From a virus, in IMG/VR virus record IMGVR_UViG_3300034121_000940, positions 1-64,000 of that record: a stretch of 64,000 nucleotides of DNA; one strand, 5' to 3'. Within the stretch, counting starts at the first letter, position 1. Every line of letters starts with the position of its first letter. Of this stretch, positions 1-64,000 are shown one piece after another. Made by a program: the position numbers and the translations under genes. Below the pieces are notes generated by a model. It made no database searches. It was not told the DNA's origin and saw nothing but the letters and a program-made list of their open reading frames with translations.

Positions 1-2806
1 CTTCAGGAAGCATGCTATCTAGATAGTTTACTATCTTTAATGATTCAGCTGAATCAAAAGGTTCATATTTAGCAGCAACATCCCTTACAGCAGTAATAGC
101 TTTAGCTCTGTTTAATTGTGTAAACATCATGTTATCTGTAGAAGCCTTCATGTTTTGCAACAATTCAGGTTTTTCAGATACTACATATAGTTTATCAAAT
201 AATTCTTTTATTGAAGCAATGTCTCTTGGTCTTGTAGCTAAGTCTTGTTTATTTACTTTACCAAAGATGTTATTTAGGAAGCTGTAAATTCTTCTAAATA
301 CTTGACCCAAAAATCCTTTAGGAGCTTGTTTTTTACCTTTGCTTCTAGCATAATCTCTAAAATCCTCAGCAATATCTTCCTCTATTTCAAAATAAGATTT
401 ATTGGCCCACTTTGCTTGGCCCTTTAATTCTTCATATAACTTAATCTTTTCAGCTTTTGTTAAGAACAATTGAGAGAATCCATGCCATGCCTCATGATAT
501 AAATCCACAGCAGTACCACCATCAGCTTCATAAAGAATAATACCTGTGCCTGTAAATGTTGCAAATGCATCTGAGTTTACTACTTCAGTGATTCTTTTAA
601 GACTAATTAAATCTTTTGTACTTCCAGGTGAACGCTTTTCTTTTTCTTTATTTTCTTCACTGTATTTATTTAATGGAGAGTTAGCCCACCAAGTTTCTGC
701 TGCTACTTTGTCAGCTTCAGTAGTAAATACTTTATCTAAAAAGCTATCTAATGCTTTGCTTCTGTTGATTTCAAAACCATCTACATCATCAGTTGTAATA
801 ATATTTGTTTTATTTTTTACACTAATAATGTTTGCTAAGTCAGTATCAAATATTTCCTCAATAGTTTCAACAGTTTCTTCTGCTTTTGTTGTTCTTTTTT
901 TCTGAACAGCTTTAGATTTTTGTTCTACAACTTTTTCTGCAGTTTCATTCTTTTTAGCTTGAGTCTGTTTCTTAACTGGACGCGCTGTTTGAGAATCTGT
1001 TGCAACTGGAAAAAAATTAGAGTTATCTTCTGTAAACTGATCAGGAACAGCATATGATAAATATGGATTAAAACCTGCAATAGTTTGTGCAGATTCAGCT
1101 TCATATTGTAGTGTAGCAAATGGAAATACTACATCTTCAATATAGTTTTTTTCAATAGGAGTAATTTTATTACCTGATATTTCATAATCAGTGTAAGTTT
1201 TATCAACACCCATATACTTTGGAGTAAGATTTACATTGGCTCCAATAGAACCTTTATCACCAAACTTAATTGCTTGTGGTAAGTGTTGAGCAATTTTATC
1301 TCTTACAGCAGTAGTAAAAATTTCATCTCCTTCAAACTTCTCATTATTGATAGTTAAAGTAAGAAGACCACCTTTAGCTTTTTTTAAAAAAATATTATTC
1401 TTACTTGTTTTATTATCATTATTTAAAAATACTTCAAAGTATTCTATTCTTTTATCATCAGATAATGGCACACCTTTATTGGTTGCTGTACTTGTAATAA
1501 CATCAGCTACTTTATCAGCAAGTGCTTGATTAAAATTACCTCTTTGAATATTTACAGGTAATGCAATATCACCAAACATTTCTGTATTTTTGTTAACATA
1601 AAACTGAAAAAACCCATTGTTTTTACCAGGAGTTGTTACAAGTTCTACATTTGCAATTTCAGATAAAGTTAACTTGTTACCTTTATTTAATTGGTCATTA
1701 ATTTTTTTTGCTGTTTTATAACTAACAATTCCAAAACTACCACTAGTAATTTCAGTAACATATGAAGCATTATTATCTATAACATCTTTACGCATATTAT
1801 AAACACCATTCATTGTTTTTGTTTGTTCTTTTAAAACAGAACCTATAGATTTTTTAAGTCTTGCAGCAATTTTATCCGCAGCAACCAATGTATTCTTATA
1901 CATCTTACCTGCTTTATGATAAATGGTAAAAAAAGCAGGTGTGTTTTTGTTAAGCTTATCTTCTAATAAATATGGTTTTCTTATATACTGATAAACAACA
2001 ATACCATTATCTTCATTAGTTATGTTACCATTGTTATCAAAGTATAAGTAATTACCATCAGCATCACTAATAACAGCAAAAACACCTTTGTAAGATTTTG
2101 AAGTTTCAGATTTGTCTTTACTTAACTTATGCTTATCTTCAAAATTCTCTGCAGACATTATTTTTAAAAAAACCTCTGTGTTATCAATCATTGGATTGAT
2201 TTGCTCAGCAGGCTTTTCTTTTACATTTTTTACTATGTTTTTGATTACCTTTTCAAAAACTTTTTTTTCATCAGATGTTATATCATCTTCTTCTTGTGTT
2301 TTAGGATCAGTAGGATTCTTTGGATCCGCAAACTGGAATGTGGTAACATTAGGATATTCAATTTTTGCTTTATCTCTTGCTTGTTCTAATGCAGAATCTT
2401 CTGGGTCTGTAATTTCCAAGTTATCTAACTGAAAATTTTGATGTTCTAGTTCACTCTCTAATTCTTTCTTAGACTTCTTTCTTACAGGTTTAGTAACAAA
2501 TTTTTTTACATCATCAAGACTTTTAAAACTACTTCTTGTTTTAGAAAGTTTTTTAAAATCAAAATCAGAGTCTAATAATTTATCATTAATGTCATCTCTG
2601 TTACTTTTACATACATCAACAATAGTAGGTATAATTTGAGCATACTGCAATGCTTTTTCTTCACCAGCTACTTTTTCAAGTCTGTTGTAAATGTCTTTTA
2701 TAAACCCCTCAAGATCAAAACTTTCCGATGGTTTAAGACCGGAAAGTTTCTTGTAAGTTATCTTATATAAATCTGAAATCTGAGTTTCATTAAGTGAACA
2801 AATCAT
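1..2806 (-). CDS. Large virion cargo/polyvalent protein with zincin (HEXXH) metallopeptidase domain; 3' end runs out of the window; possibly the virion RNA polymerase-type giant protein
   Basis: Not in the ORF track because its stop is outside the window. ATG at 2806, 1 nt after the upstream stop; begins MICSLNETQISDLYKITY. In frame near 500-280 it reads DLYHEAWHGFSQLFL...EIEEDIAEDF...GQVFRRIYSFL, an MPTase/zincin pattern. Confidence 0.8.
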   Translation of the reverse strand, partial: MICSLNETQISDLYKITYKKLSGLKPSESFDLEGFIKDIYNRLEKVAGEEKALQYAQIIPTIVDVCKSNRDDINDKLLDSDFDFKKLSKTRSSFKSLDDVKKFVTKPVRKKSKKELESELEHQNFQLDNLEITDPEDSALEQARDKAKIEYPNVTTFQFADPKNPTDPKTQEEDDITSDEKKVFEKVIKNIVKNVKEKPAEQINPMIDNTEVFLKIMSAENFEDKHKLSKDKSETSKSYKGVFAVISDADGNYLYFDNNGNITNEDNGIVVYQYIRKPYLLEDKLNKNTPAFFTIYHKAGKMYKNTLVAADKIAARLKKSIGSVLKEQTKTMNGVYNMRKDVIDNNASYVTEITSGSFGIVSYKTAKKINDQLNKGNKLTLSEIANVELVTTPGKNNGFFQFYVNKNTEMFGDIALPVNIQRGNFNQALADKVADVITSTATNKGVPLSDDKRIEYFEVFLNNDNKTSKNNIFLKKAKGGLLTLTINNEKFEGDEIFTTAVRDKIAQHLPQAIKFGDKGSIGANVNLTPKYMGVDKTYTDYEISGNKITPIEKNYIEDVVFPFATLQYEAESAQTIAGFNPYLSYAVPDQFTEDNSNFFPVATDSQTARPVKKQTQAKKNETAEKVVEQKSKAVQKKRTTKAEETVETIEEIFDTDLANIISVKNKTNIITTDDVDGFEINRSKALDSFLDKVFTTEADKVAAETWWANSPLNKYSEENKEKEKRSPGSTKDLISLKRITEVVNSDAFATFTGTGIILYEADGGTAVDLYHEAWHGFSQLFLTKAEKIKLYEELKGQAKWANKSYFEIEEDIAEDFRDYARSKGKKQAPKGFLGQVFRRIYSFLNNIFGKVNKQDLATRPRDIASIKELFDKLYVVSEKPELLQNMKASTDNMMFTQLNRAKAITAVRDVAAKYEPFDSAESLKIVNYLDSMLPE

Positions 2807-2807
2807 A

Positions 2808-5800
2808 TTAACAAGTTTTTGAATTATCTTCTAAGTTTTTAAATAGATCATCTTCAGATGTATCATCTGCTTCTTTTTCATTTCTGTTTAAGAATTCTTT
2901 ATTGCTAAGATTTTCTGTAGCATCAGTTTTAGTTTGTTCTGAAGCATCAACAGTTTCTTGAGAAGGTTTTACAATTTCAGGCATTTCTGTTTCATTAGTA
3001 GGTTTAACAAAATTATTTACAAGCATTTCCTCAGTTACTTCTTGAGTAACTTCTCCATACTTTAATATAACAGAATTTTTGTTAACTTCCACTACTTGTA
3101 CAGGAGAATCTTGATTTGTAAAGTTACCAATATCTTGTAAAATATCTCCTACTTTTAATGAATCAATACTGACTTTTTCTCTTAATTCAAAAGCTCTATT
3201 GTTAAATGCTGTTTCAATTTCAGCTGCATACAAGTTATTAGAGTTTTTATTTCTTAATAACTCATTCTTTTTAATCTTTAAAGCTTGTATGTCTGTAATT
3301 TCAGCAAAAGCTTCTACAGCTTTATTAGTAACAAACTCATCAGAAACTAATGCTTCAAGTTCTTCAGCAGATGATCTAACTATTTTTGTGAGTTCTGCAT
3401 TTGAAATTTCTTGCGTTTGTCCTGTGCTTGTTTCTCCAGGAATAGTCTCTGTTTGTCCTCCGGTAGGGCTTTGAATCTCAGATACACTAGTGCTGGATTG
3501 TATTTCTTCTTCTGACTCTGGTCCGAAGATTTTGTTAAGTTCTTGTTCATATAGTTGTTCTTTAGCAATTCTATTTTTAGCAGTTAAGTTAATTAAATTT
3601 AATTGATTGGTTAATTCATTTAATGCATTAATTTGTCTGTCAACAGCATCAAATCCTAAAACATTATTTTCTAGCATTAACATATTTTGATATTCTAACA
3701 GAGCATTTATTTTTTCACTAATCCAATTTTTAATTTTGGCAAGCTCTTTACCTTTCCCTTTAAACTCAGATATACCTTTTGCAAATAATACATTTAGCTC
3801 TTCAGGAAAGTTTTTATCAATTATACTATCAATTTCTTTTTCTACTGTAGGAGAAGCATCTGATAAAGCAGCAATTTGCTTCAATTCTTTTTCAGTATCA
3901 AGACCTGTTTTAGTTGTTTTACCTTTTTGGAACTGGTTTGGTAATCTGTTTAATGCAAATATTACATCATTTGTATTACCACCTAACACAAATACTTTAT
4001 CATCAGTAGACAATCTAGATAACTCATCTTGAAATTCTTTTATCTTATCTTGAGCTTTTCCTATTCTTCTGATAAATGCTGCTTGAGAAAGTGAATTAAT
4101 TTTTTGTTTGATGCTTTTTATCTTTTTACTTGTATAAGTAAAGGCAGTATCACTACTTCTTTTTTGTTTTTCTAAGTTAACAAGTTCTTGACTAAGAGTT
4201 TTGATTTCTGCTTCAGCAGATTTCATTTTTTGTCTTTCAGAATTTATTTTATTTGTGAAAGCAATAATTAATTTATCAAGCTCTTCTCTTCTCTTATCAT
4301 TCTTATAATAAACAAGTTGAGTTATCTCACCTAAAGTATTCCTTCCTACATTATATCTTACACCATTTACAATAGCAACATCTTCATTATTATTTTCAAA
4401 CTTAGCATCTATAACTGTTCCATTAATAATAGAAATTTGACCAATGTTTTCAATTGGTGTTATTAATGCTAAACCTGCACTAGTTAATTCAACATTGCCA
4501 TCACTTATGTTTTTATTTTGTGAAAGAATTGGATATGTTTCTTTACCTTTTTGAGTCTTTTGTAAATCCTCAATTTGTTTTTCAATTTCTTTAGCTCTTT
4601 CAGGATTTCCAAATTCCCCTTTTTCAAATTCCAAGTCAATTTCTAATGTAGATAATACATCATTAGAAAGTGATTGCTCCAAACTTAAATCAACTTCAAC
4701 TCCATATGACCCATCTTCTTGTAAAACTAAAGTACCAAGCTTACCATTATAAACCACTTGTTTACCTAGATTATCTTTAAGTAATATTTTAGATGTATCA
4801 GAAGCAGTTATTTGTGAACTTTTTTCAACTTTTGGAGTTTCTTCAACAGGAGTTTCTGTAGCTACTAAAACTTCAGGTGTAGACAAAGTTATACCTTCAT
4901 TTTCTACATCAGGTAAATATTCAAGCTCTAGTGTATTAAATAACTTAGCAGTATTTGGTACTAATGGTTCTAATGGTGTGCTTTTAGTTTTTTCTCCTCC
5001 AACAGTTACATCAGTAACATAGGCAGTAGCACTTTTTAAACTAATTCTCATTGGAAACAATGCAATCTTTGGAGTAACTCCTGTCATATTATGATACAAG
5101 TTTCTATAAATAGAAAGCTGAGCTCTATATGCAATATTTTTCCAACTAGTTGGTTTATTAAAACCATTCCAAGATGTAGATGTTTTTATATCTACAATCA
5201 TTATTTCACCTTTACCATTAATTAAAACCATGTCTGTTTCACCAGAAACACCATTCTCTAATAAGTTTTTATCAAACAATTTTACATTGTTTGTTAATGG
5301 TACATAGTTTTGTTCTTTCAAGCTAGTTCTAAATCTTGTAACCACACCTGTAACACCAAACATCTGATTGAATGCATTCTCACTCATTGTATCAGAAATC
5401 TTAACATCTTTACCGTCAACTTCAATAGTATCAGAATAATTAAAAGAAATCCAGTCACCAGTAACAGCATCAATAGTAAAGAACTTTCTTACAGCAGCAT
5501 CTAAGTTAGTACCAGCTTGAGCATTGTTTGAGAATGCTTCTTTACCTATAAGCTTTCTTAAATTTTCTTCTGTTGTATTTTTCTCTAATGATTCTCTAAT
5601 CCTAGCTTTTTTCTCAGGAGTGTTTAATTGTTTATTACTATTTCTAGCAAGTTCAGTAAAAACAGCCCAAGCTTTATTAAAAGCTTCAGGATCACCTTTT
5701 TTAACTGCTGTATTGTATTCAGAAAAGAATGCATTAACTATTTGGTCTACATATTTTTCTGAATAACCTGGTTTTTCTTCATCAGATAATTTAGAAGCTA

Positions 5801-8800
5801 TTCCATCAGAAATAGTTGTTACTCTTGTAGTAAGTTTAGTATCTGGATCACCAGCAAATTTTCTACCAATCTTATTACCATCTTCATCAAATACATCTTC
5901 TAATTCATCTTGTCTAGCCTGAACATTCTTTTTAAAGTTTGAGAATACTTCTTCTACTACATTTACAGGTTTTGAAATTCCTTGTTTGTACTTTAGGAAT
6001 GTTTTTAATTTATCAACATCTTCCCCTATTTCTTTAAGGTCTTGCTCTGTAAGTTTTACTTCTTTATCAACTATACCATTCTTATAAACAGTATAGATTT
6101 TAGTTTTAAGTGCATTTTCAAATTTATCAATAACTATATTTAATGTACTTATAGGAATTGAAGGGTCAATTTTTAAATTTTTACCAATTCTAGAAGTTAA
6201 TACAGGAGGTTCTGTTAAAGCTTTTGCTCTAGCTGCACCTTCTTCTTTAACTTTTTTATTGTATTCATTTAATAATTTATTTCCATCAGAACTTTCTAAC
6301 CAGTTTTGTCTTTGATCAGAATACTTAACTGGCTCTGTCTCTTGAAAAGCTACAGGATCAGTTTCATTTTCTAATAAGAATGCATTAAAGCTTTCATTAA
6401 CTAAGTTTTGTAAGTCTTGTGGATAGTTATCATAACCCATTTGAGTAGTAAAAGCATCAGGTAAAGCACCTTGTATATCTTTAAACTCTTCTTCTAATTC
6501 TGCTTCAAACTTGTCATATCTTTTATTTATAGATTCAATTCTTTCTTGATTAACTTTATATGACTTTGTATTTTCTACATCAATTATATCTACTGGGTTT
6601 TGTTTTAGTATGTTATTCTGTTCTTCAATTTTTTGAGCTAATAACAAAGGAGCTTTTTCAGTTAAAACATATATAACATCTGATGCTTTAAACAATGTAG
6701 CATCATCCGCTTTTTTAAACGGACGGTCCATAATTGCATCCAATACATCTTGAACTATCTCTTCATCAGTTAATACTAATTCTTCAGAAGTTAATAGTTC
6801 ATCAGCAAGTTTTACAATCTCATTTGCATCTACCGGATCTTTACCAACAGCTTCTAATAAACTTTGAAGTTTATTAATTTTTTCAGTAGCAACTTTTTTA
6901 TCTTCTTCTAATTGATTGTTTTTATCATAAGCTTCTTGATTTTTGGCATATGCATTTTGTAAGTCTATACCTGTTTCATCTTTAAAAGCTTGTTCAAAAT
7001 CCTCATTTGATTTATTTAATTCATTGTTTTTCTCTCCTCTTAGTTCATCCAACCTGTCTTCATATTTTTTTTGATCTGTTGCAGGATTACCAGCTGCTTT
7101 CTTTTTTATTAATTCAGCAGCTCTTTGGAATAAATATGCATAGTCTTCATATAATACACTATCTTGATTTATTATCATTTCTTTAGTAGTATCAATAAAG
7201 TATGATGGTATGTATTCAGGATTGTTAGACCATTCAGCAAATTCATCTAAGTCAACAAAAATACCTTTTGATGCCAAAGTGTTTAGCACTTCATTTTTTT
7301 CTACATCAGATATTTCTTTATTTACAATTTCTTTATAATATTCTTTTCTGTTATTATAAAGATTTTTCATCCAAGCAAAGTTATTATTTAAATGATCATA
7401 AAAACCTTGAGGATCAGCTAGCATGTTTATGTACTTTGCAATAGAAGAATTCTCATGTCTTAATAAATGAATATCAAACATAGAATTAAAAAGACTATCC
7501 ATACCTCCATTATTGTCAATCTCAGCTCTTAATTTTGCTTTAATTTGATCAATATCTTCAAATGCACCATCTTGTTTATTGTTTATTGCAATTGCTTCAA
7601 TAAGTTTTTCAAAACTGTTTTTGTAATCAAATAGTCTTGGATCAGCATCTTTTTCTGAATCACCTAGATTATTTAAAATTTCAAGAATTGTATTTCTACC
7701 AGTAATATTTTCTTGTGAAGTATGAAAAGTATTTAATGCATTAAGCAAAGTTCTTTTTCTTACTATTTCTTCACGCAACTTTGGATCATTAAGAGAAGCC
7801 AATGAATCTATTTCTTCTTCTAAATAACTTATTTGTGCACTTAATTTATTAGCATCAGATAGAATACTAAAGTTAGTAAAAGGACTACTTGTTAATGATT
7901 TAATTTTATTAGCTGTTCCATATAACTTTTCTAATCTATTTATACCATTGTCAAAGGTGTCCTGTAGGAAAACAAAGCTATTAATAGATTCTAAGTATGC
8001 TTGGTTATAGATATCTGCCACTCTATATTCTGGTGACCCTTCTTTATAGTTATTTAAATCAATAAAGCTTTTGAACTTATCTCTTGCATAATTAAATCTT
8101 GCTTCAGTTACTTTAGCTGAGTTAATTGCTTTATCAATATTTTGTAAAGCTTTTTGACCTTGACCAGGTTCTAATGACCATGCTTCTTCTAATTCTTCAG
8201 GAGTTAATGATTTGTATTCCCCAAGATTTTTAATAAACATATCAAAAGTTCCTGTTCTTAAAGCTGTAAGCACAGAACTTTGAAATCCTTGAAACTCTAA
8301 ATCTTTAGCTTCTTTTGTAGTTAACCCTTCAGGATTATCTACTGCTTTAGCTACTAACATTTGTGTAGCATAATTACTCATTCTTGGATCAAAGAAATGC
8401 TTAGCATTTTTGTGCATATTGTTTAATGAATTAACAATATTGTCAGCTTGTGCTTCTTTTTCTTTTACATACTGATCATATACAGCTTTATCCTTAAATA
8501 GTCTACTAAAGTTCTTAGTACCAAACTTAAACATTTTACTAGGTCCTTCTAATAAACTTCCCATCAAGAATCCTGATCCAAATACTTCTGCTCCTTGAGC
8601 ATTCATTTGTTTACCAAAACCGTCAAGTAATGCTCCAAAACCATACATAAATCCTTTTGCTGCAGGATTATTATATGTATCAGTATAATATTTTTCAGTA
8701 GCTGATGATAATGCTTCTTGTGATATCTCTTGTATACCTTCAACAATATTTTTCTTAAAGTAGTTATAGCTTAGTGACCCTAATTTTTTTGGATCTTTTA

Positions 8801-10136
8801 ATCCTTTAAGAGAATTTTTTAAAGATATTGCTTCTTTAGAATAATATGACTTAGCAACATCATCTGCTGGGTTAAATACAATTTGAAATTCTTTTCCAAC
8901 TTCACCAACAACTTTTCCAAAATTAAATCTTGGGACACCTTTTAAAAAACCAGCTCTTGTGATAGAAGGAAAAGCAATTTTGTTTGAATAAAATACTAAA
9001 CCTGAGTTCCACATAGTATTAGCAAAGCCCGCTTTCTTAGCTTGCATCATCATCTTTTTTTGTTCTTCTGCTGATGGAGCTTGACCAAATTTAGAATAAT
9101 GGTCATTGTAAAGTTTATTATAAATATTTTGTTCAGAAAAACCACCTTCTAGTCTACCTTCAGATAAAGCCATGTTGATACCCATGATATCATGCCAAAA
9201 TGCACCAGCTGTTCTTGCTGTCTTAGCTAATCTACCTATGTCATCAACTTGGTTTAATGTTTTTAATGCATCATATGTGTTTTCTAATGGATTTATAAAC
9301 TTAGCTGTTCCCTTTGCTGCAGATACAAAAAAGTTCTTAGCATTATTTATATTTTTTAATTCACTTATAGCTGTATTAATCTTACCAATATTTTTAACTG
9401 ATTGATAAAGTGCACTAGGAATTTTACCAAATGCTTTAATACCTTCTACAGCACCACCAATAATAGAACCAGGAGCAGCACCAGCACCACCACCACCTAC
9501 TGCACCAACAGCAGCTCCAATCATCATACCTTCTGCTACACCTTCTAGTAATATACCTGCAGAATAAGAAACTGAGTTAAATAAGTTTGTTGTAAATCCA
9601 CCTAAACCACCTTTACTAGAGTAACCTAATGCATTATAATATTCATAATCTTTTGCTTCTTGTGTACTAGCACCAAGATTACCAGAACCTAATGCACTAG
9701 CATAAGAGTTTATAGGAGACATAAAACCAAGACCAACCATTGGTAGAGCTGCATTTACAGCCCATCTTTTCATATCATCAAAAGTATTTGTCTGTTGATT
9801 ATATACAGCCTCATTATCTATATGTGGATCAAAACCTATTTTATTATAAGTATCTTGACCATAAGCTTTGTATCTTGCTTTAAAAGTAGGACCGGATGGA
9901 CTATTATCATAAGCATACACACTACCATATTCATTCTTATCATGGAAAGCTGCATCACTTGCTGTAATTGAATTAGAAAGAGCTTCAATACGGCTTCTAC
10001 CACTACTAGTATTTTTAGCTGGTGTATTAGGGGTTATACCAGACATTGTTTGTCTAGTGTCAATAATTTTATTTGTATTAGACAAAGTGTTGACATCTAA
10101 ATCAACCAGGTTTGGAACAATCTTATTACTTGCCAT
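2808..10136 (-). CDS. 2442-aa virion cargo/ejection protein with Gly/Ala-rich hydrophobic segments and an embedded PD-(D/E)xK (RecB/Cas4-like) nuclease domain
   Basis: Nuclease motifs GETDMVLINGKGEIMIVDIKTS and YRAQLSIY; hydrophobic GMMIGAAVGAVGGGGAGAAPGSIIGG; long coiled coils; lies after the tail muzzle gene. Confidence 0.7.
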   Translation of the reverse strand: MASNKIVPNLVDLDVNTLSNTNKIIDTRQTMSGITPNTPAKNTSSGRSRIEALSNSITASDAAFHDKNEYGSVYAYDNSPSGPTFKARYKAYGQDTYNKIGFDPHIDNEAVYNQQTNTFDDMKRWAVNAALPMVGLGFMSPINSYASALGSGNLGASTQEAKDYEYYNALGYSSKGGLGGFTTNLFNSVSYSAGILLEGVAEGMMIGAAVGAVGGGGAGAAPGSIIGGAVEGIKAFGKIPSALYQSVKNIGKINTAISELKNINNAKNFFVSAAKGTAKFINPLENTYDALKTLNQVDDIGRLAKTARTAGAFWHDIMGINMALSEGRLEGGFSEQNIYNKLYNDHYSKFGQAPSAEEQKKMMMQAKKAGFANTMWNSGLVFYSNKIAFPSITRAGFLKGVPRFNFGKVVGEVGKEFQIVFNPADDVAKSYYSKEAISLKNSLKGLKDPKKLGSLSYNYFKKNIVEGIQEISQEALSSATEKYYTDTYNNPAAKGFMYGFGALLDGFGKQMNAQGAEVFGSGFLMGSLLEGPSKMFKFGTKNFSRLFKDKAVYDQYVKEKEAQADNIVNSLNNMHKNAKHFFDPRMSNYATQMLVAKAVDNPEGLTTKEAKDLEFQGFQSSVLTALRTGTFDMFIKNLGEYKSLTPEELEEAWSLEPGQGQKALQNIDKAINSAKVTEARFNYARDKFKSFIDLNNYKEGSPEYRVADIYNQAYLESINSFVFLQDTFDNGINRLEKLYGTANKIKSLTSSPFTNFSILSDANKLSAQISYLEEEIDSLASLNDPKLREEIVRKRTLLNALNTFHTSQENITGRNTILEILNNLGDSEKDADPRLFDYKNSFEKLIEAIAINNKQDGAFEDIDQIKAKLRAEIDNNGGMDSLFNSMFDIHLLRHENSSIAKYINMLADPQGFYDHLNNNFAWMKNLYNNRKEYYKEIVNKEISDVEKNEVLNTLASKGIFVDLDEFAEWSNNPEYIPSYFIDTTKEMIINQDSVLYEDYAYLFQRAAELIKKKAAGNPATDQKKYEDRLDELRGEKNNELNKSNEDFEQAFKDETGIDLQNAYAKNQEAYDKNNQLEEDKKVATEKINKLQSLLEAVGKDPVDANEIVKLADELLTSEELVLTDEEIVQDVLDAIMDRPFKKADDATLFKASDVIYVLTEKAPLLLAQKIEEQNNILKQNPVDIIDVENTKSYKVNQERIESINKRYDKFEAELEEEFKDIQGALPDAFTTQMGYDNYPQDLQNLVNESFNAFLLENETDPVAFQETEPVKYSDQRQNWLESSDGNKLLNEYNKKVKEEGAARAKALTEPPVLTSRIGKNLKIDPSIPISTLNIVIDKFENALKTKIYTVYKNGIVDKEVKLTEQDLKEIGEDVDKLKTFLKYKQGISKPVNVVEEVFSNFKKNVQARQDELEDVFDEDGNKIGRKFAGDPDTKLTTRVTTISDGIASKLSDEEKPGYSEKYVDQIVNAFFSEYNTAVKKGDPEAFNKAWAVFTELARNSNKQLNTPEKKARIRESLEKNTTEENLRKLIGKEAFSNNAQAGTNLDAAVRKFFTIDAVTGDWISFNYSDTIEVDGKDVKISDTMSENAFNQMFGVTGVVTRFRTSLKEQNYVPLTNNVKLFDKNLLENGVSGETDMVLINGKGEIMIVDIKTSTSWNGFNKPTSWKNIAYRAQLSIYRNLYHNMTGVTPKIALFPMRISLKSATAYVTDVTVGGEKTKSTPLEPLVPNTAKLFNTLELEYLPDVENEGITLSTPEVLVATETPVEETPKVEKSSQITASDTSKILLKDNLGKQVVYNGKLGTLVLQEDGSYGVEVDLSLEQSLSNDVLSTLEIDLEFEKGEFGNPERAKEIEKQIEDLQKTQKGKETYPILSQNKNISDGNVELTSAGLALITPIENIGQISIINGTVIDAKFENNNEDVAIVNGVRYNVGRNTLGEITQLVYYKNDKRREELDKLIIAFTNKINSERQKMKSAEAEIKTLSQELVNLEKQKRSSDTAFTYTSKKIKSIKQKINSLSQAAFIRRIGKAQDKIKEFQDELSRLSTDDKVFVLGGNTNDVIFALNRLPNQFQKGKTTKTGLDTEKELKQIAALSDASPTVEKEIDSIIDKNFPEELNVLFAKGISEFKGKGKELAKIKNWISEKINALLEYQNMLMLENNVLGFDAVDRQINALNELTNQLNLINLTAKNRIAKEQLYEQELNKIFGPESEEEIQSSTSVSEIQSPTGGQTETIPGETSTGQTQEISNAELTKIVRSSAEELEALVSDEFVTNKAVEAFAEITDIQALKIKKNELLRNKNSNNLYAAEIETAFNNRAFELREKVSIDSLKVGDILQDIGNFTNQDSPVQVVEVNKNSVILKYGEVTQEVTEEMLVNNFVKPTNETEMPEIVKPSQETVDASEQTKTDATENLSNKEFLNRNEKEADDTSEDDLFKNLEDNSKTC

Positions 10137-10138
10137 TA

Positions 10139-13100
10139 TTATAATGTTTTAAATCCTGAATTTTTAGGAGCTTTACCAAATTTACTATTAAAAGACTTAA
10201 CAGCTTTTTCATTATTAGCACTATGAAACTTTTTGTATTCATCATCAAGTATTTCATTTGCTTCAGCAAATTTACCCATGATTTCATTAAGTTTGATATC
10301 TATCTGTTTTCCAAAAGGTTGTGCAATACTTGATTCTTTTATTTCATAATATTCACCATTTTCTTCAACACCTCTTAAAGTTGTAGTATAACGGTAATTA
10401 CCTGTAACATTATCTTTATCTAAAATTACTGAATGTCCATGAACTGGATCTACATATTGTATTTTTTTACCTGTATTTAATATGGCTTCTGTGGGAGTAA
10501 CTTTATTAGATTGAAACAAACTGTTTTTCCAACTACTGCTTGGAGCAATATATGTAATACCATTTGTTTTCAAATCTTCTATTACTTGTGCATCTGCTTT
10601 TGGATCAAAGTACTTTTCAATAATTTCATTAGGTATGTTTTTAAGTTTCATTGCACCTAAATCAGAATTTTCACCAGCAATCTGAGCTTGTATTAGTTTA
10701 AATACAGTAGGATTATTTTTTTGATTTTTATTTCTAGATAAATTAGATAAATCAAACAACATGTTTTTTAACTTGTTATTTAAATCTACATTTACTTCAT
10801 AATCAGGTTCATTAATATTACCCTTCAAAGAAACTCTATAGTTATTTTTATCTGCTTGATTGAAGTTAATTTTTCTTACATCTTCTAAAAACTGATTGAA
10901 TGAAGCTAAATTATCATCTTTTCTAAATAAGTCTACATTAATTGATGTAGATACAGCTCCTGTTGATGTTACACCATTTGCTGAACTTTTTACACTAGGT
11001 AAATAAGATAATAAACCTAATTTATGATCAGGATTTTTTACAATATTTTCATAAGTATTATTCATTTCACCTAATAAATCAGAAGCAGAAAATACATCAT
11101 ATACTAAACCAGCTACAGTAAGACCATTCATACCTGTTTTTTGAGCTAAACCTATTGCAGTAGGAATTGCTTTTATAGCTTTACCAGCTCTTTGAAAGAA
11201 TCCAGGAGGAGCCGCTTTTTTACCAGTTCTTTTTTCATAACTTGTTATTATATTATTCATCATATCTTCAAAGTCATCTGCTTCCCACACTTTACCAGTA
11301 ACATATTTTTTAAGATATTGATCAATAATGGTATATCTTAACCCTTTATCTTTAATACCACTAGTTTCTAATTTAGAACTTAAAGCACTTGCAATTTTAT
11401 TTTCATTTTCTTTTTTAATTTGTAAATGCACATCATAAAACATATGCATTTGATCAAGCTTATAACCAGTAATAGATGAATTCTTGTTATAAGAACGACC
11501 TGTTCCAGCATTATGTTTCAAAGCCCAAGCATCCATTCTCTTTTTATAATCAAAAATTTTAGCATTGACTGTTAAATCTCTAACCAGTTGTTGTCTTGTA
11601 CCAGCATCACTGTCATATTGATTTTTGATCTTATCCCACATTTTTTGACCCCATTCACGGTTTTGACCTAATAAATAACCTAAGTCACTTGGTGAAATCT
11701 CTTTAGCATCAATACCATTTTTAATTGTATTAATCCAAGTATCAACATAACCTGTTGACAATTTGTCAATATGTTCTGTTAAAACACTTCTGTTATACTT
11801 AACAGAATTTACTGAACGATCATCTGTTAAACCACCTTCACCACCTTCACCTAATTCTAATTCTTGTGGTGATCCTTTAACAGGAATAATGTTACCTGTT
11901 TGTGGATCAATTTCTGCATAACCATTATTTAATTGCCATTCAAGAATTTTGTTTTCTTTATCAGCATTAATTTTTGCTAATGCTCTTGCATCTGCTCTTT
12001 GGTTGTTAATCTCATCCCTTCTCATGGCATTTTGATTTCTTACCGTCTCAAGCCCTAAAGCATTTATTTCATTCTTATAGATCATGTCTTTTTTAGACAA
12101 AGCATCTGATGCAGAAAGAATATCTCTTTCAGCTAAATAACTAGAATGTAATCTATCAACATTCATTCTAGCTAACTCAATGTTATCTAAGTCTAATCCT
12201 TCAACACTAGTTATATCTCCTGAACTAACAGTCATTTTACCTGTTGGATCAAGCTCATCACTTAAATCTTTGTTATGCTTGTATACAATTTCATCTACTT
12301 GAATAGCTTGTGCAATTTTTTCTAAATATGCCGGTTGTGATGGATTAACATCACCATTGCTAATTGCATTTTCAACATTATTTTTTTGATTGGTAGATGC
12401 TGTAACCGCATCTTCAGCTTCTAATTCTTTTTGTTTAGTGTAATCTTTAAGAAATAAAAATTGTTCTTTCAAGTATTCTTTTTCTGCTAATAATTCATTG
12501 TTATTATATTTAGCAGCTCTTGCTTTAGCTTCATCTTTTCTTTTTACATATGCTTCTGTTGCATATTTCTTTTGTAAAGCAGGATCATTAATATACTCAG
12601 CATAAAACAATTTTTGTAATGTAGGAACAATAAGGTCTCCGTTTTTTTGTCTAACAGTATACATACCAGATTTGTCTGGTTGAGTAATATCAACAGACAA
12701 ATCATATTCTTTAGCTAAAGCTCTGTATTTTTCTAATGCATTTACATTTGGGGTATAAGATATATTTCCAAAACTTAAAACTTCAGAAGCATCTGCATTT
12801 TTAAATTCTTCTAATCTATAGTCCATATCTTTAACACCCACATCCCAATATGAAGCTCTATCATCTTTGTTTTTACTTGTAGCTAATGCAGTAGCTCTTG
12901 ACCTTTCATTTTTATAATTCTTGGTAAGAGCCATATCCTTCATTAAGTTTTTATTTTCATAGATAGGTCTAAAAACTTGTTTAGCTTGTTCAACATTTTG
13001 CTCAAGAGACAAATCTAAACCAGATACTCTCTTTAATTCATAATCTAAATTTTTAAGATAACTATCTTTCATTCTGTTACTGTCATCTCTAGTAACATCT

Positions 13101-13258
13101 TGATAATATAATTGTCCGTATAGATTATTTAATTGTTTATAATTTGTATCATACTGATTTTGCTTTGTCTGCAAAACATTATTATAAAAATTATAATCCG
13201 GCTGAAATGGTTGAAAGTCAGGAATATAATCTGTTACACCTGTAATATATGTACTCAT
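10139..13258 (-). CDS. 1039-aa putative virion cargo/ejection protein
   Basis: Long ORF in the cargo cluster; helical N-terminus (PDFQPFQPDYNFYNNVLQTKQNQYD); one hydrophobic segment; function inferred from synteny. Confidence 0.6.
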   Translation of the reverse strand: MSTYITGVTDYIPDFQPFQPDYNFYNNVLQTKQNQYDTNYKQLNNLYGQLYYQDVTRDDSNRMKDSYLKNLDYELKRVSGLDLSLEQNVEQAKQVFRPIYENKNLMKDMALTKNYKNERSRATALATSKNKDDRASYWDVGVKDMDYRLEEFKNADASEVLSFGNISYTPNVNALEKYRALAKEYDLSVDITQPDKSGMYTVRQKNGDLIVPTLQKLFYAEYINDPALQKKYATEAYVKRKDEAKARAAKYNNNELLAEKEYLKEQFLFLKDYTKQKELEAEDAVTASTNQKNNVENAISNGDVNPSQPAYLEKIAQAIQVDEIVYKHNKDLSDELDPTGKMTVSSGDITSVEGLDLDNIELARMNVDRLHSSYLAERDILSASDALSKKDMIYKNEINALGLETVRNQNAMRRDEINNQRADARALAKINADKENKILEWQLNNGYAEIDPQTGNIIPVKGSPQELELGEGGEGGLTDDRSVNSVKYNRSVLTEHIDKLSTGYVDTWINTIKNGIDAKEISPSDLGYLLGQNREWGQKMWDKIKNQYDSDAGTRQQLVRDLTVNAKIFDYKKRMDAWALKHNAGTGRSYNKNSSITGYKLDQMHMFYDVHLQIKKENENKIASALSSKLETSGIKDKGLRYTIIDQYLKKYVTGKVWEADDFEDMMNNIITSYEKRTGKKAAPPGFFQRAGKAIKAIPTAIGLAQKTGMNGLTVAGLVYDVFSASDLLGEMNNTYENIVKNPDHKLGLLSYLPSVKSSANGVTSTGAVSTSINVDLFRKDDNLASFNQFLEDVRKINFNQADKNNYRVSLKGNINEPDYEVNVDLNNKLKNMLFDLSNLSRNKNQKNNPTVFKLIQAQIAGENSDLGAMKLKNIPNEIIEKYFDPKADAQVIEDLKTNGITYIAPSSSWKNSLFQSNKVTPTEAILNTGKKIQYVDPVHGHSVILDKDNVTGNYRYTTTLRGVEENGEYYEIKESSIAQPFGKQIDIKLNEIMGKFAEANEILDDEYKKFHSANNEKAVKSFNSKFGKAPKNSGFKTL

Positions 13259-13275
13259 AGCTAATTTTTTCTATT

Positions 13276-13321
13276 GTAAATCTATAAAATTTTTATTTTC
13301 TCAGTAAATGTCAAAAGTTTA
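13276..13321 (-). promoter_or_regulatory. Possible promoter (TAGATTTAC, -7 box-like) with TAAAY-N7-RTTTA palindrome
   Basis: TAAAT-GTCAAAA-GTTTA at 13305-13321; revcomp of 13276-13284 is TAGATTTAC; upstream of the gene starting at 13258. Confidence 0.35.
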
Positions 13322-16300
13322 GAGTATAAATGGATAAGTTACATCACCATAAACAAATCCTCCTTCTTTAGCATTATGTGCATCAAAAGCACTTCTACCA
13401 GAGTTACCTCCACCTGAAGGAGCATTTTTCATCTTATCAGACACACATCTTTGAATTGTTGGTTCATCTTTATAACGCTTAGAACATTCTTCATAAAATG
13501 CTTGCTCATTATCTCCAGACATTTCAGGTTTAACTTGTTTAGCTTTAGTTTCATCAAATGTAACACGACCTCCACTTGGAGCATCAACTTGATATTGTGG
13601 ATACAATTGATTTAAAGCATCTGTTTTCATCATGTTTGTTATACCTGATGTAGTTTGATTCAGTAAGTTATTTCTTAATGCTCTCTTAGTATTATCATAC
13701 TGTTGATTAGAAATAGTATTCTGATCATATAATTTTTGTTGAGCAGCAGTATTTAATTGTTGTTCCTGATTTTCAACATTAGCAATATTAGTTTCAAACT
13801 GATTAGCTAAGTTTACATTAGCATTATTATATTTAGCCATTACATCAGCAGCATTTTTACTTGCCGCTCCCATAACACCAGATGCTCTAGCAGATAATGC
13901 TTGTGGTCCTGCAAACTGTGCAAGAGCTTGACTTTGTATATTAGCTTGTTCAGCATTAGCAGCTAGTTCTCTTGTTGGATCTAAGAATGTAGGTTTTGGT
14001 GTTTTTAAATCATACTTAGCAGCCCAAGGCATGTATTTCTTAGCACCCATCAAATCACCAAAAGCACCAGCTATTTTCATTTTATCTTGCAACCACATTT
14101 CAGGTTCAGTTTCTTGAGCAGCAACAGCAGGAGCTTCACCTTTTTCTTCACAAGGAGGACATGTACCATCAGCATTTTTTTCTGGAACATATTTACTTCC
14201 ATCAGCTTTAATACATTCAGGACATGGATTAGCTGCCGCAGCTTCTTCTTTCTTTTCTTCAGGTAAATTTTCAAATGTACCTGTATCAACAGCAGGATAA
14301 ATTGATTGCCCTAACTGTGTATTTCCTGAGTAACCTTCAACAGCAGATAATGCTTTATATTCATCACCATATTTTTGTGCCATAAATGGATTGTCTTTAG
14401 CACCACTAAGAACTTCTCTACTATTAACACCTTTTCCTAATAATTGATGCATTGCATATGTATCATCATCATTAAATTTATCATATTTACCAGCTTTTTT
14501 ATCTTGTTGCATTCTAGCAATACCATGATAAGCAGCTTGTTCAATTCCTGTATCAAGACTTCTATCATCATGTATCTTAACACCTAAATTTTTTGCAATA
14601 GCTTTTTTATCTGTGAAACCTTTAGCTTTGTATTCTTTTAATTTTTTTTCTGCTTCAGCTCTATCAACACCACTCTTTACCATTTCATCAACACTCTTTA
14701 AACCTGAAGCATCATCTTTTAGATAATGAGTTTCTATACCAGCTTGTTTAATTTTATCTGCTCTTTCTTCACTGTTTAAAAAACCATCTATTAATTGTTG
14801 ATCATTTGGGGTTTTCTTTTTATACTGATCTCTTATATTTGGTGATGCTACATCTCTATCTTGAAGGGCTTCACGAGTTTTTTCAAGAAATTGTTTTCTA
14901 ACTTCTGATTTAGGATTAGAAAATTCTTTTCTTAAATATTTCATTTTTGTATCACTGATAGCTTTAAGATCTGATAAAGATAAATTTTCCTTTTTGCTTG
15001 GTGGTGTATATTTAGCAGGCTTACCATTCAGCATTATTTTTGGTTCTTGACCTTTATTTCTTTCTTTCCACATATAGTATTTTTTATTAGCTGTTTCAGG
15101 ATCTAAACCTGTAACATCTAATGTACCATCAGCAGCTGGAGCACCTCCTGCAGGACTAGTAGAGCTAGCACCTTCATCACCTTGATATGTTCTTAAAGCA
15201 CCTCCTCTAGCATACATAGGAGATTTAGATCTACCCATATAGTTTCTAGGATTAGCTCCCATAGCCATACCATATTCTGCTTCAGGTATATCTTCTTCAT
15301 ATGGAAAATCATAACCACCCATAGCCATACCATACTGAGCCATTTCCAATTGTTCACATGGTACACATTTCTTTTGTGATACACCTTGTACAATTACTTT
15401 TTTCATACAAGGACAGTTTTCTAAATTTTTTTTATATTTTTCTAAATAGTTTTCTGGTGTTGATTGTTTATGTGGTAAAGGTTCACCAGTTTCAGGATCA
15501 AAGTATGTTCCATGATCTTTAGGATTTATTTCTTCTATTAAATCATTATATTTTTTAATTTGATCTTTATTCAGTGGTCCTTCTCCAACTGGAATACTTT
15601 CAGTTTTACCTTTTAATTCATTATATTTTTGAACAGCTTTAAGATACTCTTGCATACCAGGTTGATTTCTATCATAATTAATATTATCAATCTTAGTTGG
15701 ATCTAATTCTATACCTAATTGAGCAAAAGGTAAAGTATAACCACCCATAGACATACCGTACTGTGCAGTAGGTTGAGCAATTGGTTGTCCTTCATTCATC
15801 TCTTCAGCTTGAGCATATTGTTGAGCAAAGTCTGGATCTTGTTCTTCAGTATTTTGAAGTTCTTCTGCTTGTTTTATTTTAGCATCTATTTTACTTTCAA
15901 ATTGTTTGATAGAAGGATCAACAAATGTTTCTTCAGTATATTGATTTTCTGCAGTCATAGGTTGTGCTACAGCTGGCATACCTTGAGGGAATCCTTTCTT
16001 ACCTTCTTGTACTAATGCTAAAGCAGCAAGTTTAGTCTGATAATTTTTAATCATCAGCTCTGCAGTTTTTCTATCTATATGATCAGAGTCTGGATCTTGA
16101 AGAATCTTTCTGTATTTCTCAATGTCATATTGTTTAGCAAGTTCAGCAGGAGTATAACTTTTCTTACCCGACTTACCTTTACCAAACATTTGTAAGAACT
16201 CAGGTTCTTTAATGTTCATACCTCTGAAGTCACTGTATATAAAAGTGTCATCAGGTAAGTTTAATGGAACACCACCACCAGAGTGTCTTGGACCTTTGAT

Positions 16301-16540
16301 AGTTTTGTGTTCTGGCATTCCATCACCATTGATATCACCATATACAGTTTCACCACCTTCAGCTTCAAGATTAGCTTCTTCTCTAGGAACAGCAGTAATA
16401 TATTTGCTGACTCTCAGTTTTGGTTTACCAATATAAGTATTATAGTCTGCACCACCCATTGCTGGTACATCATTAGCTAAAGAACCTTGTACTTGGTATC
16501 CTGTTCTAGCTTGCGGTAGTTTTTTAATTCTTACTTTCAT
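13319..16540 (-). CDS. 1073-aa internal virion/cargo protein
   Basis: N-terminal NLEAEGGE...GPRHSGGGV segment, repeated A(Q/E)YGM(A/S)MG motifs, two small Cys clusters, Q/N/A-rich helical C-terminus. Confidence 0.6.
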   Translation of the reverse strand: MKVRIKKLPQARTGYQVQGSLANDVPAMGGADYNTYIGKPKLRVSKYITAVPREEANLEAEGGETVYGDINGDGMPEHKTIKGPRHSGGGVPLNLPDDTFIYSDFRGMNIKEPEFLQMFGKGKSGKKSYTPAELAKQYDIEKYRKILQDPDSDHIDRKTAELMIKNYQTKLAALALVQEGKKGFPQGMPAVAQPMTAENQYTEETFVDPSIKQFESKIDAKIKQAEELQNTEEQDPDFAQQYAQAEEMNEGQPIAQPTAQYGMSMGGYTLPFAQLGIELDPTKIDNINYDRNQPGMQEYLKAVQKYNELKGKTESIPVGEGPLNKDQIKKYNDLIEEINPKDHGTYFDPETGEPLPHKQSTPENYLEKYKKNLENCPCMKKVIVQGVSQKKCVPCEQLEMAQYGMAMGGYDFPYEEDIPEAEYGMAMGANPRNYMGRSKSPMYARGGALRTYQGDEGASSTSPAGGAPAADGTLDVTGLDPETANKKYYMWKERNKGQEPKIMLNGKPAKYTPPSKKENLSLSDLKAISDTKMKYLRKEFSNPKSEVRKQFLEKTREALQDRDVASPNIRDQYKKKTPNDQQLIDGFLNSEERADKIKQAGIETHYLKDDASGLKSVDEMVKSGVDRAEAEKKLKEYKAKGFTDKKAIAKNLGVKIHDDRSLDTGIEQAAYHGIARMQQDKKAGKYDKFNDDDTYAMHQLLGKGVNSREVLSGAKDNPFMAQKYGDEYKALSAVEGYSGNTQLGQSIYPAVDTGTFENLPEEKKEEAAAANPCPECIKADGSKYVPEKNADGTCPPCEEKGEAPAVAAQETEPEMWLQDKMKIAGAFGDLMGAKKYMPWAAKYDLKTPKPTFLDPTRELAANAEQANIQSQALAQFAGPQALSARASGVMGAASKNAADVMAKYNNANVNLANQFETNIANVENQEQQLNTAAQQKLYDQNTISNQQYDNTKRALRNNLLNQTTSGITNMMKTDALNQLYPQYQVDAPSGGRVTFDETKAKQVKPEMSGDNEQAFYEECSKRYKDEPTIQRCVSDKMKNAPSGGGNSGRSAFDAHNAKEGGFVYGDVTYPFIL

Positions 16541-16544
16541 CTTA

Positions 16545-19181
16545 TTAAGATTCTAAATATTCAACTTCTCCTCCGTTAGCAAGGAATGCTTCTAATTCTT
16601 CTGGTGTCATGTCTACTTCATCACCTTCAGTATAACCACCTTGTTCCATATAACCACCTGACTGACCATATGCAAATCTACCCATAGTTTCTTGACCGGT
16701 TTGATCAGGTCTAAACATACCTGTTTGTTGACCATATGCTACATAATCACCTCTATCTTTATTAGTAGATGCACCATAAAGATTATCAGAAGTAAAATTA
16801 TTAGCATACATCTCAGCTTGTTTCTTATTAGCATCAATATCTGACATAATACCTGTAAACATATCAATGCCAGAATTTAATTTATTAACAAAATTCTGAC
16901 CATCAAACTCTCTTTTTCTTTGTACATCTTGAGCAACTAAAGTGTCATCAGCAGGATTTCCAAAATCTTCAGAAGTAATTGTTTGACCTTTAGTTTGATT
17001 AGGATCCATTTCAACTGTTTTAACTTTTCCAGCATCAGGATTAGTTGGTACATTTTGATTCATGAATGAAGCAGAAGAACCCATTAATGTATTTGGATTT
17101 TCTTGTGGTTTCAACATACCTACTAAATTACCTGAAGTTGCAGTAGGATCAGATGCAGCAGATAATTTATTTGTAGGAGATTTAACAGCTCCTGCAATTT
17201 GGTATTTACCAAGTACACCACCATAACTAAAACCACGTTTACTTCTAATCATACTTTGCTCAAACATATCAGCTTCTTCAGCTTCTTGAGCTTCTCTTTC
17301 AGCTTCTTCCTGTGCTATGGTATCTTTTGATTTACCCTGTATAAATTGATGTAAAGTAGTTGGATACATTTCTGATAAAACCTGATTTTCTTGTTTTGTT
17401 GGTATAAATTCTTTTAAATTTTCATACTTAATAGGTTGATACTCTGGGAATTCAATACTATTTACATCTGGTAACTCACTGTTTGAAGTTTGTGCATATT
17501 GATTCATTATAAGATCTTCTAATGCAGGCATCTCAGGTAATTCTGGTACAGAAACTAATCTAGGTAAATCATAAGCTTTACCCTTTGAATCATGTGTTTT
17601 TATAACAACAGCTTCATATGGTGATGGTGAAGAATAATCAGTACCATTGTTTCTTAAATCTCTTTTTAGATCCTTCTCAGAATCATACATGTATTTTTCA
17701 GGAGACTTTTTATCAAAATCAGCTTGTCTTCTAGTTTGTTCAACACCTCTTTCAAATTCTCTACCTAGTTGTCTTTCACCTCTTTTTATTTGTCTTTTTG
17801 CTTTAGCTGGTAAACTATCCCATAATTCTTCAGACATACCATGTTTTTGATCTTTGGCAACAGCTTTTTCATAAGCAGCTTTAATCTCTTGTCCAGGTGT
17901 ATTTGGAACTTGCTTACCAGTTCCTTTACTATAATAGTCAGTCCATTCTTTTGGTCTACCTAATATACCTCTTTTATGTACAGTTCTTGCTACAGGAGTT
18001 AATCCAGATACAGGATCTTTATACAAAGCACCAGTCTTAACATCATATGGATTATTTGCAATATAATTTTCCTTTCCTAAAATTGCATCTCCTAATTTAT
18101 TAATAAAACCTTTTTGAGCTTGAGGCATATCAAAACCACCATAGTTAAACATGTCAGGTTGATTCTCTCCTATATAACCACCTTGTTGAGCAACCGGTTC
18201 AAATGATCCCATCTGACTTCCTTTTTTTCTACTTGCAGCAAGTTCTTGTGCAGATTGAATTAATTCAGGATTTTTAGAATTCATCATTTTTTCATACAAT
18301 GCATCTACAGCAGCTTTAGTAGAAATTTCTTTTAGCTTATCAGTAAATTGACTTTTTATTTTTGATACATCATCAGTAAGAGTATCTTTCTTATTACCTT
18401 GACCTATACTTTTAGATTCTTCAGCATCACCACCTTCTTGTTTTCTAACAAGTGCTAATACATTTTTAGTAAAGTTCTTTTTAGAACCACCATGTTTGTA
18501 ATAACCCGCATCATCACCTAGCATATCCCATTCTATAGGAGTGTAATCTGCTGTATACTCACTAATATCTTTTCCAAAATCAGAAAAGTCATCAGCTTTA
18601 TCTGCAGTATTTGCTACAAAATTAGAAAGTGTAGCAAGTCTATCTTCTAAACTAACATCTTCATCTTCATTAGAACTTAACTGATCATATGAAATTATTC
18701 CACCATCTTGAAATTCTGCTTCACTATTAGCAATTACATCTGGCTCTTCTTCATTAGCATAACTGTTATAATAATCCATAGCAGGATTACTTTCTTCCTC
18801 TTCTTCTGCTGGTTGTTCTTCTATTGATTGATATTCTGTTTGACCTATTTTTGATTCTTCAGCTTTGCCTTGTTCTTCTTCAGGTTGCTCTTCTTCTTCT
18901 GGAGCTTCCATCTCTTGCATAGCTTGAGTTAAAATAGGATATGCTATTTCTTTAGGTATACCTTTTGAAATCAATAACTTATAAACTTCTTCAGGTTCCA
19001 TATCATTGCTCAAGGCACCAGTTACATATTGTTTTAAGGCTTCCATTTGTTTTTGAGCCATTACATTTTCACTGGTAGTTTCAGCACCCATTTGAGCTTT
19101 TTGTAAAAACTTTTTTGTCTTGTTTATATATTCACCTTGTCCATTTGGAGCTTTGTAAATTCTAACAGTTCTTCTTTCCAT
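16545..19181 (-). CDS. 878-aa acidic internal virion/cargo protein with many xxGG motifs
   Basis: Low-complexity acidic protein containing FQDGG, YKHGG, KQEGG, AQQGG, FNYGG, FSYGG, MEQGG and a C-terminal DMTPEELEAFLANGGEVEY module. Confidence 0.6.
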   Translation of the reverse strand: MERRTVRIYKAPNGQGEYINKTKKFLQKAQMGAETTSENVMAQKQMEALKQYVTGALSNDMEPEEVYKLLISKGIPKEIAYPILTQAMQEMEAPEEEEQPEEEQGKAEESKIGQTEYQSIEEQPAEEEEESNPAMDYYNSYANEEEPDVIANSEAEFQDGGIISYDQLSSNEDEDVSLEDRLATLSNFVANTADKADDFSDFGKDISEYTADYTPIEWDMLGDDAGYYKHGGSKKNFTKNVLALVRKQEGGDAEESKSIGQGNKKDTLTDDVSKIKSQFTDKLKEISTKAAVDALYEKMMNSKNPELIQSAQELAASRKKGSQMGSFEPVAQQGGYIGENQPDMFNYGGFDMPQAQKGFINKLGDAILGKENYIANNPYDVKTGALYKDPVSGLTPVARTVHKRGILGRPKEWTDYYSKGTGKQVPNTPGQEIKAAYEKAVAKDQKHGMSEELWDSLPAKAKRQIKRGERQLGREFERGVEQTRRQADFDKKSPEKYMYDSEKDLKRDLRNNGTDYSSPSPYEAVVIKTHDSKGKAYDLPRLVSVPELPEMPALEDLIMNQYAQTSNSELPDVNSIEFPEYQPIKYENLKEFIPTKQENQVLSEMYPTTLHQFIQGKSKDTIAQEEAEREAQEAEEADMFEQSMIRSKRGFSYGGVLGKYQIAGAVKSPTNKLSAASDPTATSGNLVGMLKPQENPNTLMGSSASFMNQNVPTNPDAGKVKTVEMDPNQTKGQTITSEDFGNPADDTLVAQDVQRKREFDGQNFVNKLNSGIDMFTGIMSDIDANKKQAEMYANNFTSDNLYGASTNKDRGDYVAYGQQTGMFRPDQTGQETMGRFAYGQSGGYMEQGGYTEGDEVDMTPEELEAFLANGGEVEYLES

Positions 19182-19198
19182 GTGTAAAGATTATAATT

Positions 19199-19242
19199 TA
19201 ATATACTAAAAATAAATTTATTGTTTAAACTTTAAAAATTTA
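19199..19242 (-). promoter_or_regulatory. Putative phage promoter (TATATTA) with palindromic site TAAAC-N7-ATTTA
   Basis: Revcomp TATATTA at 19199-19205; palindrome at 19226-19242; intergenic, upstream of the gene starting at 19181. Confidence 0.5.
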
Positions 19243-21954
19243 ATCAACATCTTCTACAGTATACCCTTGTTTTATGTATTCTTCAATCTCATTAGGAGTA
19301 AGTTCTAAAACCATACCACCCTTTTTCATTTTACTTTTTTTGGAAGCATTTTTATTATTTAACATAACAGCAGATCCTACAGCTACTGGTGCAGCGGCCC
19401 AAGCCTTGTTAACTAATTTTCTTAGATCATCAGAAGTTACAGATTTATCTTTAAGCTGCATCATACCTCTTATATCTTTATAACCTCTAGGTACTCTTTC
19501 ATTACCTAAACCTGCATGCTCTTCTTTCAACCAATTATTCCAATCATCTTTAAAAAGATTCCATTCATCAGGAGTTATTTCTTTATTTTTAGAAACACCA
19601 TATTTATTATTTAAATAGTCTTTCATTCTTAAAAATCTAACTTGTTGTTCATAATCCTTGTTATGATAATTAGCATTTTTACCTGATTTAACTAAATTTA
19701 AATGTGGATAATTTTTATACTTAGGCATTGCGCTAAATGTATTTTTACTAACTGGAGATAAACCATGTTTGATTTCATGATCAAGTATATGTAAAAAGTC
19801 ATGTTTAGTTTTAATATCCTTATCTGAACTATTAATTGTTATTTTAGGTTTACTTAATGTTTTACCAAAAAGTTTAGTTCCTCTTTTATGTGATCCATAG
19901 GAATTATCTGCAGTGTGTGTATCAAAATTAAATTCAGTTTGTTTAAGATTATTAACATAATCTTTTATTTCTTTTTTAATTTTTTCTGGACTTTCTCCAG
20001 TAGTAGCTTGTCTTCTTTTAATATATTCAGGATGATTTAAATACTCCAGATTTTGATTAATAACTTGATTAATTTCTGCTTCTGAAACATCAAAGCCATG
20101 TTTGCTTTTATTAGGTTTGTTTTTAATATTAAGCTTAATACCAAAATCTTTCACAGGAGTTTTTTGTAATATAAACTCATTATCTGGGTGATTAATTAAA
20201 GTATTTGGTATATATTCATTTGTTAATTCTTTAGCTGATAACTGTACAGAAGAAGGTTTTTTATTTAAATTTTTAAAATATTTAGAAGCTTTTGAAAGTT
20301 TATTACTTGTACCTAAACCTGAAAAGTTTAATAAGTTTAGTACATGTTCTGAAGCAGCATTTCCTACATTACCTAAAGTAGGATTATCATAAGCTTTTTT
20401 AGTAGCTTTATTTACATCACTTTCTTTGTCAAGATAATCTTGTATACCAAAACCTACACCAGAAGCTGTAAGAGCATTGTTTAATGTAAGTCCTGGTAAT
20501 GATTTTGGAGCTTTATTAAAAACAGCTTTTGTACCAGCTTTAGTAGCTTGTACTAATGGTGACTTAACAGCTTTTGCTAATGTTGAACCCGCACCTTTTA
20601 CTAAAGCACCAGCACCTTTAACACCAGCACTTGTCATACCAATAGGTAAAGTCCAAAAGTCATCTACAGGAGCAGCCATACCAGATGATCTGTTTTCCCA
20701 GTCTGCTCTTTTCTTAAAGTCATCTTTTATAAATTGAGGTAATCCAGGTTTTACTTTTTCATAATATTTACCGTCTTTAGTCTTAACCTGTATTACTGTA
20801 TCTCCGTTAGCCTTAGTAATTGTATTTGTTATAGTACCATCTTTACTTCTATGTGTTTTTATATTACCACCTTCTTGTTTAACCCATGGATATTTTTCAG
20901 ATTTCTTATACTCATCCATTTTTTTCTTTAAACCATATGTATCTACAAACTGAGCTACATCAAGAGGAATACCGTTTGTAGACTCACCATAACCATAAAC
21001 TTCAGGATCTAAAATTCTACCGTAAAGTCTATATGGTTGATAGCCTTTTGGATATTTTGATTCTTGTTGTTCAGGTTTAGTAACTTTTGATATGTTATCA
21101 ACTTTAACTATTTCTTTATTATCAGGTGTTTCTTTAATTGATGATACTTCTTTTTTTAATGTAACAGGTTGCATAGGTTTTTTATAAATAAGTATCTGGC
21201 CTTTATAATCTTTACTTACACCAACTGGTTTAATTTTTGTATTTTTTTGTAAATTAGTTGCAACTCTATTTTTTATAAAAGTATTTAAAGTACGTACAGC
21301 TTCTTTTTTATTATAATTAGGAAATGCTACACCATATGTTTTAAGTTGTTCTTCTTTTTCTTTGTTCCCATAATTATATAAATTTAAACTATCATTATAC
21401 ATCTTTTTTCTGTATGCATATTCTTTTGGATCAGATATTTGTATTACACCTTTCTGAGCTTGATTAAGTTCTGGTACAGATATATCTTCTACTATATAAC
21501 CACCTTTTCTGTATTCTTCTATTTCATCATCTGTAAGATCCATATACATACCACCATCTTGAAAGTAGTTTACATTTGGATCAAATATTCTTTTAGAATA
21601 GTCTTTGAATAATGGGCCTATTTCCATAAGCTTATTCTTACCCATTATACTCTTAGTCTTTCTTTTCTTTCTTTGACCCCCTTTTCTCATCTGTGGATAT
21701 TCATCTACATAGTCTGCTCCAGGAAAAGTGTATTCTCCTCCCGGTTGCATCATCTGTTGCTGACCTGTATTGGATATTCCTAATACTGGATAATCAACAC
21801 CTTTCATAGTAATGTTTGATGAAGGTATTCTTGTAATTTCTCCAGGATGTTCCCACTGACCTCTAGGATCAGTGATCACATCTTTAGATTTCTTAGGAGC
21901 TTTAGCTTTGTTTAACTCAGCCATAGCTTGTAAAAGGGTCTTTTTATTATACAT
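19240..21954 (-). CDS. 904-aa basic internal virion protein with HEXXH zincin motif
   Basis: ILDHEIKHGL followed by a downstream Glu (DYEQQVR); xxGG motifs; two copies of an LTxxEIEEYxxxGYxVED module. Confidence 0.6.
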   Translation of the reverse strand: MYNKKTLLQAMAELNKAKAPKKSKDVITDPRGQWEHPGEITRIPSSNITMKGVDYPVLGISNTGQQQMMQPGGEYTFPGADYVDEYPQMRKGGQRKKRKTKSIMGKNKLMEIGPLFKDYSKRIFDPNVNYFQDGGMYMDLTDDEIEEYRKGGYIVEDISVPELNQAQKGVIQISDPKEYAYRKKMYNDSLNLYNYGNKEKEEQLKTYGVAFPNYNKKEAVRTLNTFIKNRVATNLQKNTKIKPVGVSKDYKGQILIYKKPMQPVTLKKEVSSIKETPDNKEIVKVDNISKVTKPEQQESKYPKGYQPYRLYGRILDPEVYGYGESTNGIPLDVAQFVDTYGLKKKMDEYKKSEKYPWVKQEGGNIKTHRSKDGTITNTITKANGDTVIQVKTKDGKYYEKVKPGLPQFIKDDFKKRADWENRSSGMAAPVDDFWTLPIGMTSAGVKGAGALVKGAGSTLAKAVKSPLVQATKAGTKAVFNKAPKSLPGLTLNNALTASGVGFGIQDYLDKESDVNKATKKAYDNPTLGNVGNAASEHVLNLLNFSGLGTSNKLSKASKYFKNLNKKPSSVQLSAKELTNEYIPNTLINHPDNEFILQKTPVKDFGIKLNIKNKPNKSKHGFDVSEAEINQVINQNLEYLNHPEYIKRRQATTGESPEKIKKEIKDYVNNLKQTEFNFDTHTADNSYGSHKRGTKLFGKTLSKPKITINSSDKDIKTKHDFLHILDHEIKHGLSPVSKNTFSAMPKYKNYPHLNLVKSGKNANYHNKDYEQQVRFLRMKDYLNNKYGVSKNKEITPDEWNLFKDDWNNWLKEEHAGLGNERVPRGYKDIRGMMQLKDKSVTSDDLRKLVNKAWAAAPVAVGSAVMLNNKNASKKSKMKKGGMVLELTPNEIEEYIKQGYTVEDVD

Positions 21955-24900
21955 TATCTTAAAGAAATTTCATTTTTACTGTTACTAATTTTCAAAATAA
22001 TATTTGTGTTACCAGATATATTTTTCTTTAAGTTAACAAAACTCAGATAATGTCTGAATTTTTTTCTTTGAAATTCTGGTTTTAAGTAATTAAGATTATT
22101 CTGATTTAACACTCTTCTAAATCCATCAGGTTCTGTAATCCATGTATTTAAATTTGGATAAGTACCTGATAGTATTGTTGTACCTGGTATGTAAGGTCCT
22201 TGTCCAGCAGGATAAGTTGATCCTATTGGAAATTCTCCTCTATCATTTGTTATATCCCAAAACTGACTAAATCTATATTTGTTTTCTTCTTTGGTATATA
22301 AAATATCAAATGAAGTTAGTGTATTAGGATTTACTCTTGGAAATTGTCTTACAAGTGGTAAATCATTTTTTGGATATATATTTAAATTTAGGTAACCAGA
22401 TACTTGTTCTGAGTTATATATAACAGCCGTATCAAAGTTATAATCTAATACATGATGTGAATCTACACAATTATCTGTTTTTCTATAAGCCTCAAGAACA
22501 TATTCTATAGATCTTGTAGTAGTAACTGTTTGACCTGTTACAATTGGAATATCAATTTCACATGCATAGTCAATACCATAATAGTTACAGTATTTATCAC
22601 ATATCCAATTATGTCTCCAACCTCCAGTACCTTTTGTAGATACAAACACATCTTTAGTAGGCATTAATAAATCTGGATGCCAGTCATGAAAACTAATCCA
22701 GAATTGATTTTTAGGGTCATAACTTACAGTCCATGAAGCATCTCTAAATAATGTTGGATCACCTAATTTAAATTGAGCAGTAGTATTATCACCAATAATA
22801 AAGTAATCACCTGTACCATCACCTTTAAGTGGTATATATCTTACAATACCTTTGAATGAATCTTTAAGTTGATAGTCTTTTTTACAAAAATATAAGATTG
22901 TATTTGTATTATCAAATACAGATTGACAGCCAATACCAGCTACTGGATTATCTACATATGGATATAATGGGAAATCAGTAAGAAGTTTGTACGGTAAGAA
23001 TAGTGTGAACCACCATTTCATACCCTGCTGAGAAATTTCCTGAAGTCCTTCACCAATTGAGAATATCTTACCTGCTGCTTGAGACATATAGTATATACCT
23101 ACTGGTGTAGATATTACAGATAGTCTGTTTTGAGAAGCTCCATATTCATATGGTTTATCTGCATTAGATAACTGCTGTGGTGGTTGGCTAAATAAACCTC
23201 CGTCACCTAGAGTAACTTTAGTACCTAAATCAGTTTGAAGAGTATCTACACCCTGATACATTATAGGACTATCATTCTTAAATGTAATTACAATACCTGA
23301 TTTATTTATAGACTTAACACCACTAACTTGAGACTTGAATGCTTTATAGTTATTAACTAAGTAAACAAACCAACTATCTTTTACTGCTTCATCCTGTTGA
23401 GGTAATGAGTAAATTATTCTATTTGGATAATAAGTATAACATAAGTCAGCTACATTAGGATCATAGTATCTACTTTGTATAGTACCTAATGAAAAATATT
23501 GATTATATAACTTAGATACACTCAATGAGTAATCATACTGATTGGTACTATTTACACCCATTATATTTGGGTTAGTATCAAACATTGCATTGTAATCTGT
23601 AAAATTATATGGGTTATAATATTTTTTTGCAATCTCTTCAGGTTGTGTTCTAAAGTCAACTAACACTTCTGACTCAACAAAAAAATCTTTTATAGATGAA
23701 ACTGCTAAATAAAAATATGAATTTTTACAAACAAAAAATCCCGGATAATTACTAGCTGTATCATTTGAATAGTTATATTTTTTTGAACCATCAACATAAT
23801 CAAGATTATAAAAACTAGATGGTAAAACACCTTCACCTGGAGGAGTAGTAGGTACACCAGCAATAAGAGACACTAAATTACTAAAATCAATTGCTCCCGC
23901 TAAATCCTGTACATTATACAAACGGCTATTTAATCTAAATCTTGGATTTGGAATCATACTTCTTAAATAATAGTTATATTCAAAACCATCAGGTTGATCA
24001 TATAACCAATCATAAAAGAAACACATTGAATCTTTTTCAGTATATCTGTTAATATAAGTGTCTCCACCAAACATGACAGGAGATCTAGCAATTACTCTTT
24101 TAGTTATATTTTTAGAATTACATACAACATTTGATAAATTAATTGTATAATCAGATAGCTTTTGCTCACATGTACCAATAGGTAATTGTTTAATAGAATC
24201 TAATTGACCATATTGGTTTCTTACTCTACCCCTTAAAGCACCATAGTGACTTTGAATTGGTAATGAAAAAGTTCTATCAATATTAGATGTAAAATCTGGT
24301 AAATTTGTTGGATCAGATAAATAAGGTGTAAAACCAGCTTGTAGTAATGTACCAAGTGTAGTTAAAGATTTATCCCCATCTAATAACTTAGGACCTTTGT
24401 TTTGATTATTACCTGCTTTAGTTCTAACAACAACTTTTGGTGATCTTTTTATATTGTTGATATTATAAGATTTCCATGCTCCAGTACTATCTTGATATCT
24501 TGAAACAGACTGAATATTATCTCTTAGATAAAATCCATCTTCCATTTTAAATCTTGTAGTATCAGCATTTGCATTTTTACCCATATTAGAATAAAAACCA
24601 TAGGCTTTGTGTTGTAAAGCTTGTTGTTTGTAACTAGTTACTGCATATATTAAATCTAATGTTACTCTGGCACCTTCAGAAAAATAATATGCAAAATTCA
24701 TTATATTATTAACAATTGCCATTGGTTTAGGTAAATATTGAGATTTAGATAATTCTGTTTCAACAACTTGTGATGTATATACAGAACCTGCATTACTTAC
24801 ATTTGAACTTGCTGATGTTGTATATAAATTTTCATATACACCACCTCCAACAAGAGCATCTCCTACTGAACCACCAGTACTATTATATAATCCTACTGAT

Positions 24901-27440
24901 GTTAGTAAACTACTCATAATACCAGAAAAAGCAGCACCATAGTTTGTAGCATTTTTTACATCAGTAGTTACTTTACCACTATCATCATAAAAATCACCAC
25001 CACTAAGAGGTCTAAATGTTATTTGTGCAGCCATTGCAGGACCTACACCAGTAAGTGTATTTGCACCAACACTACTTACAAAACCACCTATTTCATGATT
25101 TTTTAAAGGATTACCTTTAACTTCTGGTATTTCAATATCTTGATATCCTGGACCTTGTGTTACTAACTTTCTTTTACCAACAGATGAAATTATTATTTCA
25201 GCAAATCCAGCAAAAATCATAGCTGTAATAACAACATCAGATAATAATTTAAATTTAGGATGGTCACTTGGTATATTAAAGTTTTGTTGTGAGTAACCAT
25301 TTAATTGACCGTATGTTTTAAATTCAGTAGTTGACAAAAAAGGTGTTGTCATCATAGTATCCGGTGAATGGAAACTAAAAATATCTTCTGGCACAGATTG
25401 ATTATATAATGAACTTACACCAGCTTTAATATATGGATCATTATATCCAGCTACATTTGTTCCTAAAGTATTACTTAAAGGTTTAATTGTATTAAAAGGA
25501 TAATTAGCATACAAACCTGTTGCACTTTGACCACCTGTTCCTGCAATTTGATAAGTTCTAAAATTATTAACCATCCCTTTAGCAACAATACTTTTGTTAC
25601 CTTCTCTAGAACCCCTTAATATTTCATACCCTACAATTCCAGGTATATCATTACCATCATTATCTTTAGGTACAGTGATGTTTTCAAAATACACACCCAT
25701 CAATCTAATAAAGTAATCATTAGAATTGTTCTTAGGATTTGCATTTGATCTAAAATGAGTTATTAAATCTGAGTTATTATTATTAGCAAAGTTTTCAGGA
25801 AATTTATGATGTCTTATATATTTACCACATAAATCAAACTCTTCTGGTTTCAAAGCTGTTTGCTGACCTGTCCAACAATGTGCACTTGGATTCCATATAT
25901 CAGGTCTATTATCAGGATACTTTTCAGTTGATTCCCAGTATCCCATATCTCCTGTTGCTATAACAACACCTCCATCATCAGTAACAGTACCATTAATTCC
26001 TGAAACATTATCTATTGTAGCAGTATTATAAACTTCAAATACTTTATCATCTGAATATAATGTATTTTGATTACCTTGTAATGATTCATTTTCTTTTTTA
26101 GAACCAACACCAGGAACATTAAAATCTTTAGGAGGTCTTCCAGGAATATGATATGTTGAAGTTTTATCTCCTGTGTTATACACCCATCTAATGAAAAATG
26201 AATATACTTCATCTCTCATATAGTTAGTTTTATTACCACCTTTCATATAGTAATCCGCAGGATATTCTACAGAAGCCCACTTAGTTTTAATCAAGTTAGC
26301 TAAAGGTTGATAATTAAAATCAAACTTACTTCTAGGTCCTATTCTTAACAAGTAATTATTTACTTCAGCCATTTGATCTGAAGTTTCATATACTGGAGTT
26401 TGTAAAGGTAATTGTTCAAGCGGTATAGTTATGTTACCAGCATTATCAATTTGATCAATACTCATACTTGAAGTATTTGTTGAGTATATACCCATTAACT
26501 GAGCTACAGTCTGTTGGTTAACACATTTTACTATTACCAATTGAAACTCATCAAAGTTATCTTTATCAGCTTCAATATCTAATGTTAAAGAACCTTGTAA
26601 ATCTTGTGGGGAATAAATAAACTGATAGTTACTTTGAGCAAAGTAATCAGTTACTTTTTGTCCTTTTATAGTATATGCAATAAGGGCAAAATATGAACCA
26701 TTAGCAAGTGTTCCTCCTTGTTGTCCTCTTTTTAATTTAAGACATGGAGTTTTCATTAGTCTAGCTAATCTAATATGATCACAATCTAATTTATTTGTAT
26801 TCTCACATATTGTACAGTCATTAACAACTTTACATTCTTCTACCCATTGTACATTAGGCCAAAGTATTTTACTTCCTCCTGGTCCTACATAGTAGTTTGC
26901 GTTAACTCCTTCTGATGTGATGTAAGAATAATCTGGTCCAGGCCATGTTTGTGGATCCCCAATATTTATAAATCTATCTGGATTTAATCCATCAGACCAA
27001 TATACTTGCCAAGTACAATCTTCTTTTAATCTTGATACACCAGATATTAAATATCTTTTATCAAAATTTAAGCAAGCATCTATTACAATAGGTTTATAAG
27101 TACAGTTTTCTTCTTCAAATAAACCTATCTCTGCACTTACAGGTTGACCATTAAAATTATGACCAACTGTAAAAATCACCCACTTATCTGAAAATAAATA
27201 TATAGTACCTATTACTAATTTTTCAGTAGCTGCAGCTGGCATAAAAGCACCAGTATTAAAACATAAGTAATTAGCAGATTCATTTGATATTGAACCTACT
27301 TTACCTGTCTTAGAGTTATTAACCATGTTGACAGCATGTGTCCACATACCGTCTGTAACATAAGAAGGATCTGAATCTTTATTCAGACCCTTTATGAAAC
27401 TATCGGTTACATTTTGGGAAGTATCTTGCATATCTGCCAT
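21954..27440 (-). CDS. Tail stabilization/muzzle (nozzle) protein, crAss-like, P22 gp10-related
   Basis: N-terminal FIKGLNKDSDP...WTHAVN, YMRDEVYSFFIRW, C-terminal WTVSYDP...WISFHDW; 1828 aa; follows ring-protein genes as in crAss-like tail modules. Confidence 0.7.
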   Translation of the reverse strand: MADMQDTSQNVTDSFIKGLNKDSDPSYVTDGMWTHAVNMVNNSKTGKVGSISNESANYLCFNTGAFMPAAATEKLVIGTIYLFSDKWVIFTVGHNFNGQPVSAEIGLFEEENCTYKPIVIDACLNFDKRYLISGVSRLKEDCTWQVYWSDGLNPDRFINIGDPQTWPGPDYSYITSEGVNANYYVGPGGSKILWPNVQWVEECKVVNDCTICENTNKLDCDHIRLARLMKTPCLKLKRGQQGGTLANGSYFALIAYTIKGQKVTDYFAQSNYQFIYSPQDLQGSLTLDIEADKDNFDEFQLVIVKCVNQQTVAQLMGIYSTNTSSMSIDQIDNAGNITIPLEQLPLQTPVYETSDQMAEVNNYLLRIGPRSKFDFNYQPLANLIKTKWASVEYPADYYMKGGNKTNYMRDEVYSFFIRWVYNTGDKTSTYHIPGRPPKDFNVPGVGSKKENESLQGNQNTLYSDDKVFEVYNTATIDNVSGINGTVTDDGGVVIATGDMGYWESTEKYPDNRPDIWNPSAHCWTGQQTALKPEEFDLCGKYIRHHKFPENFANNNNSDLITHFRSNANPKNNSNDYFIRLMGVYFENITVPKDNDGNDIPGIVGYEILRGSREGNKSIVAKGMVNNFRTYQIAGTGGQSATGLYANYPFNTIKPLSNTLGTNVAGYNDPYIKAGVSSLYNQSVPEDIFSFHSPDTMMTTPFLSTTEFKTYGQLNGYSQQNFNIPSDHPKFKLLSDVVITAMIFAGFAEIIISSVGKRKLVTQGPGYQDIEIPEVKGNPLKNHEIGGFVSSVGANTLTGVGPAMAAQITFRPLSGGDFYDDSGKVTTDVKNATNYGAAFSGIMSSLLTSVGLYNSTGGSVGDALVGGGVYENLYTTSASSNVSNAGSVYTSQVVETELSKSQYLPKPMAIVNNIMNFAYYFSEGARVTLDLIYAVTSYKQQALQHKAYGFYSNMGKNANADTTRFKMEDGFYLRDNIQSVSRYQDSTGAWKSYNINNIKRSPKVVVRTKAGNNQNKGPKLLDGDKSLTTLGTLLQAGFTPYLSDPTNLPDFTSNIDRTFSLPIQSHYGALRGRVRNQYGQLDSIKQLPIGTCEQKLSDYTINLSNVVCNSKNITKRVIARSPVMFGGDTYINRYTEKDSMCFFYDWLYDQPDGFEYNYYLRSMIPNPRFRLNSRLYNVQDLAGAIDFSNLVSLIAGVPTTPPGEGVLPSSFYNLDYVDGSKKYNYSNDTASNYPGFFVCKNSYFYLAVSSIKDFFVESEVLVDFRTQPEEIAKKYYNPYNFTDYNAMFDTNPNIMGVNSTNQYDYSLSVSKLYNQYFSLGTIQSRYYDPNVADLCYTYYPNRIIYSLPQQDEAVKDSWFVYLVNNYKAFKSQVSGVKSINKSGIVITFKNDSPIMYQGVDTLQTDLGTKVTLGDGGLFSQPPQQLSNADKPYEYGASQNRLSVISTPVGIYYMSQAAGKIFSIGEGLQEISQQGMKWWFTLFLPYKLLTDFPLYPYVDNPVAGIGCQSVFDNTNTILYFCKKDYQLKDSFKGIVRYIPLKGDGTGDYFIIGDNTTAQFKLGDPTLFRDASWTVSYDPKNQFWISFHDWHPDLLMPTKDVFVSTKGTGGWRHNWICDKYCNYYGIDYACEIDIPIVTGQTVTTTRSIEYVLEAYRKTDNCVDSHHVLDYNFDTAVIYNSEQVSGYLNLNIYPKNDLPLVRQFPRVNPNTLTSFDILYTKEENKYRFSQFWDITNDRGEFPIGSTYPAGQGPYIPGTTILSGTYPNLNTWITEPDGFRRVLNQNNLNYLKPEFQRKKFRHYLSFVNLKKNISGNTNIILKISNSKNEISLR

Positions 27441-27441
27441 A

Positions 27442-28494
27442 TTAGATCACTTTAGTATTATAATTCAATCTTGCATAATTTCCAAATGTAGGTGCTTTAA
27501 ACATATCATAGTATTTAGAATACTGTGCTCTTCTGTTAGTCCACCACAATTGTTCCATCTCTTTAAAGTTTGGTGTATTAACCAAATTCAATGCATTGTT
27601 TCTTGCTGCCTTTAACTCAGGTATAATTACCTGTAATCTTTGAGCAACATCTTCACCATTTAAATATAAGTTCTCAAGAATTCTTTTCTTAAATGCATAT
27701 TCATAATAATCATTCAACATAGGATGATCAGGAACCATTAAGTTACCTTCACTATCTTGTAATTCTCCTTGGTAGTTTATATATACAGTTCCATCTTCAA
27801 ATGTTGTAAAAAGAAATCCATCTTTAATCCATCCTTGGTCCGGACTGTTATTATACAAATTAGGACAATCAGGATCTATGTTCTGACTGGTTTTCATTTT
27901 TAATGGAATTAAAGAAGTATATTTTCTAGTAAGACCAGAATGTACAACTTGAACTAACTCATATGACTCACCTTTACAGTTCATAAATACTCTTGGAGCT
28001 ACACATGTATCACCGTAAGGATTTGCTGGATCATAAGTAGGTGTTGTATTTGTCACAGGTGTATTAAGATCACAAGCAGCCGTGTGGTTGCAAGGATTAG
28101 AATTACAAGTTCTACAGTTAACCGTTCCTACAGCACAAGAATCAACACCTCCAGGAAACTCTTTATATTTTACAGTACCATATGGTACTTCTTGTATATT
28201 AGTTCCACCCACTCTACCATCATAACCTAAGTGCTCTGTTCTATCATAACAAGACATACCAAAATTCCATACATAGAAATCATCTGGTAACTTAACTTTA
28301 CCATGACATATGTCTAGTACAGCTTCTTTTGTTTGATTGATTCTAAGACCTAAGTCATAATTGATTTTTCTAGCAAGTTTAATTAACTGCTGAGGCTCAA
28401 TCATGTTCTCTAAAGCAAAGCTTGATAGATCAATCTGAACATCTTCCATTAACTGGTCAAATGTTCTGTATCTGAGTGTGTAGTTGAAATCCAT
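27442..28494 (-). CDS. Tail ring/tubular protein (crAss-like)
   Basis: KVKLPDDF and GFLFTTFEDGTVYINY...GNLMVPD pattern; immediately upstream of the muzzle gene; Cys-rich insertion. Confidence 0.6.
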   Translation of the reverse strand: MDFNYTLRYRTFDQLMEDVQIDLSSFALENMIEPQQLIKLARKINYDLGLRINQTKEAVLDICHGKVKLPDDFYVWNFGMSCYDRTEHLGYDGRVGGTNIQEVPYGTVKYKEFPGGVDSCAVGTVNCRTCNSNPCNHTAACDLNTPVTNTTPTYDPANPYGDTCVAPRVFMNCKGESYELVQVVHSGLTRKYTSLIPLKMKTSQNIDPDCPNLYNNSPDQGWIKDGFLFTTFEDGTVYINYQGELQDSEGNLMVPDHPMLNDYYEYAFKKRILENLYLNGEDVAQRLQVIIPELKAARNNALNLVNTPNFKEMEQLWWTNRRAQYSKYYDMFKAPTFGNYARLNYNTKVI

Positions 28495-29165
28495 TATCTT
28501 AAAGTATTTTGACCGTCATCACTACCATCAACTGGCATTTGAGCAATCATTGTTAATTCTTTTAATGCATACTGTTCTATCTCTGAAAATAAATAATCAG
28601 GAAATGGAAATGCTTGGTCTTGTTTAAGCTTACACTGTTCTTCTGGCTCACATTGATATTCTGTAATATCTCCGTCAAATATAGCTTCTACTCTTACAGC
28701 ATCCCAATCAATATTAGGAAAGTATAAGTAGCCATTTAAAAACCAAAAGTATTTTCTTTTATTATATTTAAATGTAGTTGACTTAGTTATAGAAATCCAT
28801 GTTCCAGGATTAGTTCTGTACATAATCTCACTACCATCTATTGAAGATACAGTACGTATAATAGGACCTAGTATACCATTAAGTATTGAAGGAATTTTAG
28901 TCTTAGTTCTTTTGAAGTAACATCCAGAATATACTCCAGTACAACCTGCTTCTATCTTATCTACATCAATAAGTTCTACAAAAGGTAGTACAGAAAATAT
29001 AGAACTTATCTTCATAAGTCTATATTGGTTATCTTCTCTTTTAAGTAATGCTTGACCATACTTAATAAGAGAATAATAAATTACTCTATCAGTTAAAAAA
29101 GGATCTTCTTTTACTGCTTTGAGAGTGTTTCTCATTCTTGATATTGCTTCACCAACTGTTGTCAT
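28494..29165 (-). CDS. Tail ring/adaptor protein (crAss-like)
   Basis: YFWFLNGYLYF...VRVEAIF...FPFPDYL pattern; translationally coupled to both neighbours. Confidence 0.55.
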   Translation of the reverse strand: MTTVGEAISRMRNTLKAVKEDPFLTDRVIYYSLIKYGQALLKREDNQYRLMKISSIFSVLPFVELIDVDKIEAGCTGVYSGCYFKRTKTKIPSILNGILGPIIRTVSSIDGSEIMYRTNPGTWISITKSTTFKYNKRKYFWFLNGYLYFPNIDWDAVRVEAIFDGDITEYQCEPEEQCKLKQDQAFPFPDYLFSEIEQYALKELTMIAQMPVDGSDDGQNTLR

Positions 29166-29743
29166 AATTCAAATTCATTATATGTTTTTAGAGCCTTCTG
29201 AGTTTTTATTGCTTCTTTTCCTGCATAGTATAATTGTTGGTATACCTTTTTGATCTTTTTATTATTCTCTACTACTCTATACATGTTCCAGTTTTCTGGA
29301 TATGCTTTAGCAACAAGTCTTTTAAAATCTCTACAGGCAATAAAACTCCAGTACTCTCTATTTTTCATTTTATGTTTTAGTGCATAACTTGTAAAGAATA
29401 TCTTTGCTAACTTCCCGTCTGTAGCAAAATTATTATTTGACACTTCTACACCATATTGTTTGGATTTAGCAAAGTCAACATTTCTTTTCTTACTCTGCTG
29501 ACATGTTCCTACAAAAAGCCATCCAATCTGATCTGGTAGTTGTACACCATCTCTTGTGTCTACTACTAAATTGTAAACAGCTCTATTGAAAGTTTTTGTA
29601 ATATTTTTTAACATGCTGTTTTCATACTTAGCATATCTAGGATATAACTTTTTAAATTGATCAAAGAACTCTTTGTCTAAGAGGTTGAATACTTCAGGTC
29701 TATATCTTGGTGCGGATAAATCAGGTGTCTTAAACTCTCTCAT
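29162..29743 (-). CDS. IHF/HU-like DNA-binding protein (conserved in crAss-like structural modules)
   Basis: Basic protein; helix followed by DGVQLPDQIGWLFV (HU-like beta strand); syntenic position before the ring genes. Confidence 0.5.
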   Translation of the reverse strand: MREFKTPDLSAPRYRPEVFNLLDKEFFDQFKKLYPRYAKYENSMLKNITKTFNRAVYNLVVDTRDGVQLPDQIGWLFVGTCQQSKKRNVDFAKSKQYGVEVSNNNFATDGKLAKIFFTSYALKHKMKNREYWSFIACRDFKRLVAKAYPENWNMYRVVENNKKIKKVYQQLYYAGKEAIKTQKALKTYNEFEL

Positions 29744-29745
29744 AA

Positions 29746-29803
29746 TAATATAGTAAAAATTAGTTATAATAGCAAATATAGGTATAAAACAAAACCCCTA
29801 CAA
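29746..29803 (-). promoter_or_regulatory. Tandem promoters: TTG-N20-TATATTTG (29773-29803, Bacteroidota consensus) and TTG-N20-TATATTA (29746-29775)
   Basis: Read directly from the reverse complement; the first fits the Bacteroidetes -33/-7 consensus TTG-N19-21-TAnnTTTG. Confidence 0.55.
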
Positions 29804-29815
29804 GTGCAGGGGTTT
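29786..29815 (-). terminator. Intrinsic terminator
   Basis: Minus-strand RNA AAACCCCUGC-ACUU-GUAGGGGUUU then UGUUUU; a G-U pair favours minus orientation. Confidence 0.75.
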
Positions 29816-29864
29816 GTCCGTAGTTGTAAGAATAAACCAACAAACTTCAACTAACTAATTATAT
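29786..29864 (-). ncRNA. Candidate small regulatory RNA (3'-UTR-derived): seed stem-loop plus terminator
   Basis: UAGUUG-AAG-[UUUGUUGGUUUAUU]-CUU-A-CAACUA hairpin (29821-29853) directly before the terminator; loop complementary to leaders at 40403-40412, 47249-47259 and 51755-51764. Confidence 0.4.
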
Positions 29865-32273
29865 TTAGTCTTTAATAAGTCTAACAGAAAATCCTGAAGT
29901 ATTCCCACCATCATATAATATAGCTGATTGTGATAGATAATTTAAGTTAAAAATCCAAGTAGAGTTTGAAAGATAAGGATAACTTGTAGAACTCCAAAGA
30001 TTACAATCCGTAAATTTACCAACTGAAACACCATTAAATTGAATTGCTCCACTACCAACTGCAGTAAATCCTGAACTATTTGTTGCATTTGTATTTGGAC
30101 TAGCCCAATGAGTTGTACCTGTTTCTTTTAATTTACCTCCAGCAACTGTACCACCTCCTAAATAATTTATTAAAGTTACAAACTCATCATAAGTTGGTAT
30201 ATGATATCCTGCAGGTGCAATACCTCTTGGATCACTTATAGCATACCCGTTATACAATTTTCCATAACTACAGTTATTTGCAGGATCATTATCATAATAT
30301 TTCCATGCACCTGTAGTTAAACTAGCCCATTCTATTGGATCTTGTACTTGAGGAATTGGATCTCCATTTTGGTATGTAGTTACATCTAAGTTACAACTTG
30401 TCCATGTTTGAGTACCAATAACTATGTCTATACATAAAGCTGGACCTTTTACAAGTCTTACAGAGTGACCCCAATTTTTTGTATAGTAACCTCTGAATAA
30501 AGTAGGATCTGTATAATATACATCATAACTACCGGCCTCATTACTACTAATTTCTGTAGAAGTCCACCAACGAGTAGTATCACCAATACCTTCAAAAGTT
30601 CCTGCATCATTCAAAACACCAGCAGGAAGTGCTGTAAATCCCGAACTGTTAGTAGCATTATTAGGAGATAACCAATGTGTAGTACCTGCCTCTTTCATGG
30701 CAGCACCAGCTACAAGATCACCTCCTAAGTAATCAGATAATGTAGCAACTTCACAATCTGTAGGTATATGATATCCAACAGGTGCTAGTCCTCTAGGATC
30801 ATTTACTGCATACCAGTTGTAAAGTTTACCATACAGTGGTTCTGTAGAAGGATCATTGTTATAGTAACACCACGCACCTGTTGTAAGATTGCTCCATTCA
30901 ATAGGATCAGTTACTTCTGGTATTGAGTCTCCATTACTATAAGTAGTAACAGCCAAGTTACATCCTGTCCATATTTGAGATCCAATTGTAACATCAGAAC
31001 ATGTAACAGGTAAAGGTTCTCCTTTTACAAGTCTAACAGACATTCCTTTGTCTTTACTAATACTAGATGTTGTATAAGCTTGATTTGTTGAATATGCTAA
31101 ATGCATAAATGAACTTGCAGATGCATTGGTTTCTGTAGAACTCCACCAGTAACCATAATACCCAAGATCTTCAAAATTACTACCAGAACGTCTACCACCA
31201 GGTAGTGCTGTAAAAAAACTTGAATTAGTTGGAGAAATTATATTAGCTTTTTGCCAATATAAAGCATTTACATCTGTAGCACAAGTTCTTTCTAATGAAC
31301 CTCTTTCTTTTAATGCTAAACCTGCAGTTGTATTCCCACCTACTGTATCAACTAAAGTTTGCCATTCAGTATGTGTAGGTATATGGTATCCTTCTGGAGC
31401 TAAACCTCTGGGGTCATTCACTGCATACCAGTTGTATAACTTACCAAATGCAGGTTCTGTATCTGGATTATTGTCATAATAACACCATGCTCCAGTAGTC
31501 AATGCAGCCCATTCAACAGGATCTTCAACATGAGGAATTGGATCACCGTTTCTATATGTTGTTACACTTAAATTACATTGAGTCCAAGTTTGATCACCAA
31601 TAACAATATCTCCTGAACATTTTGGTGGATTTACAAATGGTGTAAAAGGATGACCTGCCAAAGCAGACATAACTTTTTTAAGTTGTTGTAACATGTCACC
31701 CAATGCTGCTCTATGTTCTAAATAATGATTATAATCAGGTTCTTGATAATCTGTATAATCTACTGTATATGTAACCGTATTATCAGGTGCTAAAGGATAA
31801 CCCATTAAATTTACTGTATATGTATGAATACCTGTAAGCTTTTCTGGTGAACCATTTGTTATAAATGAATTTTGAATTTGCTGTTTTTTTATTTGAAAGG
31901 CAATTCTTTTTGCCATGAACCCATCATTTTCATTATAGAATAAATCACATATAGCATTATAATTACTAAGTGGATTGCATTTTTCATTATATAAACCTTC
32001 AGGTATTATAAAAACACCATTCTTATAATAAGAAGGTTCACGATAAAATGCTACAGATGCTAAAAAATGTTCATTTACTGCTTTTAACCATGCATCATGA
32101 GTTGCTCTAGATATCGTAAATATATCACTGTCATATCCCATAAATGGTGCTGTTGTATTTTCTGTACAAGTATTACCAACAGCACCAAGTAAATTACAAT
32201 AATCATCCATATCAAAATTACATACTCTTGATATTTGATTATTCCAAATTTCAAAATTTCTTATAAACCCCAT
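29865..32273 (-). CDS. Protein with three tandem Fib_succ_major (FISUMP, C-type-lectin-like fold) domains; probable receptor-binding/adhesin
   Basis: Three copies of IGxQxWTxCNLxVTTYxNGDxIP...GKLYNxYA...PxGYHIPT...FTA...WxST...SVRL(V/I)K. Confidence 0.85.
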   Translation of the reverse strand: MGFIRNFEIWNNQISRVCNFDMDDYCNLLGAVGNTCTENTTAPFMGYDSDIFTISRATHDAWLKAVNEHFLASVAFYREPSYYKNGVFIIPEGLYNEKCNPLSNYNAICDLFYNENDGFMAKRIAFQIKKQQIQNSFITNGSPEKLTGIHTYTVNLMGYPLAPDNTVTYTVDYTDYQEPDYNHYLEHRAALGDMLQQLKKVMSALAGHPFTPFVNPPKCSGDIVIGDQTWTQCNLSVTTYRNGDPIPHVEDPVEWAALTTGAWCYYDNNPDTEPAFGKLYNWYAVNDPRGLAPEGYHIPTHTEWQTLVDTVGGNTTAGLALKERGSLERTCATDVNALYWQKANIISPTNSSFFTALPGGRRSGSNFEDLGYYGYWWSSTETNASASSFMHLAYSTNQAYTTSSISKDKGMSVRLVKGEPLPVTCSDVTIGSQIWTGCNLAVTTYSNGDSIPEVTDPIEWSNLTTGAWCYYNNDPSTEPLYGKLYNWYAVNDPRGLAPVGYHIPTDCEVATLSDYLGGDLVAGAAMKEAGTTHWLSPNNATNSSGFTALPAGVLNDAGTFEGIGDTTRWWTSTEISSNEAGSYDVYYTDPTLFRGYYTKNWGHSVRLVKGPALCIDIVIGTQTWTSCNLDVTTYQNGDPIPQVQDPIEWASLTTGAWKYYDNDPANNCSYGKLYNGYAISDPRGIAPAGYHIPTYDEFVTLINYLGGGTVAGGKLKETGTTHWASPNTNATNSSGFTAVGSGAIQFNGVSVGKFTDCNLWSSTSYPYLSNSTWIFNLNYLSQSAILYDGGNTSGFSVRLIKD

Positions 32274-32275
32274 CT

Positions 32276-33625
32276 TTAAACTGTATATTTTAATTCATAC
32301 TTATATCTGTGAAACAGTGCATAATCATTAGCCCAAACAAAAGGTACAGTAGCTAATACAAGCTCATTAAATGCTTTTAACCAAGCCTGTGTTCTATCTT
32401 TGTTAGGAGTATTTATTTCATCAATTACATCAGCTAAAACACTACTCCAACTATTTGTAGTTGGATCCCATGCATGACTAGTAAGGTAAGTTGGATCAAG
32501 TGGATCAATACCCCATTTTATAAGTTGACCCGGTTGTCCTGTTGGTGGTATTTCTCCAAATTGTACTGCATCTAACCAAACAAATTTTACACCTGTATTA
32601 AGATTTATCATTGGAAATATTTCAGCTAATGTTTTATTATTTAAAGTAGGCCATTTTATTTCAGACCAAACTCTAAATGAACATTCAGGACAACCACTTA
32701 AATAATTATAATTTTCTAAACCTCCTTTATATAATATTAACTGATCTGCAATATTACCAGGATCCCATTGTGTAAAGTTTAATGAAGTATTTAAATATTC
32801 TGTACCATATTGCTCATTAATTAAATTTTCATTTAAAGATTTAAAGTATTCATCTCTATTTCTTCTATAGGATGTTGAAGCAACTGAGTAAGATTCAAAA
32901 CATTCTACACAACATATATTTTTTAGTTCTGTACATGTTGGCATATATCGTGGATCATTCATAAAATCCATAGGTATGACTGCAAATTGTGTATCACCAT
33001 AAAGAGTATTAACCAATCTACCCCCTAAATAAGGTTGTGTTTCTTGAGGTGGATCAATTATCATTGAATAGCAATCTGATGTATATACAAAGTGAACTGT
33101 TTCTTTACAACCTTTACTATCTGTAACAGTAAGTTTAATATTACTTACTTTAATGTTTTTATCAATGTCTCCTGTTCTAATAGAATTTGCTGCAATACAA
33201 GTTAAATTTAAAGTAGGTAATGTTGTAGAACCAGAAATAAAATGACCAACAAATTCTCCTTGAGCAATCTCCCATTGATATGTATACGGTCCTTCACCAT
33301 TTGTAATTTCTGAAGTTAATGAAGGTAAATTGTTTTCATCAGTGTTTGCAATAATATTTACAGTTAATTGACAATGTCTACATATTACATCAAGTATATT
33401 TTGTAAAGCATTTTCTAAATTTTCAAAATTATTAACTACACTGAAAGTAGTACCACAATATATAATATCTCCAGCTGTATATTGTATACATGTTGCATCA
33501 AGTATTTCAGAACAGTTATATGATTCTGTACATACTGTAGGATCAGAACATATTGTGTATGATTTTGGTGTATAGTTTAAAATTACTTTCTTATTACTAC
33601 CACCACAATTTTTACAAACAGCCAT
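32276..33625 (-). CDS. Cys-rich fibre/structural protein with SprB/PKD-like Ig domain
   Basis: CIQYTAG...C...LENALQNILDVIC docking-like module; NGEGPYTYQW...LTVTDSKGC. Confidence 0.5.
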   Translation of the reverse strand: MAVCKNCGGSNKKVILNYTPKSYTICSDPTVCTESYNCSEILDATCIQYTAGDIIYCGTTFSVVNNFENLENALQNILDVICRHCQLTVNIIANTDENNLPSLTSEITNGEGPYTYQWEIAQGEFVGHFISGSTTLPTLNLTCIAANSIRTGDIDKNIKVSNIKLTVTDSKGCKETVHFVYTSDCYSMIIDPPQETQPYLGGRLVNTLYGDTQFAVIPMDFMNDPRYMPTCTELKNICCVECFESYSVASTSYRRNRDEYFKSLNENLINEQYGTEYLNTSLNFTQWDPGNIADQLILYKGGLENYNYLSGCPECSFRVWSEIKWPTLNNKTLAEIFPMINLNTGVKFVWLDAVQFGEIPPTGQPGQLIKWGIDPLDPTYLTSHAWDPTTNSWSSVLADVIDEINTPNKDRTQAWLKAFNELVLATVPFVWANDYALFHRYKYELKYTV

Positions 33626-33627
33626 AG

Positions 33628-34164
33628 TTATACTAAATTAGTAAGTGTATAAAATATTGTTTTTTTAGAACCATTTGCATCAGTAACATCCAATCTTATA
33701 TGAGACATATATACAGCCCCTGTAGCACCACTTATACCACCTACTTGTAAAGAATTACCAGATATAGGTGAAAGATATAAATTTGCTGAAGTATACTCAT
33801 TATTTTGCACTTCATGTCCCACAAACAAACCTTGAGCTATTGACCATAAGTATTGATAAGGACCTTGTCCACCTGTAACTATTGCACTTAATGTATACTC
33901 ATTATTATCAATTGTAATATTTAAAGCATCATTATTTACAGAACAAGCTTTAGTAACTAAATTTTGTAATGCTTGTTCTATAGATGTATTATTAGCAATA
34001 ATAGTCTGTGTACCACATTTTAAATCGTTACCTGTGTATGTAACACATGCTGAATCAAAACTTCCATCCTCACATTTTTGTGGTTCTGGGCATCCTGTTG
34101 GATCTAAGCAAGGCGCAACAGGAATTGCATTATCACATCCACATTTTTTACATTTCTTTTCCAT
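33628..34164 (-). CDS. Short Cys-rich fibre protein, paralogous to the N-terminal part of 32276..33625
   Basis: CVTYTGNDLKC...IEQALQNLVTKAC; GGQGPYQYLWSIAQGLFVGH matches GEGPYTYQWEIAQGEFVGH in the neighbour. Confidence 0.55.
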   Translation of the reverse strand: MEKKCKKCGCDNAIPVAPCLDPTGCPEPQKCEDGSFDSACVTYTGNDLKCGTQTIIANNTSIEQALQNLVTKACSVNNDALNITIDNNEYTLSAIVTGGQGPYQYLWSIAQGLFVGHEVQNNEYTSANLYLSPISGNSLQVGGISGATGAVYMSHIRLDVTDANGSKKTIFYTLTNLV

Positions 34165-34168
34165 AATC

Positions 34169-36013
34169 TTATCTTAGTCTAGTTATTGCAAATCTGATAC
34201 TATCTCCTGATTGATAAACAGTACCATTATAGTTACGGTCTGAAAAATTAAATATACCTAGTCTAACAACTGTACTACTACTAACTGAAATTGTAGCAGT
34301 AGCTGATAATGATACCGTAGTATGAACACCAGGGATAGTTAAAGGTGTGCTACCAGCAGCTAATGTCATAGGGCCTTGTAAAGATTGAGAATTTCCTGTA
34401 AATACATCATTACTGTTTGATAGAATACCTAAATGAAAAGAACCTATACCAGATGTTTGCCAAATAGGAGGTGTAGCATTAGCTGATTTAAGTTGTAAAG
34501 TACCTGTTATTTGATAAGTTCCTGGTTTAGTAATTAATACTTCACCATCAACATTATCAAATGTACCAAAAGGTAAAGTTGTTACAGTAGTAACATAAGC
34601 TCCAGCTGATGTAGTATTATTTGTAGCCACATTGTTAAGACTGACAAAATTATATTTATTAATAATCCTCATAGCTGAACCAACCATGACACCAGGACCT
34701 GGTGTTTGTATTGGTAAATTACCACATTCAGGTTGACTTGTACTATTAATAGCAACAATTGCTACAAAAGTATCAAGACCATAAAGTGTTTCAACAGTGT
34801 AAGTTGTATCACCTGCACCTGGACCAGCTGTAGAAGTTACATTAGTAATATTATTTGTATTAGTAGATTTAGTAACAATTGCTTCTTTACCTGTAACAGT
34901 ATAAATTGTATTATTAGGATTTGATGTATTTTCAGCTACAGTGATATTATCACCAGCTACAACAGTAGTATTTTTTGATGTTGCATTTACAGTATATGCT
35001 GTATTTCCAGCAACTTCATTTGATGTTACAGTAACATTAGTACCTGCAACAACTGATGATCCTTTTGCAGATACTGCAAATTGTAATTCAGGTCCGCATG
35101 CACTAACATTAGTAGTTGGAGTAACTGTTACATTAGTGTTACCTGCTACAACTTTATATGTTTTATAAGCATCTCTTAAATCTTTTACTGTTAACCACAA
35201 GTCTGTAAAACTTTGACTTAAATTATCAGGAGTAGGAAACCAATCTGTTGCAAACTTTTGTTCTAATGTTTGGGAACAATTTGATAAAGCTACTTCAGAA
35301 CCAACTATTGGTTGAGATAAATAGGCTTGTGTTATTTCTGAAGGTTGTCCTGTGGAAGAGAGTAATGCGCAGTATCCGTGAACATCATCATTTACAAGTG
35401 CTTCAAGTATTACATCTAATTGATATGAAATATTTTGTTCAACACTGCTATCAGCCAATGTACAATCTGGTGCAAATGACGGTAATATATAAGGTGGTGT
35501 AGGAGGAACGGATTCCAATATAAATACTCTTGTAGTTAAATTAGTAATTGAATTATTAATTGTAACAATATCTGTTAATATAGAACATATTTTATTACTA
35601 ATTACTTGAATATAATCTAACAACTTCATTGTTGTTTGACCACCTGATTGTAAACATTCAGCAACTGGTACAACACAGTCAGTAGGGCATGTTGTATTAT
35701 CACGTCTTGTTACATTTCTACTTGTTGTACTAGTAGATATATTATTTAATTCACAAATCTTATTAACTAATAATTGTAATAGTTCATTAAGATTTGTTGG
35801 ATCACCTGTTGTAATTTCTAAACAAGATAAATCCAATGTAGAAATATTAACCGCATCTACAATAGTGCATAACTCTGTAGCTAATGCATATATCACATCA
35901 GTAATACTGTCTCCTGTGCATAGTTTTATACACGGGATATTTGGACCTTGCCAAATAACACAGTTACTTGATATTGGACTACAAGAGTTATTATCTAAAT
36001 TAAGTGGTTTCAT
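34169..36013 (-). CDS. Tail/capsid fibre protein with Cys-rich N-terminal module, VVAGxNxTV repeats and a C-terminal globular (C1q/BclA-like?) domain
   Basis: [24 protein letters not shown] N-terminus shared with 36075..37916; repeats VVAGNTNVTV, VVAGTNVTV, VVAGDNITV; C-terminal ITKPGTYQITG. Confidence 0.6.
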   Translation of the reverse strand: MKPLNLDNNSCSPISSNCVIWQGPNIPCIKLCTGDSITDVIYALATELCTIVDAVNISTLDLSCLEITTGDPTNLNELLQLLVNKICELNNISTSTTSRNVTRRDNTTCPTDCVVPVAECLQSGGQTTMKLLDYIQVISNKICSILTDIVTINNSITNLTTRVFILESVPPTPPYILPSFAPDCTLADSSVEQNISYQLDVILEALVNDDVHGYCALLSSTGQPSEITQAYLSQPIVGSEVALSNCSQTLEQKFATDWFPTPDNLSQSFTDLWLTVKDLRDAYKTYKVVAGNTNVTVTPTTNVSACGPELQFAVSAKGSSVVAGTNVTVTSNEVAGNTAYTVNATSKNTTVVAGDNITVAENTSNPNNTIYTVTGKEAIVTKSTNTNNITNVTSTAGPGAGDTTYTVETLYGLDTFVAIVAINSTSQPECGNLPIQTPGPGVMVGSAMRIINKYNFVSLNNVATNNTTSAGAYVTTVTTLPFGTFDNVDGEVLITKPGTYQITGTLQLKSANATPPIWQTSGIGSFHLGILSNSNDVFTGNSQSLQGPMTLAAGSTPLTIPGVHTTVSLSATATISVSSSTVVRLGIFNFSDRNYNGTVYQSGDSIRFAITRLR

Positions 36014-36020
36014 ATATATA

Positions 36021-36050
36021 TAATATAGTAATAATATTTTTTAAATGCAA
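36021..36050 (-). promoter_or_regulatory. Putative promoter TTG-N20-TATATTA
   Basis: Revcomp ttgcatttaaaaaatattattacTATATTA ends 7 nt before the ATG at 36013. Confidence 0.55.
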
Positions 36051-36074
36051 TTTATTAATCTAAGCAAAGGTTTA

Positions 36075-37916
36075 TTATTCATATAAACTAGTTACTGATG
36101 AAACTATCATAAAAGTATCAGTAGCAACTCTACCTAAACTATCAACAGCTGTTATTTTAGCTAATGAGATGTATATCACTCCACCACCAACTCTTGATAT
36201 TGTTGTTGAAGCACTTGCATCATATTCATATGATATACTTGGTACAAAAGTGAATGATATAAAATTATGCATTGCAGAGTTTGTAGCCCAATCCCACTCG
36301 TATGTAACAGTCCCAACAGCACCAGTAGTTGTTGCTACTAACTCATCATCATTAAAAGTTTTTGATATGCTAACAGAAAATGGTGGTGGGGGAGTGTAGG
36401 GAGGTGAAGGTGGTGATGCACAATCACCACATTCAATTTGTATACAACCACCATCATCTATAATTTCTAAACTGCTTGATGATATACCTTTTAATGATAA
36501 TACTCCTGTGGTAGGATTCCACTCATTAATTAATGATGCTGACACAGTTCCTGCTTCACTTTGAGAAATGATTGTATTCAAATCTTCAGCAAAACCAGCA
36601 GCTGTTAAATTTAATATTCCTGTAGCAGGATTAACAGATCTATTTAATACACCATAGTAACCATATTGTGATAATATATATTGTGTATTTTTATAAGGAT
36701 TACTACCCGGACCAGTAGTAACAGAAGCAAAGTTTACATAGTTTGTATAATTTGAACCTAAATCTGTTTGCAAACTTGTTAAAGATACATCTTTATTATT
36801 TAATACAGCCCATTGATTTAGTAGAGAATTAGCAGAAGTAGAACTATAATCAAAAGCTGGATATATTACACCTTTAAAAAAAGTTAATAATGATAATTCA
36901 TTTTGTAAAGTTGTAAGATCTGATTGAAAATCTGCTGTTGGTTGTCCTACTAATGTAGGAACTCCATTACTTTGGTGATACCATTCATCAGCTTCATTAA
37001 TAAATGATACAAGTAAAATTGAATCTGATATTGTCCATGCTGACGTTCCCCAATTTGCAGGTGGTGTTGTTGCGGCACCATTAGAATCAATAAAGCTATT
37101 GTTTACAGAACCTATACCTATAAATAGATCATGTAAATTATAATCTTTTATTATTTCAATGTGTCTTACATACCTCTCAGCATATTGATTTGTATCACCA
37201 TATAAACCTGTAGAAAAAATATATAAATTTCCTGAATATGCAGGGTTATCTATTTTATATTGATTATGCCAAGCAGTTATAGATTGTGCTAATATTTCTA
37301 CATTTTGTGTTGCTGTAGTAGATGGTACATCATTCCATCCTGCATAGGGACCTGATGTACCATCTACTACAGCCCAAACATCTGTATTAGATGCTAATGT
37401 ATCTTCACAAGAATTTGTTATATCAACTAATCCTTTTGGTCCAATAGGACCTGGTACTCCCGGAGGTCCTGGGATTCCAGGATTACCTTTAACACCTTGT
37501 GGTCCTTGAGGTCCTATCGGACCAGTTGGACCAGTTAAACCAGTTGGACCTGGTGCACCTTTTGGACCAACTAAACCTTGAGGACCTTGAGGACCTGTTG
37601 ACCCTGTAATACCTCTTTTACCAGGAATACCTCTTGGACCAGGTGCTTTTGATATAGCACAAATTTTATCAATTAATGTTTGTATTAAATCATGTGTTGT
37701 TTGTGGTTGTTTACTTAATGATAAACATGTAGTATCATATGATGTAGCATTTAATGAATCAAGCAAACTACATAGTTCATTTGCTAAAGCTGCTACTGCA
37801 TCTGATACACTATCACCTTTACATAATTTAATACATGGCATATCAGGTCCTTCCCAAACAACACAGTTTGAAGATACCGGTGAACAATTTTGATTATCTA
37901 AATTTAATGGTTTCAT
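36075..37916 (-). CDS. Collagen-like fibre protein with vWA-like domain and C-terminal Ig-like domain
   Basis: 24 Gly-X-Y triplets; [11 protein letters not shown] (MIDAS-like) and [10 protein letters not shown]; N-terminus paralogous to 34169..36013. Confidence 0.65.
37425..37640 (-). repeat. Collagen Gly-X-Y repeat (24 triplets)
   Basis: [21 protein letters not shown]...GPIGPKGLV. Confidence 0.9.
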
Positions 37917-37928
37917 AAAAAAATTTAT

Positions 37929-40199
37929 TTAATTATTACAAGTTGAACAGTTACAGTTTGAAGAACAATTACAACTTAATGAACTGCTACATATGTAATT
38001 TGTGTCATTTAAGGCTTGTATATCAATTACTTCTTTTTTAACTAATGTTTTATCATCATCCTCAGGACAACAATTACTGATTCCATATCTTAATTGTAAT
38101 ACTTGTTTATATAATATCTCTGCGGTTTGACAAGTTATTCTTTCAAATTTATCAGGATCGCAACTTGGAGTTGTATAACCTGGTCTTACCATTCTACCTG
38201 TTAAAGCAGCAGGACAAACTTTTAAACCTGTACTAGGATTATCAACACACTCACCAGATTCAGTAATTTCAAAATTTTCTCTAGTTATAAACACCCATCT
38301 ATTAATACATATTTTAGGACTTGATTCTCCTACTTCTAAAACAATAATTTGTTCTTCACCAGAACAATCTAAGTAACCAGCTCTAACTTCTCCATCTGTA
38401 ATATTTCTTAATTTAGTACAAGTACATCCTGTAACTGTTAAACAAATTTCACAATCTTCATATTGTTTTATTACAGATACTTCTATAGCATTCTGATAAT
38501 CTGGAGTAGGAGATGTAAAGGCTGTCCAACAACCAGGTTGTCCTGCTAATTTCAAAGCATTGGTTCCATAAGAAGTCATGTCTGTAAATGTTGTAATAGG
38601 CTCTAAATCACCTTCACAAGGATACAATATAAAATAAGCTCTTGAACATTGATCACATGAATCATACACATTTTCAATTACAAACTCTTGTGTTTGTGGT
38701 GGCTTATAATCTATTTGGTCAACATACCAACAATCTCCACAATCTAAAGAAACAATCTTACCAACATAAATAGATAAGTCTTCTTCAGAAAATTTTTGTA
38801 ATAAATCATTCTCACAATTAGTAAGAACATATGCTACAACAGGTAAACATGTTTCACAACTATCATAGGATATGCTAACACTTACATCTTCTAAACATGT
38901 ACATTCTACAGCTATATCTACACTCCAACAACCATCTAATTCATTTAATGTTACTGTTTTATTTCCTGCATACGCATCAAACAAAGATTGATTATTAGAA
39001 TAAATTATTTGATTTGTTGAACAATTTGTTAATTCATAACATGTAATTAAACAATCTGTATCTGATGTACACTCATAAGAAAGTGTTTTTATAACAGGTG
39101 TTGTACTAGATGTAATATAAGGTTTACTAAATGCACATATTTTAGCAGGTAATGAAACTGTTGTTTCAACACCTGTACTATTAAGATATGAAACAATACC
39201 TAAACCACTTACAGTAATACAACTACCATAACATGGGTCACATCTTGTACCATCATAAACAATGTTATTATTTATATTAGATCCTAAAGGCGGTGTTCCT
39301 AGAAATACTTTTACAGTAAAACAACCTAAAAACTCATAAGTTACATTATCAGTTACTTCAATATTTTCATCTATATGATTTGCAAATACTGCACTAGTTG
39401 TAAAAGTAATAAGTTGATCAGAATTAAAACATGGATATAATATATACCACTGATTACTCTGAACAATATATGTAGGAATTAAAATTTCAAATTGACAGGA
39501 CTGGCCAGCAAATGTAAAATTAAATAGTGCAGTTGAATCACTTGTTGATACTTGACCTGTTATACTAAAAACAATTGTTCCTCCTGTACCATTAGATAAA
39601 ACTCCAGGAACTAATGTAGCTGTTAAACCTGTTGCATTAGTTGAATTAACAGTTTGAGTTGCATAAGCAGCACCATTACCTCCTGTATAACTAATTGTAA
39701 CAGTTCCTGTAACAGGTGTATTTGGAGTTACAGGATTCGGTAAAACATCAACTACTGCATTAGCACAGTCTAATGACGTAACTGATGGTGTAGGCGGAGG
39801 AGGTGGTGTTGGAGGAGCCATTTGTAATGTAACAGGACAAATAGGAATTACACCAAATTGATCAAATGCAAGATTAAAAACAGGAGCAACACTATCAAGA
39901 GATACCTGACCTGTTACATTATATACAAGTTCACCAAAATCACCTAAACAAGTAGGACAAGGTCCTGGAGTAGGTGACATACCTGGTACTAAAGTTGCTG
40001 TTAATCCTGTATTACCCGTTGATAAAACTGGTGTAACCATATTATAACCCGCTGGATCAGGATAAGGTAAAGGACCAATACTACCAGCTTGCCAAGGAAT
40101 AACTATAGTTCCCGTAATAGGTGTATTTGCAACTATAGGATATGGGGTAAGATTAATTACTTGTTGATTACAGTAAAATTCAGGTTGTCTAATTGCCAT
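37929..40199 (-). CDS. Cys-rich structural protein with two Ig-like TGLTATLVPG domains and about four Cys-rich repeats
   Basis: NTP(I/V)TGT...TGLTATLVPG...TGQVS occurs twice; repeats of YxLxxC...CWxV...YDxCxxC; C-terminal LRYGISNCC. Confidence 0.55.
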   Translation of the reverse strand: MAIRQPEFYCNQQVINLTPYPIVANTPITGTIVIPWQAGSIGPLPYPDPAGYNMVTPVLSTGNTGLTATLVPGMSPTPGPCPTCLGDFGELVYNVTGQVSLDSVAPVFNLAFDQFGVIPICPVTLQMAPPTPPPPPTPSVTSLDCANAVVDVLPNPVTPNTPVTGTVTISYTGGNGAAYATQTVNSTNATGLTATLVPGVLSNGTGGTIVFSITGQVSTSDSTALFNFTFAGQSCQFEILIPTYIVQSNQWYILYPCFNSDQLITFTTSAVFANHIDENIEVTDNVTYEFLGCFTVKVFLGTPPLGSNINNNIVYDGTRCDPCYGSCITVSGLGIVSYLNSTGVETTVSLPAKICAFSKPYITSSTTPVIKTLSYECTSDTDCLITCYELTNCSTNQIIYSNNQSLFDAYAGNKTVTLNELDGCWSVDIAVECTCLEDVSVSISYDSCETCLPVVAYVLTNCENDLLQKFSEEDLSIYVGKIVSLDCGDCWYVDQIDYKPPQTQEFVIENVYDSCDQCSRAYFILYPCEGDLEPITTFTDMTSYGTNALKLAGQPGCWTAFTSPTPDYQNAIEVSVIKQYEDCEICLTVTGCTCTKLRNITDGEVRAGYLDCSGEEQIIVLEVGESSPKICINRWVFITRENFEITESGECVDNPSTGLKVCPAALTGRMVRPGYTTPSCDPDKFERITCQTAEILYKQVLQLRYGISNCCPEDDDKTLVKKEVIDIQALNDTNYICSSSLSCNCSSNCNCSTCNN

Positions 40200-40206
40200 T
40201 TTTTAA

Positions 40207-40401
40207 TTATTTATTTGCTGTATACCTGTCAGCTCCCCAAACATTTTTGTTTACTGTTGGTGCTGTAGGAACAACTGGTTTCTTATCTTGTAATCCTTTT
40301 TCATAAAAGGACAAACAACTTGAACAACATGATGTTCCATCACTTGCTCTTCTCTTTTGACATCCGCAAGACATTCTTGCTCCACAGTTACTACAATTCA
40401 T
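40207..40401 (-). CDS. Small Cys-rich (putative Zn-binding) protein
   Basis: CSNCGARMSCGC...CCSSC; AAACCAACAA leader directly before the ATG. Confidence 0.7.
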   Translation of the reverse strand: MNCSNCGARMSCGCQKRRASDGTSCCSSCLSFYEKGLQDKKPVVPTAPTVNKNVWGADRYTANK

Positions 40402-40420
40402 ATTGTTGGTTTTTTAAAGT

Positions 40421-40990
40421 TTAACAATTATTACATTCAAATTTATTCAAAAGTTTTAATGCATAGTTATATAATGTCATACCTTTTTGTGGTTCATGGC
40501 AAAATTCTACTTTTGATTTAGCAGATTCAAGATACATTTTAATTAATCTCAGCTTTTCTAATTTTTCTTTTACTTTAGCTGGTGGATCACAATCTGCAAG
40601 ATCTACTGTGCATAATACTTTGTAATATTTATTTAGGGCTTGAGAAATTCTTAAATAATTATATTCTGCAAATACTAAATTATTTGGCGACACACTATAT
40701 TTAATTGCATAAATTCCATCAGGTATATTTGCTAATTGTGTACCACATCCAGATGTTTGTAATTCTAAATCACATGCTGTTAAATTAATACTTCCTCCTT
40801 CAACAAAAGCTAACATTTTATCTCCTACAATTTCAACAGAGTGACTGAATCCAGGAACTGTAATTGTTAGTGTAGGACATATAATGGGAATATTTGGAGA
40901 TGTAGTTTGATATACACTTGTATCAAAAATCTTCATTACACAGGTATTTGCTACCGTAGGGATATCTAAACTTAATATATGATTTGCCAT
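40421..40990 (-). CDS. Structural protein (possible tail hub/collar component)
   Basis: IFDTSVY...LTITVPGF...IPDGIYAIKYSV pattern; precedes the fibre genes; function inferred from synteny. Confidence 0.5.
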   Translation of the reverse strand: MANHILSLDIPTVANTCVMKIFDTSVYQTTSPNIPIICPTLTITVPGFSHSVEIVGDKMLAFVEGGSINLTACDLELQTSGCGTQLANIPDGIYAIKYSVSPNNLVFAEYNYLRISQALNKYYKVLCTVDLADCDPPAKVKEKLEKLRLIKMYLESAKSKVEFCHEPQKGMTLYNYALKLLNKFECNNC

Positions 40991-41003
40991 AGTTCCTTAA
41001 AAT

Positions 41004-41042
41004 AAAAAAGGAGAGAAGAGTTTGAAACTCTCACTCTCCTTT
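41004..41042 (-). terminator. Intrinsic terminator
   Basis: Minus-strand AGGAGAGUGAGAG-UUUCAAA-CUCUUCUCUCCU followed by a U-run. Confidence 0.8.
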
Positions 41043-41062
41043 AAAGTTATTATTTTTTCCTA

Positions 41063-42646
41063 TTAGATTATTGCAGGAATTTTAACAACTGGTGTACAGT
41101 TTGAACCACATTCAAATGTTTCTAAACCACCACAGTTATTTCCACAAGCATTTAACCATGCATTAACAAAAGTTGTAAATGCTTGTCCTTGTGCACCATC
41201 TGTTGGGTTAACAGTTTTGGCAACAATAATTTCTAATAAATATTGATCATTATCAAAAGTACTAGATGCATTATTGAAACGTGGAACATGGTGTTGAATA
41301 TAGAATCTGTTGTAAGATTCATTTCTATCAATAATTTCCAACATTTGATTTCCTTGAGTAATCTCACGGATACGGAAATCAGAATGGAAGAAGTTTTGTC
41401 TATATCTTTCTGAAAGAATTACATCTCTCAATACAGTTTCACCTAAACCATTAGCTTGTCTTCCTTGACACTCAGTAATTACACAAAGACCTTCAAATGC
41501 ACATGGATCACCATTTAAGTCAACTTCAGAAGCGTATAATCTTACCGGCTCTTTTTCATAGAAGTCAGAAACTTGGAATGTACAATCACCAAATTTAGTA
41601 TCTACATAAGCACCAAATAATGTCATACCTGCATATTTACCAGCAACGTGAGCTGTAGCAACATATTTATCCCAAGTACCACCAATAGTATAACCTGCAG
41701 GAGCTGTAATACCTGTTAAATCAGTTCCTGGTTTGTACCATAATTTGTTATCTTCAGATGAAACAACTGGGTAAACAAATGGAGAAATTAATGGAGAATC
41801 AACAATTTGTTGAGCCCATTTAATGTAAACTTCAGTAGCATTTACAGCAGTTGGTACAATTGCATTAGGATCACAACATCCTGTGTAAGCAGTTAATGTT
41901 AAATAAGCATTGTGATTTAAAAATCTTAAAGCAGGAGAACCTTTGATATCTAAACGTAAGTTATAAGTTTCACCACATAAGAAATCTTTTTGACATCCTT
42001 TTTTAGCACCAGCTGTAGCAACAGTTAATGTTGGTTGTGTAATAACACCATTAGCTTGTAATTGACCAGCAACAGCAGTTAAAGTATTACCAGCTACATA
42101 ACCAGTACCACCATTAACAATTTCTACTACAGTAACAACACCACCTGCAACAGTTAATTTAGCAATGAAACCTGATCCAGCACCACCAGAAAAAGCAACT
42201 TCATTATAAACACCATTAACTATGTTTGCACCAGCATTATTGATTGTAAGTGTTAACACTTGATCATCAGTAAATGGAGTGTATCCTACATGAATAACAT
42301 TTTGAGATGGATCACATTTTGGAGCAAAATAAAATTTGCTTACATATTTAGGGTTAATTTCTTTAGATTTATTAGACTCTAAATATCCACCATGGAAAGG
42401 ACCAATTTTATCTTTTTTAAATAAAGAACCAGAAGCCAAAATTAATGGGCAACATCCGTTTCCAGAAAAAGTAGTTGGTTGAACTTTCCAATCTTTAGGA
42501 TTAACGAAAGCATACTGACCAGCTGCTAAAATGTTTCCTGTTGTTCCTAATACTCCTTGATTTAAGGCAGTATATCCTTGTCCTATTGGAGCAAGAGCAT
42601 TTACACCTACAAAGGATTTTTGAAATGCATGACTAAAATAACTCAT
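41063..42646 (-). CDS. Abundant structural protein (possible auxiliary capsid/decoration protein)
   Basis: Has its own promoter and terminator; inserted SGGAGSG...GGVVTVVEIVNGGTGY beta-repeat typical of phage structural proteins. Confidence 0.55.
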   Translation of the reverse strand: MSYFSHAFQKSFVGVNALAPIGQGYTALNQGVLGTTGNILAAGQYAFVNPKDWKVQPTTFSGNGCCPLILASGSLFKKDKIGPFHGGYLESNKSKEINPKYVSKFYFAPKCDPSQNVIHVGYTPFTDDQVLTLTINNAGANIVNGVYNEVAFSGGAGSGFIAKLTVAGGVVTVVEIVNGGTGYVAGNTLTAVAGQLQANGVITQPTLTVATAGAKKGCQKDFLCGETYNLRLDIKGSPALRFLNHNAYLTLTAYTGCCDPNAIVPTAVNATEVYIKWAQQIVDSPLISPFVYPVVSSEDNKLWYKPGTDLTGITAPAGYTIGGTWDKYVATAHVAGKYAGMTLFGAYVDTKFGDCTFQVSDFYEKEPVRLYASEVDLNGDPCAFEGLCVITECQGRQANGLGETVLRDVILSERYRQNFFHSDFRIREITQGNQMLEIIDRNESYNRFYIQHHVPRFNNASSTFDNDQYLLEIIVAKTVNPTDGAQGQAFTTFVNAWLNACGNNCGGLETFECGSNCTPVVKIPAII

Positions 42647-42681
42647 TGTTTTTTGTTTTAATTAATAAATAACACTATTTA

Positions 42682-42710
42682 TAATATAGTAAAAGATTTT
42701 ATAAATTCAA
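42682..42710 (-). promoter_or_regulatory. Putative promoter TTG-N19-TATATTA
   Basis: Revcomp ttgaatttataaaatcttttacTATATTA upstream of the gene starting at 42646. Confidence 0.55.
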
Positions 42711-42712
42711 AA

Positions 42713-43165
42713 TTATTTCAAGAAAAGTAATTTATATTTAGCTGAATTCATAGTAGACTTGATTGTATCAAGATCATTTACAATTTCAGAGTATGGCATT
42801 TTGTCTTGTAACTTGCATACCATATCACACATATCTTTTAAATAATCTACAGCATCAGTAACTGAATCAAGTTTTCTTGGAGCCACATCTGTATAGCTTA
42901 ATAGCTTTTCAGTAGCACCTTGGAAACCTTCTGCTAAATCATCAGCATGTCCTGGTAATGCATCATACAGTTCATTAAGTGCTTTGTGTGCAGCATACGA
43001 TCCTGTACCTGTAATTTTTAAATGTAACTTATGAAAGCTTTGAGCAGCATTCATTAATTCAGTTACACAAGCTGACGTAAGAGATTCTACATTCCCACCA
43101 GCCGGAGCTGCAGCATAACTTGCATTTGCTTTGGTAGCCTCCGGTCTTTTTAACATTCTATTCAT
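42713..43165 (-). CDS. Dps/ferritin-like protein
   Basis: FHKLHLKITGTGSYAAHKALNELY...DDLAE matches the Dps ferroxidase pattern; four-helix-bundle size. Confidence 0.75.
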   Translation of the reverse strand: MNRMLKRPEATKANASYAAAPAGGNVESLTSACVTELMNAAQSFHKLHLKITGTGSYAAHKALNELYDALPGHADDLAEGFQGATEKLLSYTDVAPRKLDSVTDAVDYLKDMCDMVCKLQDKMPYSEIVNDLDTIKSTMNSAKYKLLFLK

Positions 43166-43170
43166 AATTA

Positions 43171-43869
43171 TTAGTTGTTTCTTTCAGATGACTGAGAATT
43201 TCTAGAGTATTGATTTGTTGATTCAATATCTCCTGCTAAAATTGCTACAGCATCATCAATTATTAGTTCCACAATATCATCTTTGAATTCACATATTATA
43301 TCAGCAGTTGAAGCAGCTCCTGTATAAGGATCTGAACAATTTAAAAACTCAACTCTTACAGGTTGTCTGTAATAAGTAAGTGATGCATTAGGTATATCAA
43401 ATTTATCATTAGTGTAAATCTTTACACCATTATTCATTAGAGTAGCAAATGTTTCAGCCCATTCAAAACTAGGCTCTTTAGCTTTATCTCTTAAAAGTAA
43501 AGCTAAGTCATCTTCTTCTGCTAAGTATACTATCATCTTTCTTTTATCACAGCATTCTTTATTAGCATATGCATCCACTCTCTTCCACTGTAAATAGTTT
43601 GTAGGTAAAGATGCTTCATAGTATAGATCTCTTTTTCCTAAAGTAAGGTTTTGAGATACTAGTAATTTTTGAAGATCATCTTTTCTTCTGTTACTAGCTT
43701 CATCTCCTTCTTTAAGAACATTAAGTCCGTGCAGCTGTCTTCTCACCCATTCTACCTGAGCTTTATTAAATGCCTCAACTATTTGCCAACATTGTATGTT
43801 GTCATAGTCTTGGCTATCTAATTTATTGAGACGTTGTTTTACTTTTATTTCAATAGTACTATTTAACAT
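43171..43869 (-). CDS. Head-tail ring/adaptor protein (crAss-like)
   Basis: LNKLDSQ...FNKAQ...LTYYRQP...CEFKDDIVELIIDDAV pattern and position. Confidence 0.55.
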   Translation of the reverse strand: MLNSTIEIKVKQRLNKLDSQDYDNIQCWQIVEAFNKAQVEWVRRQLHGLNVLKEGDEASNRRKDDLQKLLVSQNLTLGKRDLYYEASLPTNYLQWKRVDAYANKECCDKRKMIVYLAEEDDLALLLRDKAKEPSFEWAETFATLMNNGVKIYTNDKFDIPNASLTYYRQPVRVEFLNCSDPYTGAASTADIICEFKDDIVELIIDDAVAILAGDIESTNQYSRNSQSSERNN

Positions 43870-43871
43870 AA

Positions 43872-44237
43872 CTAATCATTTAATCTTCTTCTATCACGGT
43901 TAGCATATTTAATTGCACCAGCAGCAGCAACAGTACCAACAACAGCAGCTTGTTTAATTCTTTTTTTCTTTTGAGGTGACATTGGTTCTTTAGCTGGTTT
44001 TGCTTTAGTACTAGTAGTCACTTTAGTTTTAGTAGAAGAAGTTTCATCTAATGATGGCCATTCTTTTACTTTTTTACCTGTTTTTGATGCAGATACACTT
44101 TCTTGATAACCTTTTTTAGCAGCTGATAAAGTACTACCAACTATTTTTTTCCCAGTTGAAAATGCTTTACCAACAGATTTTACACCTTTAATAATAGCTC
44201 CTAACTGAGCTTTTGGAAGTTCTTTTTTCTTTGCCAT
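43872..44237 (-). CDS. Small Lys-rich protein with amphipathic N-helix and hydrophobic C-terminal segment
   Basis: PKAQLGAIIKGVKSVGKAFSTG...AAVVGTVAAAGAIKY; paralog of 44398..44679. Confidence 0.7.
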   Translation of the reverse strand: MAKKKELPKAQLGAIIKGVKSVGKAFSTGKKIVGSTLSAAKKGYQESVSASKTGKKVKEWPSLDETSSTKTKVTTSTKAKPAKEPMSPQKKKRIKQAAVVGTVAAAGAIKYANRDRRRLND

Positions 44238-44239
44238 AA

Positions 44240-44398
44240 TTATCTCTTTTTAGCGATTGCTTTAAAAGTCTTAGCTAACTGCTTAGCTTTACCTGTACAA
44301 CCAGGTTTAGTTATAGGGGTACATTTGCCTTTTGTACCCCTTTTCTTAATATCAGCTGTAGCTTTCTGTATCCAATTCTTATCTTTTTTCTCAGCCAT
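44240..44398 (-). CDS. Small Lys-rich protein (52 aa)
   Basis: Manual translation MAEKKDKNWIQKATADIKKRGTKGKCTPITKPGCTGKAKQLAKTFKAIAKKR; TAATG overlap with the upstream stop. Confidence 0.7.
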   Translation of the reverse strand: MAEKKDKNWIQKATADIKKRGTKGKCTPITKPGCTGKAKQLAKTFKAIAKKR

Positions 44399-44679
44399 TA
44401 TTTTTTCTTTTTTTTCATCATACCCTTTCCTACAGTATATGCGGTACCTGCAGCAGTAGCACCAATTACAGCTTTTTTAACAGCTCTTTCTGGTTTTTCA
44501 TTATAATATTTAGCCCAATCTTCTGATTTTTTTAAATGTGATGTTTCTTTAGCAAACTTTTCTGCTCTAGCAGCTTTTACACCAGTTTTTGCAACTTTAG
44601 CACCGGTACTAATACCTTTACCTATTGCTTTAACAATTGCTCCTAATTGAGCTTTTGGTTTTGTAGTTTTTGTTTTCAT
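44398..44679 (-). CDS. Small Lys-rich protein, paralog of 43872..44237
   Basis: Start reassigned to ATG 44679 (1 nt after the upstream stop); PKAQLGAIVKAIGKGISTG...AVIGATAAGTAY. Confidence 0.7.
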   Translation of the reverse strand: MKTKTTKPKAQLGAIVKAIGKGISTGAKVAKTGVKAARAEKFAKETSHLKKSEDWAKYYNEKPERAVKKAVIGATAAGTAYTVGKGMMKKKKK

Positions 44680-44680
44680 A

Positions 44681-45073
44681 TTAACACTTTTTCTTAGTAA
44701 CACCACCCATTTTCTTTTTGCTCATTTTAGCACCAGCTATTCTATCTGCTGCAGTAGCTTTAGGATTTTTATCTACACCAGCTTTAACAGATAGCATACC
44801 AAAAGTAGAACCACCTTTTTTAAAACTTGGTCTTTCAGATACACATCCACCAGTAGCAGATCTAACAGTACCTGGAGGGCAAGAATGTTTAACAGCAGTT
44901 ACTTTAGAACCACCTTTCTTCATAGAATCCATTCCTTGTTTGTTTGGTCCTGTAGAACCAGCATTAGGAATTCCAAATATTTGTCCTTTTGGTGTAGCAG
45001 AACCAACTGTAGTTTTCATTGTAGAACCACCAGTCTTATACTTCATACCACCACATTTCATACACTTTGCCAT
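44681..45073 (-). CDS. Small Lys/Gly-rich protein with five xxGG motifs
   Basis: MKCGG, YKTGG, MKKGG, FKKGG, KKMGG; GMLSVKAGVDKNPKATAADRIAGAK segment. Confidence 0.7.
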   Translation of the reverse strand: MAKCMKCGGMKYKTGGSTMKTTVGSATPKGQIFGIPNAGSTGPNKQGMDSMKKGGSKVTAVKHSCPPGTVRSATGGCVSERPSFKKGGSTFGMLSVKAGVDKNPKATAADRIAGAKMSKKKMGGVTKKKC

Positions 45074-45085
45074 AATATATATTTT

Positions 45086-45358
45086 TTAACAGTTCCATTT
45101 TCTTAAAGAAAGAGCCTTTCTTGTTGGTCTTCCTTTTTCATCTTTCATTGGTCCAGGCATTCCTGACATTCTAGCACAGAAACTTTTTCTTCTCTTAGCA
45201 TCTTTACTATCCGGATCAAGTTTTGATGGTTTAGTAGTAACAGCCATTTTAAGTTTACTACCTGGATTTTCTTTTCTATAAGAAGCAACACCTTTAGCAT
45301 TAAGACCACCTGTCTTACTTTTACCTTCCGATCTTGTCCATGCTGGTGACTTTGCCAT
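45086..45358 (-). CDS. Small basic phage protein (DUF6321-like)
   Basis: GGLNAKGVASY...RRKSFCARMSG...LRKWNC pattern, recalled from aquatic phages; family name not verified. Confidence 0.6.
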   Translation of the reverse strand: MAKSPAWTRSEGKSKTGGLNAKGVASYRKENPGSKLKMAVTTKPSKLDPDSKDAKRRKSFCARMSGMPGPMKDEKGRPTRKALSLRKWNC

Positions 45359-45360
45359 GA

Positions 45361-45513
45361 TTATTTCTTTTTAGTTGATACTTTAATCTTTTTCTCTTGT
45401 TTCAGCATTTGAGCTGTAGGTTTCTTACCAGAACCTTTATTAGCACGGATGTTGTCCCAGAGACCTCTCTGAGACACACTACCGTCTTTTCTTTTTAGCA
45501 TTTCTTTTACCAT
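45361..45513 (-). CDS. Small Lys-rich protein (50 aa)
   Basis: Manual translation MVKEMLKRKDGSVSQRGLWDNIRANKGSGKKPTAQMLKQEKKIKVSTKKK; TAATG coupling. Confidence 0.7.
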   Translation of the reverse strand: MVKEMLKRKDGSVSQRGLWDNIRANKGSGKKPTAQMLKQEKKIKVSTKKK

Positions 45514-45728
45514 TATCTTTTTAATGTTCTTGTTGGCTTTGTGGTTCCTACTACTCCACCCAAAGCTTTGATTTGTTCTTGTGCTAATGATTTAACTTTG
45601 TTCATCATTTTTGGATCTTTTCGGATCTCATCCGCTCTTCTTAATGTTGACAAAGCAGATTCAATTTCCCACTTATCCATCTCTCTACTTGGAATAGCTT
45701 TTATTGTAGTTGTTTTCTTTGCTGCCAT
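45513..45728 (-). CDS. Small basic protein
   Basis: KWEIESALSTLRRADEIRKDPKMM; tightly packed in the operon. Confidence 0.7.
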   Translation of the reverse strand: MAAKKTTTIKAIPSREMDKWEIESALSTLRRADEIRKDPKMMNKVKSLAQEQIKALGGVVGTTKPTRTLKR

Positions 45729-45732
45729 AGTA

Positions 45733-46023
45733 TTATTTTTTAAATAAATTTTTGAAAAATAACTTAACTCTTTTACTTAGTGAAACTGTTTCTTCAGCAA
45801 TTTCTTTAACTTCTTCTTTTGCTTCTTCAACTTTTTCTTTGTATTCAGAAACAATTTTAGTTGCTTCATGTACTAAGTTCTCTGCAGTTTCTGTAATAAC
45901 CAATTTTGGTTCTGCTTCTAACTTAGGTTTTCTAACTCTAGGTTTTCTTGCTGAAGGTTTCTTAACTGTTTTCTCTTTCTTAGTTACTTCAACTTTAACT
46001 TCTTCTACTTTTGTCTTTGCCAT
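45733..46023 (-). CDS. Small K/E-rich protein
   Basis: KKPSARKPRVRKPK basic tract; amphipathic C-terminus; tightly packed. Confidence 0.65.
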   Translation of the reverse strand: MAKTKVEEVKVEVTKKEKTVKKPSARKPRVRKPKLEAEPKLVITETAENLVHEATKIVSEYKEKVEEAKEEVKEIAEETVSLSKRVKLFFKNLFKK

Positions 46024-46027
46024 AATT

Positions 46028-46064
46028 AAAATAAATAAGCACCTCCTTACTTAGAAGGAGATGC
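46028..46064 (-). terminator. Intrinsic terminator overlapping the stop of 46047..46217
   Basis: GCAUCUCCUU-CUAAGU-AAGGAGGUGC (10-bp stem with one G-U) followed by UUAUUUAUUUU. Confidence 0.7.
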
Positions 46065-46217
46065 GGTTTTTGGTGCTTTTGAAATTCCTCCAACTTTACC
46101 TTTTGGAGATTTAATTGCTTGAACAGCTTTGTTTGTACCACCTACTCTTCCAGTGGGAGTTTTTGTAGCTCCCATAAGTTTCTTAGATTTAGTACCAGTT
46201 ACATTTGCAGATTTCAT
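46047..46217 (-). CDS. Small Lys/Gly-rich protein (56 aa)
   Basis: Start reassigned to ATG 46217 to avoid overlap; internal repeat TPTGRVGG / SPKGKVGG. Confidence 0.6.
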   Translation of the reverse strand: MKSANVTGTKSKKLMGATKTPTGRVGGTNKAVQAIKSPKGKVGGISKAPKTASPSK

Positions 46218-46228
46218 TTTATTTATTT

Positions 46229-47245
46229 TTATGAGTTCCAAAATTTTTCACAAGCAGTATTCAAGTCTTTTAAAATATCCTCATTTAAAGGATTTTTCAA
46301 GTGCTCTACTACATCTGACACATTTCTTCCTAACAATGCGTTAGTCTTAGTGTGGTAAATATAACCATCTGCCTTATTAACAATATACTTAAAAAATACG
46401 GAATCTCTAACAATTGATTTAATTTTTAGTGTTTCCATATCCATATTAGCTGTATCCATAAATGTTTTAGCAGCTCTTTCTTTATTCTGTTCTCCACCTA
46501 AGCCAGCAATGTAGTTATCCATATTTTCATAGATCACATCATTAGGAGTAGACTTTCTATATTGTGTACTATTGATATCCACCACTTTAGCAATGTAGAA
46601 TAACTTAGTACTATTTTTGTCAAATAATTTTTGTAGTTCAGATAGAGCTTTGTTACGTAATTTTTTGTACTCTGTTCTTACCATTACAGTTTCTTCTTCT
46701 TTATCTAAATAAAACTTTGGTGGAACAGCCTTAGCTCTTGCATCCTCTAAACTTTTTGCAACTAGTGAAAATCCACCAGCTTCAATTGCATATAATTTAA
46801 TTCTATCATAAGGATCTCTTGGGTCTAAGAACAAAGGTTCATTACCACATGAAATTGAAATCTTATTCCAGAATTCAGCATTGTTTGGCTTTAGTAATGT
46901 AACCTTAGCCCAAAATTCTTTATCTTCTATATCAATAACATTTGCTGCTAGTTCTTGCTCTAACTCTGCAACTGCTGATCTAATCTCTCTTATTCTAGCT
47001 TCTTTTTCTGATATAGGAAGTAATTTGATCTCCGGAGCAAACTCATTTAATCCAGTTACATATCTTACTACACCATTATTGTCTAAACAAGCTAGTTGTT
47101 CATTATGTGTTACCCCATCAAATAAACTCATACCGTAATCTTCTAATCCCATGTTAGAAGCTGAGCTATCAAAATAAGGTCTTACAGCAATAGCTGTTTT
47201 TTTAACAGAGCCCTTACCGGTCTCTACCATTGTGAAATTTTCCAT
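46229..47245 (-). CDS. Conserved crAss-like capsid-module protein downstream of the major capsid gene
   Basis: YVTGLNE...NAEFW...LFLDPRDPYDRIK pattern; synteny; AAACCAACAAA leader. Confidence 0.6.
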   Translation of the reverse strand: MENFTMVETGKGSVKKTAIAVRPYFDSSASNMGLEDYGMSLFDGVTHNEQLACLDNNGVVRYVTGLNEFAPEIKLLPISEKEARIREIRSAVAELEQELAANVIDIEDKEFWAKVTLLKPNNAEFWNKISISCGNEPLFLDPRDPYDRIKLYAIEAGGFSLVAKSLEDARAKAVPPKFYLDKEEETVMVRTEYKKLRNKALSELQKLFDKNSTKLFYIAKVVDINSTQYRKSTPNDVIYENMDNYIAGLGGEQNKERAAKTFMDTANMDMETLKIKSIVRDSVFFKYIVNKADGYIYHTKTNALLGRNVSDVVEHLKNPLNEDILKDLNTACEKFWNS

Positions 47246-47277
47246 TGTTTTGTTGGTTTTTGTTTTTGTAAATTTAA

Positions 47278-48126
47278 TTAATTATTCTGGCACATTTCCA
47301 GATACGTGTTGTATTTTCTATCTAAATAGATAGTTGCATCTTTATAAAGTAAGTCTAAAACTTTTTTACAATCATCTGAATAATAATGAACTTGAAATAA
47401 ACTATTTTTTAAACCCCCTTCTTTATTACTATGACTTGGGTATTTACTTTTAATTCCTAATTCTTTAGTACAGAATATAATAAATTCAAAAATTGTTTCA
47501 ATTGTCCCACATAATGAAATCTGAGGTCTAATATCATAGTTATAAACTCCACCGTCACCATCAACAACACCTCTCCAAAAATCTTTTGAACTTTTTAAAG
47601 ATTCATGTGGTATAGCCGTCCAACTTTTTTTATTATTAAAACCTAAGTCTTTAAGTTTACCATGTAAAACTTTAGAAAAAATTTTAATAGAACAAGAATT
47701 TTCTGCATAAAATTTTACTTCTTTGTTACAATTAAAAAAAAGTTTAAACTTTTCTAAATGCTCCTTATCTCTTAACTCAATTTCTAATTCAATTGAGTAT
47801 TCTTTTTCTTTTCTGATATGACCATCAGCATATAAAAAACCTATCCAATACAAAGCTTCTGGGGTCAATGTATCAAAAACAGTTTCATCTAATGTAGAAC
47901 CTCTACTAAGTCTCCACTGTGTTGATTTATCTCTTATTAACCCAGATTGCTGTAATATTGTTCTGATAGTTTTTCTAGTCATCTTCATGACTTCCTCAAT
48001 TTTAGTTTGAGGAAGCCCTTGAAGATACATACTTTTAACAGTTTCTTTTTGCTCTGTTGTAATTTTACTCAAATTAGCTACCGCATTATAAGGTCTATGC
48101 GGATAAATTCTTTTCTTTTTATCCAT
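47278..48126 (-). mobile_element. Free-standing double-motif LAGLIDADG homing endonuclease with N-terminal HTH
   Basis: YWIGFLYADG and FWRGVVDGDG motifs, LYKDATIYLDRK tail; start likely ATG 48126, downstream of its own promoter. Confidence 0.85.
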
Positions 48127-48144
48127 GTTTTTATAATTAAAACA

Positions 48145-48175
48145 CAAATATAAAAAGAATATTTGAGAAATCCAA
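48145..48175 (-). promoter_or_regulatory. Bacteroidota sigma-A type promoter TTG-N20-TATATTTG
   Basis: Exact match to the TAnnTTTG -7 box with a TTG -33 element. Confidence 0.65.
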
Positions 48176-48186
48176 TTACTGTCTGA

Positions 48187-49803
48187 TCAAAAACTTCCTC
48201 CCGTAATAGGGTTTCTCATAACAATTTTCAATACTTTAGTTGGATCTTTAACCCAAATAGCAGGCATTGTTTGAGACATCATTACACGGTAACCATTGAA
48301 CTGACCTGAAGATTGGAACCCTTGAGTTCTACCCATGTAGTCCATAGTACCATTTTGGTACCACCATTTCAATTGGTTATCCCAAGATAATTTCAACAAG
48401 TAAATGTTGTCATTAGTATTATCTGTGATATCAAAGATAATGAATGAATAAGAAGATAATGGGAAACCATCAATGATTGGGTTCTCAATATCATTTGTAT
48501 GAACATTGTCAAATGCTGGGTTCAATACAAACTTCACGTTAGCCAAGAATGGGATAACATATGAAGTGTATGCAAATCCAAAGTTTAAGTCCATACCTTT
48601 ACCAGTGATAGCACCGATATCAGCAGCCTGGATCAATAAACCTGAAGATACTGCTTCACGTTTGATAGCCTCATTTACCATTCTCATACCACCCATACCA
48701 GTTTGTACAACTAGAGAGCGTTTTGGATCTGGACCTTGGAATTCAACTTTACCGTTGAAGAAGTTGTAGATTTCACCACGGAATAAATCCAATGTGAAGT
48801 TATTCTTGTTGTAGATTCTTTTGAAAGAGTTATCTAACTGTTTCCAAAGACCCACTGACAATCTTAAATCATCTGGACCATCTTGTTTGATTCTACCACC
48901 TTGTCCCCACATTAAGTAAGTCTCAATATCTTGAGCAATCTTAGATAAGTGAGCAGCTTCCATAGTAGTTAAGAAAGTTCTAGATAAATCACCATTGTCA
49001 AAAGCTTTTTTAACTTTGTCTTTACCTAATTTCTTAACCATATCATCTAGGTTAGCAATTGATGGATCATTTAAGTTTGTATCAAATGTTCTCCAGATTT
49101 CAGTTACAGGAACTGTACCATCTGCATTCATACCACCTTTGATCATCAAATCTGCTCTAGAAGATACTGTGTAGTGAACGTGAGCTTCAGCACCTCCTAC
49201 ATAATTGTAGAATTCACGGAAACCAGCTCTAGTTTGAATGTCTGAGAATCTCTCACCATACTCACCACGAGCAGAACCTTTACGGAAAACTTTAGTTCCA
49301 TTAGCTAAGTACTTGTTATCCAAGAACTTGAAGTTATCATTGTTTACTAACTGTACAGTATAGATAAATCCATCACCTACAGGTAAGATATCTTCAGCTG
49401 TTACATAAAGTTCAACACCGTTGTATTTGTCATATGTGAACATATCACCATGTCCAAACTCACGTCTGTTTAATTTAATTCTGAAAGTTGAACCCTCAAT
49501 ACCTTTGAATTCATTATCCGGTTCAATGTCCTCAATAATGTAAGGAAGATCAATAGATACAGGAGTCTGCCATCTATATTCACCTCTTGCATTGTCTACC
49601 ATAATTACATTCTTTCCACCGAAAGAAGACATTTGGTACAAAGGCATTTCAACTTTTTGGGACATAGCCCATAAGTCTACTGGACCTAAATCCATTGGTT
49701 GAGCATCTTTCAACATGTTTACTAAGTGGTATGAGTCAACGTGAGATGTAGCATTGTATGCAGTATCACGTAGGAATATACCATTGTTTAAAACTGGAGT
49801 CAT
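48187..49803 (-). CDS. Major capsid protein (crAss-like, HK97 fold)
   Basis: 538 aa; order portal > scaffold > this gene; DLGPVDLW, EYGERFS, GLWKQL, LNPAFD motifs; many C-ending codons suggest high expression. Confidence 0.85.
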   Translation of the reverse strand: MTPVLNNGIFLRDTAYNATSHVDSYHLVNMLKDAQPMDLGPVDLWAMSQKVEMPLYQMSSFGGKNVIMVDNARGEYRWQTPVSIDLPYIIEDIEPDNEFKGIEGSTFRIKLNRREFGHGDMFTYDKYNGVELYVTAEDILPVGDGFIYTVQLVNNDNFKFLDNKYLANGTKVFRKGSARGEYGERFSDIQTRAGFREFYNYVGGAEAHVHYTVSSRADLMIKGGMNADGTVPVTEIWRTFDTNLNDPSIANLDDMVKKLGKDKVKKAFDNGDLSRTFLTTMEAAHLSKIAQDIETYLMWGQGGRIKQDGPDDLRLSVGLWKQLDNSFKRIYNKNNFTLDLFRGEIYNFFNGKVEFQGPDPKRSLVVQTGMGGMRMVNEAIKREAVSSGLLIQAADIGAITGKGMDLNFGFAYTSYVIPFLANVKFVLNPAFDNVHTNDIENPIIDGFPLSSYSFIIFDITDNTNDNIYLLKLSWDNQLKWWYQNGTMDYMGRTQGFQSSGQFNGYRVMMSQTMPAIWVKDPTKVLKIVMRNPITGGSF

Positions 49804-49823
49804 TGTTATTTTGTTTTTAATTG

Positions 49824-50450
49824 TTACACATTATTTATTTCTAAGTCTTTTAATTTTTTATGACTTAGTTGTCCTTTTACCCATCCTTCAGGTATGTCAG
49901 TACTTTTAGGAATCATTTTATTAATAAACCCATTATTAATTTTTATATAACCTTTAGTTGCTGTATTACCTAAATGACTTTTGCTCATTTTAAGTTTTGT
50001 TTCGTCAGACCAAGTTTTTCCTAAATTATTTTTTATACCTCTTCTTTGAAGAGACATTTTAATTTTAGATTCTTCTGACCAAACAGCACCTTTAGCGTAT
50101 GAGTTACCTTTCATTTTAATTCTAAGTTTTTCTTTAACTACATCAGACATATATCCTTTTATCATTCCAGAACCCTGATCTAAAATATTTGCTAATGTTC
50201 CCGATTGATTTAATATTTTACCATAAAGATTAATAAATTCTTTTTCTTTTTCAATTGCTTCTTCTAAAGTTAAATTGTTAAATAAAATATCAATTCTATA
50301 TTGACCATTATTTTTTGCTACTATATTTTTCCAAATTGGGTTTCTTCTTTTATCTAGAGTTCTATTATAAGTATTAGATACTTTACCAATACCTATATAA
50401 AAAGGTTGATTGATATCAAGTCTAACATGTCTATATACAATGTAACTCAT
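49824..50450 (-). mobile_element. Free-standing GIY-YIG-type homing endonuclease with NUMOD3 repeats
   Basis: YIVYRH...PFYIGIG...R...E...N catalytic layout; WSEESKIKMS and WSDETKLKMS NUMOD3-like repeats. Confidence 0.8.
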
Positions 50451-50478
50451 TTATTTTATTTATTTATTAGTTACTAGT

Positions 50479-51753
50479 TTAAAATGTTCTTCTAAAAATA
50501 TTAGTAGAACGTTGTATTGTTTTTTGTGGTTTGTTTGAAGCTCTCTCTTCTCCCGCACCTGTGTTAGTTGAAGAACTAGATAATTTTCTAGACTCTTCCG
50601 TTTTCAAGTTTCTTACTGTTTTTTCTACAGCAGCCTTAGAACCTTGTTCTTTTATTTTTGTTCTATACCCATCAGGATCTTGTAATAACCAAAGTGCTTC
50701 AGCAATTAAACCATGGTTAGGTTCAACAAACTGATACTTCTCTAACAAGTGTCCTAACAAGTTTGTATTCTTTCCTGATATAGAAGGATAATTTGGTTGA
50801 ACTAATCCTGAATATAAAACACTTTGTGTTTTCTTATCCAACTTAACTCCGCCAATTTCTCCTGCTGCAAGTGTATTATATACACTATCAGTATAAGCCT
50901 TAGCTTGTTTTTGTTGTTGTTCTTTTTTATGTTCTTGCTCAGCTAACTGTCTTGCAACAATTTCTTCTTGCATTCTATCTAACTTAGGTTTGAACTGATT
51001 AGCTTTTTGTTCAAGCTTATTCATGTCCGCCCAGTCTCTGATTTCTGATTCAATTTCTTCTGCTGTTCCAAAGTTAGTAGCCCAAAGATATTGTCTAGCA
51101 ATTTCTTCTTGGTCATACTCATTAGAAGGATCTAAAGCAGTAATTTCCTCAACTTGAGCAAGAGTTCTAAAAAGACCTTTTAAATCTTGTCCGCCATCAG
51201 CAACATATTTAGCTGCAATCTGAAGTTCTTCTGGAAGTGCATTAAAGAATTCTTTAGGAACATTTTGTTTAATCTTTTCTTCTCTTTCTTGGAAGTTAGC
51301 TTCAAACAATTCTCTGAAGTCTTTAGTAGTATACTCTTCTAATGGTTTATCATCATCAAAAGGAATAAGTGTACCTTCTTCAATCATCTTCTGAGCTAAA
51401 TCATAAAGACCATCTTTATCTACTTTAGGTCTTCCTGTTTTAGATCCTCCTGCTTCTTCATTTTGAGTTATTAAATTATCTAACTCAGAAATAGTTTCTT
51501 CAACTAAAGCTTTGTCTTCAGCAGCTTGAGCTTTTTCCTCAGCTGTAGCAGACGGTGTGTCAAGGAACGATGTGTCAATGTTTTCTTTACTGAACATTGT
51601 TTTTGGTTTATCTTCTTCAGCTTTTCCATCTTCTGGAATCATTACATTAGCTGCACCTGGATTACCAAATAGTTCATCAATGTTAACATCAACTTGCTCT
51701 ACCGTTGTAGAATCTTGAATTTGATCTTCAAGATTAGTTGCTTCTTTGTTCAT
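50479..51753 (-). CDS. Acidic putative capsid scaffolding/assembly protein
   Basis: Acidic, coiled-coil protein between portal and capsid genes; basic C-terminal tip; AAACCAACAA leader. Confidence 0.6.
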   Translation of the reverse strand: MNKEATNLEDQIQDSTTVEQVDVNIDELFGNPGAANVMIPEDGKAEEDKPKTMFSKENIDTSFLDTPSATAEEKAQAAEDKALVEETISELDNLITQNEEAGGSKTGRPKVDKDGLYDLAQKMIEEGTLIPFDDDKPLEEYTTKDFRELFEANFQEREEKIKQNVPKEFFNALPEELQIAAKYVADGGQDLKGLFRTLAQVEEITALDPSNEYDQEEIARQYLWATNFGTAEEIESEIRDWADMNKLEQKANQFKPKLDRMQEEIVARQLAEQEHKKEQQQKQAKAYTDSVYNTLAAGEIGGVKLDKKTQSVLYSGLVQPNYPSISGKNTNLLGHLLEKYQFVEPNHGLIAEALWLLQDPDGYRTKIKEQGSKAAVEKTVRNLKTEESRKLSSSSTNTGAGEERASNKPQKTIQRSTNIFRRTF

Positions 51754-51776
51754 GTTGTTGGTTTTAGTTTATAATT

Positions 51777-51805
51777 TAATATAAGCAATAAACTTGAAAA
51801 ATTTA
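51777..51805 (-). promoter_or_regulatory. Putative phage promoter (TATATTA) with palindrome TAAAC-N7-ATTTA
   Basis: TATATTA revcomp at 51777-51783; palindrome at 51789-51805. Confidence 0.55.
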
Positions 51806-51843
51806 AATAGACTTAAAAATTTTTGTGCACTATATAGCTAAGA

Positions 51844-54573
51844 CTACTCTTTTTTATCATATTTATTTTTATTTTCTCTAGCAATTGCCAGCTGTTTATC
51901 TGCTATTTCTTTTTGTGCTTGTATTTTTTCTCTTTCAATTTGAGCTTTAGTGGAATCATTATTCATTCTGTTTACTTCCTTTTCTCTTTGAAGATTCATT
52001 TGATCTTGGAATTGCTCAGAATTTTTAATCTCTTTCATAGCATCTAAGTAGTCAGATTGTTTGTTCTCATTTAAATCTACCATAGATCCCATACCAGCAG
52101 CTCTAATTTCAGCAACAAGAATATCTCTTTGTCTATTTTTTTCATCTCTTAACTCTTGAGCATCAAGTTCCATTTTCTTTTGTTTTTCCTGAGACTCAAT
52201 TTGTTGTTGTTGCATTTGTTGTTGTTGCTGTTGTTCTTCTTGTTTTTGTTTGTTTTGTTTTTCTTCAGCAGCTTTAAGAGTATTATTAACTTCAGATACT
52301 GTATCTGCTTGTACAAGTTTTCCTAAATCATATATTGTAGCACCAGTAGTATTGTTTGTCAGAGCCATTTGTTTTAATTGCTCTAATACTGCTCTATGGT
52401 TTGCTGTTGTACTACAGAATATATTAAGATCTCTCATTAATAAATCTGTACCATTTATTTCAAAGTTTACTTTCTCATCATTAGATGTCATGTAGGAAAG
52501 TCTTGCGGACGGTTTTGTTGAATGGTAGTACTGTGCAAGATCTGTTCTCATTGTATGCACGCGCGGCATTAAGTAATCACAGTGTTGAATAAAGAAAACT
52601 TCTGTCTGAGCATAAGATGCTGATGCAGCTTGCTCAACTCCAGTAGCAGTCATTTGTGATAACTGTTGACCCATTCTTTGTGGATTAATTCCAATTACAT
52701 CATAAGCTTGTTGCTTAAAGTGCTCAGCAAGTTTAATCCTTGACATTAACCTGTTAGTCTGTTCTAGATCTAATTTTTGGAAATGTTGAAAGCTTAATGG
52801 GTTTTCTGTATTAGTGATAGAAGTATCTAACGGTAACATTTGGAAATTCTTCATTGCCACATATGCCTTAGATAAATTGTTTTTACCCCAGTCTTCACCC
52901 ATTGAGTGTCTTGGTAATGCATTTTGATCAAGTAAAATTACTGTTCCTAATTCATCTACTAAGATATCTGCTATCTGATTATTTACAATGTTGTATCCAA
53001 TTTGATATGGTTTCATCAAATCAATCAAAGCTGTTGACTTAGTATTTCTATCTGAGAATACAGCTCCTTCTACAGGAAGTTTACAACCATACAAACTATT
53101 ATCTCCTTTAAATTGGAATCTTAATGGACCAATATGATTCTTATCTACACCAATATAAATTGGAGAGAATCCTCCAGGATTATTCATACCCCAGAATGAT
53201 GGAATATTTGGTCCAATTTTTACACCACCCCAAACTTCATTAATCCAGATCCAGTCAATGTGCTCTCCATATACAAGATTCTCTTTTGTTTTATTCTTAA
53301 ATAATCTTGTATCATAAATTGGATTGTCTGTAATCTTATAGTCTTCAGTTATTATTTCATTAATAACTTCACCATTATCTTTTACTTTAGTCAAGTGTCC
53401 AACTTTTCTTTGAGACTTCCAGTAACCTGTAGTTACTCTTAGTAAGTAAGCTGTACCTTGATCATAGTAATCCTCACCTTCAGATAGTATTTGATTGATT
53501 ATATCTCCACCATCATATACAGATCCAGCCATCATAGTGGTATACTGTCTGTATGCTAATGAAGGCATGTTAGTATTCCACTCATGTGACTTAGTTGCAT
53601 CATAGAAAGTACCATCATTTTGTCCACCAATTGCATAACCTGCAGATCTGATTGGGTATATTGCTTCTAATGCTTCATGTTGCTCATCTGTAAGAAGGTA
53701 TCCGTACTTATCAATTACATCAGCAACAGTTAACATATCTACTTTACCAACCCAGTTACCTTGTGAAATGTATCTAGCATCTGGAGACTTGTGATAAAAA
53801 GTAACAGGCGGATTCCATAATTCTACATCATAATCATCTTCCATCATGCGGAAATGCCAGAACTCTCTATCTGTAATAAGCATGTCACGGAAACCTCTTT
53901 CTTCTAATTCATCCATGTGGAATCTTTCAACATCCACTTTATGTTGATGAGAAGCCCATTGTTCTACAAGTGACTTATAATCTTTCTTAAAAAAAGATTC
54001 AATCTGAGGTAATGACTTTAAATTATCTGGAGCTAATTGTTGTTGTGCTTCTGGAGATTCAGGATCTAAACCTTGTTCCATTAATGCAGCTTGTATTTGC
54101 ACACTTGCTTCTGACATTAATGTTTCTTCAACCATCTTTCTTTTCTGTTCCATCATCTCATTATATGAGAATTCATCAACAGCTCTATAAGTAAGTTTGG
54201 TAGATCTTTTAGCAAATTCAGCTACAAGAACATTAATAACATTTGGAATAATAGGATAAAACTTTAATTCTAATGCAGACCAGTCTTCTCTAGTTAATAC
54301 ATCAACAATGTCTCTCATCTCATTGTTTTCTTCAACAATATAATCTGACTTATCAATTATACCTTTAGCCAGCTTATAATTTTTCATTAATCTGCGAGCA
54401 TTTCTGCGGATTTGTTTTAAACCATTCCACTCTAACCAGTCAAGATTCCAAGCCGCCCACTCTTCATCTTTTTCTTTTTTAGGAATAAATTGCAATGGTT
54501 GGGTAATACTACCCATCCTGTTATGTGATGCCTTTGCTCCCTTTTTTAATTGTAGTGCGTTATATACTTGCAT
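51844..54573 (-). CDS. Portal protein
   Basis: Follows terminase; YPIIPNVINVLVAEF, LIDLMKPYQIGYNIV, GINPQRMGQ...ATGV motifs; long C-terminal Q-rich coiled-coil barrel. Confidence 0.85.
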   Translation of the reverse strand: MQVYNALQLKKGAKASHNRMGSITQPLQFIPKKEKDEEWAAWNLDWLEWNGLKQIRRNARRLMKNYKLAKGIIDKSDYIVEENNEMRDIVDVLTREDWSALELKFYPIIPNVINVLVAEFAKRSTKLTYRAVDEFSYNEMMEQKRKMVEETLMSEASVQIQAALMEQGLDPESPEAQQQLAPDNLKSLPQIESFFKKDYKSLVEQWASHQHKVDVERFHMDELEERGFRDMLITDREFWHFRMMEDDYDVELWNPPVTFYHKSPDARYISQGNWVGKVDMLTVADVIDKYGYLLTDEQHEALEAIYPIRSAGYAIGGQNDGTFYDATKSHEWNTNMPSLAYRQYTTMMAGSVYDGGDIINQILSEGEDYYDQGTAYLLRVTTGYWKSQRKVGHLTKVKDNGEVINEIITEDYKITDNPIYDTRLFKNKTKENLVYGEHIDWIWINEVWGGVKIGPNIPSFWGMNNPGGFSPIYIGVDKNHIGPLRFQFKGDNSLYGCKLPVEGAVFSDRNTKSTALIDLMKPYQIGYNIVNNQIADILVDELGTVILLDQNALPRHSMGEDWGKNNLSKAYVAMKNFQMLPLDTSITNTENPLSFQHFQKLDLEQTNRLMSRIKLAEHFKQQAYDVIGINPQRMGQQLSQMTATGVEQAASASYAQTEVFFIQHCDYLMPRVHTMRTDLAQYYHSTKPSARLSYMTSNDEKVNFEINGTDLLMRDLNIFCSTTANHRAVLEQLKQMALTNNTTGATIYDLGKLVQADTVSEVNNTLKAAEEKQNKQKQEEQQQQQQMQQQQIESQEKQKKMELDAQELRDEKNRQRDILVAEIRAAGMGSMVDLNENKQSDYLDAMKEIKNSEQFQDQMNLQREKEVNRMNNDSTKAQIEREKIQAQKEIADKQLAIARENKNKYDKKE

Positions 54574-54575
54574 AA

Positions 54576-56789
54576 CTATCTTATATTTTTAAATGGAGAT
54601 CTTTTTACATTTTGTCCTCCTGATGAACTACCTGAAGTCCTCCCCATATGACGGAAAGGACTACTGTTTAATTTAAACAAATTTTCTGACTTCTGCAAGT
54701 TTTTGGCTGCTTCATCCTTGATTACGCGCTTAGTATACCCTCTATTGGAGTGTTGTATTTTCATAAATGCTACAAGAGCACAGAATGATACAAGTCTATC
54801 CACGTTGACACCATCAGCATAAGCAAACATTTCTTTGATTAACATGATGTCTGGGATTCTCTCAATACCATATTTTGTTCTTACAACAGTACCATCAGTT
54901 TTTAATTCTTGATCTAATTCTTCTTTGGTATACTCAATAGCATAACTTAATAAATGTGACTTAAACAAAGTACCTGTATTCTTCCAACCATACTCTTGAA
55001 ATACTGAGTTATTAGATCCTAAGTCTTTTAAAAACATTATTTGACTTTTTGGTACCAAGTACTTCTGCTTTTTCCTAGAGATCATGTACTGAATAAATAA
55101 AGAAATGTTATTCTCAATTACCGTCCATGCATTATACAGTTCAATAATGTGCTCTAACATCTTATGTGTTTTGTTGATATCATCATATCTACCACACCAT
55201 GCAGCTACTATTTTATCTGGTTCTATGTATGTCTCAGTTTCAAATCCTGTAACCTTAGTGACTTCTACCGGAGCTTTCATCACATAGATAGAACATAAGG
55301 ATTCTGATGTTGTTGTTTTACCCTCTGCTACGGGGTCAATAGATGCATAGTAAGTACCAAATGATGGATTCTCTATTGGTCTCTCCCATACTACAAGAAC
55401 TCCTGTTTTATCTTCTGTCTTCTTAGATACAGGAAATTCTGTTATAGGTCTTCTATTAGAATGCTCTAATCTTATCTTACCTTCAGCATCTGCTGTTATA
55501 TCTAAGTATTCAGGTGCATACTCTTTGTCTTCTATTCTTCTCTGTTGTGCTGTAAGAAGGTGAGTCGGGAACTTAGATACAGTCCTGTGGTCAAAAGCCT
55601 CCTTGATATTTCTTGGATGCTGAGAAATCCTTAACTGATATGTCTCAGGATCTAATTCTTTTTTCCATGCTTCAAACTGATCATCTAAAGCTTGTAATGC
55701 TTCTTCTACTTTAGAGTTACCATTATGATCTATATATGGTGGCATAGACCATTGCTCAGGTATAAATAAACCTGACACACCTGGAGTACCTTTATCATCT
55801 AAAAGAGCTGTCTCTACTGTGTATATATCATTAGCTACAGGGTCCATAATCATCTTTCTCAATGGTTCACACTGAGATAAATCCCCCACGGATCCTGCCG
55901 CAATAAACATACCTGTAGTAATTAAACCAGATCTCATGGCTGGACGCATATACTCATATGTGCTATCCATCCTAGGAGCAATCCCAGCCTCCTCATGAAA
56001 GAAGTATTTAACCGGACCCCCTACACCATTTGTCGGATCTTTCTCAAATGACATACCTTGAATAGTACCTTTGAGACCAACTTCTGTTTTTCTATCACCT
56101 CTTCTTACCTCAATTTTCTGTTGCCACATCATAACCTTGTCTGGTGACATAGGTCTATACCATGCTGTGTGCTCATTAAGAAAAGCTGCATATTCTTGAA
56201 GAAATTTCCAAGAACCTTTCTCATTGATATAATCTTTAAGACTGGCACCAATCTTTAGAGTAACCCCTTCTTCAAACCATTGCTGATTAATCAGCTTTGC
56301 CATATGGTAATATGAAGATGCTATCTGTCTTTTCTTTAGAATAGCTACATGCTTATAATTTAATTCTGCTAGTATTTCATATAGTGCCATATGATACTGT
56401 GCATCCCGGATATCAGCAAAACCAAACTTCTGAATCTCTTTGTTAAAGATAGGTAAGAAGTTTAACCACATGTAGTAATCCCTGGTCATATACCAAAATT
56501 TACCATTTTCTTTTATTAAGAGCCCTCTTCTACATTTAGCTTTTTGGTCATCCCAATAACTTATAAAATCTTTAGATTTAAAAGGGGCTACACAATAAAC
56601 TTTATCTCTGTTGAACTTACTAGATTCCTGAGTAAACAACATTGTTGTAGTGTCATTGAATTCATACTTACCTGGTTCTTTAAAAACATTAGTAAGTAAA
56701 AATTGAGCAAACTCTTCTCTTGAGTTAAAATCAGTAACAGTCCATGTTCCGTTATCCCAAGTTGGTATGTCTTGATATATTTCTTTCAT
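54576..56789 (-). CDS. terL: Terminase large subunit
   Basis: LKKRQIASS (Walker A variant), FFHEEAG (Walker B), YASIDPV and NVDRLVS (RNase H-like nuclease). Confidence 0.9.
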   Translation of the reverse strand: MKEIYQDIPTWDNGTWTVTDFNSREEFAQFLLTNVFKEPGKYEFNDTTTMLFTQESSKFNRDKVYCVAPFKSKDFISYWDDQKAKCRRGLLIKENGKFWYMTRDYYMWLNFLPIFNKEIQKFGFADIRDAQYHMALYEILAELNYKHVAILKKRQIASSYYHMAKLINQQWFEEGVTLKIGASLKDYINEKGSWKFLQEYAAFLNEHTAWYRPMSPDKVMMWQQKIEVRRGDRKTEVGLKGTIQGMSFEKDPTNGVGGPVKYFFHEEAGIAPRMDSTYEYMRPAMRSGLITTGMFIAAGSVGDLSQCEPLRKMIMDPVANDIYTVETALLDDKGTPGVSGLFIPEQWSMPPYIDHNGNSKVEEALQALDDQFEAWKKELDPETYQLRISQHPRNIKEAFDHRTVSKFPTHLLTAQQRRIEDKEYAPEYLDITADAEGKIRLEHSNRRPITEFPVSKKTEDKTGVLVVWERPIENPSFGTYYASIDPVAEGKTTTSESLCSIYVMKAPVEVTKVTGFETETYIEPDKIVAAWCGRYDDINKTHKMLEHIIELYNAWTVIENNISLFIQYMISRKKQKYLVPKSQIMFLKDLGSNNSVFQEYGWKNTGTLFKSHLLSYAIEYTKEELDQELKTDGTVVRTKYGIERIPDIMLIKEMFAYADGVNVDRLVSFCALVAFMKIQHSNRGYTKRVIKDEAAKNLQKSENLFKLNSSPFRHMGRTSGSSSGGQNVKRSPFKNIR

Positions 56790-56799
56790 TATTAATTAA

Positions 56800-57315
56800 T
56801 TAACTATCATATGATAAACCAATTCCTCCGCGCACTTTGCTGGATTGTTCATCTTGTAAGTCTTTGTATACACCTTTAAATGATGCTCTAATCTGATCAA
56901 AGTTTTTTGCTGCAGCAATAAGAGAGTTTATGTTACCATCTCTACCAGCAGTAATTTGTGTATTCTCCATATATCTAGCTAATCTATCTAACATAGATGC
57001 CATACCTTTGTATGCTCTAGATGTTGGAGTTTCATACATTCTTTGACAGAATATTAAAGCTATTCTTATATCTTCATCTTCAGTAGAAAACTCTGCTTCT
57101 ATTTCTTGAAGTATAATAGATTCTTTATCTATTTCTGGTGTATTAAAAAATGGATTCATATCCGGATTTGGACATGTCATGTAAAACAAATACTGGTATA
57201 TCTTTAAGTGATCATCTGGATAGTTATCCATAATATCTTTTAAAGCTTTCAGTGTATAGCAATGTTCAGTAGGTATCACAGTACCATTCTGAACATCAAA
57301 CAATCTTACTATCAT
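56800..57315 (-). CDS. Conserved protein upstream of terL (candidate terminase small subunit)
   Basis: 171 aa, helical, C-terminal KVRGG; directly upstream of terL. Confidence 0.45.
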   Translation of the reverse strand: MIVRLFDVQNGTVIPTEHCYTLKALKDIMDNYPDDHLKIYQYLFYMTCPNPDMNPFFNTPEIDKESIILQEIEAEFSTEDEDIRIALIFCQRMYETPTSRAYKGMASMLDRLARYMENTQITAGRDGNINSLIAAAKNFDQIRASFKGVYKDLQDEQSSKVRGGIGLSYDS

Positions 57316-58151
57316 TTCTTTTTAATTTTAATTTTATTATCCTTAATGTAATGCATTATTGCATTTACTTCATCCACTAAATATGGGACTGCTATAGGAA
57401 TAACTTCTTTCACAACTGGTTCTCCTGTGTGGTCTCTCTTGACAACTGGATATCCATATTCATCTTCAGATTCTATTTCAAATGTAACATGATGTATAAA
57501 CATTCTTCCAGGTTTTAATTTTGGATTATGTTTAAGCATAATGTACATGTAAATACTTAATTGTATTGCATAATGGTTAAAGTTACAGTCATCTAAACTA
57601 TCTATTGGAAACATCAGTTTGTCTGACATCCCTTCCCAATTTACAAAAGATTCTGTTTTAATCTCCTTATTGGTCTTATAATCTATGATATTTATTTTAC
57701 CATTTACTACTTCAACTAAATCTGATTGACCACAAATACCTGCAGATTTAAGATACACCATGTGCTCAGGATACACACCTTCTTCAAGTTTTTGTGAAGG
57801 AGCCATTTTTATACCACTCTCAAGTAAAGGTACAGGAGCTATAATAGGAACTGTCTTACCCTCTCTTTCTATAGAAGCAAGCGCACATAAATCAGCTTCT
57901 CTTTGATTATGATAATATGTACCAAGAGTTACAGCTCTATCAGCCTCAGCTTCCCAAATTTCCTGAATTTTCTTTGGATCAATACCAAACCATTTAGATC
58001 TTTTATTCTTGGAAACTTTTTCAGCAATCTTTTTTGCTTCAAATGGTTTCTTAAAATGGGATACTAATGTTGTTACACTGATCCAATCAATGTTATCTTC
58101 AGCTGCTAAGCTTTTATAACTGTGATCTGTTGCATTAAAGTATATGCTCAT
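57312..58151 (-). CDS. PD-(D/E)xK (RecB/Cas4-like) nuclease
   Basis: SVTT, GTYYH, E...GQSDLV...IIDYKTN and YAIQLSIY motifs; start likely MSIYF at 58151. Confidence 0.85.
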   Translation of the reverse strand: MSIYFNATDHSYKSLAAEDNIDWISVTTLVSHFKKPFEAKKIAEKVSKNKRSKWFGIDPKKIQEIWEAEADRAVTLGTYYHNQREADLCALASIEREGKTVPIIAPVPLLESGIKMAPSQKLEEGVYPEHMVYLKSAGICGQSDLVEVVNGKINIIDYKTNKEIKTESFVNWEGMSDKLMFPIDSLDDCNFNHYAIQLSIYMYIMLKHNPKLKPGRMFIHHVTFEIESEDEYGYPVVKRDHTGEPVVKEVIPIAVPYLVDEVNAIMHYIKDNKIKIKKK

Positions 58152-58482
58152 AACCTTCATTTTTTAATATAGTAGCTGCTAATTCTCTTGATGCTTCATC
58201 ATTTGACTCAATCATGTTTAGTATATTAACAGTTTCTTCTCTTGTAAACTTACCTTCTAATACTAGTATTTTAAGAAACATAATAAGATTATTTTTCTTT
58301 AAAGATCTTATAAGTGCCACTGTTATATCCTCCGTTCCTGAATCATCCATGATTGATAAAGGAGCAGTCATCATTGATGAAGTATCAATAGAGTTCCAAG
58401 TAGCACCACCACTGTTACTAGTAATAATACTAGATGTTATATCAGATGCAATTGATATTGGTTGGTTAAAAGGATGTGACAT
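58135..58482 (-). CDS. Hypothetical protein
   Basis: Fills the gap in a tightly packed operon; S/T-rich N-terminus. Confidence 0.55.
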   Translation of the reverse strand: MSHPFNQPISIASDITSSIITSNSGGATWNSIDTSSMMTAPLSIMDDSGTEDITVALIRSLKKNNLIMFLKILVLEGKFTREETVNILNMIESNDEASRELAATILKNEGYEHIL

Positions 58483-58483
58483 A

Positions 58484-58789
58484 TTATTTAAGATTATCTA
58501 GTTTATCTTCATCTTCTTCAGTAACTACAGCATTCCATTTTTCTTTTGGACACTCTGATGATAATGCTCTTGTTTTAAATTTAAAAGCACAACCACAAAT
58601 ACTGCAACAAGGTTGAGAACCTGTAAGTGCACAAGATTTTCCTACTTCATCTTTAAATTCACATGTATTACATACTGCTAATCTTTCTGCAGCAATCTCT
58701 TCAACAAATTCATCTCTTATTATTGAATTTGTAATACCTTCCATAATCTGTTTTCTATTCTTCCAGATTTCCTTTAGACTTGGTTTCAT
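58484..58789 (-). CDS. Small Cys-rich Zn-finger-like protein (DUF6171-like)
   Basis: RLAVCNTC...CSICGC...K...CPKEKW. Confidence 0.65.
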   Translation of the reverse strand: MKPSLKEIWKNRKQIMEGITNSIIRDEFVEEIAAERLAVCNTCEFKDEVGKSCALTGSQPCCSICGCAFKFKTRALSSECPKEKWNAVVTEEDEDKLDNLK

Positions 58790-59144
58790 ATTTAGATTGT
58801 TTAAAGTTGGTTTTTCTTTCTTCTTCTTTAGTAATCATTTCATGCAAATTCTTCATTGCTTCAAGTTTTGCTTCCAAAACTTTCTTGTGATGATAAGCAG
58901 CAAAGGTAGATGTATCATGTGTTACTAATTTTGTTTCTATGGTTTCTATACCTTTTTTAACAGCATATGGTTTAGCAGCAAACTGTCCTAAACCATCTAC
59001 GTTAATTCTAGGATGAGCAAGACTTGACAGTTTTTTTCTTAATGTTTTATAAACATGTTCCATCAAATCTTCTACTAAGTTTTGATCAACTTCTAATTCC
59101 TCAGAAATTGTCTTATATAAGTTGACTGCTTTCTTGGGATTCAT
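58755..59144 (-). CDS. HU/IHF-like DNA-binding protein
   Basis: LYKTISEELEVDQNLVEDLMEHVYKTLRKKL...INVDGLGQF, an HU-like signature. Confidence 0.6.
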   Translation of the reverse strand: MNPKKAVNLYKTISEELEVDQNLVEDLMEHVYKTLRKKLSSLAHPRINVDGLGQFAAKPYAVKKGIETIETKLVTHDTSTFAAYHHKKVLEAKLEAMKNLHEMITKEEERKTNFKQSKYETKSKGNLEE

Positions 59145-59502
59145 AGCCTAATAATTTATAGTCAAGTAATATTGTTCCTGCTGTTTGAATTTTCAATGTT
59201 GGATTAAGCATTACTTGTTTTTTATTATTTGGGTCCTTTACAACTAATCCATTTTTCTCAGCTTTGTTTACACAGTTTCTTACAGTTTGTGGAGACTTAA
59301 ATATCCACTCTTCTTCTGCAGAAGCATCATAACAAAAATGAGTTAGTTCTATTGGCTGATTAAAACTTAATAGTGTCAAACAGTTTAAATCAGATTCACT
59401 CATTACTATACGGTTAATATAGCAATGAGTTAAGATCTGAAATTTAACCACATCCCATTTAGGCATTCTAACCTTTTTCTGAACTTGGTTAACTGTTGCC
59501 AT
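59113..59502 (-). CDS. Putative winged-helix DNA-binding protein
   Basis: SESDLNCL...SPQTVRNCVNKAEKNGLVVK...VMLNP, a wHTH-like pattern. Confidence 0.5.
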   Translation of the reverse strand: MATVNQVQKKVRMPKWDVVKFQILTHCYINRIVMSESDLNCLTLLSFNQPIELTHFCYDASAEEEWIFKSPQTVRNCVNKAEKNGLVVKDPNNKKQVMLNPTLKIQTAGTILLDYKLLGYESQESSQLI

Positions 59503-59504
59503 TC

Positions 59505-59786
59505 TTATGATTTTTTAAGTTTTCTTTCTGCTGTAGGAGCTGGTGTTTCTTCATCCTCTTCACGGTCACTTGTGTCTTGCTCTTGTTGTGCCGCCATGAT
59601 GTTAGCCCATTGCATTTGAATTGTTACTCTCTTAAATCTAGCTTCCTCAATTTCTGTTAGTAACTTCTCATACTTAGATTGTGCTTCCAAATAAGGTACA
59701 GACTCTTCATAGAAAGCTTTCATTTCTTCCTTTCTCTGAATTAATTCTTCCTGAGTTAATTCTCTTTCATCTGTTACATTTTCCAT
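59505..59786 (-). CDS. Acidic coiled-coil hypothetical protein
   Basis: First gene of the terminase operon; 93 aa. Confidence 0.65.
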   Translation of the reverse strand: MENVTDERELTQEELIQRKEEMKAFYEESVPYLEAQSKYEKLLTEIEEARFKRVTIQMQWANIMAAQQEQDTSDREEDEETPAPTAERKLKKS

Positions 59787-59790
59787 TTTT

Positions 59791-59845
59791 TATATTTTTA
59801 AAGTTTAAACAAAAATACTAATAAAGTTTAAATTTTAAATATTTA
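59791..59845 (-). promoter_or_regulatory. Promoter (TATTTTTG -7 box at 59810-59817) flanked by TAAAY-N7-RTTTA-like palindromes
   Basis: TAAAT-TTTAAAT-ATTTA at 59829-59845; near-match at 59791-59807. Confidence 0.5.
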
Positions 59846-59851
59846 AAAACT

Positions 59852-59882
59852 AAAAAATCCAGATGTATAAACACCTGGATTA
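59852..59882 (-). terminator. Intrinsic terminator after the lysis cassette
   Basis: AUCCAGGUGU-UUAU-ACAUCUGGAU followed by UUUUU. Confidence 0.8.
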
Positions 59883-59909
59883 TTGTAACCACCATTACGG
59901 TAATGAGCA

Positions 59910-60068
59910 TTACCTATTTTTAACTGTAAAATTTAATAAAGTAAAACAGTAAAAATCTCTACTTGCATCAATTTCAATACTAAACAAATCTAAACTAGAT
60001 AGTCTTACTTTAAGAATTAATTTATCCCATTGTTTATTTTTAGATACCCAATTATTTCTTAGTTTCAT
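59910..60068 (-). CDS. Small hypothetical protein (52 aa) coupled to the endolysin gene
   Basis: Manual translation MKLRNNWVSKNKQWDKLILKVRLSSLDLFSIEIDASRDFYCFTLLNFTVKNR; ATGA overlap with the endolysin stop. Confidence 0.55.
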   Translation of the reverse strand: MKLRNNWVSKNKQWDKLILKVRLSSLDLFSIEIDASRDFYCFTLLNFTVKNR

Positions 60069-60661
60069 ACTGGTTCAAATTCATTTAATAAGACGTAAGT
60101 AACTTTTTTTTGAGACTTTAACATTTTTACAAGAGCTAAATGTTTTTGTTTATTATTACAAACTTGACAACCAGCAGACCAAGTACCAATATTTTCTTGC
60201 TCACCTTTAAAAGAATCATCATAAGTAGCAGCATGAAAATTAATACCATAACCAGAACCTTTAATTGGAACTCCAATTTCTTCTGATTTGTTATCTCTAT
60301 CACCATCTCTAAAAATTATAAAATTACCAACTTGTTTTAATGCTGGCATTTTACCCATATGTAAACCATATTTCCATACATTATAATACCATTCATCAGC
60401 TTTAACAATAGCTGCACCTAATTTATTATATTTTAAAAAACCACCTTCTAAAACAGGTGTTCCTGGATTTGTTGTCCCTAATAAAACAGAATCAAACTTT
60501 TCACCTTTAAATATATAAAATTTATCATCAAATTTATTAGGTGCATCTTCATTTGATCTTACACCCAAAATCCAATAATCTTCAGGAATAGATTTATATG
60601 ATGGTAATGACTTTACTTTTGCAAGCAATTGCTTATCATTGTATGCTCTTACATTAATCAT
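60065..60661 (-). CDS. Putative endolysin with L,D-transpeptidase (YkuD)-like His/Cys catalytic motif
   Basis: TTNPG...GINFH...WSAGCQV; next to holin-like genes. Confidence 0.6.
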   Translation of the reverse strand: MINVRAYNDKQLLAKVKSLPSYKSIPEDYWILGVRSNEDAPNKFDDKFYIFKGEKFDSVLLGTTNPGTPVLEGGFLKYNKLGAAIVKADEWYYNVWKYGLHMGKMPALKQVGNFIIFRDGDRDNKSEEIGVPIKGSGYGINFHAATYDDSFKGEQENIGTWSAGCQVCNNKQKHLALVKMLKSQKKVTYVLLNEFEPV

Positions 60662-60671
60662 AAATTAGTTT

Positions 60672-60899
60672 TTAATGTTCTACTTGAGAATCTTCAACTG
60701 TAAACTGAGACATAGTTGCAATCAATCCACCTCCAAATGCTGCATATGTTCCTGCGGTAATGATGACTGCTGGTAATGCGATTGGTGCTGTAGCAATAAA
60801 TGTTCCTAATGCTGTCAAACCTAAACCTAGACTTTGTACTTTTTTCCAAAATTTAGGTGTTGGCGAAAACCATCTTTGTTTTAAAGTTAATCCTTCCAT
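60672..60899 (-). CDS. Putative holin (2 TM)
   Basis: RWFSPTPKFWKKVQ followed by two hydrophobic helices; directly upstream of the endolysin. Confidence 0.65.
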   Translation of the reverse strand: MEGLTLKQRWFSPTPKFWKKVQSLGLGLTALGTFIATAPIALPAVIITAGTYAAFGGGLIATMSQFTVEDSQVEH

Positions 60900-60901
60900 A
60901 A

Positions 60902-61210
60902 TTATACTGTTTTTGGTCTTTTAATTATTAACTCTCTTACTGCATCTGAAAGTTCACTAACATGCTTGGCAAGATTTTTAATTTCAAGCTGAGTCAACTC
61001 CTGAATAGCTTGATATTTTAATTGGTTTTCTTGTTGTACTAACTCAATTTTTCCTTTAAGTTTTCCAAGTTCTTCAGATGTTTTTGTATGATTATTTATT
61101 AATAGCTCAATGTCTTTTCTAGTATCATTGTAAGCTGTTCTTAAAAAGAAACCAAAAATTGTAATTATTGTTGCTGCAATAAATAATATAACTGTAAGCA
61201 TTTCATTCAT
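60902..61210 (-). CDS. Membrane-anchored coiled-coil protein (holin/antiholin/spanin-like)
   Basis: N-terminal TM segment LTVILFIAATIITIFGFFL followed by coiled coil. Confidence 0.55.
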   Translation of the reverse strand: MNEMLTVILFIAATIITIFGFFLRTAYNDTRKDIELLINNHTKTSEELGKLKGKIELVQQENQLKYQAIQELTQLEIKNLAKHVSELSDAVRELIIKRPKTV

Positions 61211-61229
61211 AATAAAAATTTTTATATAA

Positions 61230-61254
61230 TAATATACTAAAAAAATTCTACAAA
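61230..61254 (-). promoter_or_regulatory. Putative phage promoter (TTTTTAGTATATTA) for the lysis cassette
   Basis: Same TATATTA core (61230-61236) as five other intergenic sites. Confidence 0.5.
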
Positions 61255-61257
61255 CTA

Positions 61258-61500
61258 CTATAAATAGTACTCATTTCTTATCTGAATTGGAACATTGTCC
61301 ATCTCTTGAAACTTTTCAAATAAGATAGGTGTCTGAGTAATAGTTAATCCAGGTATTTCTTCTAATGCTTCTTGCTCATTAGGAAAAATAAAAAAGCTTG
61401 CTATGTAATCTGATATCTGTGAATCAGATGGTCTTAAACAAACATTAGCCTCTAAATCCGGCTCAATAAAATAACTTGTTGATAATGTAAACTGTTTCAT
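61258..61500 (-). CDS. Small acidic protein after the tail fibre (possible fibre assembly chaperone)
   Basis: 80 aa, 2 nt after the fibre stop; ends with tandem TAG TAG. Confidence 0.55.
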   Translation of the reverse strand: MKQFTLSTSYFIEPDLEANVCLRPSDSQISDYIASFFIFPNEQEALEEIPGLTITQTPILFEKFQEMDNVPIQIRNEYYL

Positions 61501-61502
61501 AA

Positions 61503-64000
61503 TTATAAAGAATAAACACCTAATCTATAAACATCAAATTGTCCTGAGTTATTAACTCCACCTCCGGATGTACCCATTGTTCTTACACCAAAGAAATTTA
61601 ATCCTACCGTTGATGCGGGTAGATTTGTATTTAATACACCTTGTGCAACAACACCAGTTTCTTTATTTACAATTCTATAAATAACATCTGTTGATCCAGG
61701 AGCATTGTATAAGTAACAAGAATAAATAGTAGTAATAGCGGCACCAGCAGTTCTGTTTGACGGGAATGAAGCACCTAAATCTGTTTTAGTTGCTGTACCT
61801 GAAGCATCATTATACATAATTTGCAAGTTAGCATCTCCTGAATCATTAGCAAAAGCTATGATGTTTGTTAGTGCAGATGGTTGATCATTATTACTACCAC
61901 CAATTGCTAAATCTGCTGTTGAAGAAGCTACTCCCCAAAAGTTATGTGTACCAGTAGCTGTAGCTGTATCTGAAATATTAAATTCACCAGTATATAAAAA
62001 ACCACCAGTAACATACCATAATAATACAGAACCTCTCATACCAGAATATCTACCAGTTGCTGTTATAGACGCTGTTACACCTAATCTAATACTTTTGGTA
62101 GCATATGAAGTTGTTCCTACAGAACGTGCTGTATTTGTACCACTTGTTGATAAAGTAATACCAGCAGTAGTATCAATAGTAGTTGAATTATTTCTAAAAG
62201 TTGCACCTCTCCAAATTTCATTACCTTGTAGTTTAGGAATTAACGATTCTTCATATACTGGTATATTTAATGTAGTTCCTGTAAGAGTTGCTGCACCACT
62301 TGTACCAGTATTTGTTACAGTTAATATATCACTAATTGTTTCTGCAGCTGTTCTATATTTTACAATACCATTATCACTTACTAAAATTTTACCAGTATTA
62401 GTAGTAGCATTTGCTACAGTAGATATTTTAACGTTACCATTAACTTCTAATTTGGCTGATGGTGTAGATGTACCAATACCAAGATCACCATTTGCTAACA
62501 TAGTCATTTTGATGTTACCAAAATTACTCCATCTAAATAAAGGTCTATTAACAACTTCTGAACTACCGATTCTTACATCATGGTTTAATAATGGTTCTGT
62601 ACCTGTATCATTTGTTCCATTACCAAAAAGATATAAAGCAATCTTATCACTTGCATTATAACCCTGCAATGTTGGAATAAAATTACTATCAACACCTGTA
62701 GCATTACTAATTCTAAAATAAGATGAATCATCACTTACATCAAATTGAGCAATAGTTTCACTATCACTAGGTATCTCTATACTTCTTACATGAAGCGGTG
62801 CTGTAGGATTAATAAGTCCGACACCTACTTTACCTAAATTATCAATTACAAATGGTGATGAATCTACATTGTTATTATCTTCTACTAAAAATGAATTAGC
62901 AGATGATGTATTATTAACATGTAGTCTAGCTGTTGGTGATGTAACTGTAGTACCAATACTTACATTACCTCCAGTTACTCTAACCGTTTCTTGTGATCCA
63001 TCAAATAATCTTATAAGAGGTCCTGAAATGATAGCCTGGTCTCCTTGAGCTCTAAAGTAATTATCATCGCCATACTTTAATTCTGACCAAGTTGCACTAT
63101 CAATTGTTAATTGAGCACTTATATCTTTTAATCTTACATTACCTAAAGTATCTAATTTATAAGCAGGTGTTGTGGTTCCAATACCAACATTGCCATTTTT
63201 AAGTAAATGAATTCCTGTGGTTAAATCATAACCAGTTGTTGATGATGAACTTCCTACAGTCCAATGAGAACTTATTAATGAAGAATTTAAACCGTATGTA
63301 CCAAAAAACACGGTACCATTTGTATCACTTGTTGATATTTTACTCACTCCAGTCCAACCACCGGTATTAAGTGAGCTCATATCTAAATTTGTTCCTGCAC
63401 CATAACTTCCAAACAAAATACCTCCAGCTGGTCCAAGTTTGTAAGTACCATCTACTTCTAATTTTTCTGTTGGTGTAGTTGTACCTATACCAATATTAGT
63501 TCCTGTATCAGTAATAATACCTTGTTTAATTATTTTTCCTGTTGTACCATCAAATACAGGTATAGTATTATTAATTGAACTTGCAGGACCAGTTACAGCA
63601 CCTACAATATTTTTTTGAATTACATTCCAGTATTGACCTACAGTAGCTTGATTACCAGACACAGTCCCATCTGTGTTACATATAATCATATCTCCTACTT
63701 CAACATCTATACCGCTTGCACCACCAATTTTACCAGCAACACTTGCAATATACATCCATCCGGCATCTGCTGCAGGATAATTAGGATTTGTAGAACAATC
63801 AATAGTTCCTTTATATACTAAAGCATTAGAATTACCTAATATATTGTCTGTATAAACTTTGACTGCATTCTGTGTTGGGTATAATGTATCTGATGTACCT
63901 AATGAAACATCAGTTGATTTATTTGCTTGATCTTCCGGAGTATATCCTAAAGCAGTAGCAACTGTAATTTCTTCTACAGAACCTGTTCCTGCTGTGGTTC
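61503..64000 (-). CDS. Tail fibre protein (5' end outside the window)
   Basis: Frame stays open from 63755 to the window edge (ALGYTPEDQANKST...YPTQNAVKVY); repeated GNVGIGTTTP-like motifs. Confidence 0.8.
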   Translation of the reverse strand, partial: TTAGTGSVEEITVATALGYTPEDQANKSTDVSLGTSDTLYPTQNAVKVYTDNILGNSNALVYKGTIDCSTNPNYPAADAGWMYIASVAGKIGGASGIDVEVGDMIICNTDGTVSGNQATVGQYWNVIQKNIVGAVTGPASSINNTIPVFDGTTGKIIKQGIITDTGTNIGIGTTTPTEKLEVDGTYKLGPAGGILFGSYGAGTNLDMSSLNTGGWTGVSKISTSDTNGTVFFGTYGLNSSLISSHWTVGSSSSTTGYDLTTGIHLLKNGNVGIGTTTPAYKLDTLGNVRLKDISAQLTIDSATWSELKYGDDNYFRAQGDQAIISGPLIRLFDGSQETVRVTGGNVSIGTTVTSPTARLHVNNTSSANSFLVEDNNNVDSSPFVIDNLGKVGVGLINPTAPLHVRSIEIPSDSETIAQFDVSDDSSYFRISNATGVDSNFIPTLQGYNASDKIALYLFGNGTNDTGTEPLLNHDVRIGSSEVVNRPLFRWSNFGNIKMTMLANGDLGIGTSTPSAKLEVNGNVKISTVANATTNTGKILVSDNGIVKYRTAAETISDILTVTNTGTSGAATLTGTTLNIPVYEESLIPKLQGNEIWRGATFRNNSTTIDTTAGITLSTSGTNTARSVGTTSYATKSIRLGVTASITATGRYSGMRGSVLLWYVTGGFLYTGEFNISDTATATGTHNFWGVASSTADLAIGGSNNDQPSALTNIIAFANDSGDANLQIMYNDASGTATKTDLGASFPSNRTAGAAITTIYSCYLYNAPGSTDVIYRIVNKETGVVAQGVLNTNLPASTVGLNFFGVRTMGTSGGGVNNSGQFDVYRLGVYSL

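What the first reader, a model, noticed from the sequence alone, without database searches (positions are those of the whole stretch)
29786..29864. Candidate phage small RNA whose hairpin loop is antisense to a shared translation-initiation leader
Seen in sequence: after the Fib_succ gene stop, the minus strand reads UAGUUG-AAG-[UUUGUUGGUUUAUU]-CUU-A-CAACUA, a 9-bp stem with a 14-nt loop, then a short linker and an intrinsic terminator. The exact complement of the loop core, AAACCAACAA, lies 1-4 nt upstream of three start codons: the putative scaffold (51755-51764), the conserved post-capsid gene (47249-47259, 11-nt match) and the small Cys protein (40403-40412). Established: a seed loop followed by a terminator is typical sRNA architecture, and Bacteroidota mostly initiate translation without Shine-Dalgarno pairing. 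Inference: a phage RNA could control a set of morphogenesis genes by pairing with a common leader, as a repressor or as a guide. Alternatives: a plus-strand decoy for a leader-binding protein, or a DGR-type homing hairpin after the Fib_succ gene.
Basis: partly seen in the sequence, partly recalled or inferred. Interest (0 to 1): 0.85.

Follow-up and report, generated by a model that had tools for sequence, protein, structure and literature searches.

The report
Conserved phage hairpin antisense to gene leaders
A crAss-like phage and all its sampled relatives keep an RNA hairpin whose open loop is the exact complement of a short leader placed just before the start codons of the same few head genes, which suggests an untested phage antisense RNA switch.

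Summary
The window is part of a 121.7-kb crAss-like phage genome.

- **Structure:** at 29786-29853 (-) a hairpin (SL1) with loop UUUGUUGGUUUAUU is followed by an intrinsic terminator and then a promoter.
- **Conservation of SL1:** every relative selected by protein homology that had enough sequence keeps SL1 with the core UUGUUGG (80 of 80 and 77 of 77). This holds although the upstream gene varies and the terminator is swapped for unrelated ones.
- **RNA level:** stem variants stay paired only on the sense RNA strand.
- **Leaders:** the complementary AACCAACA lies just before the ATG of the scaffold-like and post-capsid genes (80 of 80 each), and of a small Cys protein in 7 of the 11 genomes checked. 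There are up to three tandem copies. In 5 of 5 complete relatives there is exactly one antisense copy, which is SL1.
- **Rejected readings:** the DGR and plus-strand decoy alternatives.
- **Not shown:** a discrete transcript, any effect on translation, and the host.

Best reading (about 0.5): an antisense RNA element in a 3'UTR that pairs with these leaders. First readers of this scan noted the same pair in two other genomes (e1-6191845, e1-6143466). I score it a new variant of a known kind, interest 0.68.

The parts
29845..29853 (-). SL1 5' arm (TAGTTGAAG)
   Evidence: Read and folded. Relatives carry GUURCAG, GUCGCAG and similar, always paired with the 3' arm.
29831..29844 (-). SL1 loop UUUGUUGGUUUAUU, with the 'anti-leader' core UUGUUGGUU
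   Evidence: The complement AAACCAACAA lies at 29834-29843 on the plus strand. The core is invariant in alignment A1, 58 distinct sequences. Predicted unpaired probability is 0.79-0.98.
29821..29830 (-). SL1 3' arm (CTTACAACTA, one bulged A)
   Evidence: It contains the conserved ACAAC, which in relatives could also pair with the loop's UUGUUG (alternative structure).
29786..29817 (-). SL2, an intrinsic terminator: A-tract, 8-bp GC stem, loop ACUU, U-tract
   Evidence: Three stem pairs show changes on both sides across relatives. It is replaced by unrelated terminators in subclades that keep SL1.
29747..29775 (-). Promoter of the 193-aa gene (-35-like TTGCTA, 17 nt, -10-like TATATT), inside a conserved TAYATTTG...TTTTTAGTATATTA block
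   Evidence: (9 of 12 match) and invariant columns. It resembles the crAss-like middle/late promoter with -35- and -10-like blocks described in passages of preprint 10.1101/2020.03.07.982082.
29162..29743 (-). Conserved 193-aa gene downstream, followed by CrAss_Ring_2 at 28494-29165
29865..32273 (-). Upstream 802-aa Fib_succ_major fibre gene, whose 3'UTR holds SL1; this gene is variable among relatives
   Evidence: PF09603, E = 1.3e-117. One search shows unrelated C-terminal coding sequence upstream of SL1 in relatives.
51755..51764 (-). Leader AAACCAACAA, 1 nt before the ATG of the 424-aa scaffold-like gene (50479-51753)
   Evidence: AACCAACA lies near the ATG in 80 of 80 relatives.
47249..47259 (-). 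Leader AAACCAACAAA, 3 nt before the ATG of the 338-aa post-capsid gene (46229-47245)
   Evidence: Present in 80 of 80 relatives, 44 of them with two copies.
40403..40412 (-). Leader AAACCAACAA, 1 nt before the ATG of the 64-aa Cys-rich protein (40207-40401)
   Evidence: The orthologous leader is kept in G001, G002, G008, G010, G011 and G012.

Best explanation
SL1 is a conserved RNA hairpin at the 3' end of the transcript that stops at the adjacent terminator. The SL1 plus terminator module is about 70 nt, sits in a 3'UTR and is built like an sRNA. Its open loop (core UUGUUGGUU) base-pairs with the A/C-rich AACCAACA(A) leader that lies 0-5 nt before the start codon of a small conserved regulon: the scaffold-like gene, the gene after the major capsid gene and a small Cys-rich protein, plus a few others in some genomes. 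This phage has almost no Shine-Dalgarno sequences, so the leader is probably the ribosome-loading element of these mRNAs. Pairing with SL1 would then occlude it and lower or time translation of head-assembly genes as tail-fibre transcripts accumulate. Shown: the structure, its conservation, its RNA-level strand specificity, and the co-conserved perfect 9-10 nt complementarity. Inferred: that the pairing occurs in vivo, that a stable fragment accumulates, and that the effect is repression.
For: (1) SL1 with the core TTGTTGG is present upstream of the 193-aa gene in 80 of 80 IMG/VR relatives found with that protein at 57-91% aa identity. It is present in 76 of 79 loci found with the ring protein; 2 loci were too short, and in 1 (L158) it lies about 900 nt further upstream. 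(2) The intergenic element is far better conserved than the flanking genes. The upstream gene is unrelated between relatives. (3) RNA helix: 95% of stem cells are paired against 41-57% in slid controls. The 111 parsed distinct contexts give 11 stem haplotypes. Eight are fully paired with G.U allowed, and 3 haplotypes of the window's own subclade (10 contexts) carry one mismatch or a bulged A. C at arm position 3 occurs only opposite G (20 of 20), and the G.U pairs exist only on the sense strand. The window clade has a C-G to A-U exchange. (4) The open-loop fold is the MFE in 58 of 58 sequences, with core unpaired probability 0.79-0.98. (5) SL1 survives replacement of the terminator by unrelated ones and insertion of a 260-aa gene between terminator and promoter, so it belongs to the upstream RNA end. 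(6) Leaders: 80 of 80 scaffold and 80 of 80 post-capsid loci have AACCAACA at the ATG. There are up to 3 tandem copies. In five complete relatives, 5 of 36 AAACCAACA sites are SL1, one per genome, and 21 of 36 have an ATG within 14 nt. (7) For the post-capsid gene the motif lies between a terminator and the ATG with no recognisable promoter, so an RNA-level role is more likely than an operator. (8) Duplex ranking puts the three named genes and a 79-aa gene (70904-71143) first among 116 genes.
Against: There is no expression evidence. The only RNA-library data were Logan contigs of relatives, which cannot show ends or levels. There is no conserved promoter for a free-standing sRNA. There is no loop-leader covariation, because both cores are invariant, so the pairing itself is not proven by compensatory change. 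Positions flanking the core do not co-vary: G002 has loop GGUUG with leader CAACAAAC. An alternative fold that buries UUGUUG against URACAA fits the alignment equally well at 97.7% paired. RNAalifold chose that fold. The single-genome statistics are modest. An RNA from tail-fibre operons may be too scarce to titrate abundant head mRNAs (inference). The host, and therefore its RNA chaperones and RNases, is unknown.
Confidence: 0.5

Rival explanations
1. SL1 is a protein-bound or purely structural RNA element that serves the adjacent terminator or the mRNA 3' end. It could be a nut/put-like antitermination signal, a processing site or a stability hairpin. On this reading its loop is conserved for a protein, and the complementarity to the leaders is coincidental.
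For: SL1 always sits 3-13 nt before an intrinsic terminator, whatever that terminator is. It has no promoter of its own. The loop is invariant, as protein-binding loops often are. No covariation links loop and leader.
Against: It leaves a perfect 9-10 nt match between two independently conserved elements unexplained. Leader composition predicts 0.04 AACCAACA leaders, yet 6 are seen. The only antisense intergenic copy in each of 5 complete relatives is SL1. Other terminators shown, such as the one after the capsid gene, have no such hairpin.
Confidence: 0.2
2. The shared sequence works as double-stranded DNA. One phage or host DNA-binding regulator recognises AAACCAACAA/TTGTTGGTTT at the leaders (downstream of promoters) and at the SL1 site (upstream of the 193-aa gene promoter).
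For: A duplex site reads the same in either orientation, which would explain one inverted copy. Tandem copies at some leaders resemble operator arrays.
Against: The arms flanking the SL1 copy are conserved as an RNA helix, with G.U pairs valid only on the sense strand. All leader copies are in sense orientation, 0-5 nt from the ATG. This includes the post-capsid gene, where the motif follows a terminator and no promoter is evident. Spacing between tandem copies varies from about 10 to 16 nt, which is not helical phasing.
Confidence: 0.1
3. The interaction runs the other way, or in competition. Abundant leader-bearing head mRNAs pair with SL1 in nascent tail transcripts and change termination at SL2. 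Alternatively, SL1 mimics a cellular RNA partner of the leader. Either way the base pairing is real but translation repression is not its purpose.
For: The evidence for complementarity and conservation is the same as for the main reading. SL1 abuts the terminator. A bistable alternative fold exists.
Against: Nothing specific supports it. SL1 lies upstream of the terminator stem and is not part of it. No candidate cellular partner was examined because the host is unknown.
Confidence: 0.12
4. It is a DGR-type homing hairpin, or a plus-strand decoy RNA. These are the first reader's alternatives.
For: A hairpin follows a Fib_succ_major (C-type-lectin-like) fibre gene in this genome.
Against: There is no RVT_1 match in the genome, which CheckV rates 100% complete, while the control genomes do match. 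Relatives have unrelated genes upstream of the same hairpin. Plus-strand RNA would carry A.C mismatches in the stem in most haplotypes.
Confidence: 0.02

Closest known systems
P1/P7 C4 and P4 CI phage antisense RNAs (recalled from memory, not checked in any call)
   Same: Each is a small structured RNA made from a longer phage transcript and not from its own promoter. Its loops are complementary to short target sites at or near a ribosome-binding region of phage mRNAs, with more than one target site.
   Different: Those RNAs control immunity or anti-repressor operons in enterobacterial temperate phages. They are cut out by RNase P and act on targets in the same transcription unit. Here the targets are head-morphogenesis genes 10-22 kb upstream, no processing is shown, and the phage is a crAss-like virus with no SD sequences.
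3'UTR-derived bacterial sRNAs such as CpxQ, SroC and DapZ (recalled from memory)
   Same: The element lies directly after a stop codon and shares the mRNA's intrinsic terminator. A conserved single-stranded seed sits just upstream of the terminator hairpin, and the targets are translation-initiation regions.
   Different: Those depend on Hfq and RNase E in enterobacteria. Here the parental gene is interchangeable between relatives while the 3' module is constant, and neither chaperone nor nuclease is known.
Bacteroides sRNAs such as GibS (recalled from memory)
   Same: They are base-pairing regulators in a phylum that lacks Hfq and SD-led initiation, and they target the A-rich region around start codons.
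   Different: They are chromosomal with their own promoters. There is no sequence or Rfam relationship: no family reaches its gathering score, and the best is rnk_pseudo at 29.9 bits against 55.
Lambda nut / HK022 put antitermination hairpins (recalled from memory)
   Same: They are conserved RNA hairpins in phage transcripts that lie ahead of terminators.
   Different: Those act in cis on RNA polymerase and have no complementary target set. No N-like factor or boxA was looked for here.

Membership tests
Any Rfam family | Covariance-model score at or above the family's gathering threshold | tested here: not met
   There were 0 matches in the 64-kb window at gathering thresholds. In a permissive scan of 29650-29950 the best were rnk_pseudo at 29.9 bits against 55 and MicC at 25 against 90.
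Trans-acting base-pairing sRNA (general class) | Conserved, accessible single-stranded seed | tested here: met
   The core UUGUUGG is invariant in 58 distinct sequences. Its unpaired probability is 0.79-0.98.
Trans-acting base-pairing sRNA (general class) | Rho-independent terminator at the 3' end | tested here: met
   The terminator stem covaries.
Trans-acting base-pairing sRNA (general class) | Own conserved promoter | tested here: not met
   Conservation begins 0-20 nt before the stem, right after the stop codon of unrelated upstream genes.
Trans-acting base-pairing sRNA (general class) | Discrete stable transcript and a measurable effect on targets | not testable with these tools
   Only Logan contigs of relatives were available in two RNA libraries and one library of unknown kind. 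Contigs show no ends or levels.
Trans-acting base-pairing sRNA (general class) | Target complementarity conserved across relatives | tested here: met
   80 of 80 scaffold and 80 of 80 post-capsid loci. Cys-protein leaders are kept in 6 further genomes.
3'UTR-derived sRNA | Lies between a stop codon and that gene's terminator | tested here: met
   In L158 and L396 the module stays with the upstream gene when a gene is inserted before the promoter.
3'UTR-derived sRNA | Released by processing or an internal promoter | not testable with these tools
   No raw reads were available.
Diversity-generating retroelement | Reverse transcriptase in the element or genome | tested here: not met
   No PF00078 match in G000, rated 100% complete, while the controls were positive.
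Crassvirales-like phage (the genome, not the RNA) | crAss-type major capsid and tail ring proteins | tested here: met
   PF23898 Crass_capsid, E = 4.7e-28. PF25702 CrAss_Ring_2, E = 2.5e-21.
Lambda nut / HK022 put antitermination element | boxA/boxB or paired put stem-loops with a cognate factor, giving read-through of downstream terminators | not tested
   Only the position ahead of a terminator is shared. No factor was searched for.

The most novel reading that the evidence does not exclude
In this SD-less phage clade, AACCAACA is a dedicated translation-initiation signal for a few head genes. It is present in 1-3 tandem copies and sometimes repeated just after the ATG. It would work by base-pairing with an RNA partner. 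SL1 would be the phage's own trans-acting partner or competitor for that signal, making a phage-encoded RNA 'code' that switches a morphogenesis regulon on or off at the ribosome-loading step.
Probability: 0.12. Interest if true: 0.9.

Novelty: new variant of a known kind. Interest (0 to 1): 0.68.

Why it matters
Post-transcriptional control in crAss-like phages is uncharted. So is the question of how mRNAs are selected for translation where Shine-Dalgarno pairing is not used. This locus offers a compact hypothesis that can be mutated: a 10-nt loop, a 10-nt leader and a regulon of three conserved genes, kept across more than 100 environmental phage genomes. If the pairing is real, it would be the first regulatory RNA described for this phage group in the literature I could search. 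It would also provide a natural handle for studying SD-independent initiation. If it is not real, the invariant loop still marks an unknown RNA-protein or termination signal.

Tried and rejected
- **Rfam:** nothing reached a gathering score.
- **GenBank phage relatives:** blastn of 28500-32300 and tblastn of the 193-aa protein found nothing. The capsid protein's best cultured match is only 28% identical (Leptolyngbya phage Lbo-JY46), so no cultured model with RNA-seq is at hand.
- **Cellulophaga phage phi14:2:** in the half of the record I loaded (50001-100000, 44 minus-strand CDS), no CCAAC-type leader appears and no shared 8-mer other than A/T-rich strings. The system is therefore clade-specific. 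The other half of that genome was not examined.
- **Sequencing runs:** three runs held small shares (0.06, 0.06, 0.27). All were Logan contigs of relatives. One 269-nt contig in an RNA library spans 29588-29856, but contigs break where strains diverge and may derive from DNA. This says nothing about expression or ends.
- **Target identity:** the PDB sequence search gave nothing meaningful for the 338-, 424- and 193-aa proteins. An AlphaFold model of the 338-aa protein was too poor to search (mean pLDDT 44.2). Pfam and PHROGs gave no hit for the 338- and 64-aa proteins. They gave one sub-threshold Pfam hit for the 424-aa protein (DUF5799, E = 0.0061, below its cut-off). 'Scaffold-like' rests only on gene position and on its acidic, coiled composition.
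- **Conserved micro-ORF across SL1:** rejected. Indels that are not multiples of 3 occur in the loop and linker.
- **Cis hairpin at the 79-aa gene leader (UUUGUUG/CAACAAA):** the upstream half is probably the promoter's TAnnTTTG box and so not transcribed (inference).
- **IMG/VR pattern scan with a 17-nt SL1 pattern:** Of the 81 sites I parsed in 80 loci, about half were chance hits inside unrelated coding regions. It therefore gives no prevalence figure, but it supplied divergent true members.
- **Literature:** four full-text searches found no description of a regulatory RNA in crAss-like phages (listings only). I read passages only of preprint 10.1101/2020.03.07.982082. Its supplementary promoter tables could not be seen and may bear on the promoter assignment.
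- **Covariance model:** I did not build one.

Full report
**What the window is.**
- The 64-kb window is the first half of a 121,672-bp genome with 31% G+C. IMG/VR and CheckV class it as a 100% complete virus record.
- Nearly all genes in the window lie on the minus strand.
- Pfam finds a crAss-type major capsid protein at 48187-49803 (PF23898, E = 4.7e-28). It finds a crAss tail ring protein 2 at 28494-29165 (PF25702, E = 2.5e-21). It also finds a triple Fib_succ_major fibre protein at 29865-32273.
- No near relative is in the GenBank phage collection. The capsid protein's best cultured match is 28% identical. The host is therefore not established.
- Only 2 of 116 called genes have an SD-like 4-mer upstream. 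The leaders are 47% A.

**The observation.**
- SL1 consists of a 5' arm at 29853-29845, a 14-nt loop at 29844-29831 and a 3' arm at 29830-29821 with one bulged A.
- A 3-nt linker follows, and then a terminator hairpin with a U-tract at 29817-29786.
- The two hairpins are the predicted minimum-energy fold: -26.5 kcal/mol, z = -3.48, 0 of 200 shuffles as stable.
- The terminator scan ranks the second hairpin first in the 5-kb region scanned.
- The 10-mer AAACCAACAA occurs four times in the whole genome. Three copies lie 1-4 nt before the ATGs of the 424-aa, 338-aa and 64-aa genes. The fourth is the complement of the loop.

**Is it more than chance in this genome?**
- The leader motif clearly is. 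Six of 116 leaders carry AACCAACA, where leader composition predicts 0.04. Six of the 16 genome-wide copies fall in the 1.2% of strand positions that are leaders.
- The loop-leader match is only suggestive on this genome alone. Six of 11,445 noncoding 10-mers have their reverse complement in three or more leaders. The other five are almost pure A/T.
- A duplex-energy ranking puts a 79-aa gene (70904-71143, outside the window), the post-capsid gene, the Cys gene and the scaffold-like gene first among 116 genes. However, 2 of 300 shuffled loops do as well.

**Relatives decide the matter.**
- The 193-aa protein downstream of the element finds 102 IMG/VR relatives, of which 80 were kept (57-91% aa identity). 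All 80 have the element directly upstream, in 57 distinct versions.
- The ring protein finds 221 relatives, of which 80 were kept. Of the 79 loci I scanned, 76 have the element in the expected place and 2 are too short.
- In the remaining one, L158, the element lies about 900 nt further upstream. A 260-aa gene has been inserted there between the terminator and the promoter.
- The coding sequence upstream of SL1 is unrelated between relatives, so the Fib_succ gene is only this phage's version.
- In alignment A1 (58 distinct sequences) the loop core, the terminator flanks and a promoter block are invariant, although the neighbouring protein is only about 60% identical.

**It is an RNA structure on the sense strand.**
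- Across 111 parsed distinct contexts there are 11 stem haplotypes. One further context was an unrelated chance hit and was dropped.
- Eight of these haplotypes are fully paired if G.U is allowed. The other 3, all from the window's own subclade (10 contexts), carry one mismatch or a bulged A.
- C at the third arm position occurs only opposite G (20 of 20), whereas U there sits opposite A or G.
- The commonest haplotypes contain one or two G.U pairs, which would be A.C mismatches on the other strand or in DNA.
- The window's own clade has re-registered the stem and shows a C-G to A-U exchange.
- The terminator stem has three pairs with changes on both sides.
- A caveat: the loop core's invariance is by construction, because those contexts were selected by the motif. 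The unbiased test is its presence in all loci selected by protein homology.

**A competing fold.** RNAalifold preferred pairing of the loop's UUGUUG with the following URACAA. That helix is paired in 97.7% of cells. Single-sequence folding nevertheless gives the open-loop hairpin as the minimum in 58 of 58 sequences, with core unpaired probability 0.79-0.98. A switch between the two folds cannot be excluded.

**What travels together.**
- More divergent members came from a 17-nt pattern scan.
- These members keep SL1 but carry quite different terminator hairpins.
- In L396, as in L158, a gene is inserted after the terminator.
- SL1 plus a terminator is therefore a unit at the end of the upstream transcript, separate from the promoter that follows.
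- That promoter has a -35-like TTGCTA, a 17-nt spacer and a -10-like TATATT ending 3 nt before the ATG. It fits the description of crAss-like middle/late promoters with -35- and -10-like blocks used by host RNA polymerase. I read passages of preprint 10.1101/2020.03.07.982082; its supplements were not seen.

**The leaders are conserved too.**
- AACCAACA lies at the ATG in 80 of 80 scaffold-gene loci and 80 of 80 post-capsid loci. Of the post-capsid loci, 44 have two copies.
- In five complete relatives there are 36 AAACCAACA sites. Five are SL1, exactly one per genome, and 21 have an ATG within 14 nt. A few of these 21 may be internal codons.
- In five more divergent genomes I fetched 15 of the 57 AACCAACA sites, choosing those near the expected genes. 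These showed the motif before the scaffold gene in the two genomes where I fetched that site (G011, G012) and before the post-capsid gene in all five. It stood before the small Cys-protein gene in four of them (G008, G010, G011, G012). G012 has up to three tandem copies.
- For the post-capsid gene the motif sits between the capsid gene's terminator and the ATG, with no recognisable promoter. This argues that the leader acts in the RNA.
- In the half of Cellulophaga phage phi14:2 that I loaded, none of the 44 CDS leaders has such a motif. It is therefore not a general feature of A-rich leaders.

**Mechanism.**
- Two short elements are each held invariant across a large clade, and they are perfect complements over 9-10 nt. 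One is displayed in a hairpin loop next to a terminator. The other is at the ribosome-loading site of the same three genes.
- The simplest account is RNA-RNA pairing, with SL1 acting as a 3'UTR-borne antisense regulator of these leaders. It most likely represses or times their translation.
- I put this at about 0.5. The direction of the effect, the existence of a stable fragment and the pairing in vivo are all inferred.
- Rivals are:
  - a protein-bound or termination-related hairpin with coincidental complementarity (0.2);
  - pairing that serves termination control or mimicry instead of repression (0.12);
  - a shared double-stranded DNA operator (0.1);

**Comparison with known systems.**
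- No Rfam family is matched.
- By architecture it is closest to 3'UTR-derived sRNAs and to the operon-embedded antisense RNAs of phages P1/P7 (C4) and P4 (CI). These comparisons are recalled from memory and were not tested.
- It fails the 'own promoter' criterion of a classical sRNA gene.
- Four literature searches found no regulatory RNA described for crAss-like phages (listings only).
- First readers of this scan independently noted the same hairpin-leader pair in two other genomes (e1-6191845, e1-6143466). This agrees with the clade-wide conservation shown here but is not independent evidence of function.

**Verdict.** It is a new variant of a known kind, interest 0.68. The main gap is the absence of any transcript or functional data.

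Noticed in passing
window 47278-48126 (-): A LAGLIDADG-type homing endonuclease gene (PF14528; phrog_4645, E = 4.2e-40) sits between the capsid gene and the post-capsid gene. Some relatives share this insertion (L243, L246, L253), while most have only the capsid terminator there. The AACCAACA leader is kept in both arrangements.
   Followed up: partly
L158:2576-3358 and L396 (after its SL1): In two relatives a gene is inserted between the SL1-terminator module and the promoter of the 193-aa gene. It is about 260 aa in L158 and starts M(I/L)TRKRLF(F/Y)DIETSF, which may be an exonuclease-like motif.
   Followed up: no
L475, L476, L478 (relatives G012, G010); L256-L319: The leader motif is tandemly repeated. 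There are two copies before many post-capsid genes and three in G012, with spacing of about 10-16 nt. In many scaffold genes a further ACCAACAA lies just after the ATG, in codons 3-6.
   Followed up: partly
genome 71151-71162 (-), beyond the window: The first gene of the leftward arm (79 aa, 70904-71143) has a leader with a 12-nt match (AACCAACAAACT) to the complement of the SL1 loop plus stem. It gives the best predicted duplex, at -14.0 kcal/mol.
   Followed up: partly
whole genome: Only 2 of 116 called genes have an SD-like 4-mer upstream. The closest cultured capsid relative is a cyanobacterial phage (Leptolyngbya phage Lbo-JY46, 28% identity), so the assumed Bacteroidota host is unproven.
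   Followed up: partly
window, e.g. upstream of 16545-19181, 60902-61210 and 29162-29743: A recurring TTTTTAGTATATTA block with an upstream TTG-containing block precedes several genes. It is probably the clade's version of the crAss-like middle/late promoter.
   Followed up: partly
window 40207-40401 (-): The 64-aa protein has CxxC...CxC...CCxxC spacing (MNCSNCGARMSCGCQKRRAS...). It is conserved across subclades together with its leader, and may be a zinc-binding nucleic-acid-binding protein.
   Followed up: no
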